DNA from: Dimorphilus gyrociliatus
Taxonomy: Eukaryota > Animalia > Annelida
Direction of reading: 5' to 3'
Assembly (NCBI GenBank): GCA_904063045.1
Contig: CAJFCJ010000192.1
Location: 1-39,399, forward strand
Length of the DNA: 39,399 bases
Every line of letters starts with the position of its first letter. Position 1 is the first letter of the stretch. Below, one piece after another: positions 1 through 39,399 of this stretch. The notes beneath the pieces are model-generated. The model did no database searches. It saw nothing but the letters and a program-made list of their open reading frames with translations, and had not been told where the DNA came from. The translations under genes were made by a program, and so were the position numbers.

Positions 1-185
1 TTCTAAATTTTATAAGTTTAAATTCTAATAAAAATCAAACCATATAAGATTTTAGAAAGGCAATTTTTAATATTATATAACTGAATATACATTGTAAGTA
101 TTATTAGACTCTTTATTTTTTATTATTATAACATTTTATATACAAAACTTTTACACAGCAAAGAAAAATAAAGGTTTTGAAAGCA

Positions 186-1121
186 TTATAGGAAATAGTA
201 AACTCCTTTAAAGTAGTTAACTAACAAGAATGAGTTTTTCTTTACCTTTACGTTGTAATTCTTTTTTAATCCGGTCCCGTAGTTTTTCATATCCAAATAA
301 AGTATGATAGCTGCAGAAATATGTACACAACATACATAAGAAATAGTCAACCAAAAAAATACTAGCCTTATCGGGACAGTTTGATTAACAATCAATATAG
401 ATAATAAATACAAAATTAAACATAGGTTAATGACAGTAATAATTAAAGTAATTCTGCTATAAATAATTTTTTCTTTGTTTATATTAGCTCTTAGGAAAAG
501 AAAAGACGTAATATAATTTATACAGATTACTATTCGTAAAATAGTTTCCTGCTTAGTTTTAAAGTTAGATGTAAAAATAGATCCAAAGGTCGAAACACCT
601 ATTTGTAAGAAAATATCACGTATTATATACGTATTTATCCTAATTCTATATGCTTCTAAATTATAACTAATTCACTTACTTATCATATAAAAATTTTGTC
701 CTATTCTTCTATATAAGTCCCAATTGTATTCTGCGTCTTTTCCATGAATAAAACTATAAACTGACACATAATCATACAACTTTATAGGAACTTGGAAGAA
801 GAAGAACATTGAAGTAAACCCTGGTATTTTATCGTTTTGTAAAAATTCTAAAATTATGTATAATAAAAATAAGTTGTTAAAGATCGTTAAATATAAATAT
901 GCTCTTAGATAGCTTATTCGTTTAGTAAATATTCCAATCATTATCCATGAAGGTAAATAGATCAGGCTCAGCATATAATCAATACTTATGAACTGAAAAT
1001 TTGGAATTATCATGTCTTTAAACACTCTCCCAAAATAAAGACCAAGTACAGTTAAGTAGAATTGAGCCATATTAGATATAAAAATTGAAGTAATCATAGA
1101 GTTTTCAGCTCTTATAATCAT
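186..1121 (-). CDS. Multi-pass membrane protein, UPF0658-like; two exons (1121-680, 655-186), 303 aa after splicing
   Basis: ORFs 672..1121 and 186..413 are in one frame, open from 655 to 186, and the only stop (TGA 672-674) lies inside a 24-nt GTAAGT..TAATTTAG intron. Spliced junction reads W..Y.RIG...KAY.IR; C-terminus has KNYGTGLK, like the NFGKGLK end I recall for fungal UPF0658 proteins. Confidence 0.8.
656..679 (-). other. Spliceosomal intron, 24 nt, phase 1
   Basis: GTAAGTGAATTAGTTATAATTTAG: microsporidian 5' site GTAAGT, TAAT branch motif close to the 3' AG. Removal gives A|AA (Lys) and removes the stop. Confidence 0.85.
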
Positions 1122-1257
1122 TTTAAATACAATTAGCTTTAAATTTTAAATAAATTAAAGAAGTTCTAAAAAAGAGTCTAGTATCTAAAACACGTGTTTC
1201 CTTTGATATATTAAAAATTAGCAGTTTGTTTTTAGTATGATATTTCTAAATATTTAT

Positions 1258-2391
1258 TGTTAGATCGAATAACATACCCCTCGACGAATAAACGTTCCTT
1301 TAATTCCTATTAATTTACCATAAAATTTACTTTTTTTATTATTTTTAACCCCTATTGCAATGTTTTGGTAAGGACGAATAAGCGTCCCTACCAAAATAGC
1401 ACAAGTAGCTTAGGGTGGGGATAGGTAAATTAATAGGATTTTTGAGCTTTTTGTCAAGGTTTGACGAATAAGCGTCCCTACCAAAATAGCATAGAAAAAA
1501 TTATATTAATTTAGTATAAATTTTTTTAATAAATATTTAGCTATTAATTTTCTATAATTTTTATAGTTGAACCATCTACTACTCTTTGAGTCATGTGTTC
1601 ATCTTGTATCGTAATAGTATTTCTCGAAACATGAATAATTGTATATATTTCATCATGGTATAAAGATACAAGTGGATGACGTCTTGTACTAACGTTAGAA
1701 TCAAAGTCTTTAGCAATAATACATCTATCACCAATATTAATTTCTCTATCTCCTACAGTTCTCCTATTATATTCTTCCTTATACCTTCTAACATAATCTA
1801 TATAAAAATTTCTTGCATCTTGTAATATTTCAATTCTATTACTGTTCATATCATTAGGATCGACTCCCTCAACAGTACAAATGGCTTAAAACTTGTTGCA
1901 CTGTGGACTGTATTATTATACTAAATTTATATGAAATTGTAAACTAAGACAGAAATAATCGTATGATAAAGAATCTTAGTTTTTAATTTTTACCAAAAAA
2001 GTTGCAGAATAATTTTTTTAAAAACTACAATTAAATATGAATAAATGTATATTACAGATGAAAAATAGTAAATTGATCTTGTTACAAAACAATAATAAGA
2101 ATTAATAGCTAAATATTTATTAAAAAATTTATACTAAATTAATATAATTTTTTCTATGCTATTTTGGTAGGGACGCTTATTCGTCAAACCTTGACAAAAA
2201 GCTCAAAAATCCTATTAATTTACCTATCCCCACCCTAAGCTACTTGTGCTATTTTGGTAGGGACGCTTATTCGTCCTTACCAAAACATTGCAATAGGGGT
2301 TAAAAATAATAAAAAAAAGTAAATTTTATGGTAAATTAATAGGAATTAAAGGAACGTTTATTCGTCGAGGGGTATGTTATTCGACCCAACA
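1258..2391 (-). mobile_element. Non-autonomous Ginger-like (integrase-type DDE) DNA transposon with ~292-bp TIRs
   Basis: Near-perfect inverted repeats 1258-1549 and 2100-2391, TGT...ACA termini, 5-bp TSD TTTAT (1253-1257, 2392-2396). The interior retains an integrase C-terminal remnant. Confidence 0.85.
1544..1915 (-). pseudogene. C-terminal fragment of a retroviral-integrase-like transposase
   Basis: YNNTVHSATSFKPF (integrase YN..HS.T...PF motif), a 1-nt frameshift, then the 101-aa ORF with IGDRCIIAKDFDSN..TRR. The catalytic N-terminal part is absent. Confidence 0.7.
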
Positions 2392-2850
2392 TTTATTTTA
2401 TAAAAATATAAATTTATTGAGATCTATATGGGAATTTTTATTTAATTAATCCTAAATTAGAATCTAAAATCTATATTTATGGTAGAAACATTCTAATTAT
2501 AAGATAACTTCTTTGTTAAATTTAATGAATTAGAAAAAGCTATTAAAGTTAGTTTTTATAAATTTAAATATTTATAGATATCTTTAATATAACCTTTTAA
2601 TCTAAACATGAATCGAATTACAGTGTATTATAAGAACCATATACTTTTTATGTTAAAATTTAATAAAAATCTAACTTTTTACTAAAATATTTATTTAATA
2701 TTCTTCTTATAATAAATATAAAATTTCATAAAGTTTAATTGCCTAAAAATAGTAATATTTGCTAAAGATACTTAAAATCTAGTAAGAAGCCGTTTTTGAT
2801 AAACTTTTCAATTAAATAATTAAAAGTATTGATTTATTATTTGTATTTGA

Positions 2851-3950
2851 TTATAAAGGAAAATCTGGATCAACGTTATCTTTATAACTCTTAAATCCAC
2901 CTTCTATTACAAAACATTCATAACCTTTATTAGTTAATAAATTAGCAGCTGTAATAGCTGATATTCCTTTATTACATAAAACAGCAATTTTCTTATCCAT
3001 TTCTAATGTTATTGGTTCATTTTTAAGTATTTCTAGATGAATATTTATAGATTCATTGATAGAGATTATTTCATATTCTTTTTTATCTCTTATGTCTATT
3101 ATTATATACTTATCCTTATTTTTAATTAAAGAACACCAATCAATATATTGAGTATTATTGGGTTTAGAGTTATTCAAAGAACATCTAATACTTTCGACTT
3201 TAATAGGTAGCTTTTGGCATGCAATACAACTTTCTTGTTTATCTCTAATTTTAATATTTATAAATGAAGATCTTAATCCATCAAAAAGCAAGAGTTGAGG
3301 TTTATAATTACCTATTAAAAATTTTATTGCCTCAACTGCTTGTATACTTCCTATAAGACCACACATAGGACCAATTATGCCTGTTTGATCACAATTCATA
3401 GTTTTATTCTTAACTCTGGGTATAAACATCTATAACAGCCACTTTCCTTAGTAAAAACGTAAACATGCCCTTCCCACTTTTGAACAGAAGCACAAATAAA
3501 GTTAACATCGTAAAATCTACAGCTATCGTTTAACAAGTACCTTGTAATAATATTATCAGTACAATCAAGAACAAGATCATAATTTTTGATAATATCTATT
3601 GTTTTATGGGAAAACATATAATTTATTGCTCGTATTTCTATTTTAGAATTCATTGTTTTTAAAAGTGAAACTAAGCTTACAGCTTTACTTTCGCCTATAT
3701 TATTTTCATTGTAGCATATTTGTCTCTGCAAATTATGTTCTTCTACTAAATCATGATCTATTATATCTATTGAGCCAATTCCTGCCATTGTTAAATACAT
3801 AGAAACCGGTGCTCCTAAACCGCCAGCACCAACTATCAAAATTTTTGAGTTTAAAAGTTTTCTTTGGTTTAAACTTCCGAAATTGTCAATAATAATTTGA
3901 CGTGAATATTTTTTTATTTCTTGGTTATTTAAAATAGAATTAAAGTCCAT
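2851..3950 (-). CDS. UBA4: Uba4/MOCS3 (ThiF adenylyltransferase plus rhodanese), split by a 1-nt frameshift near 3400
   Basis: YSRQI, GAGGLG, DHDLVEEHNLQRQ, DCTDN and CYRCLYP in 3396..3950; NCDQTGIIG and a rhodanese domain (IIDIR, CNKG, GGFKSY) in 2851..3429. Confidence 0.9.
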
Positions 3951-4141
3951 TTATGGGGCTCATAAAATAAATTTAAATTTAATTCTATGTATAAATTAGT
4001 TTAATTTATGAAAATATTATTAACGTGAGTTGATACTTTTAAATTTAAAATGATTTTAATTTTTAATTTTATAGATTTACTGCTAAAGGAAGAAAAATAC
4101 AAATTTAAAAAGATTTTATTCAGAAAAAATTTAACCCTTCA

Positions 4142-4339
4142 ATGCCAAAGAGAAAAAACACATCTAACCATAATCGATCCAGAAAAGATCATAGAAGGCC
4201 AATAAGAAAGCCTGGTAAAAATGCACCTTTAAAATTTAGAGGAGGAGACCTCAAAGAAATAAGAAATACCATATATTCTCAAAAATATAATGGAATAGGA
4301 AGAATGGCATATGAAGAAAAGAATGGAGTTCAAGAATGA
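4142..4339 (+). CDS. RPL29: 60S ribosomal protein L29 (eL29)
   Basis: MPKRKNTSNHNRSRKDHR matches the eL29 N-terminus; AAATTT and CCC motifs precede the ATG. Confidence 0.88.
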   Translation: MPKRKNTSNHNRSRKDHRRPIRKPGKNAPLKFRGGDLKEIRNTIYSQKYNGIGRMAYEEKNGVQE

Positions 4340-4544
4340 CTTTAATTAAAATATAAGTTTTTAAAAACACTTTTTTGATACCACAAGTTGTAGCACCTTA
4401 GAGTTTCCTATAAGAATTACTTAAACAAGTAATATTAATTTTTATATCATAAGTTATCACTTCATTTTTCAATTCTTATATTTTAATTATGGATTATTTT
4501 TATATCATGAGTTATTACTTCTAATATAAATTTTCTATTATAAA

Positions 4545-6383
4545 TCAAATTTTTTCAAGTAAAACCAAATTATTTGGTAATTTTTCAAAAAAGTCAAAAT
4601 AAATAAAAGTCTTTCTTTTTATGATTTTATACCTTTTTGATATTAAGTCTTCATATAAAATATAATTTCTTTCATGCATAACAATCAAATCAGATTTTAA
4701 TTTTTTAAATTTTTTTTTAAATGCACGAAAATACTTATCAGAGGTTAAAACTTTAACTTTTCTATCATTTTCTGTTATATATTCTCCTAGTATTCTTAAT
4801 AAAATGTTTTTTAGTTTTTTTTTGTTAAAAACATTTTTTAGTTCAAAAAAATTTAATTTATTTGTTTTTTTTAGTAAATTCAATAATTTATTTTTTAAAC
4901 TGTTTATGCAAATATTTTCTTTTCTTATATCATAAATTTTTGGGTTTTCTATTTTTTCGTAAATATCTGGATTATTATGTAAAAATTTTATACTTGGTTT
5001 TGTTAAAAATGAATAACATGGAAGAGAATAAGAAGTTACACAAAAAAATATATTTTTTTCTTCATTTTTTATATTATACAAAATGTTATAATTTTGATGT
5101 GAATATCCTATAAAAATAGATATAAATAAAACTAGGGAGTTAATTAGAAATATATTCTTTGTTAGATATTTACTACTGATTATGTTTATGAATGGTATTA
5201 TAGGTAATAAAAATCTCATTTCTTTATGTGCTATTAAAGAATAAAATATTATAAATAGTAGGATTGGTAGATATAAGTCTTTTTCTGAGAGAATCTTAAT
5301 TTTTTTATTTTTACTATCTTTTAAGTTTAATTTTGAATTCTTTTTTTCATAAAAATTTTTTTGTGGTGTTTTTTGTTCTTCCCCATTTTTAGTTTTATTT
5401 TTAGCTTTTTCTATTTTTCTTAAAAAAGTAATTTTGTATATTTTTTTAAGAACAGGTGTAAAAATAAGTAGATAATTTAGACCACATAATACAAAGCAAT
5501 ACCAGAAATATACAAAAAATGGAGATTTTCCAAAAAGTTCGCTAACTTTATAATACATATTAACTTTGACAAAATTTAAAGGTGGTATTAAAAGTTCATC
5601 ATATACTAAACTATCAATAATAATCATATATAACAAAACACTAACTGAAAGAATGGCATAGTTTTTTAGAATTTTTAAAATTCCTAATTTAAAAACTATT
5701 TCTATAAAAAAAGGAATTGTTATTACGATCGAAGATGGACGCAAATAAAACATAAAAACAGCCAATAAAAACACTTTTTTTAAACAATTTCTTACTGCAA
5801 AGTTATTTGAATTTCTATTATTTTTTAGAACTTTTGTAAATTCCGTATCGTGGCAATTTTTATTTCTTAAATCAAAAATGGCTTTACTAAAATAGTAAAA
5901 AATAATTATAGAAACACACATTTCGAAAGAATTTATATGTGAACGTGGAGAATACAACCACAATCCATGACTAATTAGTGTATTAATATATACCTTGTTT
6001 CTATTAAATCCATACAAACAACCAGTTTTAACAGTAAATAAATCACAAATAGCAGCTATTATAGCATTAACAATTCTTATAATTGAAAAACAGTTGTTTA
6101 AATAAAAATTAGAATTAAAAAAAATCGATAGATAGTAAACAATAATTGATGGTACATAATAAATCAATGGATAGTTGAATGATCTTATTCCCAGTTGCCA
6201 ATCCCATGTTAATCTACCTTTCCCAAGAATAAAATAGTTGATAGGTTCAATGTTCTGCCAAATTTCATCAGGCTCAAAGATTGTTCTTAAAGAAAAAGCA
6301 TTAATGATTCTAAATAGCATAAAAGTGTAAAAAATAGAAAATTCTCTGTTTTTTATAATTTTTAAAATATTTTGAAATTTCAT
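4545..6383 (-). CDS. GPI10: GPI mannosyltransferase 3 (PIG-B/Gpi10, GT22 family)
   Basis: RTIFEPDEIWQNIEP, TWDWQLGIRS, HKEMRFLLP and many TM segments. First ATG is at 6383; the track's longer start is a TTG inside the repeat array. Confidence 0.85.
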   Translation of the reverse strand: MKFQNILKIIKNREFSIFYTFMLFRIINAFSLRTIFEPDEIWQNIEPINYFILGKGRLTWDWQLGIRSFNYPLIYYVPSIIVYYLSIFFNSNFYLNNCFSIIRIVNAIIAAICDLFTVKTGCLYGFNRNKVYINTLISHGLWLYSPRSHINSFEMCVSIIIFYYFSKAIFDLRNKNCHDTEFTKVLKNNRNSNNFAVRNCLKKVFLLAVFMFYLRPSSIVITIPFFIEIVFKLGILKILKNYAILSVSVLLYMIIIDSLVYDELLIPPLNFVKVNMYYKVSELFGKSPFFVYFWYCFVLCGLNYLLIFTPVLKKIYKITFLRKIEKAKNKTKNGEEQKTPQKNFYEKKNSKLNLKDSKNKKIKILSEKDLYLPILLFIIFYSLIAHKEMRFLLPIIPFINIISSKYLTKNIFLINSLVLFISIFIGYSHQNYNILYNIKNEEKNIFFCVTSYSLPCYSFLTKPSIKFLHNNPDIYEKIENPKIYDIRKENICINSLKNKLLNLLKKTNKLNFFELKNVFNKKKLKNILLRILGEYITENDRKVKVLTSDKYFRAFKKKFKKLKSDLIVMHERNYILYEDLISKRYKIIKRKTFIYFDFFEKLPNNLVLLEKI

Positions 6384-6384
6384 G

Positions 6385-6915
6385 AATTTTATTTTTTTTT
6401 TGTTTAAATTATTTTTGTTTATGCAATCTAGAATTATATTTAACAATTAAAGAATAATTTTAAAAAGTTTTATTTTTTTTTGTTTAAATTATTTTTGTTT
6501 ATGCAATCTAGAATTATATTTAACAATTAAAGAATAATTTTAAAAAGTTTTATTTTTTTTTGTTTAAATTATTTTTGTTTATGCAATCTAGAATTATATT
6601 TAACAATTAAAGAATAATTTTAAAAAGTTTTATTTTTTTTTGTTTAAATTATTTTTGTTTATGCAATCTAGAATTATATTTAACAATTAAAGAATAATTT
6701 TTGAAATTTCATGAATTAATTTTTTTTTTGTTTAAATTATTTTTGTTTATGCAATCTAGAAGTATATTTAACAATTAAAGAATAATTTTTGAAATTTCAT
6801 GAATTTTATTTTTTTTTTGTTTAAATTATTTTTGTTTATGCAATCTAGAAGTATATTTAACAATTAAAGAATAATTTTAAAAAGTTTTATTTTTTTTTGT
6901 TTAAATCAATCTAGA
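6385..6915. repeat. Tandem array, ~7 copies of an 80-89 bp unit
   Basis: atgcaatctaga recurs at 6421, 6501, 6581, 6661, 6749 and 6838, with a truncated last unit near 6907. Confidence 0.95.
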
Positions 6916-7682
6916 ATTATATTCGACCCAACAAAGAATAATGACAAAAAACTGTTAAAATTTATATTACAAATATTTAACGAACCTCTAATTAATAAGT
7001 ATAGTACAAGGTAAAGAAAGTTGAATAAATTTAAAAAAATGCATCTTTTAATTTAAATTATACTCTGTAATGTTAATATAAATAACTTACAACTTTAATT
7101 TATTATGATATATCTTATTAATAATGAAATTTTATAAAAATATCTAAAACTTTAATAAAAATAAATTATTATTAATATTTAATTATTTCTCTACTTAAAC
7201 TTAATTCTCTTGTATATTATTTTTTATTGAATTCATTTAATTATTTTTTTTATTTGACTTTTTTAAAAAAATTATTTTCTTTTTGAAGTTTCAAATGAGA
7301 TGTAATTAATTCTAATAGTTTATATTAATAATATATTATAATAATAATAACAATAATAATTTATTATTTTATATTTTAAATAATATAGTATTCAACAAAA
7401 CAACTAAATTTCTAGCTTAAATAACATAAACAATATATTTTATTAATATAAAAGCCTCATAAATAATATATTTCTTTTATTCTATTACAAAAGCTATTGA
7501 ATTCATATTAGAACACTAGGATTGTATAAAATGTTGATATGAAAATCATTGTTTTAATTTTGATAATAATTTGAGATTTAGATTAGTTTTTGTATTAATT
7601 TTTGATATATGAATATAATTAAAGATGTATTATTGTTTTATATTGATTTTACAGTAAACTTTAGTAAGTCTGTCTATTTTTT

Positions 7683-7815
7683 TTTAAAAAATTAAAAAAT
7701 TAAAAAAATTAAGAAATTAAAAAAATAAAAAATTTAAAAATTTAAAAAAATTCAAAAATTTAAAAAAATTCAAAAAATATAAAAATTAAAAATATAAAAA
7801 TTAAAAATATAAAAA
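7683..7815. repeat. Low-complexity (A5-7 T2-3)n tract
   Basis: Repeated aaaaatt/aaaaaattc units upstream of the SWIB gene. Confidence 0.8.
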
Positions 7816-7902
7816 ATTATTTATTGTTAAAAATAACTCAGAAAGATAGTACTTTAAAAATTAATTCTTACATAAACAATTTTTAAAAAATATCTACCCT
7901 CA

Positions 7903-9030
7903 ATGATAGAAAAATTGATAAAAAAATTAAAAACATTAGATATCAAAATAGATAAAGCTGTACTCAAAGAAAAGTTATTACAGGAAGAACAACACTGCCA
8001 GAGAATATCTTGTAATAAAAGATTAAGAGTTTTTTTATTTTTTGAAAATTTTAAAAATTTAGAAAGCGGTGAAAAAAATTGTTATCTAAGGGTGGACGGT
8101 TTGGTTTTAAATGATTATAAGAATGATATTAATATGAAGTTCTCTGATGTTATATACTCTTTATCAGTTAGGATGGATGATGATGTTTATAGATGGATAA
8201 AAAATGATAAAGAAGATTTAAAATTGGAATCTTTTGAATTGAAATTAAATAAAAGTGTGGAAAAAGTCTTTTTGACTTTTGAACTTGAAAATACCAGGGA
8301 TTGTTATCAAGTCTCTGATAAATTGGCAGTAATTATCAGAGGTTCTATTAATATTCATCCTTTAGAAAATGAAATTGTTGAAAGTAAAACAAATATTTTA
8401 ATACTTACCTGGAAATATATTAAAAATAATAAATTACTTGATAATGAAATAGTAAAATGTGATGAAAAGTTAAAAGATTGCTTTGGTGTTGATAATTTTA
8501 ATATTTTAGAACTAGAAAAATATGTAGATAAACATTTATTCCCTCTTAAACCTATAAGAATAGAAATACCAACCAAGTGCAATGATAAAGAAAATATTAC
8601 AAATTCTAATCAAAATACTGAAAAAGACTCCAATAAGGAAAATAGTAGTGTAGAAAATACTAATGAGTCATCTTCTGATAACTACTATGAAAATTTAGAA
8701 GAGAAAGATGGAAAACTCGTATATAAACGAATATTTGATATTCCAATTATATTAGATGACCTATTTGAGTTTCCTATTTTGTATAACAATAGAAGTATTA
8801 ATGAAATAGAACGTAAGTCTAATCAGTTATTTGATTTAATCTCAAGAATAGATGAGAAAATAGATATTATAGGTGATTATGAGAAAAAACCTATAGATGC
8901 TATAAACAAATGGATTGTAAATGAAAGTGTTAAGACAATAGAAGAAGATATATATATAGGAGATGAGAACTTCTTCTATGATTATGTAATTCAAAATGTT
9001 ATACTAGAACTACTCAAATATTATAAATAA
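7903..9030 (+). CDS. SWIB-domain SWI/SNF subunit (Snf12/Rsc6/BAF60-like)
   Basis: KRLRVFL N-terminal block; SWIB core ILILTWKYIKNNKLLD..IVKCDEKLKDCFG; CCC motif before ATG. Confidence 0.8.
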   Translation: MIEKLIKKLKTLDIKIDKAVLKEKLLQEEQHCQRISCNKRLRVFLFFENFKNLESGEKNCYLRVDGLVLNDYKNDINMKFSDVIYSLSVRMDDDVYRWIKNDKEDLKLESFELKLNKSVEKVFLTFELENTRDCYQVSDKLAVIIRGSINIHPLENEIVESKTNILILTWKYIKNNKLLDNEIVKCDEKLKDCFGVDNFNILELEKYVDKHLFPLKPIRIEIPTKCNDKENITNSNQNTEKDSNKENSSVENTNESSSDNYYENLEEKDGKLVYKRIFDIPIILDDLFEFPILYNNRSINEIERKSNQLFDLISRIDEKIDIIGDYEKKPIDAINKWIVNESVKTIEEDIYIGDENFFYDYVIQNVILELLKYYK

Positions 9031-9156
9031 TTATTATATTCATTAATAAAGTCTTCTATAAACACTTTTTCCTCTAATATTTTCATTTTTAGAAACTTTA
9101 TTTACTTTAAATATACTCTCAATATTAAGAAAAATTGTAAATTCTCAAAAGTTATT

Positions 9157-10995
9157 TTAATTATTTTCTTTAGTTAAAGACAACAGAAGTTCTAAATTGA
9201 GTTCGAAAGCTGAACAAATAAAAGGAACGTTATAATATTTAGTAATTTCTGGATCAACTATACCAAACATTCCAACTATTTGGTTCTTAACAACTACAAA
9301 ACCAGATCTTTCTTTAAAATATACGTTAAAAATGTGACTAGTATTGCTTAATTGGTTGTGTTCCTTTAAAGAATTAAAGTTACGATATTCGAAATCATTT
9401 ATATTTAATCTTGAAAGTAAATGGGATAGAATTCCATGAATTTTATCAAAACAGCTAACTTTATCAGCAATAACACCACATATATTCCTTTGATTATAAG
9501 AATTGTCGATTTGACTGTTTATTTCCTGTATTTTGCTTCTTTTATTTTGATTATTGGTATTTTTTTTAATAACAACATCAGAAATTTCAAAACAGTTTAT
9601 TGGTTGTACATGATGTTGATTATTATAGATAAATTTAAGAATACCAATCATCAAACTAGTAGACATGCTTTCTGTCTCCTTCACCTTAGGATTTGTTACA
9701 TTCACGATTAAATCTTCTACACTTTTTATTTTGTAGTCAGAAAATAGCCTTGTTGATTCGATACCGTTTAATATAGCCAAATTATCTTCTTTCGATACTA
9801 AAGTTAAACTCATAACTTCATTGAAACCAAGAAATGCGCATTCCATACGTGCCTTATCAGTCAAGTTGTTTATACGTAATTTTTTACCACTTGAGTGAAA
9901 TTGGACGGGGGTTCTTTCAAAGTTATCAAAATCATGGGCTATTGATAAATCTTCTAATATGTCTGTTTTATGAATAACATCAGGTCTTAAATAAGGAACA
10001 GTTATACGGATTTGTTCTTTTTTATCAACAATCTCCATCTTTACATCGTACATCATACTAAATAAATAGTCTATATAACAATCTAAAGGTTGTTTTATAT
10101 CTAATTCTTTGTCTATTTCTGCTTTTGTTAAATAAAAAACTTTGTCTTCAAATTTTGGTGTTTTAACAATTCCATTGTTTTGTGGAGACTCAATAGTTGA
10201 TTGATAAACCTCACAATCTGGATTTGAGTGTATTAGAAAGGATACGATTAACTCCAAAGCCAGGTTTATCTTAAATTGGTCATTTCCAGTAGACTCTATT
10301 AACAGACTGGTAGTATTTTCTTCAATTTTAGAATACTCAGAATTAATAACAGGTGGTAAAGAAATCACCTCATCTCTTTTATCTAAAATCATGTCCAAGT
10401 CGTTTTTAATGTATTTAGATAAACGTTTATCACATTTTAATTTATGAATAGTATTCGAATCTTGAGTTGTATTTTCTGTTAATTTAACATTTGAAAGTGC
10501 AAGAGTTTCAAATTCTCTTCCATCGTATGGTTTATGAATGAGAGGAAATTCTATTTTATTGAAATCATGAATTCCAATGGCAATGTATTTTCTATCTCTA
10601 CCTAAATTATAATGTAAAAGTTCCTGAAAATCAATTAAAGTTTGAAGGTTTTCTTTTAAATTGATATTTTTAATAACTACAGCACCTATAAAATTTTTTG
10701 ATTGATTTTTTACTATAAAATTACTTTTATCAGAAATTCTTAAATTTTGAAGTTTTTTGCTAAAATCCTCTTTGTTGTTGCCACCATCCAAGAATGTTCT
10801 TAATGCATGTAAAAGACCATACTTGTTGAATAAGTCATATCTATTTGCAGGCAATTCTATTTTATAATAACTAATACCATCTTCTATAATCTCATCATCA
10901 ATTTCTAAACCAAATCTAAAAAGAAAGTCTTCGATATTATCGATTTCTGTTATATTTTTCCTTAGGTAATCTTTTTCTACTCGTATTGTTGGCAT
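9157..10995 (-). CDS. FRS1: Phenylalanyl-tRNA synthetase beta subunit
   Basis: MPTI start, ELPANRYDL, AIGIHD, LPPVINS, RPDVIHKTDILED. Confidence 0.95.
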   Translation of the reverse strand: MPTIRVEKDYLRKNITEIDNIEDFLFRFGLEIDDEIIEDGISYYKIELPANRYDLFNKYGLLHALRTFLDGGNNKEDFSKKLQNLRISDKSNFIVKNQSKNFIGAVVIKNINLKENLQTLIDFQELLHYNLGRDRKYIAIGIHDFNKIEFPLIHKPYDGREFETLALSNVKLTENTTQDSNTIHKLKCDKRLSKYIKNDLDMILDKRDEVISLPPVINSEYSKIEENTTSLLIESTGNDQFKINLALELIVSFLIHSNPDCEVYQSTIESPQNNGIVKTPKFEDKVFYLTKAEIDKELDIKQPLDCYIDYLFSMMYDVKMEIVDKKEQIRITVPYLRPDVIHKTDILEDLSIAHDFDNFERTPVQFHSSGKKLRINNLTDKARMECAFLGFNEVMSLTLVSKEDNLAILNGIESTRLFSDYKIKSVEDLIVNVTNPKVKETESMSTSLMIGILKFIYNNQHHVQPINCFEISDVVIKKNTNNQNKRSKIQEINSQIDNSYNQRNICGVIADKVSCFDKIHGILSHLLSRLNINDFEYRNFNSLKEHNQLSNTSHIFNVYFKERSGFVVVKNQIVGMFGIVDPEITKYYNVPFICSAFELNLELLLSLTKENN

Positions 10996-11248
10996 TTAGA
11001 AGGGTAAAATTTTTGCTTTACATAAAATTGCTTTATTTGTATAAATATTCAAAAAAATATCTAAAAAATTTCTTATTTAGGTAAAATTAAAAATACGCTT
11101 TTTAAGATAAAATGATAAATAAAAGATTTAATTGGAAATTTAAATTACTAGAAATATAAATGTTAAATTATTAAAAATGTTAAATTGAAAGTAGAAAATA
11201 CAAATTCTAAACAATTAATTTTGTAATAAAAAAACTCGTGAAAAATCG

Positions 11249-12034
11249 TTAAATTAATTTATTCATAAAATAATCTGAAAACAAATTCATGGATAAAGTT
11301 TCTTTATAATTTTTAGGTAATTTTTGATCTAGTGAAAATTTTTCTAATAATTTTTTTTGATCTTCATGAAAGTTATTAAACATTTCATTTATTTCAATAA
11401 AATGTTCTTCTTTTATTATATTTTTTAGATTTTTTCTTAAAAAGAAATAATAATAAAATCCTGTCTTTGTTGGATTCTTTTTCAAAAACAAAAACAAGTT
11501 TTTCGAGGCCTTTATTAATAAAGACTTATCTATATACCTTAACAATGATATAAAACAAAGATAATAATGTTTACAGTACTGAGATTTTAGTCTTTTAAAA
11601 ATGTTCTTTAAAAACAACACAGGATGTTCTAAAGCCACTTTAAACATATAAAACTGCAAAATGGAACATTCACATTTTATAATTTCATCTAAATAACTAA
11701 ATTCTATATCTTTAGGAAGTATTTCAATAATAGAATTGATTGTATTAAAAGTTTGTTTACAGTAAAGTACATCTTCATCATTAATAGGCGTTTCTATCTC
11801 TGAAAATAAAATATTCATATCAAAGTCTTTTTGTTTTTCTAATAATTTTTTAAATTCTACTTTGAAGGATCCATCTAGTATTATTAGCTGAGAGATTACA
11901 AATTTTCTGATTGTTTGTTTTAATTGTTTATCATTAATGATCGATGGTGTTTCTAGAATATCATCTAACGTAAAGCTCTTTTTTTTTACTTTATTCAATA
12001 TTAATAGTTTTTGAGATTTCGTCAAAGATGACAT
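11249..12034 (-). CDS. Hypothetical helical protein, possibly reduced Rrn3-like
   Basis: 261-aa ORF with CCC motif. SILQFYMF...FL...Y...SLLR only weakly recalls Rrn3. Confidence 0.55.
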   Translation of the reverse strand: MSSLTKSQKLLILNKVKKKSFTLDDILETPSIINDKQLKQTIRKFVISQLIILDGSFKVEFKKLLEKQKDFDMNILFSEIETPINDEDVLYCKQTFNTINSIIEILPKDIEFSYLDEIIKCECSILQFYMFKVALEHPVLFLKNIFKRLKSQYCKHYYLCFISLLRYIDKSLLIKASKNLFLFLKKNPTKTGFYYYFFLRKNLKNIIKEEHFIEINEMFNNFHEDQKKLLEKFSLDQKLPKNYKETLSMNLFSDYFMNKLI

Positions 12035-12268
12035 AAGAGGGGTTGGAATAAATTATAATGTTATAAAATAAACCAATATAATATTATTTACATTAGAATA
12101 TTGATAATTATTGTATTTATAAATAAAAGATTAAAAAAGATAATAAATAGACAAATACTAATAAAAGTTCTTTACATTGATATAATAAAAAATATAAATA
12201 AGTAAATTTTTTTTAAATTTAATAAAAAAATAAAATTTAGAGTAAGCCACGTTTATTTCGGGTACAAT

Positions 12269-12514
12269 TTATTCTCTTTGTTTGGTCTTATAAGTTATCT
12301 TTTTACATTCTTGGAGATAATCTAACGTTTCTTCCCCTTTATATATGAAATAATTTAACAGCTCTCCTATATCCTTCATAGCACCTTCAATTCTTTTTCT
12401 TCTTTTTAAAAAATTACGTATAATAATTATTTTCTTATCATTTTCTATTGTTGATGGTAGTTTGTTTTGTAGATTTACTATATAATCTCTACTATCTTTT
12501 ACTTTATTAAAAAA
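12269..12514 (-). CDS. 3' end of an unknown gene, 5' part lost in the N gap
   Basis: Open frame FFNKVKDSRDY...YKTKQRE* running from the gap edge; not in the ORF track. Confidence 0.55.
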   Translation of the reverse strand, partial: FFNKVKDSRDYIVNLQNKLPSTIENDKKIIIIRNFLKRRKRIEGAMKDIGELLNYFIYKGEETLDYLQECKKITYKTKQRE

Positions 12515-13207
12515 TNNNNNNNNNNNNNNNNNNNNNNNNNNNNNNNNNNNNNNNNNNNNNNNNNNNNNNNNNNNNNNNNNNNNNNNNNNNNNNNNNNNNN
12601 NNNNNNNNNNNNNNNNNNNNNNNNNNNNNNNNNNNNNNNNNNNNNNNNNNNNNNNNNNNNNNNNNNNNNNNNNNNNNNNNNNNNNNNNNNNNNNNNNNNN
12701 NNNNNNNNNNNNNNNNNNNNNNNNNNNNNNNNNNNNNNNNNNNNNNNNNNNNNNNNNNNNNNNNNNNNNNNNNNNNNNNNNNNNNNNNNNNNNNNNNNNN
12801 NNNNNNNNNNNNNNNNNNNNNNNNNNNNNNNNNNNNNNNNNNNNNNNNNNNNNNNNNNNNNNNNNNNNNNNNNNNNNNNNNNNNNNNNNNNNNNNNNNNN
12901 NNNNNNNNNNNNNNNNNNNNNNNNNNNNNNNNNNNNNNNNNNNNNNNNNNNNNNNNNNNNNNNNNNNNNNNNNNNNNNNNNNNNNNNNNNNNNNNNNNNN
13001 NNNNNNNNNNNNNNNNNNNNNNNNNNNNNNNNNNNNNNNNNNNNNNNNNNNNNNNNNNNNNNNNNNNNNNNNNNNNNNNNNNNNNNNNNNNNNNNNNNNN
13101 NNNNNNNNNNNNNNNNNNNNNNNTTATTTCCGAAACAGGAAATGCTTTTTCAACCTAAATTTTATAAAGAAGTAAATCAAATATTCTCTAAAGCAAATTT
13201 TACCTAA

Positions 13208-14109
13208 ATGTTATTTTTTAAAAATATAAAAAAAAGTTTATTTATGCAAAATAAAGAAATGCATTCAAAGAAACTACCTTTTAGTAAGAAAAGTAAAACC
13301 ATTTGTTTGTTGTTATTTGGTTTATTTTTAGCTAGATACATAGTTTTAACAGATATTCTAACACGAACAGTCAATGAAACAACAAGAGCAGTGATTTTTA
13401 AGAGTTCTTTTCTTAACACTGCAGAAATACTACTAGTAGGTCAAGCATTATCCGAAAAGAACGTTTTTCAACTAATGTTTCTTTTATTTTCATTTATATT
13501 TACAGTCAGTGGAATTATTTTTATTAATGTTACAAGCAACATACAAGTATTTATTGATGTAATTGCAATATTTTTAGATATATTTATAATTATTACATAC
13601 TGTTTTCTCATTTATTCTATATGGGATAACATTTCATGGTATTACTATGAAAGAATAGGAATATCAATTAAATTGCAAAGTAAGTGAATATTTTTAATTA
13701 AGAAGCTTTTAAATTACGACAGATTTCTAGCGTTCTTTATAGATTTATTTTAAAATCAAACATAGAAACAATTTTTGAAGATTTTGGAAATAACAGAATA
13801 GAAAATAAGTTGTTTGGTTATTTGAAGCTGATATTGTCTGTTCTTTATTACTATGTCTTTAATTTAGGATATGAAAGAGAAAACATGTCTTTAGGAATTT
13901 TTCACATTTTGACATTAGTAGCAAAAATTACAGTCTCTATTATAAATATTGTAATAAAGGTAATTACAAATGAAGAGAGAGGGATTAGAATATTTATAGG
14001 ATTTTTAGAAGGAGAGTCTATCATTTGGGCGGCTATACAAATTGTAGTTATGTTTAATGTAATAAAAAATTATGGAATAAGATTAACTGAGAATATTAAA
14101 GAAGATTAA
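13208..14109 (+). CDS. Multi-pass membrane protein, UPF0658-like, paralog of 186..1121; exons 13208-13679 and 13703-14109, 292 aa
   Basis: Removing the 23-nt intron joins 13208..13687 to the frame of 13810..14109 with no stop. Motifs ALSEKNVFQL, W..Y.RIG...KAF.LR and KNYG. Confidence 0.82.
13680..13702 (+). other. Spliceosomal intron, 23 nt, phase 1
   Basis: GTAAGTGAATATTTTTAATTAAG; removal restores the frame (A|AA Lys). Confidence 0.88.
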
Positions 14110-14364
14110 TTGAATTTACTTAGAAAACTAGAGTATATAGTTTTTATTAATTTTATTCTATTATTATAAATTAAAAATACAAAAGATTGAAATTTCAAAC
14201 TAAATGTTATCTTTTTTTTCTATTTTATATAAATGATTAAAATATAAGTTTTGTTTAAATTTAAAGTTAGTATATCACATTCAGTTTCTCAACCACTAAA
14301 ATAATTTTTTAAACGATTTTTTTACATTTCATTTTAGAATATTTTTAGAAAAATTTAGTATAAA

Positions 14365-14575
14365 AATTTTAAATATAAATAACATAATAGAAAAATTTTA
14401 AATAGAAAAATTTAAATAGAAAAATTTAATATAAAAATTGAATATAACATAATATAATATAAAGAATATAAAAAATATAAAATAATATAATATAATAATT
14501 GATATTTAAATAGAAAAATTGAATAGAAAAATTTAATATAAAGAATATAATATAAAAATTTAATATAAAAATAAT
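14365..14575. repeat. Low-complexity AT repeat (aaatagaaaaattt / aatataa units)
   Basis: Multiple imperfect copies visible. Confidence 0.7.
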
Positions 14576-14780
14576 ATGGTAGAAATTTTTTTTATTGTAC
14601 TTAACAGGTGTAGATATATTAGAAAGTGGATATTTTCAAACTAACACAATAATAATAAATTTATTTATACTTGATAAATATTTTTGTATCAAAAAAAAGA
14701 ACCTACAATAAAAACAGTATTAAAAATCAAATTAACAATATAGACATAATTTTAATCTAATATAAGATGTAACCATTCTT

Positions 14781-15256
14781 TTAGTCAAAAAAGAAATCAT
14801 TAAACTTTTCTTTAAAAGGTCTTCTTTTTATAATTTCAAAAATTGACCAGTCATAGTCTAATTTACAGTTTCCTAATGTAAAATACATACTATCTTGTGG
14901 TAAAATTACACACATTTCGTCTAATGTTATTTGAACGCCTTTCTCTCTCTTTTAGTAATTAATGTATGTTAAATGGAATTTACCTCTTTCCGGTCTTTTT
15001 AGTACTAGTTCATCCATTTTATGGCACCAACCAATTGCTTTATGATCTCTTTTTGTAAAAATAAAGTCTAATGCAGCGGTTGTATATCCCATATAAGGAT
15101 TCTCCAGATTCAATTTTTTATTTACAATAACGAAATCTTCAGCATGTTCTACATCTGGTGTAGATATTAAATTATTATTAAACCTACTAATGTACCTTCC
15201 AGTCATTTATGTTGAATGAATAAAGAATAAACAGGTTTAAAAGTAAAAAGTAACAT
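14781..15256 (-). pseudogene. Ricin-B-lectin-like secreted protein gene with one frameshift and one in-frame stop
   Basis: ATG 15256 gives MLLFTFKPVYSLFIQH, 1 nt short of the frame of MTGRYI. After TAA 14952-14954 the same frame continues KREKGVQITLDEMCVILPQDSMYFTLGNC...FEII to TAA 14781, a beta-trefoil-like three-part pattern. Confidence 0.6.
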
Positions 15257-15741
15257 AATAAACCGTCCTATAGAAATTAAATAGAATAATTGAAACTTTA
15301 AGTGAGTATTGATATTGTTTTAAAATTTAGTATGTCTATAATATAGAAAATCAAAATCTTAGTTTTTTAGTTAACTTAGAATATGTAAATAGCGATATAA
15401 CCTTAAAAAAGACTAATACAATTTATATATAACCAAATAAAATGTTTTAAATCAGAGTAAAAACACGTAATATGACTTTTTAGATTTCTGTATGAAAATT
15501 TAATATTTTAAAAAAATGAAAATATTGAAATTTATGATTTTTTAAAAATATTGAAATTTTACTAAAAAATAGAATTGTTGAATTTTTTTAAAATATTAAA
15601 ATTTAAAATTTTACTAAGAAAATATAAATATATCATATTATATAAAATATAGAATTTTTTAAAAATTTAAAATTTTACTAAGAAAATATAAATATTGTGT
15701 TTTTTTAAAATATTGAAATTTTATTAAAAGATGTTTTACAA

Positions 15742-16527
15742 TTAATTTTTTATTATTTCAGCTGTATTTTCAATTCTATCAAACTTAATTAAATTTCTTC
15801 CTATCAAATTGTATATAAATTTCATAAGATCTACGTTATCAACACCATATTCTTCTTGTAGTCTATTTAAATATATCTTTCTACCTTGTATTAATTCATA
15901 TATAATTTTTTGAAACAAATTGACTGGCTCCTCCATCTTTTTTAGTTCATTGCAAATTTTGTATCTCTCATAGTTTTTAATTTTACATATTCTAGATTTT
16001 GGTAGTTTGTTGAGAATACTTATAAGTAAACTTTTATTTGATGATATTTCTTTAATTTCTAGTAGTTCTTGTTCGTATTTTAATAGTTTGTTTTGTTTAA
16101 TAACATCGAGTTTATCTTCTAATTGGTTTAAATCTAATTCTTCTATTCTTTTCAACTTTGTATAATTTTTCTTTGTTTTTGTTAGCATAACTTCTTTTGA
16201 GTCTAGTTCACTCTCTATCTTCTTATAATCCATTGCTTTATAAGCCTTTTCGTTTATATGAATAAGTTTTAACTTTTTTTGAATTTCGGCAGAAAAACTT
16301 TGTTTTAGGAAATTTTCTATTTCTTTTTTTACTAATTCTATATAATTTACAATTTCAAAATTATCTTCAAAATTTAAAAATTTGGTTTCAAATTTTGGTA
16401 AATTTAAATATTCTGTTAATTCATCCAAAGATAAATTTTCTTTATTTTTTTCTTCATTTGATTTTTCTATTTTAATTTGAAATTTTTCTGTCTTTTTAAA
16501 AGGTATTATTAGTTGTTGAAAATCCAT
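15742..16527 (-). CDS. Hypothetical coiled-coil protein with possible C-terminal winged helix
   Basis: 261-aa ORF with CCC motif; no recognisable family. Confidence 0.7.
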   Translation of the reverse strand: MDFQQLIIPFKKTEKFQIKIEKSNEEKNKENLSLDELTEYLNLPKFETKFLNFEDNFEIVNYIELVKKEIENFLKQSFSAEIQKKLKLIHINEKAYKAMDYKKIESELDSKEVMLTKTKKNYTKLKRIEELDLNQLEDKLDVIKQNKLLKYEQELLEIKEISSNKSLLISILNKLPKSRICKIKNYERYKICNELKKMEEPVNLFQKIIYELIQGRKIYLNRLQEEYGVDNVDLMKFIYNLIGRNLIKFDRIENTAEIIKN

Positions 16528-16566
16528 TAAGGGGAATATTTTAAAATTTATTAAATATTTAAATAT

Positions 16567-16725
16567 TTATTTAAAATTGTATTTATTTATTGAAGAAATA
16601 CATTTTTTTTAATTGGTATTTATTTAAAATTGTATTTATTTATTAAAGAAATACATTTTTGACTTTAATTGAATATTTTTTTAAAATTGTATTTATTTAT
16701 TAAAGAAATACATTTTTAGCTCTAT
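16567..16725. repeat. Three ~55-bp tandem copies directly downstream of eIF4E
   Basis: ttaaaattgtatttatttatt(g/a)aagaaatacattttt x3. Confidence 0.9.
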
Positions 16726-16733
16726 TTAAATAT

Positions 16734-17234
16734 TTATTTAAATTTAGGATGAACATTAAAACTAAGCACATCAGTCTTATATAATCCTATTAATGATCGT
16801 CCTACTTTTGTTGTTATTGAATTCTCTGCCGTATTAACCCAAATACTAATAGAAGCTCCAGTACTTCTAGGTGATAAAATACACCCACTTATGTGAAACC
16901 CATCAATACTTTCTGATACACAAAATTTTAATGTTTCATTCCATAAACTATTTAAATCGTTGAGTGCACTTCCTTTGACTTCGTATGTCCATTTAGATCC
17001 ATTGATATTATTCTTATCACTTACATCTGGTGATATTCCTTCTCTAAAGAAGTATAAATTTGAACTATGTGGCCAGCTGTTAGCTTGTCTACTGTTATCT
17101 ATCACAAAAAACAGTTCTTCGAGTGTTTCTACCTGACATATTTCATATATAGGTGTTCTTGATCTTCTATCTCCACTTTTATCACATTCGAAAGTGTAAC
17201 TCCAAGGTGTAGTAAGTGAATGTGTTTGATTCAT
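16734..17234 (-). CDS. Divergent eIF4E-family protein
   Basis: HSLTTPW, TLEEL, YFFREGISP..D..N..G.KW, ISGCILSPR and ISIW follow the eIF4E pattern. Confidence 0.85.
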   Translation of the reverse strand: MNQTHSLTTPWSYTFECDKSGDRRSRTPIYEICQVETLEELFFVIDNSRQANSWPHSSNLYFFREGISPDVSDKNNINGSKWTYEVKGSALNDLNSLWNETLKFCVSESIDGFHISGCILSPRSTGASISIWVNTAENSITTKVGRSLIGLYKTDVLSFNVHPKFK

Positions 17235-17589
17235 ATTTTGGGGTAAACAAATATTACTTAAAATAAATAAAACATAGGAATGAGCTGAAACTTATAATAA
17301 ACTTATTTATTTATTATTATTTACATTGTTTATTATGAAAGAATGTAAATGTTTTTTTAATTTTTTAATTTTTTTGATGTTTTAAATTTTTTATTTTTTT
17401 AAATTTTTTAAATTTTTGATATTTTTTAACTTTTTTAAATTTTTGATATTTTTTTGATGTTTTAAATTTTTTTAATTTTTTTAATTTTTTTAATTTTTTT
17501 ATTTTGATATTTTTTTAAATTTTTGATATTTTTTAACTTTTTTAAATTTTTTTTGACTTTTTTAATGTTTTTCTTAGAAACCCTTTAAA

Positions 17590-18519
17590 ATGGATTTTGA
17601 TTCTGAATCTGAAGAAATAAAAATCGTTTCAAGATCTAAAAACACTAAAAAGTCATCAATAAATAAAAAAATTGTTCCAGGTCGTACCTTAAGCTACCAA
17701 AAAGCTGAAATTATATTTAAAGAAGCTTTTAAAAGATCAGTTTGCTGTAATATCACTAATTTTAATGAAACAGTTACAATGATAGATAGCTTTTCCTATA
17801 AAAAAACAGAATGCCCTAGAAGATGTCCAGGCCACAAACAACTATCAACTTTCCTGAAGTGTTATAATCACATGTTTGACATAAAAATTATAAACAATCA
17901 AAGATATGTATTTAGAAAAGGAAAAGAAACTGATACTCTAATAAAAAATAGAAAACATTTCCATTTAGATGAATCTACAGGTGATAAGTTTATCCATCTA
18001 GAAGTGTTGATAAATAATCTATTTGCAGTAAAAACAACCATTCCTGAACTTGATTTACTAGAAATATTCTATTTGGTATACAAAGTAGAACTTAATGATT
18101 TTTATCCGTTTTCAAAAACAATACAGTCTAACTCAACACCTAATCTTCATGTTAGTATTAGACAGAATTATAATGTATTGACTTGTATTCCTACATCACA
18201 CAAAGATTATACAATCTCATGCTCAGCACATAGAAAGATCGTTTCATTAGAAGATACAGTAATTAAATCAATAAAGAAAGGAGTAGAAGAAATTAAATAT
18301 GAAAAGATTAACACTGATGTAAAATTACATACTAAAGATATTTTTGATGTGTTAAATGAAGATTTAGATAGACTTCTTGGATTATCAGATCTTAACATTC
18401 CAATGGTAGTACAAAATGGAATAAAATTGGATTCTAAACAAAAGGATGCTATTGAGACTTGTAATGTTGAAGTTTATAATTACATTAAATTAAACATTAA
18501 GTTAATGAAAGATAAATAA
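17590..18519 (+). CDS. Hypothetical protein with Cys/His cluster
   Basis: 309-aa ORF with CCC motif; CPRRCPGH...CYNH; family not recognised. Confidence 0.75.
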   Translation: MDFDSESEEIKIVSRSKNTKKSSINKKIVPGRTLSYQKAEIIFKEAFKRSVCCNITNFNETVTMIDSFSYKKTECPRRCPGHKQLSTFLKCYNHMFDIKIINNQRYVFRKGKETDTLIKNRKHFHLDESTGDKFIHLEVLINNLFAVKTTIPELDLLEIFYLVYKVELNDFYPFSKTIQSNSTPNLHVSIRQNYNVLTCIPTSHKDYTISCSAHRKIVSLEDTVIKSIKKGVEEIKYEKINTDVKLHTKDIFDVLNEDLDRLLGLSDLNIPMVVQNGIKLDSKQKDAIETCNVEVYNYIKLNIKLMKDK

Positions 18520-18691
18520 AAATATGAAAAAAATAAATTTTTAAAAAAAAATAAATTTTCAATTTTAATAAAAAATAAAATTTTAATAGAAAGAAATAAA
18601 TTTTTGGAATTTTAATAAAAAAAATAAATTTTAAAATTTTAATAAAAAATAAATAAATTTTCAATTTTAATAGAAAAATAAATTTTAGTTT

Positions 18692-19186
18692 TTATAGGAA
18701 GTCATCACTACTATCTCCATCAGGTTTTCTGAAATGATCAGGTCTAGGATCTTTAACCTTTCTCTCTTCTCCAGGAACCATAGGATCAAACCTAGCAAGT
18801 GGTGGAACCTCCTTTTTCTTTGATTTTGGTTTAAACTTTCTTTTAAACATAGGATCGTTTTCTCCAATTACCATAGAAGATGGTTTATAAGAATCATCAC
18901 TGAAATCATCTAATGGTGTTTTAATAGGATTTATGTTTGGAAATAAGTCAACGTTGGGATTTGTAACATTGTTTGTACTTTTAATAGTACTACCATCTAC
19001 ATTATTATTCAAATTATAGTCTGTAAAATAATTTTTTATAAAATTTAAGTCAATTTCAATTTTATTTGAAACTGCTAATTTTTTATTTCCATTTTTTATT
19101 AAAAATCGTTCTTTTTCTTCAAATACTTCAAATTCTTTATCAATTGATTTTAGTTCGTTTTCTAATTTTTCTCTGTTATAAAACAT
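18692..19186 (-). CDS. PI31-like proteasome inhibitor (PSMF1/Fub1-like)
   Basis: C-terminal MVIGENDPMF, VPPLARFDPM, PRPDHF and DDFL match the PI31 proline-rich tail (VPPGARFDP, PDPDHL, DDMYL). Confidence 0.8.
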   Translation of the reverse strand: MFYNREKLENELKSIDKEFEVFEEKERFLIKNGNKKLAVSNKIEIDLNFIKNYFTDYNLNNNVDGSTIKSTNNVTNPNVDLFPNINPIKTPLDDFSDDSYKPSSMVIGENDPMFKRKFKPKSKKKEVPPLARFDPMVPGEERKVKDPRPDHFRKPDGDSSDDFL

Positions 19187-19332
19187 TGAGAGGGATTGTT
19201 TTTAAAACTAATTTAAAGTCTCCTTTTTTGTTTATTTTTTGAATTTTTAATAAATTCTCATTTTTTATTAAAATTTATGAAATTTATAAATAAAATTCTA
19301 TATTTAGAGTGCTTTTAATTAGTTTTGGAAAT

Positions 19333-20088
19333 TTAATCCTTTTTTATTGGAAATCCGTCTTTGTCAACATCAGATAAAACTTTCATGCCAACTTCTCCTA
19401 AAAATACTTCCAAGAAATATTCAACATCACATTTTTTCATTTTTGACTCATTTTCTATCTTTTTTAAAGCTCTTGACTTCGATCTTCCTCTTATTAATTT
19501 CTCTAAATCTACGATATTTAATTCAGAGTTTCTATTACCTAAAATACCAATGCTTTTTTTACATCCAAGTAATCTTTCTTCTCTGCCTTTGGTTTTAACA
19601 TTAAGCTTTTTAACTTTCTGTACAAGAGTTTCTTCTTGTTTGTTTGCTTCAAAAACTTCATCAATTTGAGGATTTCGAGTTCCATCGAACAGGTCTTCAA
19701 TGTTTTTTAATTTTTCATATTCTAAAAAGTAGGAATCTCCAGTTCTTCTAATTTTACTGTCATCTAAATACTTAATACTCATTTCATGACCATTAAATGG
19801 TCCTGTAATCTTGTCTTCTTTCTTTATATACCATAATGTTATGTTTTTATCTTCTTTTATTAAATCTTTAGCTTCTTCTTTTCTTGTAATCATAAATTCT
19901 GTTTTTATATTTTTTCGTTGTAATGAATTTTCTTTATAGGCTGTTTCCTCCTCTTCTGTAAAATCAGATAAAAAAATAGGTTTCAAAGGTAGTTTATTAA
20001 TTAAATGACAATTACTGTTAAAGTTATCAGGTATTTTGGCTTTCTCTAGTTTTAGAAGTTCTCTATATTTTTCTAATAACAAATCCAT
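19333..20088 (-). CDS. GYF-domain protein, GIGYF/Smy2-like
   Basis: WY.K....I.GPFN..EM...+R..D..F GYF-fold pattern; N-terminal KIP...PL.P+.L..FTEEE. Confidence 0.7.
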   Translation of the reverse strand: MDLLLEKYRELLKLEKAKIPDNFNSNCHLINKLPLKPIFLSDFTEEEETAYKENSLQRKNIKTEFMITRKEEAKDLIKEDKNITLWYIKKEDKITGPFNGHEMSIKYLDDSKIRRTGDSYFLEYEKLKNIEDLFDGTRNPQIDEVFEANKQEETLVQKVKKLNVKTKGREERLLGCKKSIGILGNRNSELNIVDLEKLIRGRSKSRALKKIENESKMKKCDVEYFLEVFLGEVGMKVLSDVDKDGFPIKKD

Positions 20089-21731
20089 GAGGGGTTGTTT
20101 TTAAAAAATTATATTTTAATTATTTTATTTAATGAAATAAGTAAAGTGCTTGTTTATTGTTTTTTAAGAATAGATTTTTATAGTTTTTATTTAATTTGAG
20201 AAATTTTTTTTCGTTGATTTTTACATCGAAAAATGAATGTCTTTTTTCTATAAATAAGTTTTAATAACTGTAAACTTTCTATTAAACCAAAAAAAAATTG
20301 AATCGAAAGAATTAATGGGTCATATCTTTAAGATCAGATGTTGTTTAAAATAAGTGAACTGTTTGATAATAAAATAACAAGATATATTAAATTGAACCTT
20401 ATTTATTTCGCCATACCTGAATTCTGTAAATGATAAATGCTAATACGAATGATATACTTGAAGGATTCTCATTATAAATATGAGCATTACCTTTAATCAA
20501 TCTATAGAACACTTAAGATACTCTTATTATAATTTTTGAATAAAGCTATGTGCTTCAAGCGATAAATAAACATTCTGAAAAAAATTGCCATCCCTATAAA
20601 TGTATACTTTTATTATTAAAGAAGAACATATCTCATACTAATTTTAGTAGTTGTTTTATAAATAGCTTAGCCATATCATTTTTATAAATTAATAGAATGA
20701 AAAAAAGTTACAGTTATTGCTATCAAAATTTAATATTTAGTAGAAAAAGGTAAAACAGAATCATTCAAGTTATAAAGGATGAACATCTTTTACGAGAAAG
20801 TGCAATTTTAGTTTTAGAGTATATAAACCTCCTTTGACCCTTTAAGGTTATGTTATATTGAACTAAAATTAATAAAGTGATTAAAAAATTACTAGATCAA
20901 ACAGGTCTTTGATTTGACTGAGTAAAACTTTAAAAAGGTTTTTTTACAGAAATATAATAAAATTAATTTATATTGCTTTACTTGGGTTCTTAACCAAAGA
21001 AGTATAGGATAAATAAGTGGTGATTCCTTAATACTCCTTATTCAGTAAAATTAGGCTATCAATACAAATAACAACATAGATACTATTTGAACAATATATG
21101 AAAATACAGATAATAAACATATCTACCTACAGTATAATATAAAAGTTTCTAGGTTGATAACAGCGATTTTTAAATTTAGAAATTAAATTTAACAAAAAAA
21201 AGTTATTTATGATTCGCTATTTAGGTTTGTTCATAAAAATTGGTACCCCCGCTACTAGCAGACAAAGGTATAATTTAGGTAGATGTAAAAAGCTAGTGTA
21301 GGTATATATTTGATTTTTGAAAATCACGAAATGGTACTTTTTGATTCTTTGAAAAAAAGGCTTTCTCTTTGGAGATTTATTTATAGTTATATGTTTTATC
21401 ATCATGACTAATGCATAAAGAAGACAATTACACCCTAATTAACGATCATAATTATTTTAAAGATCAAAGTATATAGGGGTCCATACTCAGAACAGTAAAA
21501 TCAGTACAAACTACATGTTATTAACCAAAAATAACAATATATTTCAAAGGATTAACAATTATTTATTTGTGATAGTAGAAAACCACCTTTGTAAAATTTA
21601 GATTGAAGAATGAAATATAATAAATACCATTTTAGTGGTGTCTGAATACATTTTTTATAAAAAGTATTTTCATCCAATAGTTTAATTAAAGGACTACCAG
21701 GCTTAGAATGTAGATTGTTTTATAACCCCCA

Positions 21732-23156
21732 TTATACCAGAATTTTAGATTCTAGTCTTGTAATATACTTTTTATGTATATCATCCGAAAATTGACATAG
21801 ATGGAAAAGTATCATTTCCAGATCATCTAACCTTAAAATAGCTTCAAAGTCGTTACTAGTTAAATCTGAATTCATAGATAAGTCTAGAACTTTTAGTTTA
21901 GTTAGTTTATATATATTTTTTATCATACCAACAACATCACAATTTATCAATATCAAACTTTCAAGGTTTTTACATTCAAAAATTGCCTCGAAATCCTGTA
22001 CCTGCATAGTTCTATTATATGATAGATCAAGCTCTCTAAGTGTAGTAAGACTAGAAATATTACCCAAAACATTACCGATACAACAGTTTCTAAGGCTTAA
22101 ACTTTCTATTCTCTTGCACTTTACTACATTTTCAAAGTCGGATAATTTTAAGGGGATATCATTTTCTGATTTCATATTTAAACTTAGAGACGTCAAATTA
22201 TATAACTTTTCAATTCCATTAAGGTTATTCTGGTAATTACAGCTGTTCAAATTCAGCTTTTCTAGACTAGTACAGTTAAAAATTCCTGTAAAATCATTTT
22301 CATGTAAATTGTTATTTTCTGACAAATTCAACTCTTTCAGATTAAACAGATTTTTTATGTTTAATAGATCGCTATAAATATTACAGCCTTTTAACTTAAG
22401 CTTTTCCAAAGAGTCGCAATTTAATATACCATTAAAATCTTCAACGAAAAGATGTGTATTCCCAGATAAGTCTAGAGATTTAAGACTAGTTAGCTTATTG
22501 ATTTGTCCCAGCTGCTTGTTTATGTTATTAAAAGTCATTTTCAATTTAATTATTGATTCTGTCTTTATTATTTCTTGAATGTCGTTTGTAGTCAGACCAT
22601 TTGAGCTATGTATCTTCAATGTTCTTAAAAAAATAGGCCATTTTCCATACGATAATAAATTGAGTAAATCACTATTTATTATAGTCAGCTCTCTTAAAGA
22701 TAAACATTCTTTAATTTCTGATATACCAAAGAAATTTAGATTGGAACAATTTATAATTTCCAGTTTTTTAAGTTTTTTAAGCAAAGACAAATCAACCAAA
22801 TCGTTCATATTACAGTTATAAAACCGTATTTCTTCAATCTTATGATAATGACCTATATAGTAAAATGCTTCATCATCCAAACAATTTATATTACTTAATA
22901 TTAATATCTTTAGATTATTCAAATGCCAAAGTAAATTTATAATTTTTACATCTTTTGAGTTATTAACTTCAAAATAAGTTAGATCATTTAAATTGGCTTC
23001 TTCATCTAGTAAATCATTATTCTTCATGTAGCTTATTAGTTTTTTTTGTTCTTCTTCTGAGCTAAGTACCGTGCAAAAAGCCTTTAAATTGTTTGATTGT
23101 AGCTGATAAAGTGCTTGGTAAGAAAAAATAATAACTTTCAATAAATTAAAAATCAT
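21732..23156 (-). CDS. Leucine-rich repeat protein, possibly secreted
   Basis: Alternating LxxLDLSxN / LExLxLxxC units with ~48-aa period; hydrophobic N-terminus. Confidence 0.9.
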   Translation of the reverse strand: MIFNLLKVIIFSYQALYQLQSNNLKAFCTVLSSEEEQKKLISYMKNNDLLDEEANLNDLTYFEVNNSKDVKIINLLWHLNNLKILILSNINCLDDEAFYYIGHYHKIEEIRFYNCNMNDLVDLSLLKKLKKLEIINCSNLNFFGISEIKECLSLRELTIINSDLLNLLSYGKWPIFLRTLKIHSSNGLTTNDIQEIIKTESIIKLKMTFNNINKQLGQINKLTSLKSLDLSGNTHLFVEDFNGILNCDSLEKLKLKGCNIYSDLLNIKNLFNLKELNLSENNNLHENDFTGIFNCTSLEKLNLNSCNYQNNLNGIEKLYNLTSLSLNMKSENDIPLKLSDFENVVKCKRIESLSLRNCCIGNVLGNISSLTTLRELDLSYNRTMQVQDFEAIFECKNLESLILINCDVVGMIKNIYKLTKLKVLDLSMNSDLTSNDFEAILRLDDLEMILFHLCQFSDDIHKKYITRLESKILV

Positions 23157-24214
23157 ACGTAATGAGTTCTAATTTTTTTATAAACTTTGTATGACATCAT
23201 CATTATTTTGAATTATTCTATAAAGTTATTAATTAGTAATATTTTTTATAAAAGATAGGTGAAATGAGAAATTGTGTACTAAAGATAAAATAATTATCCT
23301 GTTTAGGAAATAGTACTTATTTAAGAAATTTACCATATTTTAGAGTACCAAAATGAATACAGTTTTCCCTTTTAAAAAATTACTTAATTTATCTCTAAAA
23401 TGCTTTAAAAGGCAGTTTTAATCAAAAAAGCAAAACATGTAATTTTGTTATATCTTAAAAGTTTTTCTAAAAACTATTATTACTTCAATCATTGAGTTAA
23501 ATAAAAGTCAATTTTATATTAAAAAAATCTAAATCTGCTCTTTTAACATAAAAATATACATTTTAAAAAGTATTCAATCTAGTATAATTTATAAAGATAT
23601 ACAAATTTAATGTTTTATAAACATCAATTGAACAGTATTTAAAATATTTTTTTTAATAGAAAAGGGAAATTTTATTCCAGAATTAAAAATAAAATGATTT
23701 TTATTTTAATTAGTACTAAATCTTATGCTTAAAATTGTACAATACTAAATAAAAAAATATTTTTTAAATTTTTTCTATTAAAAGGTGTTTTTAATATTTT
23801 AATATAAAAATCTATCAAAAGGTTTAAATTTAAAATAATATCATCAGTTGTTAGTAAAAATAAATATATCTTGTGTTTTAGTAGTGTAAATTTAAAGTAA
23901 CTTTCTATACAATTAATATAAAAATTTTCAACTCTAATATTAGTAAATACAGATTTAAATTGATAAATAAGAGACTTTAAATATAAATGATCACTATTTT
24001 TAATACAGATTTAAATTGATAAATAAAATTAAAAATAATTTAATTGTTCTAAAAATATTCAAATATAGAATTAAAATACAATTACTACTAATAGAAGTTG
24101 TTATATCCCATTTCTTTTTTAGTAAATTTTATATCAAAAAAATGAACCAAATGCTTTTTTTTTAAAAATTTTATATTTTAAAAAAATTATTTAAAATGGG
24201 TAAAAAATAAAAAG

Positions 24215-26101
24215 ATGGTACACAAAATAAACTCAATTCCTATAGACTTCCCATTTAAACCGTACCCTGCTCAATTAGTATCTGCGTCTAAGATATTCGA
24301 ATGCTTAAATAAATCACAAAATGGTTTAATAGAAAGTCCAACTGGAACAGGTAAATCATTAAGTATTCTATGTTCAGTATTAGCATGGCAAGAACAAAGT
24401 AGTGTTAAACATAAAATTTACATATGCTCAAGAACTCATAACCAATTAGAACAACTTGTAAATCAACTTAAAAAAACAAGATATAAACCATCTACTACTA
24501 TTCTAGCATCTAGAAATATGTATTGTATAAATCCTATGGTAAGAAACTCCAAAGATAAAAACGTTCTTTGCAGGGAAGTAATAAAAAAACAGAAATGTAA
24601 ATTTTTTATGAATAAGGAAAAATTAGCAAAAGTTGTACCAAATGTATTTAATATTGAAGAATTGAAGTCATATGGAAAGAGCTGTACTGGATGTCCGTAT
24701 TACGCTGCTAAGATAATGAATGATACAGTAGACTTAACTTTTATGCCTTATAACTATTTAATAGACCCTGTAATAAGAAGCTCTTTAAATATAAAGCTTA
24801 AAAACGCAATTATAATTATAGACGAAGCTCATAATATTGAAGATAGTTGTAGGGCTTCTGGATCCATCGATTTAAAAAATATTAGTATAGATAACATATT
24901 ATCTGAAATTTTACAAGGACTTAGAAAAGGTGTTGGTGATAAAAGAACAGATTTTGTAGTAATTTTAGCCTTTTTTAGGGATTTAAAAAAATTTATAGAA
25001 AATAAAAAATTGGTGTTAAAAGGAACAAAAATTATTGACTTCTTTAAAAGTATGAAAATTACATCTGGTATTAAAAATGACACTGAAGAAAGTGACATGA
25101 AAAAGCAAAAGAAAGTACAAAAATCTGCTTTTGAAGATTTTATAAGCCAAGTTAAATCTTCCTATTTAACACTAATGAAATCAGAATTTAACTTTTCATT
25201 TTCTCAAATTTTTGAAAAGCTAATTTACATTTTAGAGGCAATTTTTAGTTTCCCTACTGAGTTTGGTTTAAAGATTGAAAATGGAATTTTTATTTACCTT
25301 TTAAATCCAGGTGTAGTCTTCCGAGAGTTATTAAAGTCTAAGTCTGTAATTTTACTTTCAGGTACACTCCAGCCATTCAAAATTCTTTCAAGTGAATTAA
25401 ATGCTAAATTTGATGTTATAACAGAAGCACCTCATATTCTAAAAAAAGATCAAATTTTTGTCGCATCTATTAGTAAGTATTTAGAAAAGACCACAAAAAA
25501 CAGTATCGAGCTATCAGGAACTTACCAAAACCTTAACGACAAGTTTTTCTCTGCACTAAAGAGTATAGTATCTGATATATCTCGTTCTGTTATAGGTGGA
25601 ACATTAGTATTTGTACCATCTTATAACTTTTTGAATAACCTAAAACTTAAAAGAAAGAATGTATTTTATGAAAACGAACAAAACGCACTTGAAAATTATA
25701 TAAACAATATAGAAAACAACTCAGTATTGGTTTGCGTTTACAGAGGAAAACTAAGTGAAGGTTACGATTTCAAAGATAAACTAGCAAGATGTGTAATCTG
25801 TATTGGTATTCCATATCCTAGTCTTAAAGATACACAAGTAATGATGAAGAAGCAACATGATAATGGTAGCTTTTGGTACACATCACAAGCTTATAGAGCA
25901 GTAAATCAAGCATTAGGAAGGATTGTAAGACATTCAGAAGACTTTGGAGCTATTTTTCTACTAGATAGTAGATACCAAAAAAATAGGTATTATGGGCTGT
26001 CCAAGTGGGTACAAGAACATGCAAACGGATACCAATATTATGATGATTGTAAAAATCAATTTGTGAAATTCATCAAAGATAAAGAATCTAGTAAAAATTA
26101 A
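24215..26101 (+). CDS. XPD-family Fe-S helicase, FANCJ/RTEL1-like
   Basis: FPFKPYPAQ, ESPTGTGKS, SRTH.QL, Cys cluster (CINP..C..C..CPYY), DEAH, SGTL, RAVNQALGR. Confidence 0.92.
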   Translation: MVHKINSIPIDFPFKPYPAQLVSASKIFECLNKSQNGLIESPTGTGKSLSILCSVLAWQEQSSVKHKIYICSRTHNQLEQLVNQLKKTRYKPSTTILASRNMYCINPMVRNSKDKNVLCREVIKKQKCKFFMNKEKLAKVVPNVFNIEELKSYGKSCTGCPYYAAKIMNDTVDLTFMPYNYLIDPVIRSSLNIKLKNAIIIIDEAHNIEDSCRASGSIDLKNISIDNILSEILQGLRKGVGDKRTDFVVILAFFRDLKKFIENKKLVLKGTKIIDFFKSMKITSGIKNDTEESDMKKQKKVQKSAFEDFISQVKSSYLTLMKSEFNFSFSQIFEKLIYILEAIFSFPTEFGLKIENGIFIYLLNPGVVFRELLKSKSVILLSGTLQPFKILSSELNAKFDVITEAPHILKKDQIFVASISKYLEKTTKNSIELSGTYQNLNDKFFSALKSIVSDISRSVIGGTLVFVPSYNFLNNLKLKRKNVFYENEQNALENYINNIENNSVLVCVYRGKLSEGYDFKDKLARCVICIGIPYPSLKDTQVMMKKQHDNGSFWYTSQAYRAVNQALGRIVRHSEDFGAIFLLDSRYQKNRYYGLSKWVQEHANGYQYYDDCKNQFVKFIKDKESSKN

Positions 26102-26104
26102 AGA

Positions 26105-26450
26105 ATTCAAAAAATTTAAAATTCTTCATTTTAAAATAAATTTAAAAAAATTAAAAAACTGAAATTCTTCATTTTAAAAAAAGTTTAAAAAAATTCAAAA
26201 AATTCAAAAAAAACAAAAAATTAAAAAAATTCAAAAAAACTTTATATAAAAGTGTATAGAGTATATTATGAAAAAAAATTAAAAATTCTTCATTTTAAAA
26301 AAAATTCAAAAAATTAAAAATTCTTCATTTTAAAAAAAACAAAAAATTAAAAAAATTCAAAAAAACTTTATATAAAAGTGTATAGAGTATATTATGAAAA
26401 AAAATTAAAAATTCTTCATTTTAAAAAAAATTTAAAAAAAAACAAAAAAA
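26105..26450. repeat. Nested local duplications downstream of the helicase, including two copies of a 24-nt hairpin
   Basis: aaattcttcattttaaaa about x5; actttatataaaagtgtatagagtatattatg x2. Confidence 0.85.
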
Positions 26451-26599
26451 AAACAAATCTAAAATCATAATATATAATAAAAATTAAATATTGTTACATC
26501 AAAAACTATTTTGACAATTTTAGTAAAATTAAAACAATTTTTAAAATTATTTTTCCCTCCATTAAGGTTTAAAAGAAGGAACCCTTCCATGAATTAATA

Positions 26600-26836
26600 A
26601 TGCTACCTGAACAAGAGAATTTCAATCCAGAAACAAATACGTACTCTCCTAGAAGAAGAAGAACTTCAATAAAAAGAAGACCAATGGCTGATATAACTTT
26701 TAAGTTTCTGTCTAAAATTTCAAAGAAGAAACAATTGAAAGAAGAGAGTGACGGAAGTGTTGATCCAGAGTTAAAAGCACTATTTGATAAGCTACCAGAT
26801 TCTCCCTGTAAGAAAAGAGATCCTAGAGAGTTTTGA
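26600..26836 (+). CDS. Small basic hypothetical protein
   Basis: 78-aa ORF with coding-like composition in AT-rich flanks; SPRR and SPCK sites; RRPMADIT. Confidence 0.7.
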   Translation: MLPEQENFNPETNTYSPRRRRTSIKRRPMADITFKFLSKISKKKQLKEESDGSVDPELKALFDKLPDSPCKKRDPREF

Positions 26837-27266
26837 GTGGTAATACAACTTGTTATTAAATTTGTTTATAAATATTTTTTATTAAAGTTGAGAAATTATT
26901 TATAGATTGAATTAACATACCTTATGTATAATAATTTAATTTATAATTTTCTATTAACTTTATAATAGTTTTTAAATTCTACTAAATTAATATTTTATTT
27001 TATAATTTTCTATTAAATTAGGATAGAAAAAACAACTTTGTATTAATTCAAATCATTATTTAATTAATTAGTAAAATTAAAAAAAGGGTTAAAATTGAAT
27101 AAAAAAAAGATGATTTTATTAAATTTATTAGGGGTGTGTAATTTGAACTTACAACTCTTGAAAAGAAAAATACAGCTCTTTTAATAATATAATACATAAA
27201 TTAATATAGAATATAGAATATAATAGAAAACTTTTTATAGAATATAAATTAATAGAAAACTTTTAA

Positions 27267-27986
27267 TCAATTTTTCTTTTCTTCATTAATTTTATAAACC
27301 TCAAATAGCATGAGTAATCTAAGAATAAAATCTCTTGGCTCTGCTTTACAAATTTTATCTATCCAATCACAATTATTAGTAGAGAAATTATTAAAATAAT
27401 TAATAAAATCATAAGTTCTCATACTTATTTCATATTTCTTAATGAAATCTACTAAATTGTTACTAGAAAAACATTCTTGTATTATTTCATTATTTAAATT
27501 ATCCTTTGTTATTTTCTTTATCTGTTTTCTTATCATTAAATTTTTTTCATTTGTATAAATTTCTCTAAATTTTTTATTATCCTTATTTAGTAATACTAAA
27601 TTACTATTTAGTTTATCAAGTAATAATAATTGTAATATAACTTCTTTTCCATAAAAAACATTAGTAATTCTAATATCAATGGTATTATACGACTTTATAT
27701 ATTTTTTTAGATTATTTATTGTATCAACTATCATTAGAAAAAAAGAGTTAGAAAAATACAATTCTTCTGTATTTTCTAAGTAGGAAATTATACATTTCTC
27801 GTAAAATTGTACTTCATTATAAAAACTCTTACTACCTACTAGACTAGGTTTTAAACAAACCTTTTCGTCAAAAACTATATTTTTAAACTCATTCATAGTA
27901 TTTTTAAATTCATATTTAAGATCTTCTAAAGATTGTCTATCATCCTCACCTGTTAATGAATATAGATTAAATAATACTTCAAACAT
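27267..27986 (-). CDS. Hypothetical protein
   Basis: 239-aa ORF with upstream CCC motif. Confidence 0.7.
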   Translation of the reverse strand: MFEVLFNLYSLTGEDDRQSLEDLKYEFKNTMNEFKNIVFDEKVCLKPSLVGSKSFYNEVQFYEKCIISYLENTEELYFSNSFFLMIVDTINNLKKYIKSYNTIDIRITNVFYGKEVILQLLLLDKLNSNLVLLNKDNKKFREIYTNEKNLMIRKQIKKITKDNLNNEIIQECFSSNNLVDFIKKYEISMRTYDFINYFNNFSTNNCDWIDKICKAEPRDFILRLLMLFEVYKINEEKKN

Positions 27987-28176
27987 AGCTTTTCTTTTGG
28001 GATTAAATAATTATAAATAGTGTTTCAAAAAAGAAGTAAGTTATTGATCAAAGTTAACACGTCAAAATTAACAACTTATTAAAAATGTATAAAACAGACT
28101 TAAGAATTACTGGTTTTTTTAATTTTTTTTATTAAAAGAATATTTTATTTATATAAATATATATTATTTATAAATA

Positions 28177-28289
28177 ATACACGGTCATATCTACTAGGTA
28201 CACCGGATCCCGTCCGATCTCCGAAGTTAAGCTAGTAAGAGCTTGGTGAGTACTGAGGGGTACCTTGGGAAACCTAAGTACTGTGTTTT
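28177..28289 (+). rRNA. 5S rRNA
   Basis: CATATC, CCGGATCCCGTCCGATCTCCGAAGTTAAGC and GTACTG; helix I ACACGGT/ACTGTGT; oligo-T Pol III terminator. Confidence 0.97.
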
Positions 28290-28463
28290 TTTAAATTTAA
28301 ATAAAAATTTAACAATTATAAATCTTTTCTAATTTTTATAATAAAATAATCTAATTTAAAAAAGTTTTTATAATAAAAAATTGTTATTTTAAAAAGTTTT
28401 TATAATAAAAAAATAATGTAATTTTGAAAAGTTTTTTTAATAAAAAAGAGTTTTTATTTAAAG

Positions 28464-28532
28464 TGCCTCAGAATACCGTAGTTATGTTTCATCAACTGTT
28501 GTATCTATCAGTTTAGAATGTCATCACAGGCA
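28464..28532 (-). ncRNA. Box C/D snoRNA
   Basis: C GTGATGA (28527-28521), D' CTGA (28511-28508), C' TGATGA (28494-28489), D CTGA (28471-28468), terminal stem TGCC/GGCA, CCC motif 3 nt upstream. Confidence 0.88.
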
Positions 28533-28999
28533 AAGGGTTAAATAATTTTTTTTATAAATAATTTCTAAATTTTCTAGAAAAAATAAAAAAATTAAAAAAA
28601 TAAAAAAACTTTATATAGAAGTGTATAGAGTAGTATATAATAAGAAATATAAAATTTAAAAATTATGATATTTTTTAAAAAACTATAAAAGCTTTATATA
28701 GAAAAGTATAGATTAATGTTATGAAAAAAAAATGAAAAAAAGATAAATTTGAAAAAATTGTGAAAATAAAAACAGAATAACTCTTAAAAAGAATTATTAC
28801 TAAATCTATACATAAAACTATAAATATTTATTATATGTATAAAATCAGCAACAACTCTTCGTTTTTTGTCATAATCATTCAAATTTATTCTATTTTCATC
28901 GAATCTTTAAAGTATTATTTTTTTAATGACTTTATGAAGATATTAATACTGTTATACTAAAGATATCAACTAAATATCTCTTAATATAGATGTATAGTA

Positions 29000-30550
29000 T
29001 TACCATCTTCTGTTGTACTGACTTTTAAATCTCTTGTTGTCAGAGAATCCTCTTCTTGGTATCAATTTAATTAATTCTTCAGGTACTCTTTGATTTGCTT
29101 GTCTTAAAATTCCTACCAATTCTTTAGCAGAGTATTTGTTCTCTGAGGTAACAAAAGAATAAGCAATTCCTTTCTTTGTATCTCCTCTGGCAGTTCTTCC
29201 TATTCTATGAATGTAACTTTCACAGTTTGTTGGGAAATCAAAGTTTACAACTGCTACGACATCTTTAACATCTAAACCTCTCGCTGCTACATCAGTTGCT
29301 ACTAAAATATTGCTAATTCCTCTTTTAAAATTGCTTATTACTCTATCTCTTACATTCTGTGCTTTGTCTCCATGGATAGCAGCTGCTCTGTATTTGTCTA
29401 TTCCTAATTCTTTTTCTAATTCGTCACAATTTCTTTTCGTGTTACAAAATAGAATTACTTTCTCATTTCCTAATGTTTTAAGAGTTTCAATTAGTTCAGT
29501 GTATTTGTCTCTCTCTTCTACTACCTTTACTATCTGTTCTATCTTATGATTACTTGTTAAGTCTTCAGATCCAATTCTTATCTGAATAGGTTCTTTCATA
29601 AAACTTTGGGCTAGACTTCTGACCTCCTTAGGCCAAGTTGCAGACCACATTAAAGTTTGTCTTTTTGGATTAGTATTAGGTATTATCTTTCTTAATTGTG
29701 GCTCAAATCCCATATCAAGCATTCTATCAGCTTCGTCTAATACTAAAAATGTTACTCTTGAAAGAGAAAAGATTCCTTGGTTATATAAATCTATAAGTCT
29801 ACCAGGAGTTGCTACTAAAACTTCTACTCCATTTCTTAAATCTCTTTTTTGTGGAAATGCACTTGTTCCTCCATAAATTGCAGTATTTCTCATACCATAT
29901 ATATTAGCATAGTCATCAACTACTTCTTTTATTTGAAGACAAAGTTCACGTGTTGGTGCTAGAATTAAAATTATAGGTCCATCATCACCTTTTATTGGTG
30001 TTTGTCTGCTTGCATGTATAAGTGCAGGTAAAACAAAGGATAGAGTTTTACCAGATCCAGTTTGTGCGATACCAACCATGTCTTTTCCTGTAAGTGCCAT
30101 TGTCCAGCCTTGTGCTTGTATAGGAGTAGGTTTATCGTATTTAGCTCTTCTGAATTGATCTTCGACTCCTCTTCCAAAATTAATATCCTCAAAGTTGAGA
30201 ACTGGTGGTTTTATAGAATCTCCTTCTATTTTCATACTATTTTCATCTCTATAAGCTTGAGCTTGTTTTTCTGGTATTTCATTTCTTATTAAATCATTAT
30301 AAAAATCTTTTTCAAAGTCAACCTCTCTGGTTTTCATTGGTTCTCCTTTTCCACTCCATGAATTGTTTCTAGAGAATGAATTTGTGTTATTTTGATTGTT
30401 TCTAGACCAAGTACCGGTATTAGTTCTATTTCTTGACCAACCACCTCCAAAGCTTGTGCTACTGCTTTTTGATTGGTTGTTTTTTGTGTTTCTTGTCCAT
30501 TTGGATGAATTATCATCTGTGTTGTCCCAACTGCTTTTATAATTTGTCAT
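29000..30550 (-). CDS. DBP2: DEAD-box RNA helicase Dbp2/p68
   Basis: PTPIQAQGW, AQTGSGKT, PTREL, DEADRMLDMGFEPQ, SAT, HRIGRTAR. Confidence 0.95.
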   Translation of the reverse strand: MTNYKSSWDNTDDNSSKWTRNTKNNQSKSSSTSFGGGWSRNRTNTGTWSRNNQNNTNSFSRNNSWSGKGEPMKTREVDFEKDFYNDLIRNEIPEKQAQAYRDENSMKIEGDSIKPPVLNFEDINFGRGVEDQFRRAKYDKPTPIQAQGWTMALTGKDMVGIAQTGSGKTLSFVLPALIHASRQTPIKGDDGPIILILAPTRELCLQIKEVVDDYANIYGMRNTAIYGGTSAFPQKRDLRNGVEVLVATPGRLIDLYNQGIFSLSRVTFLVLDEADRMLDMGFEPQLRKIIPNTNPKRQTLMWSATWPKEVRSLAQSFMKEPIQIRIGSEDLTSNHKIEQIVKVVEERDKYTELIETLKTLGNEKVILFCNTKRNCDELEKELGIDKYRAAAIHGDKAQNVRDRVISNFKRGISNILVATDVAARGLDVKDVVAVVNFDFPTNCESYIHRIGRTARGDTKKGIAYSFVTSENKYSAKELVGILRQANQRVPEELIKLIPRRGFSDNKRFKSQYNRRW

Positions 30551-30599
30551 ATTTACTTGAAGGGTGTAAAATTTTTTTTTATAAAACTTTTTTTTTTAA

Positions 30600-31170
30600 A
30601 AATTTTAAAAATATTTTTTAGAGAATTGAACTTTACTAGATAGAATTTAAATTTTTTTAAAAATATTTTTTAGAATTTAAAAAAAAGTAATTTTTAAGGA
30701 ATTGAACTTTACTAGATAGAATTTAAATTTTTTTAATAAATAATTTTTAGAATTTAAAAAAAAGTAATTTTTAAGGAATTGAACTTAACTAGATAGAATT
30801 TAAATTTTTTTAAAAATATTTTTTAGAATTTAAAAAAAAAGTGATTTTTAAGGAATTGAACTTAACTAGATAGAATTTAAATTTTTTTAAAAATATTTTT
30901 TAGAATTTAAAAAAAAAGTGATTTTTAAGGAATTGAACTTTACTAGATAGAATTTAAATTTTTTTAAAAATATTTTTTAGAATTTAAAAAAAAGTAATTT
31001 TTGAGAATCGAACTTTACTAGATAGAATTTAAAGTTTTTTTAATAAATAATTTTCAAAGAATCGAACTTTATTATATGAAGGTTAATATAAAATAATTTT
31101 TAGAATTTAAAAAAAAAGTGTTTTTAAGGAATCGAACTTTACTAGATAGAAATTTAAAATTTTTTAAAAT
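30600..31170. repeat. Tandem array, ~8 copies of a ~76-bp unit between RPS13 and DBP2
   Basis: gaat(t/c)gaactt at 30623, 30699, 30776, 30853, 30930, 31005, 31059 and 31129. Confidence 0.95.
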
Positions 31171-31178
31171 AAATAGAT

Positions 31179-31622
31179 TTACTTAGTAACTAAGAAAGAT
31201 GGTTTCCACTTCTTCTCAAGATCTCCCTTCCCCTTATAGTATCTAACTAATCTATAAAGCTTAGACTCTGTTGATGTAAGTCTGTATCGTGCATCTTTAT
31301 CATTTTTTTGCTTTCTTAAATGATTTCTAATGTTTGTTGATTTTTTTATCAAGGCTTGTAAATCTTCAGGAATTGCAGGTTTAAGATCTGCTTCTTTAAG
31401 AACCTGTAGTACTTTCTTATGACATATTGAAAATAGTTGTCCTATTCCATATTCGTCTCTTAATTTATTTCCAATTGCTGAGCAAGTTAAACCTTTCTTT
31501 GCAAAATTAATTACGAGTTCTTCAACTTCTTTTGGTGTCATTTGTAAATAATTTGGGAATGCTGAGTTGTAAGGAATTGTAGACTTGGATTTACCTTTCG
31601 AGTTGCAGTGCATTCTTGCCAT
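31179..31622 (-). CDS. RPS13: 40S ribosomal protein S13 (uS15)
   Basis: MARMH, G.T.S.IG..LRD.YGI, PEDL..L, HL....ND.DA.YRL, RL.RYY. Confidence 0.96.
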   Translation of the reverse strand: MARMHCNSKGKSKSTIPYNSAFPNYLQMTPKEVEELVINFAKKGLTCSAIGNKLRDEYGIGQLFSICHKKVLQVLKEADLKPAIPEDLQALIKKSTNIRNHLRKQKNDKDARYRLTSTESKLYRLVRYYKGKGDLEKKWKPSFLVTK

Positions 31623-31645
31623 TTTTTAGGGAGGGTTAAATTTTT
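31623..31645 (-). promoter_or_regulatory. AAATTT plus CCC start-proximal signal (RPS13; representative of most genes here)
   Basis: AAAATTTAACCCTCCCTAAAAAATG. Similar CCC motifs precede UBA4, RPL29, SWIB, FRS1, 11249-ORF, 15742-ORF, eIF4E, 17590-ORF, PI31-like, GYF, 27267-ORF and DBP2. Confidence 0.8.
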
Positions 31646-31739
31646 TTTCTTAAAACAAAATTTTTATTTAAAGAGGAAATTTAATACAAATAATAAACTT
31701 GAGTTTAATAAAGAACATTTTAATAAAAAGGTGGTAAAT

Positions 31740-33116
31740 TTAGCTTTTTTTGGGTGTAAACCACCATTTTATAGTTTCAATCCAACCATTTCCTAAATTC
31801 GGGATTTTAGTTTTTCTTTCGCCTAACTCATCATCCTCGATTTCTGTATTTTCTATTACATCTCTTAATTTCTTCTCATTTATTTTTTGAGTAACTTGGT
31901 TCGTTAAAGAAGATGGTACATCACTACTCACACTTTCTTTATTTTCTATTTCAGCAATGTCTATTTCATTGGCTATATCTTGTATTCTAGCTTCTTCAAA
32001 TGTTAACTTTTCATTTGAGACTACTTTTAAGCTGTTAGTATCAGTTGTTTTGCTTTCCGTGTTCTCTAACTCACTTAGACATTCTCTTTCATTTCTTAAA
32101 ATGCTCATTGAGTTCCTAAACTTCTTGGCTTCCTCTTTTATTTCTTCCGTCTCTGTTTTTATTTCGTCTTCAAGTTCCGTTTCTAGAAATTCTAGAATAG
32201 AGTGATAAAATTCAGCTATCTTTTCAGAAATAAAAGGATAACTCCATTCAAAAACGTTTTGATGACCAGGTAATATATAAGGATGCTCCTTTGCAGTAAA
32301 CTTTTTAATAGTAATGTCTCTATCGAATACAATAAAAGCGCCGTAATTTTTGTAAGCATCACAATAATTTGGAGCAGAGAATATTGTAATCACTTCTGGT
32401 AGAACATTATACCCTTCAGATTGGACTTCATGTCCTCTAACTATTAATTTTAATCCGTTTTCCTTAAGAAATTTTGTTACTGCTTGTTTACAATACAAAA
32501 AAGAGCATCTTCTTCTCTTGTTTACTACAAATAAATCAATATTGTTAAATTCATAAAATGGATGTGGATCTGACCACAACAAATCTGTCATAAGAGGGTC
32601 TTTATGTGGTTCCTGAAACCTATTAATCTTATTTATGTCATTTACATCGTTTAAATAAGGTGAAATCCCGCCATGTACACAAAACACCTCTTTTTCTAGA
32701 ATCAAAGCTAATGGTAGTGAACTGAATACAGACAAACACTTCTTATAAATCTTATGTGAGTATTTTGTAGTACATTCTTTAGCAAATGTAAAATATGAAG
32801 TCATATCCTCACTCTCATGGTTTCCCCTCAATAACCATACTTTTTCTGGATAGTTTAATTTAAACAGCAAAAGTGCAAATAAAGTTTCTACTGAAAATGC
32901 ACCTCTATCAACGTAATCGCCTACAAATATATAATTAACATTCTTATCGTGATTTTTTATGATGTCATATAAATCATAAAACTGTCCATGAATATCTCTA
33001 AATATATAACTTTTACCTTCGACTCGCAATAAATTAGGTTCTTTTTTAAACCGACATTTGGCTGCATTTAGTATTTCCATTGCTTGTGGTTCTGATAACC
33101 TTCCTTGATTATAAAA
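31740..33116 (-). CDS. CNA1: Calcineurin catalytic subunit (PP2B), 5' end in N gap
   Basis: GDYVDRG, RGNHE, HGG, WSDP, RGHE, FSAPNYC; CnB-binding VFEWSYPFISEK; autoinhibitory-like FEEAR.QD..NE. Frame stays open upstream of the listed ATG (FYNQGRLSEPQA). Confidence 0.92.
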   Translation of the reverse strand, partial: FYNQGRLSEPQAMEILNAAKCRFKKEPNLLRVEGKSYIFRDIHGQFYDLYDIIKNHDKNVNYIFVGDYVDRGAFSVETLFALLLFKLNYPEKVWLLRGNHESEDMTSYFTFAKECTTKYSHKIYKKCLSVFSSLPLALILEKEVFCVHGGISPYLNDVNDINKINRFQEPHKDPLMTDLLWSDPHPFYEFNNIDLFVVNKRRRCSFLYCKQAVTKFLKENGLKLIVRGHEVQSEGYNVLPEVITIFSAPNYCDAYKNYGAFIVFDRDITIKKFTAKEHPYILPGHQNVFEWSYPFISEKIAEFYHSILEFLETELEDEIKTETEEIKEEAKKFRNSMSILRNERECLSELENTESKTTDTNSLKVVSNEKLTFEEARIQDIANEIDIAEIENKESVSSDVPSSLTNQVTQKINEKKLRDVIENTEIEDDELGERKTKIPNLGNGWIETIKWWFTPKKS

Positions 33117-34313
33117 ANNNNNNNNNNNNNNNNNNNNNNNNNNNNNNNNNNNNNNNNNNNNNNNNNNNNNNNNNNNNNNNNNNNNNNNNNNNNNNNNNNN
33201 NNNNNNNNNNNNNNNNNNNNNNNNNNNNNNNNNNNNNNNNNNNNNNNNNNNNNNNNNNNNNNNNNNNNNNNNNNNNNNNNNNNNNNNNNNNNNNNNNNNN
33301 NNNNNNNNNNNNNNNNNNNNNNNNNNNNNNNNNNNNNNNNNNNNNNNNNNNNNNNNNNNNNNNNNNNNNNNNNNNNNNNNNNNNNNNNNNNNNNNNNNNN
33401 NNNNNNNNNNNNNNNNNNNNNNNNNNNNNNNNNNNNNNNNNNNNNNNNNNNNNNNNNNNNNNNNNNNNNNNNNNNNNNNNNNNNNNNNATCGTTTTATTA
33501 TAGCCAGCCTTGTAGCGATAATCTCCTTCCGATAGTCCTTATATCTTCCATAAATAACATAAGCGTGTTAACATCTCTAGTTTTAGATGACAAAGTTACT
33601 AACTTCAATTCATTATTGCATGACAACACAATAAGTCATCACAGCTAATATATTACCTTCTTAGTGTCTTATCCTACAATTAAAGCTTAGAATTCAAGCC
33701 AGATGTTTTGGATCAAGCCCAAAATCGTCCCCTCGGTGGGACGAAGTTGGACTTGTGTCTAACTGCAAAAATACAAAAAAACTAAATAATTGAAAAATCA
33801 ACTATTCAAATAAAAAAGAAAATTTTATAATATAGTGCAAAATTGTACATCTTTAAATTCTAGTAGAAAAAATGGAATACTTAAATAAATCTATAGTATG
33901 TCACATCTAAAAACATAAACATTAATGATATAACAAAATAATATAATCAGAAAAATTTTAATAAATATAACTTTGCGTTGCCCCTTCTATAGCAATTATT
34001 AAATATATAACAGTATTTATTTAAAAATTGTCAACACTTTCCTGCTTGTACGCATTTTCTAACCTTAATCTCTTTTTAAGCAATTGTGAAAAGACTAAAC
34101 TGTCTGAATATGTGTGTCGTTTCGGTTTCAAAATTTTCTTTATGATACACTATATCATACAATTATTATACCCCTCACTTATGAAGCAACCTATCTGTGC
34201 TAGATAAGCTAAAGAAGAAAAAAGTTTAAGAGAAATCATTCAATTGTTCTAATATGCCCCTTGTTGTGGTATAAAAAAAGTAGAGGGGGGATTTTGGACT
34301 TGAGTCTGATTTA

Positions 34314-35781
34314 TAGGGGGTTTCTATCATTAACGTCATATATTCATTCAATAACGACATAAGCCAATCATTAACGACATTATTCAATCAATTACGACAA
34401 GACTATTTTTTGGGAGGTACTTATTCAATCATTAACGACATAAGTCATTCTTTAACGACAGTATTCTATCAATAACGACATAAGCCAATCAATTACGTCA
34501 CTGTGTTTAAAATAATAAAATTCATTAAAATAGTTTATTCTAAAATTATTTCTCCATTTACCGCTTGAATCACATAAGTTTTCATTCTTCTAAAAAATCC
34601 AGCACAGTCTTCAATAGTAATAGCCTCAAATGATGTTCGTATGAGAGTCCTTAGTTCAGGATCATTTGTTGCAGCTCCTCTACGAACAGCATTTTTCCAC
34701 TTCGAGAAAACGTTCTCAATTGGATTTAGAAAGGGTGAATATGGAGGTAAATACACCAATTTTAAGGAGAGTTCTTCAGCCATATCCTTCATTTGAACAT
34801 AGTGGTGGATTCTAGCGTTATCCAGCACAAAGTAAGGGTCAACGATGCCCTTATCAGTGCAAATTTGAGACAAGGTCAAAATAAACTCTTTGAAAATCTC
34901 TCAATTTACGGCACCATCTGTTATATGATGATGGATCATTTCATTTCAAGACATTGCCGCGATAACAGAAACATTTCTGCTCCGGACTTGAGGAACAGTT
35001 ACGTGAGCAGGAGTTCCACGAATAGATCGTCCGAATCGAACTCTGTAGAAACATTATAGCCAACCTCATCTAAAAACACAATTCGGCCTTCTCCTACCTC
35101 AAAGAGTAACCTCTGAAAGTCTATCCGTATTGTTTCCTCAGCTCAATGATTCTTTCAGAATTTCTTCGTTCAGGTACTACTTGAAGAGTCTTTAAAGTAT
35201 AATGAAAACCTCTCAAGCATCGATTAATGGTACTTTCGCTAATATAAATACCTAACTCTATATTTACTCGAGCCTTGAGAGCACTTAAAGTGAGGGTTGC
35301 GTCGTCATCAACCCAGGATCTAATTTGTTCCTTTTGTTGATCTGTTAGCAAAGTCCTCCTATCTCCACCACGCTTCAGGCTATGAGTTCTATTTTCCTTT
35401 ATACACGTAGCTATGATTGTAGCAACGGTACTTCTCGGAAGACCTACAGCTCTTGCTATTTCCGTCTTGCTCATCGATGTTCTAGCATGGCTCATAATAA
35501 GAGCTCTTGTATCATTATTTATTGAACGTCTTCTTTTTTTATTGGTATTTTGATTTTCATCCGACATAGGGTGCAAATTTTTTAAAAAAGAAATCGGCGT
35601 AATTGATTGGCTTATGTCGTTATTGATAGAATACTGTCGTTAAAGAATGACTTATGTCGTTAATGATTGAATAAATACCCAGAAAAAACATAGTTTTGTC
35701 GTAATTGATTGAGTAATATCGTTAATGATTGGCTTATGTCGTTATTGAATGAATATTGTCGTTAATGATAGAAACCCCCTA
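34314..35781 (-). mobile_element. IS630-Tc1-mariner element (DD34E), full length, inactivated
   Basis: 184-bp TIRs (34314-34497, 35598-35781) flanked by TA (exact end ambiguous by 2 nt). HTH ORF, then FLDEVG ... DNARIH ... YSPFLNPIE with 34 residues between D and E. Three stops and one frameshift. Confidence 0.95.
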
Positions 35782-36301
35782 TATATTAAAAAGGGGGGAA
35801 GGGTGGGCGTGGGCCGATGTTTTATCTTTTTCTGTAATGCTGTGAATTTATATGACCAATAAAAAATCAAAAAGATACACACTATGCGTTTTCTTGAGAA
35901 TTAAATGAACTTCGTGTTATAATAATATATAGTTGGTAATTTATTACTGCCCTTTAGCATATTAAAAAAAATATGTTGTTGGTATCCTTTGATCACAACT
36001 AAATAAGCAAGATTTTATCTTTTTATATACTGAACCGTAATAATCATGGTAATTACAGTCCGGGAATGATAATGTACTACAATAAATAGTTTATATTTTA
36101 TAATTTGAAGATTATAGATACATAAGATACACCCTATCTAATTATTGCTGTTTTCTCTTTCATTTATATGTATTACCTACTGTACATTTCTGATATAAAT
36201 GGAGGTATAAATATATCAACTCAAATATTCTATTTTACTTTGAATAGAAATATTTAAATATTTTATTTAAAGTTATATATTAAAAGAGTAGAAGGTTAAA
36301 C

Positions 36302-37415
36302 GGTGCATGCACAATATACCATCCTTTTGAAAAAATAAAAAAATTTAAAAAAATTAAAAAAATTAAAAAAATTTAAAAAAATAAAAAAACTTTAAACTTT
36401 AAACTTTTATTAAAATTAATATTTCACTAAACCGATTGTTTTTTTTAGCTTTATAAATCCATAAAAACTTAGTTAGATGTAAATATTGGTCACGTCTACT
36501 AGCACCATCTTTTCTTCGGAGATGATATTCGATTGAGAGAAAAATCCTTCTATTGTTTGTGTGTAAATAGAAGGATCTCTTGGATCTACAAAGTGATAAG
36601 TGTGATTTACGCTGTCATGTCCATAATTTATATTATCTAATGTGTTGATTCTACTGAATGCAGCATTATAAGCAGCCCATTCATCAGTTATTACTCTTGT
36701 CCCAGGTTCCATATTTTCTATAATTATTCTTCTCACAGTAGATGCATTTTTGTTTTCTACTGGTACAATAAATGCCTTTTTTGCCCTCTTTCAATCCCTG
36801 CTACGTACCATTGTCCATTAGTTATTCTCCCTCTATTATATTTTATTTAAAAATAGACTTTCATCTAATTCACTATTTTAGAAGAGCCATCAGTATCAAT
36901 TCCTCCAAGCTTTTGATTATTTATTATTATATGATTAGCACAGACCTCCCTAACAAAACAAGCCCACTTTAATACTGAATTTTGAGAAACATTTAAATCA
37001 AAGGCAATAACACTTAGTTCAATATTTTCAGAAAGTTTAAACATAATTTTAACTAATATAGATGGTTTCATTCTATAACCTTAAAAAAAGCTTCCATTTC
37101 TTATACTACTTCTTTTTCACAAGTACACTACCGCCGAAACTTATCAATATCTACATTAGAATTGAAAAATCCTCATGTCAATGCTGCATGTAGAACATTT
37201 ACTTTTATTCTTTATTAAGCCTATAGAGGCTAGGAATTCATTGCTTTGTTCTTCATTTTGAAGCCTATAGTATAAATATGACTCCCTGTTGCAGAAAAGC
37301 CTAATTGTGTCGTTATCTAAAAGCTGACACTCATTTACTATACTTTTTCTTACAATTCTCATTTTGAAAGGGGTACCGAGGAATTTTCAAAAGGATGGTA
37401 TATTGTGCATGCACT
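36302..37415 (-). mobile_element. Merlin (IS1595/ISXO2-like) element, inactivated
   Basis: 32-bp TIRs GGTGCATGCACAATATACC..., 8-bp TSD GGTTAAAC (36294-36301, 37416-37423); fragments PGTRVITDEWAAY, SVNH..HFVDP, TQTIEG. Confidence 0.93.
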
Positions 37416-37789
37416 GGTTAAACTTACAAACAAAATGAAACTAAACAGTACTTTTTGGTATCTTCAAATACTTATCATCATTGTGATGTTTTAATCCCCA
37501 TCCCGTTGAAGTTAATATCACGTTTTCGTTCTTTTTAATTACAAAAATTCCATTTTTTTTAATATATAATATTTGCTTATTAATCTATTCTATTGAACTT
37601 TAAAGTATTTTAACAATTTTCTGGAACCAAAAATTAATAGACATCGTATTTGCATTTATATATTTATATAAATACTCGAAAGAGTTTTTTATGATGAGAA
37701 AATCTGGTGTTTAAATTTGCAAAAGCATTTGTAAATTTTATAAAATATTCACTTTTTAATAATTATGAGACCTTTAAAAATATATGATC

Positions 37790-38690
37790 GCACCCTTACC
37801 ACATGTATAATAAAGAAGAAATACGAAACATTATATTTCCAGAAAACTATTTATACAATGTATTAGAGAATCAAAAGCCAATCAATGATTTCGTGGCAAG
37901 TGCTGGAATGATAATAATAAAAATGATTGTTCCGCTTGTAAAGCACTCGTAAGTTATGCTTAATAAACTAAAGAGGGTAATAATTATAATTGGAAATGTG
38001 TATGTAATAAAAAATAAAGTATAAGAAGTTCGAGTTTTTTTCTATGAGTAAATTTAAGCTATCAACAATTATAAAAATTTTATATAAAATTGCGACTGGA
38101 ATTGAGATTCTAAACATTTCGAACGATTTAATGGTAAATAAAAAAATAGTTTCGAACTAGATGAAAAACATTTTAAGGAAGTATGTGCAACGTATATGAC
38201 AGATAACAATGAATTGCTAAGAGGAATAGGTGAATATGAAATCCCAATTACCGTAGAAATAGATAAAAGCTTTTTTTTTAGGCATAAATATAATCGAGGG
38301 TGAGTGATATATGAAATCTATTATCTAGCAGGTATAAAGAGAGTTTCTAATAAATAATTTATTGTACCAACTATTTGTACAAATATAGTTACAATAAAAG
38401 ATAATATTGATACTCACATACTTCCGTGAACTTATATTGTTACAAATTGATGAAGAGCATACAAAGTATCTATAAAAGATCTTAATATGTAGAATAACAT
38501 CATATTTGACAATGATCGTATACCCCACACTTATTTCTTTGTCAAGCTTATAAATCCAAAAATTCACACGCAGAAAATTGAAGAATTTTGTCTAGATCAA
38601 AGTATTATCTGAATAAAAAAATATTGATAGAAATAAATAATATTAGTATTTACTAGAACTTCTGAGGATACAAAAAATAAAGAAAAGAAA
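37790..38690 (+). mobile_element. Second, more decayed Merlin transposase remnant
   Basis: ENYLYNVLEN...FVASAGMI aligns with the first copy's ESYLYYRLQN...FLASIGLI; degenerate VEID.SFF.RHKYNRG and IHTQKIEEF. TIRs not found. Confidence 0.75.
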
Positions 38691-38718
38691 AAATATTTAA
38701 TGGGATTTTAATATTATA

Positions 38719-39399
38719 TAGAGTCTATCAATATAATAATTCTTGCATTCAATATAATAATTTTTTATTTCAACCCCCCTTCCTTAAATGACATTTCATG
38801 AAAAAAAAGTGAAACTAAAAGAAATTCAAGAAAAAGAATAACTGTATCTGATGACGATAGAAAAAGGATAATTGATAAAATCGTGGATGGAGCATCAGTT
38901 AAGGTAATAGCATCTATGCGAAACTTGAACTAGCAAACAGTTAATATTATTGTTAAAAAATACTTGAAACTGGAACAATAACTCATAGTCGTAGAGGAGG
39001 AGATATTCGCTCTAAACTAACAGACCAAATTAAGCCGTATATATTCACAAAAGTGGACCAAAACTGTACAATCACTTTGAAAAGACTTGCATCCTATGTT
39101 GAAACGACGTTTGGTGTAACTGCTTCTCAAAGTATAATTGATAGGTACCTTACAAGCTTTTATTATTCTCTGAAAAAAAGACATGCATCCCATATTATAG
39201 AAATTCAGAGGCTACTATAGAAGGAAGATATGAGTATGCTCTAAACTTCAAAGCACTTGAAGGGTCTATAGATGGCAAGAATCTAATTTTTATTGATGAT
39301 GTAGGGGGGAGTGGTTTCTAGGCCGAAAAGAGAAGTCACTGTCAGGGGAATCTGTCTATATTAGTGTACCTGCAGCAGGAACTAGAAATATATCAATTT
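38719..39399 (+). mobile_element. Second IS630-Tc1 element, decayed, truncated by window end
   Basis: TA|TAGAGTCTATC end with 21-nt-spaced subrepeats; RRGGDIRSKLTD, TITLK.L, FYYSLK, LIFIDD and RNIS parallel the first element. Confidence 0.8.

Follow-up and report, generated by a model that had tools for sequence, protein, structure and literature searches.

Two distantly related membrane protein genes carry a predicted short intron at the same lysine codon in a proposed marine microsporidian

Within the window (the whole stretch of 39,399 nt that was analysed), two genes on opposite strands, here called A and B, are each made up of a pair of long open frames split by a short putative intron (Table 1). 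Exon 1 of gene A encodes about four hydrophobic helices, carries WDLYRRIG (699..722) at its end and terminates, in sequence and translation, in YNWDLYRRIGQNFYMI plus one A. Exon 1 of gene B, whose ATG follows immediately on an in-frame TAA (13205..13207), closes with WYYYERIG (13637..13660), its tail in sequence and translation being ISWYYYERIGISIKLQ plus one A. On the other side of the break, exon 2 opens with AA and then encodes AYRIR in gene A and AFKLR in gene B. The first 121 residues of gene A exon 2 are devoid of ATG codons (none before residue 122), and the earliest ATG of gene B exon 2 corresponds to residue 61; lacking an ATG near their start, these frames cannot be separate genes. 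KNYG, which the sequence-only reading had placed near both protein ends, indeed lies at exon 2 residues 123–126 in A (276..287) and 121–124 in B (14065..14076). Removal of the putative introns is predicted to yield proteins of 303 aa (147+1+155 codons) and 292 aa (157+1+134 codons), each with about eight membrane helices, and hydropathy peaks and predicted helices point to a multi-pass membrane character of both. The assembly gap between the genes ends 84 bases 5′ of the gene B ATG and touches neither coding sequence, and only the scaffold linkage of the two genes is dependent on it. A minus-strand open frame to the left of this gap seems to run into it.

Table 1. Coordinates of genes A and B, their exons and putative introns, and the assembly gap, in window positions.
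Feature	Coordinates	Strand	Description
Gene A	186..1121	minus	Two long open frames split by a putative 24-nt intron
Gene A exon 1	680..1121	minus	ATG start (1119..1121); 147 complete codons, then the first base of a Lys codon
Intron A (putative)	656..679	minus	24 nt; GTAAGT 5′ site, TAATT branch-type motif, one base (T), AG
Gene A exon 2	186..655	minus	AA finishes the Lys codon; 155 codons; TAA at 186..188
Gene B	13208..14109	plus	Two long open frames split by a putative 23-nt intron
Gene B exon 1	13208..13679	plus	ATG start; 157 codons plus one base
Intron B (putative)	13680..13702	plus	23 nt; GTAAGT 5′ site, TAATT, one base (A), AG
Gene B exon 2	13703..14109	plus	AA finishes the Lys codon; 134 codons; TAA at 14107..14109
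Assembly gap	12516..13123		608 N, between genes A and B

We propose that the source of both genes is a marine microsporidian, as yet undescribed and with very AT-rich DNA. A cDNA-like contig in JGI sample 3300019033 is 98.3% identical to the PheRS-beta gene of the window, indicating that the window represents live parasite DNA. Among solved ribosomes, the closest match to the uS15 protein of this organism is that of Spraguea lophii (152 bits).

The sequence and its translations match what had been claimed for both junctions, in that the introns are phase 1, split the same AAA (Lys) codon and start with GTAAGTGAAT. Both have GT–AG boundaries and a GTAAGT 5′ site, followed after just 9–10 bases by the branch motif, which reads TAATT-T-AG in A versus TAATT-A-AG in B. 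An alternative AG is present 3 nt downstream of each intron end (653..655 in A and 13703..13705 in B). When left in, either intron reads AGT AAG TGA and closes the frame with this stop, while its removal restores one continuous frame. The pattern reported for T. hominis introns is GTA[AG]GT...TAATT N0–4 AG, with all of them starting with GTAAGTG (PMC3486916, Fig. S2), and the lengths of introns A and B fall inside the range of 22–76 nt reported for E. cuniculi introns (PMC3629993). When the whole window was searched for GTAAGT..TAATT N0–4 AG, only the intron A and B loci fitted (three overlapping matches at two loci, owing to alternative AG ends, versus 0.83 expected). Moreover, GTAAGT joined two open frames of at least 60 codons across a closed frame at 2 of its 17 sites in the window, whereas decoy hexamers of the same composition did so at 12 of 1899 sites (ca. 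0.6%), at least four of which were at these same two loci. Given the uniform GTAAGTG start in T. hominis, most of the common 10-mer would be splice-site consensus; for this reason, and because a third exact GTAAGTGAAT occurs at 17212 (antisense, inside an eIF4E-like gene), the shared 10-mer was rejected as stand-alone evidence. Judged by their sequence, introns A and B are of the canonical short microsporidian form, and their splicing is predicted.

It is hardly credible that the genes are instead decaying or mis-assembled and owe their breaks to damage (nonsense in A, frameshift in B) or to errors of assembly. The 24-nt intron A is indeed in frame, with a single TGA closing the frame, and a Uba4-like gene in the same window has a plain frameshift. 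However, two independent lesions would have been needed at a homologous codon, each creating GTAAGT...TAATT-N-AG, and all other frames in A and B are intact.

At the protein level, A and B are ca. 21% identical, in keeping with the distant paralogy and low overall similarity described earlier. Alignments anchored at the junction, with 30 residues on each side and the register fixed, yielded z 5.3 and 4.2 against shuffles, the observed score being reached by 1 of 2000 and 0 of 2000 shuffles, including those that kept local composition. Virtual junctions at 171 positions elsewhere in B scored at most 10, versus 49 for the observed one. Global alignment of exon 2 gave z 4.2, and exon 2 of each gene was the best or near-best non-self match of the other in the six-frame window. 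A KNYG..L..N motif is common to both, 2 residues out of register and with different codons. Outside the junction, the two proteins can be aligned along exon 2 as far as this motif but not in exon 1, where neither alignments nor BLASTP revealed significant similarity beyond the last ~20 residues.

Some of these data would also suit a reading without common ancestry, in which the likeness of the membrane proteins A and B at the junction stems from chance and hydrophobic composition. In BLASTP with composition adjustment, E was no better than 0.29 (exon 1) and 0.028 (exon 2), exon 1 shows no similarity over its whole length, and the pair was picked after the resemblance had been noticed. We nevertheless regard an unrelated origin as very unlikely, as in the anchored test, which leaves no register free, at most 1 of 2000 shuffles equals the observed score, while control membrane protein pieces from the same window score nothing comparable against A or B, and the distance from KNYG to the junction is nearly equal in the two proteins. 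Statistically, the aligned register is secure both near the junction and along exon 2, supporting that A and B are distant relatives whose putative introns agree in phase and lie at a homologous codon.

The exon DNA flanking the junction is identical at merely 29 of 60 and 24 of 60 positions between A and B (40–48%), and the codons for the conserved Ala and Arg differ. This suggests an old divergence, and recent gene conversion between A and B was rejected on account of the low flank identity. Independent gain of both introns at a like site (A/AAG) after that divergence, for example by intron transposition, might account for the 10 bases common to the intron 5′ ends and for the similar exon context (A before and AAGC after the intron). 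Such a double gain is highly improbable, though, since codon, phase and aligned column are identical in a register set by the flanking protein motifs, and since nearly all of the common intron bases are required splice signals. Furthermore, the window is without any further copy of such an element, and intron gain is rare in microsporidia, whose introns have mostly been subject to loss.

A different concern is that introns A and B might rarely or never be spliced, so that only the four-helix N-terminal halves are made, leaving the downstream frames as relics or with some other use. Short introns of E. cuniculi are spliced in less than 20% of transcripts on average (PMC6349667), and six of eight motif-predicted short introns of S. 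lophii, which provides the closest uS15 match, were without detected splicing (PMC3749934). In addition, the JGI contig collection yielded no copy of either gene (searched for relatives of B exon 1 and A exon 2). We consider this scenario quite unlikely, however, because the exon 2 frames remain open over 155 (A) and 134 (B) codons in DNA of 25% GC, where about 13 stops would be expected (chance 2e-6 and 1e-5, respectively), and because the exon 2 protein is conserved between the paralogs while its codons differ. Frames that are both open and conserved suggest that translation is needed, which would in turn require joining to exon 1. Moreover, the unspliced S. lophii cases can be read through in frame, whereas introns A and B cannot.

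Assignment of the proteins to a "UPF0658-like" family, as had been put forward, found no support in searches made exon by exon. The UPF0658 Golgi apparatus membrane protein family and the Pfam family DUF7789 do contain multi-pass proteins of roughly the size of A and B, but a Pfam scan with the four exon pieces separately gave no match to any family, and DUF7789 (PF25044) was unlisted for all four even at E up to 10. A language-model feature search with B exon 1 pointed to microsporidian clusters, some of them with DUF7789 and including "hypothetical proteins" of 150 and 285 aa. It scored 0.86–0.87 to clusters in which 14–21% of the members carry DUF7789 (one of these clusters being 285 aa and mostly microsporidian), which provides a weak lead to DUF7789. 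No matches were obtained for gene A exon 1 with phmmer against 1.84 billion representatives, or in word-seeded searches that used B exon 1 or the exon 2 alignment as query among targets of 0.55–1.75x the query length, a range that leaves out full-length proteins of ~300 residues. The unspliced ORFs would give products of 149 aa and 159 aa, and a look-up of exact copies found neither on record. None of these searches turned up a third member of the family that could back up the alignment of A with B. AlphaFold2 predicted four long helices each for A exon 2 (pLDDT 46) and B exon 1 (pLDDT 65); fold searches of the Atlas and the PDB with the exon models gave no hit above TM 0.5 or below E 1, and profile searches of the PDB with the exon pieces gave no significant match. 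The PheRS-beta loci of three relatives with their 10-kb flanks (a Logan contig, Cucumispora dikerogammari and Gurleya vavrai) were devoid of similar proteins, of the W..Y.RIG motif and of any gene split in a comparable way, although this failed synteny says little at a PheRS-beta identity of only 30–34%.

The reading that we favor, with a probability of about three in four, is that A and B are old paralogs with an inherited canonical short intron, predicted to be spliced to products of 303 and 292 residues. Their common ancestor would have been a lineage-restricted multi-pass membrane protein of about eight helices, four before and four after the break, and would already have contained a canonical short spliceosomal intron that split a Lys codon in phase 1 and lay within the loop following helix 4, just behind the W..Y.RIG motif. 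Duplication at the DNA level would then have carried the intron along with the gene, after which both copies would have kept it during divergence of the proteins to their present identity. Splicing at GTAAGT and TAATT-N-AG would join the two halves, while unspliced RNA would run into a stop three codons into the intron and specify at most the four-helix N-terminal half. As duplication at the DNA level suffices to explain the shared position, no function of the intron needs to be invoked, and the earlier proposal that it is functionally retained is not supported.

Introns A and B share with short microsporidian introns the GT–AG ends, the GTAAGT(G) start, TAATT one base before the AG and, at 23–24 nt, the length. 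They differ from those introns in occupying the same codon of two divergent orphan membrane paralogs, and in that the phase 1 GTAAGTGA creates an immediate in-frame stop in both. E. cuniculi offers earlier cases of mid-gene introns outside ribosomal genes (Lee et al. 2010, summarised in PMC6349667). Long conserved microsporidian introns, found in the genes for the poly(A)-binding protein and S23, are about three times longer (76 nt for the E. cuniculi one) and, besides an extended branch point, have a stem-loop and an internal region that is conserved (Whelan et al. 2018, PMC6349667). These long introns are likewise kept in unrelated or duplicated genes despite background intron loss, so that functional retention comes into question, but introns A and B are unlike them in that their 23–24 nt offer no room for an internal element.

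More speculatively, and rather doubtfully, the intron may be old and family-wide in a DUF7789-related microsporidian membrane family, in which case many microsporidian "hypothetical proteins" of ~150 residues in public annotations would be unspliced first exons of genes of this family. Through the phase 1 TGA within GTAAGTGA, splicing might then decide whether a four-helix half or the full protein of eight helices is made.

The intron common to paralogs A and B is neat as a finding but not out of the ordinary. It adds only modestly to what was known, given that introns of this type had been described before, that paralogs would be expected to agree in intron position and that splicing is a prediction. 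It does correct the gene models, as without introns each gene would be taken for a truncated protein of ~150 residues with an orphan frame beside it. Since nearly all introns have been lost in microsporidia, the question arises why the few survivors persist. The keeping of a mid-gene intron at the same codon in two paralogs through protein divergence to ca. 21% identity would indicate that loss has been slow enough for it to last, or that the intron is useful.

Two genes of the window, A and B, share one layout, in which two open frames are separated by a short intron-like piece at the same codon, and this observation could be confirmed. As the sequence-only reading had claimed, both breaks lie in phase 1 of a Lys codon (AAA in either gene), both intervening pieces open with GTAAGTGAAT, and both proteins carry a KNYG motif (within exon 2, starting at residue 123 for A and 121 for B). 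Without splicing, both genes read AGT AAG TGA. An in-frame TAA lies directly 5′ of the gene B ATG, and neither gene crosses the assembly gap ahead of gene B; only the 12-kb A–B linkage depends on the scaffold join. Left of this gap, a minus-strand open frame (12269..12515) appears to continue into it, and an unrelated gene may therefore be cut by the gap.

Features of genes A and B and of other parts of the window
Feature	Position	Strand	Details
Gene A exon 1	680..1121	-	147 codons + one A
Gene A intervening piece	656..679	-	24 nt
Gene A exon 2	186..655	-	AA + 155 codons + TAA
Gene A joined protein			303 aa
Gene B exon 1	13208..13679	+	157 codons + one A
Gene B intervening piece	13680..13702	+	23 nt
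Gene B exon 2	13703..14109	+	AA + 134 codons + TAA
Gene B joined protein			292 aa
Assembly gap	12516..13123		ends 84 bases ahead of gene B ATG
Uba4/MOCS3-like gene (ThiF/MoeB + rhodanese)	2851..3950	-	two overlapping ORFs, break near 3396..3429
Two ORFs	34535..35576	-	higher-GC stretch (34%)
Second assembly gap	33118..33488

Both intervening pieces follow the microsporidian intron pattern GTA[AG]GT...TAATT N0-4 AG used for T. hominis (PMC3486916 Fig. S2), ending in TAATT-T-AG (A) and TAATT-A-AG (B). They were the only loci in the window to do so, with 0.83 matches expected by chance, and their lengths fall within the 22-76 nt of E. cuniculi introns (PMC3629993). Only two of the 17 GTAAGT sites, those of A and B, link a pair of open frames, each ≥60 codons long, over a closed frame; under the same criterion, 12/1899 sites of decoy hexamers with the composition of GTAAGT did likewise, at least 4 of these 12 being located at the A and B loci themselves. 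The downstream open frames of 155 (A) and 134 (B) codons, versus ~13 stops expected, have chance probabilities of 2e-6 and 1e-5, and their first ATG does not occur ahead of residue 122 (A) or 61 (B). Such long open frames lacking an early ATG argue that both are translated, and that they would be reachable from exon 1 only. As stand-alone evidence the common 10-mer was discarded as weak, because the T. hominis introns given in passages of the PMC3486916 supplement start with GTAAGTG, and because a third exact GTAAGTGAAT (17212..17221, plus strand) lies antisense within an eIF4E-like gene (16734..17234, minus strand) as a chance occurrence. Both genes have a tandem acceptor AGAAG with a second AG three bases on (653..655, minus strand; 13703..13705, plus strand), so that putative introns of 27 nt (A) and 26 nt (B) would also keep the frame, with Lys-Ala becoming Thr in both. 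Elsewhere, the Uba4/MOCS3-like gene shifts frame between CYRCLYPE and NCDQTGIIGP, and because an intron-like signal is absent there, this break looks like a frameshift or assembly error.

Plain BLASTP of A against B was marginal (E 0.29 for exon 1, 0.028 for exon 2). The exon-2 halves nevertheless aligned end to end at 21% identity, with a global z of 4.2 when shuffling was unrestricted and 3.4 when it preserved local composition, and in a six-frame search of the window they were among each other's best non-self matches. With the register set by the intron and 30 residues per side, the junction-anchored alignment scored 49, a value reached by at most 1/2000 shuffles (means -4 and 4, z 5.3 and 4.2); virtual junctions elsewhere in B (n=171) scored 10 or less, and control membrane protein pieces from the same window gave no comparable scores. 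Between the two first exons, no significant similarity was found except in the last ~20 residues, which contain the W..Y.RIG motif. The low overall protein similarity described earlier is thus borne out, and it is the junction region and exon 2 that argue for homology.

In the flanking DNA, 29/60 and 24/60 positions are identical between A and B (random registers 18.6 +/- 3.6), and different codons encode the conserved Ala, Arg and 3/4 KNYG residues. Both features speak against recent gene conversion, and would fit an old divergence under protein-level selection. We consider it likely, at roughly three chances in four, that A and B are two old paralogs which both inherited, at one shared codon, a short intron of the canonical microsporidian type. 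Separately, the halves of gene A (681..1121 versus 189..653, minus strand) are alike, with 26% identity across a 93-residue stretch (z ~5 against shuffles; composition-adjusted BLASTP E 0.06), which hints at an internal duplication (4+4 helices) whose two repeats would flank the intron. No signal of this kind came from gene B.

The window has a GC content of 22-27% across most of its length and is densely filled with intact eukaryotic housekeeping genes. Among solved structures, its uS15 best matched a chain of 7qca/8p5d/8p60 (152 bits); the runner-up chains did not exceed 132 bits, and another three that we take as microsporidian scored 91-127 bits. We take the former to be Spraguea lophii ribosomes, and the latter three to be from Paranosema locustae, Encephalitozoon cuniculi and Vairimorpha necatrix. 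The PheRS-beta shares no more than 30-34% identity with the closest relatives recovered (34% Logan contig, 31% Cucumispora dikerogammari, 30% Gurleya vavrai). A 1865-base contig from JGI sample 3300019033 shares 98.3% DNA identity with the PheRS-beta gene (9142..11000) and is cDNA-like, with a template-switch-like ACATGGGG at its start, five bases ahead of the ATG, and an end 15 bases past the stop codon; the same or a sister microsporidian therefore occurs in another marine sample, and its UTRs are very short. The window DNA is thus that of a live, very divergent, undescribed microsporidian. The two ORFs in the higher-GC stretch look like a Tc1/mariner-type transposase, one reading ...PYSPFLNPIENVFSKWK....

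Because the organism is so divergent, an absence of homologs for fast-evolving membrane proteins is unsurprising. Family searches and folds were done exon by exon: Pfam gave no match for any exon piece of A or B, phmmer with A exon 1 found nothing among 1.84 billion representatives, and two word-seeded searches gave no match within a length window that shuts out ~300-residue proteins. Fold predictions for exon pieces were weak, fold searches with them were empty, and PDB profile searches yielded no significant match. No family assignment resulted, and the only lead came from a language-model feature search with B exon 1. In it, a cluster of hypothetical proteins of 150 aa, largely from microsporidia, scored 0.93, and clusters with PF25044 DUF7789 in 14-21% of their members scored 0.86-0.87; one of the latter, at 285 aa, is likewise largely microsporidian. 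The 150-aa and 285-aa lengths would correspond to a single exon-1 ORF and to a full-length protein, a suggestive match. The 'UPF0658-like' label of the sequence-only reading finds no backing in these results.

Scans of the JGI contig collection, which holds the organism's cDNA-like PheRS contig, revealed no copy of A or B, and unspliced ORF products of both genes are absent from the record. The literature calls for caution on splicing of the putative A and B introns: short introns of E. cuniculi are spliced in <20% of transcripts on average (PMC6349667), and S. lophii has six short intron-like sequences without splicing (PMC3749934). In-frame read-through is possible for those S. lophii sequences, however, whereas it is not possible for the A and B pieces, and yet their downstream frames are maintained. 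That the intron is 'functionally retained', as had been proposed, is not supported by the present results. The intron type is already known and A and B add to it, the value of the finding being correct gene models and one data point on intron persistence.

Follow-up and report, generated by a model that had tools for sequence, protein, structure and literature searches.

A strongly reduced GIGYF-like gene beside a class I-type eIF4E gene in a microsporidian parasite

The window, which is the whole stretch of 39,399 nucleotides that was analysed, carries on its minus strand a miniature GIGYF-like gene (19333–20088) and, 2.1 kb away, an eIF4E gene (16734–17234). The first is an open reading frame of 251 amino acids, and its family profile matches GIGYF1/2. 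The second encodes 166 amino acids with a shortened C-terminus; it matches the Pfam IF4E family (PF01652) at 5.7e-25 (88 bits, where the cut-off is 28.7), and its eIF4E matches in the PDB reach 2e-15. Two genes lie between them. The PI31-like gene (18692–19186, minus strand) has the proteasome inhibitor C-terminal motif with a Pfam PI31_Prot_C match of 3.9e-5, which is below the curated cut-off, and a BLASTP match of 7e-8 to the copy in the microsporidian locus L005; its orthologues adjoin GIGYF in L005 and L006. The orphan ORF of 309 amino acids (17590–18519, plus strand) has no Pfam match and is not similar to the gene of 370 amino acids that takes the corresponding place in L006 (Astathelohania). 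The original prediction, which had quoted the start of the GYF protein and placed an eIF4E two genes away on the same strand, thus described the arrangement correctly.

An exhaustive phmmer search found 34 relatives of the 251-aa protein (best E 4e-17), about 26 of them true family members. Four of the 34 matches, read or scanned, were judged non-family. P0148 and P0149 are WD40 repeat proteins and were not accepted as members, and long multi-stretch matches such as P0124 were excluded, as they match the query only over a brief stretch that is repeated. The family is microsporidian, with about 220–520 residues per member, and is listed in databases solely as hypothetical proteins from several microsporidian genomes. 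Word-indexed protein searches with the GIGYF-like protein and with the neighbour eIF4E gave no match, which reflects a sensitivity limit, since the exhaustive search gave 34. The 251-aa protein by itself has no significant match in Pfam or PDB; hence, the case for GIGYF rests on family profiles. With the profile of the full-length family, the top PDB matches are the GYF domains of GIGYF2 and GIGYF1 (E 2e-6 and 4e-6, respectively). Judged by the family profiles, the gene is a strongly reduced GIGYF relative in a microsporidian parasite.

Residues 1–57 (19918–20088, minus strand) align in profile-to-PDB comparisons with the 4EHP-binding region of GIGYF, the elements of which are defined in PMC5538437. 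They comprise a helix remnant (2–14), the linker Pro20, the hydrophobic pair L29-I30, the stretch P37-I-F-L corresponding to PLAL, F43-T-E-E-E and Y51. The N-terminal family profile (n = 25, window protein included) was compared with the whole PDB of 177,635 sequences, and the top two matches are 5nvl_B, the GIGYF2 4EHP-binding peptide (E 0.0046), and 5nvk_B, that of GIGYF1 (E 0.09). The alignment is collinear, with P20 on P59, P37-IFL on PLAL and FTEEE on FTEEE. Pro20 (codon at 20029–20031, minus strand) is invariant in 25 of 25 family N-termini and aligns with Pro59 of GIGYF2, which touches Phe97 of 4EHP (PMC5538437). The non-canonical linker/motif and auxiliary sequences of GIGYF (Pro59, PLAL, A2 helix, VNS) are thus recognisable in the GIGYF-like protein. 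The canonical YxYx4L-hydrophobic motif is absent: Leu3 is found at the Tyr43 position, Arg9 at Leu49, and Tyr8 is out of register. In the Tyr43 column, Tyr or Phe stands in only about 5 of the 25 family members, and about 20 are without the canonical Tyr. In the AF2 model of the protein (pLDDT 83) helices are predicted at residues 2–14 and 45–76. Both the parallel with the GIGYF2 N-terminus and the loss of the canonical Tyr had been noted in the original prediction, and a match to the GIGYF N-terminus of the kind that it proposed as a check was found with the N-terminal family profile.

The GYF fold with a degenerate signature occupies residues 83–136 (19681–19842, minus strand), as evidenced by Foldseek, VIA and alignment. 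The AF2 model matches GIGYF1/2 and Smy2 in this region: Foldseek gives 7rup_A with probability 0.99, and VIA gives 7ruq_C (Z 5.5, rmsd 2.1 over 54 residues) and 3fma_A (Z 5.4). Protein-language-model features likewise indicate GYF. On the modelled structure and the alignment, the domain is of the Smy2 type, the fold that marks a GIGYF member. The signature of the proline-rich-ligand pocket is GPF-x4-[MVI]-x2-W-x3-GYF (PMC12249416). The window protein keeps G96-P-F-x4-M103 and the Phe plug F121. Lys106 stands at the Trp position, and the domain has no GYF tripeptide and an additional 4-residue deletion, in line with the earlier claim that the domain has no W..GYF segment. The family consensus is G-E-L in place of G-Y-F, and W...GYF is lost family-wide. 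The GYF fold is followed by a family-specific helical domain at the C-terminus (residues 167–248; 19345–19590, minus strand; pLDDT 94–97), which ends with DVDKDGF. No part of the family is better conserved in the alignment than this domain, and the search for its fold gave generic helical matches only, at Z 5.5 or lower.

The DDX6/Me31B-binding motif of GIGYF is PEW ... FDx4F, with W288/F300/F306 in human and W349/F361/F367 in fly (PMC6771390). W-x11-FD-xx-G-x-F occurs at exactly the human and fly spacing in six family members and in a relaxed form in most others. The motif scan of the family did not find it in the 251-aa protein, a point on which the original prediction was silent. The DEAD-box gene of the window (29000–30550) was considered as DDX6 and rejected, as it is Dbp2/DDX17-like.

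In the neighbour eIF4E, alignments to yeast eIF4E and syntenic orthologues place Phe42 (codon at 17109–17111, minus strand) at the position of the dorsal Trp (human W73, yeast W75), so that the missing dorsal Trp had been read correctly. The cap contacts are altered as well, which the earlier reading did not mention. W56 is absent, the cap-stacking W102 and the guanine-binding E103 are replaced by Val71 and Ser72 (codons at 17019–17024, minus strand), and K162 is replaced by Ser128, with R157 and W166 retained as R123 and W132. In comparison with yeast eIF4E and the syntenic orthologues, the combined loss of W56, W102, E103 and K162 belongs to the window eIF4E alone; the changes at W102, E103 and K162 occur in none of the four aligned syntenic orthologues and in none of the published Fig. 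S17 sequences (PMC11791286). Elsewhere in eukaryotes E103 and W166 do not vary, according to the same 2024 survey (PMC11791286). With these four residues lost, cap binding is unlikely, and the neighbour eIF4E probably no longer binds m7G. Since the residues of the cap sandwich are missing, a cap-competing repressor complex built on this protein is mechanistically doubtful.

The GC(I/V)LSPR signature, compared with Fig. S17 of PMC11791286, was used to assign the class of the neighbour eIF4E. The eIF4Es adjoining GIGYF-like genes match the published microsporidian class I sequences, and the PDB similarity of the window copy is 60 bits to class I vs 32 bits to 4EHP. Class II is defined by the replacement of W43 by Y/F/L and of W56 by Y/F (PMC11791286). 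The window copy keeps W43 as W11 and has no aromatic at W56; thus, it falls outside this definition. The equivalents of the 4EHP-specific Arg103 and Glu149 are Gln50 and Asn99. By these alignments the neighbour eIF4E belongs to the class I lineage and is not 4EHP.

In six of nine microsporidian loci (the window, L005, L006, L008, L009 and L012) the GIGYF-like gene has an eIF4E gene no more than 3.5 kb away; in the other three none was found near it. PI31 is also present in the block in the window, L005 and L006, and the larger conserved block reads prenyltransferase – GIGYF – PI31 – eIF4E – kinesin. The genes flanking the block in the window differ from those at the other loci, and the GIGYF–eIF4E linkage is kept. 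Orthologous loci were also sought via the nearby Rad3-like helicase, with no shared synteny. Hence, the synteny check suggested with the original prediction returns a recurrent linkage, and because this linkage lies within a larger block, ordinary synteny can explain it.

In the published alignment, all microsporidian eIF4Es of class I and class II have Leu in place of the dorsal Trp, with the exception of Mitosporidium (PMC1260017; PMC11791286, Fig. S17). The dorsal Trp is thus lost clade-wide, and the canonical Tyr and W...GYF across most of the family, and the erosion is not specific to the GIGYF-like/eIF4E pair. The original prediction had combined the two genes into a candidate minimal repressor module whose partners eroded together. 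Its components stand: a real reduced GIGYF relative, homology to the 4EHP-binding region and a recurrent eIF4E linkage. A co-erosion specific to this pair is not supported, as the Trp is lost in the published microsporidian eIF4Es outside Mitosporidium and the Tyr in most of the family, the neighbour is class I rather than 4EHP, and its cap residues are gone.

Taken together, the locus is probably best explained by a miniature GIGYF descendant that we infer to dock on a 4E protein, with the adjacency of eIF4E due to an ancestral block. The GIGYF-like gene would descend from GIGYF as a member of a microsporidia-wide family, which appears to keep the GIGYF module order: the eIF4E-family-binding region, the DDX6 motif (in most members) and the GYF fold. 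The N-terminal modules of the family would be the helix, the invariant linker Pro, the hydrophobic pair, the PLAL-like stretch, the acidic FTEEE helix, an aromatic and an LNS motif, and the conserved helical domain at the C-terminus would be a new addition. In the window protein neither the canonical Tyr nor the DDX6 motif is present, and the aromatics with which GYF binds proline ligands are lost; its remaining parts are the 4E-binding stretch with its non-canonical and auxiliary elements, the scaffold of GYF and the C-terminal helical domain. We suggest that the protein may still dock on an eIF4E-family protein, relying chiefly on lateral and auxiliary contacts in place of the dorsal Tyr–Trp one, and may serve as a scaffold for mRNA repression or turnover. 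The neighbour gene would descend from microsporidian class I eIF4E, and the two genes would be adjacent because both belong to the ancestral GIGYF – PI31 – eIF4E block. Some observations count against this explanation. In human cells 4EHP is not bound without the canonical motif (PMC5538437), which is absent here; the ligand-binding residues of GYF are lost, and at three of the nine loci no eIF4E was found nearby.

It is quite possible, if short of probable, that the GIGYF-like protein pairs with the other, putative eIF4E paralogue of class II (4EHP-like) and that the class I-type gene beside it has no functional relation to it. Microsporidia have two eIF4E paralogues (PMC11791286, Table S1): the one other than class I is the class II, or 4EHP-like, protein of Nematocida and Vavraia, which in Encephalitozoon goes by the name F-class VI (PMC11791286). 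Orthology also predicts the GIGYF–4EHP pairing. The Nematocida class II protein keeps Glu at 4EHP Glu149 and basic residues at Arg103 and Arg138, the latter two being positions that touch the GIGYF auxiliary sequences, and class I does not (PMC5538437; Nematocida residues from Fig. S17 of PMC11791286). Against this, the class II proteins are without the dorsal Trp too (PMC11791286, Fig. S17).

A dedicated, co-evolved repressor pair of the GIGYF-like protein and the neighbour eIF4E, in which the loss of Tyr is matched by that of the dorsal Trp, is rather unlikely. It would account for the linkage across divergent loci, kept in the window despite the different genes flanking the block, and for the lateral-pocket residues F47 and I63 being retained in the window eIF4E as F15 and I32; moreover, human auxiliary sequences offset dorsal-surface mutations in vitro (PMC5538437). 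However, both losses are clade-wide, the linkage is part of the larger syntenic block, and the neighbour does not have the cap-binding residues that a cap-competing repressor requires. It is also of class I type and has Gln and Asn at the positions of Arg103 and Glu149, the residues holding PLAL in the human complex (PMC5538437).

A partner switch, with microsporidian GIGYF binding the adjacent class I-type eIF4E through contacts other than dorsal Tyr–Trp, and with the cap-blind copy of the window forming a cap-independent complex, seems distinctly unlikely to us. If it did occur, the complex of GIGYF and pseudo-eIF4E would be a decoy or scaffold, a natural minimal repressor with a mechanism other than cap competition.

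That the neighbour eIF4E is a decaying relic left from a duplication of class I eIF4E, an incipient pseudogene that is functionless with GIGYF or otherwise, is very improbable. The lost cap residues, including the otherwise invariant E103, and the shortened C-terminus point in this direction, but the Pfam match is still strong, with core fold residues kept, and part of the stretch is covered by RNA-derived contigs from marine metatranscriptomes, which contain about half of its sampled words. An intact frame of 166 codons in DNA of about 23% G+C, prone to stop codons, would also argue for continued selection. Finally, it is extremely improbable that the protein is one of the generic GYF proteins of Smy2 type, unconnected with eIF4E, and that its short, Glu- and Lys-rich N-terminus resembles GIGYF by chance or composition, as the single sequence with no significant match might suggest, since exactly the two GIGYF peptides head the PDB matches, in the correct order relative to the GYF domain, and the independent, GIGYF-specific DDX6 motif sits between the N-terminus and GYF in most relatives.

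GIGYF–4EHP is a central translational repressor of animals, with roles in miRNA silencing, in control by AU-rich elements and in the feedback from ribosome collisions, and its essential core has to our knowledge been defined so far by truncation experiments only. Microsporidia appear to be a natural truncation experiment, in which a protein of 220–520 residues has kept a ligand-blind GYF scaffold, the auxiliary 4E-binding stretch and, in most cases, the DDX6 motif, together with one new domain. The miniature GIGYF descendant would thus provide annotation to a family of hypothetical proteins and a compact system to ask which GIGYF contacts suffice for eIF4E-type binding once the dorsal Trp/Tyr contact is gone. 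Why the GIGYF gene remains beside eIF4E is a testable question. The cap-blind eIF4E copy is itself unusual, as it has lost Glu103, reported to be invariant across eukaryotes (PMC11791286).

With human GIGYF1/GIGYF2 and Drosophila GIGYF the family shares the order of the 4E-binding region, W-x11-FDx4F (in most members) and Smy2-type GYF fold, and the linker Pro, PLAL-like stretch, FTEEE helix and (V/L)NS motif are recognisable in it. Unlike these proteins, the GIGYF-like protein of the window is fivefold smaller (251 vs 1299 aa), is without the canonical YxYx4L-hydrophobic motif, the DDX6 motif and the ligand-binding Trp and GYF of the GYF domain, and in place of the Glu/Gln-rich C-terminal regions it has the new helical domain of about 80 aa ending with DVDKDGF. 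Yeast Smy2 and Syh1 are GIGYF homologues, fungal-lineage GYF proteins, and the predicted fold matches the Smy2 GYF domain (3fma, Z 5.4). We know of no 4EHP-binding region in either of them; the microsporidian family, in contrast to Smy2, has a homologue of this region and does not keep the GYF signature. With other microsporidian class I eIF4Es (E. cuniculi NP_597220, Vavraia XP_008074794) the neighbour eIF4E shares the genomic neighbourhood and the GC(I/V)LSPR...IxxW core, and like them it has lost the dorsal Trp. It differs from them by Phe instead of Leu at the dorsal position, the replaced W56, W102, E103 and K162 and the truncated C-terminus. With 4EHP (eIF4E2, class II), the known GIGYF partner, it has the eIF4E fold in common, without the equivalents of Arg103 and Glu149.

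In the window, the GYF gene (19333-20088, minus strand, an ORF of 251 aa) is a real and extreme GIGYF miniature, from a microsporidian family that had not been annotated before. Searched alone, the protein has no significant match in Pfam or the PDB, and a word-indexed protein search with it was blank. Its protein-language-model features point to GYF clusters (score 0.85, the ten best hits all being of one family), and exhaustive phmmer returned 34 hits, about 26 of which make up a clear family with lengths of 218-525 residues. The named members, TCON_1269 of Astathelohania contejeani, SLOPH_1758 of Spraguea lophii, NUSPORA_02272 of Nucleospora cyclopteri and BDAP_002318 of Binucleata daphniae, all carry the annotation hypothetical protein. 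In the literature searched we found no relevant paper on GIGYF or the GYF domain in microsporidia, and the family is apparently undescribed.

The window is very AT-rich (G+C about 23%). Against the protein collection, its Rad3-like helicase reaches at best about 51% identity in a partial match and about 42% along the full length, with nearly all of the best hits microsporidian or unnamed metagenomic proteins. The source is thus assigned, by these protein comparisons, to a microsporidian without a close sequenced relative. Sequence nearly identical to 16734-20088 is present in marine sequencing runs, both metatranscriptomic and metagenomic, and in runs of four organisms (coded A to D); the host is therefore probably marine. 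Up to 51% of sampled words of this region are present in RNA-derived contigs of marine metatranscriptomes, hence it is transcribed at least in part. Elsewhere in the window, a Uba4/MOCS3-like gene (ThiF and rhodanese; 2851-3950, minus strand) is broken up into overlapping ORFs at 3396-3950 and 2851-3429; as the ThiF profile runs on from one to the other, the break reflects a frameshift or else an intron of very small size. The DEAD-box helicase at 29000-30550 (minus strand) is not DDX6, but an orthologue of Dbp2/DDX5/DDX17 (PDB E 2e-133).

Homology to GIGYF is indicated by three independent, collinear pieces: the 4EHP-binding region, the DDX6-binding motif and the GYF domain. With the full-length profile of 18 members, the GIGYF2 (7rup, E 2e-6) and GIGYF1 (7ruq, E 4e-6) GYF domains come out as the best PDB hits. 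In the AlphaFold2 model built from the same alignment (mean pLDDT 83), residues 83-136 match the GYF structures of GIGYF2, GIGYF1 and Smy2 with Foldseek probability of 0.97-0.99 and VIA with Z of 5.4-5.5 and rmsd of 2.1-2.5. The original prediction had likened the N-terminus to the 4EHP-binding region of GIGYF2; this observation was correct, as was the GIGYF2 sequence it gave. Searched against the whole PDB, the profile of the N-termini alone (25 members) has as its top two hits the GIGYF2 (5nvl_B, E 0.0046) and GIGYF1 (5nvk_B, E 0.09) peptides that bind 4EHP. The profile match to the GIGYF N-terminus, whose absence would have counted decisively against the original prediction, is present. The sole invariant residue of this alignment, Pro20 in the window protein, is aligned with Pro59 of GIGYF2, the invariant linker proline packing on Phe97 of 4EHP (PMC5538437). 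When the two proteins are anchored without gaps on FTEEE (F43-T-E-E-E on F84-T-E-E-E of GIGYF2), P37-I-F-L falls on the invariant PLAL motif and Y51 on F92; in many relatives (L/I)NS follows, similar to the VNS linker. Between the 4EHP-binding region and the GYF domain most relatives carry W-x11-F-D-x-x-G-x-F, strict in six members and loose in most others, with spacing identical to that of the Me31B/DDX6-binding motif of GIGYF (human W288/F300/F306, fly W349/F361/F367, Gly at F+4; PMC6771390). This motif is absent from the window protein and from a short subfamily of three hits (P0131, P0135, P0143; 218-238 aa; loci L007 and L011), which also lacks the terminal DVDKDGF and whose genes are not near any eIF4E gene.

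The family has lost and gained parts. The canonical YxYx4L-hydrophobic motif is degenerate: no more than about 5 of 25 sequences show Tyr or Phe in the Tyr43 column. In the window protein Leu3 and Arg9 occupy the positions of Tyr43 and Leu49, and a helix is still predicted by AlphaFold2 for residues 2-14. From the GYF signature, GPF-x4-[MVI]-x2-W-x3-GYF (PMC12249416), GPF-x4-M and the Phe plug (F121 in the window) are kept across the family, and the Trp and Tyr-Phe are lost family-wide, with the consensus G-E-L; four more residues of this region are deleted in the window protein. Because these residues are lost, the proline-rich-ligand pocket is probably non-functional. Conservation is highest in a helical domain at the C-terminus (window 167-248, pLDDT 94-97), which spans about 80 residues and has DVDKDGF at its end; structure searches gave no convincing relative for it.

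On the same strand as the GYF gene, two genes away, lies an eIF4E gene (16734-17234, minus strand, 166 aa, Pfam 5.7e-25). The genes between them are a PI31-like gene (18692-19186, minus strand, 164 aa), with a weak match to the C-terminal motif of the proteasome inhibitor, and an orphan (17590-18519, plus strand, 309 aa). In six of nine loci with enough flank (the window, L005, L006, L008, L009 and L012) an eIF4E gene is situated no more than 3.5 kb from the GIGYF-like gene; it is absent from the vicinity in L007, L011 or the Binucleata locus L010. The order is prenyltransferase, GIGYF, PI31, eIF4E, kinesin in L005, the same in L012 with an unassigned 251-aa gene at the place of PI31, and PI31, x, GIGYF, eIF4E in the Astathelohania locus L006; in L008 and L009 the two genes are directly adjacent. 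They are convergent in the five linked loci other than the window, which also lacks kinesin, RPS4 and CAF1 of the same block. Given this different orientation and the missing block members, GIGYF, PI31 and eIF4E have stayed linked through rearrangement, which is suggestive. But the pair belongs to a larger block that is itself conserved, and synteny alone is no proof of function; conserved gene order is known for microsporidia. In three divergent microsporidia (the window, L005:11524-12150 and L006:6562-7089) a PI31-like gene is conserved as a neighbour of GIGYF, and we know of no functional link between them. CAF1, the CCR4-NOT deadenylase subunit, is encoded 3-8 kb from the GIGYF-like gene at L007:17752-18534, L008:5311-6150 and L009:15484-16269, in the same block as RPS4, kinesin and a ubiquitin-conjugating enzyme. 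The eIF4E of the metagenomic contig L008 (2929-3480, minus strand) was called as ORFs of 32 and 147 aa, together a complete eIF4E; the split comes from a frameshift introduced in sequencing or from a short intron.

The window eIF4E was aligned to yeast eIF4E and to the eIF4Es beside family members in other loci. In human numbering, it keeps the class marker W43 (Trp11), the phosphate contact R157 (Arg123) and W166 at the cap methyl group (Trp132). It has no aromatic residue for W56 of the cap sandwich, Val71 for its W102, Ser72 for the guanine-binding E103, Ser128 for the phosphate contact K162 and Phe42 for the dorsal W73; at the C-terminus it falls about 15-25 residues short of the orthologues. 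By its GC(I/V)LSPR...IxxW core and its neighbours it groups with the microsporidian eIF4Es published as class I (Fig. S17, PMC11791286) and not with the second paralogue, which is class II/4EHP-like in Nematocida and Vavraia and F-class VI in Encephalitozoon (PMC11791286). The PDB scores, 60 bits for yeast eIF4E versus 32 bits for 4EHP, agree with class I. The original prediction was right that the dorsal Trp is missing, but the neighbour does not fit as a 4EHP-type partner: its residues mark it as class I-type and predict it to be cap-blind. The supposed co-erosion of the two proteins is real as erosion, but has to be widened to the clade. Trp73-to-Leu was already noted in E. cuniculi eIF4E (Joshi et al. 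2005, PMC1260017), and the position is Leu in all microsporidian class I and class II sequences of Fig. S17, with Trp only in Mitosporidium (PMC11791286); the loss is thus clade-wide, not special to this gene. What is distinctive here is the loss of cap contacts, including Glu103, invariant in all eukaryotes according to a 2024 survey (PMC11791286); neither Glu103-to-Ser nor Trp102-to-Val is shared by any of four aligned syntenic orthologues.

A co-eroded pair of the GIGYF-like protein and its neighbour stays hypothetical, and if it were this eIF4E that is bound, cap competition could not be how the complex works. We suggest that the class II paralogue, wherever present, would be the more natural partner. 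Against this, the dorsal Trp is missing from both paralogues, the decay of the canonical motif across the family fits a partner without it, and human auxiliary sequences offset dorsal and lateral mutations in vitro (PMC5538437). Orthology and the residues of the human complex favour class II: specificity for 4EHP comes there from Arg103 and Glu149 gripping the PLAL backbone, assisted by Arg138, Arg146 and Glu177 (PMC5538437). At the positions of Arg103, Glu149 and Arg138 the window eIF4E has Gln50, Asn99 and Glu, and class II of Nematocida has Lys, Glu and Lys (Fig. S17, PMC11791286).
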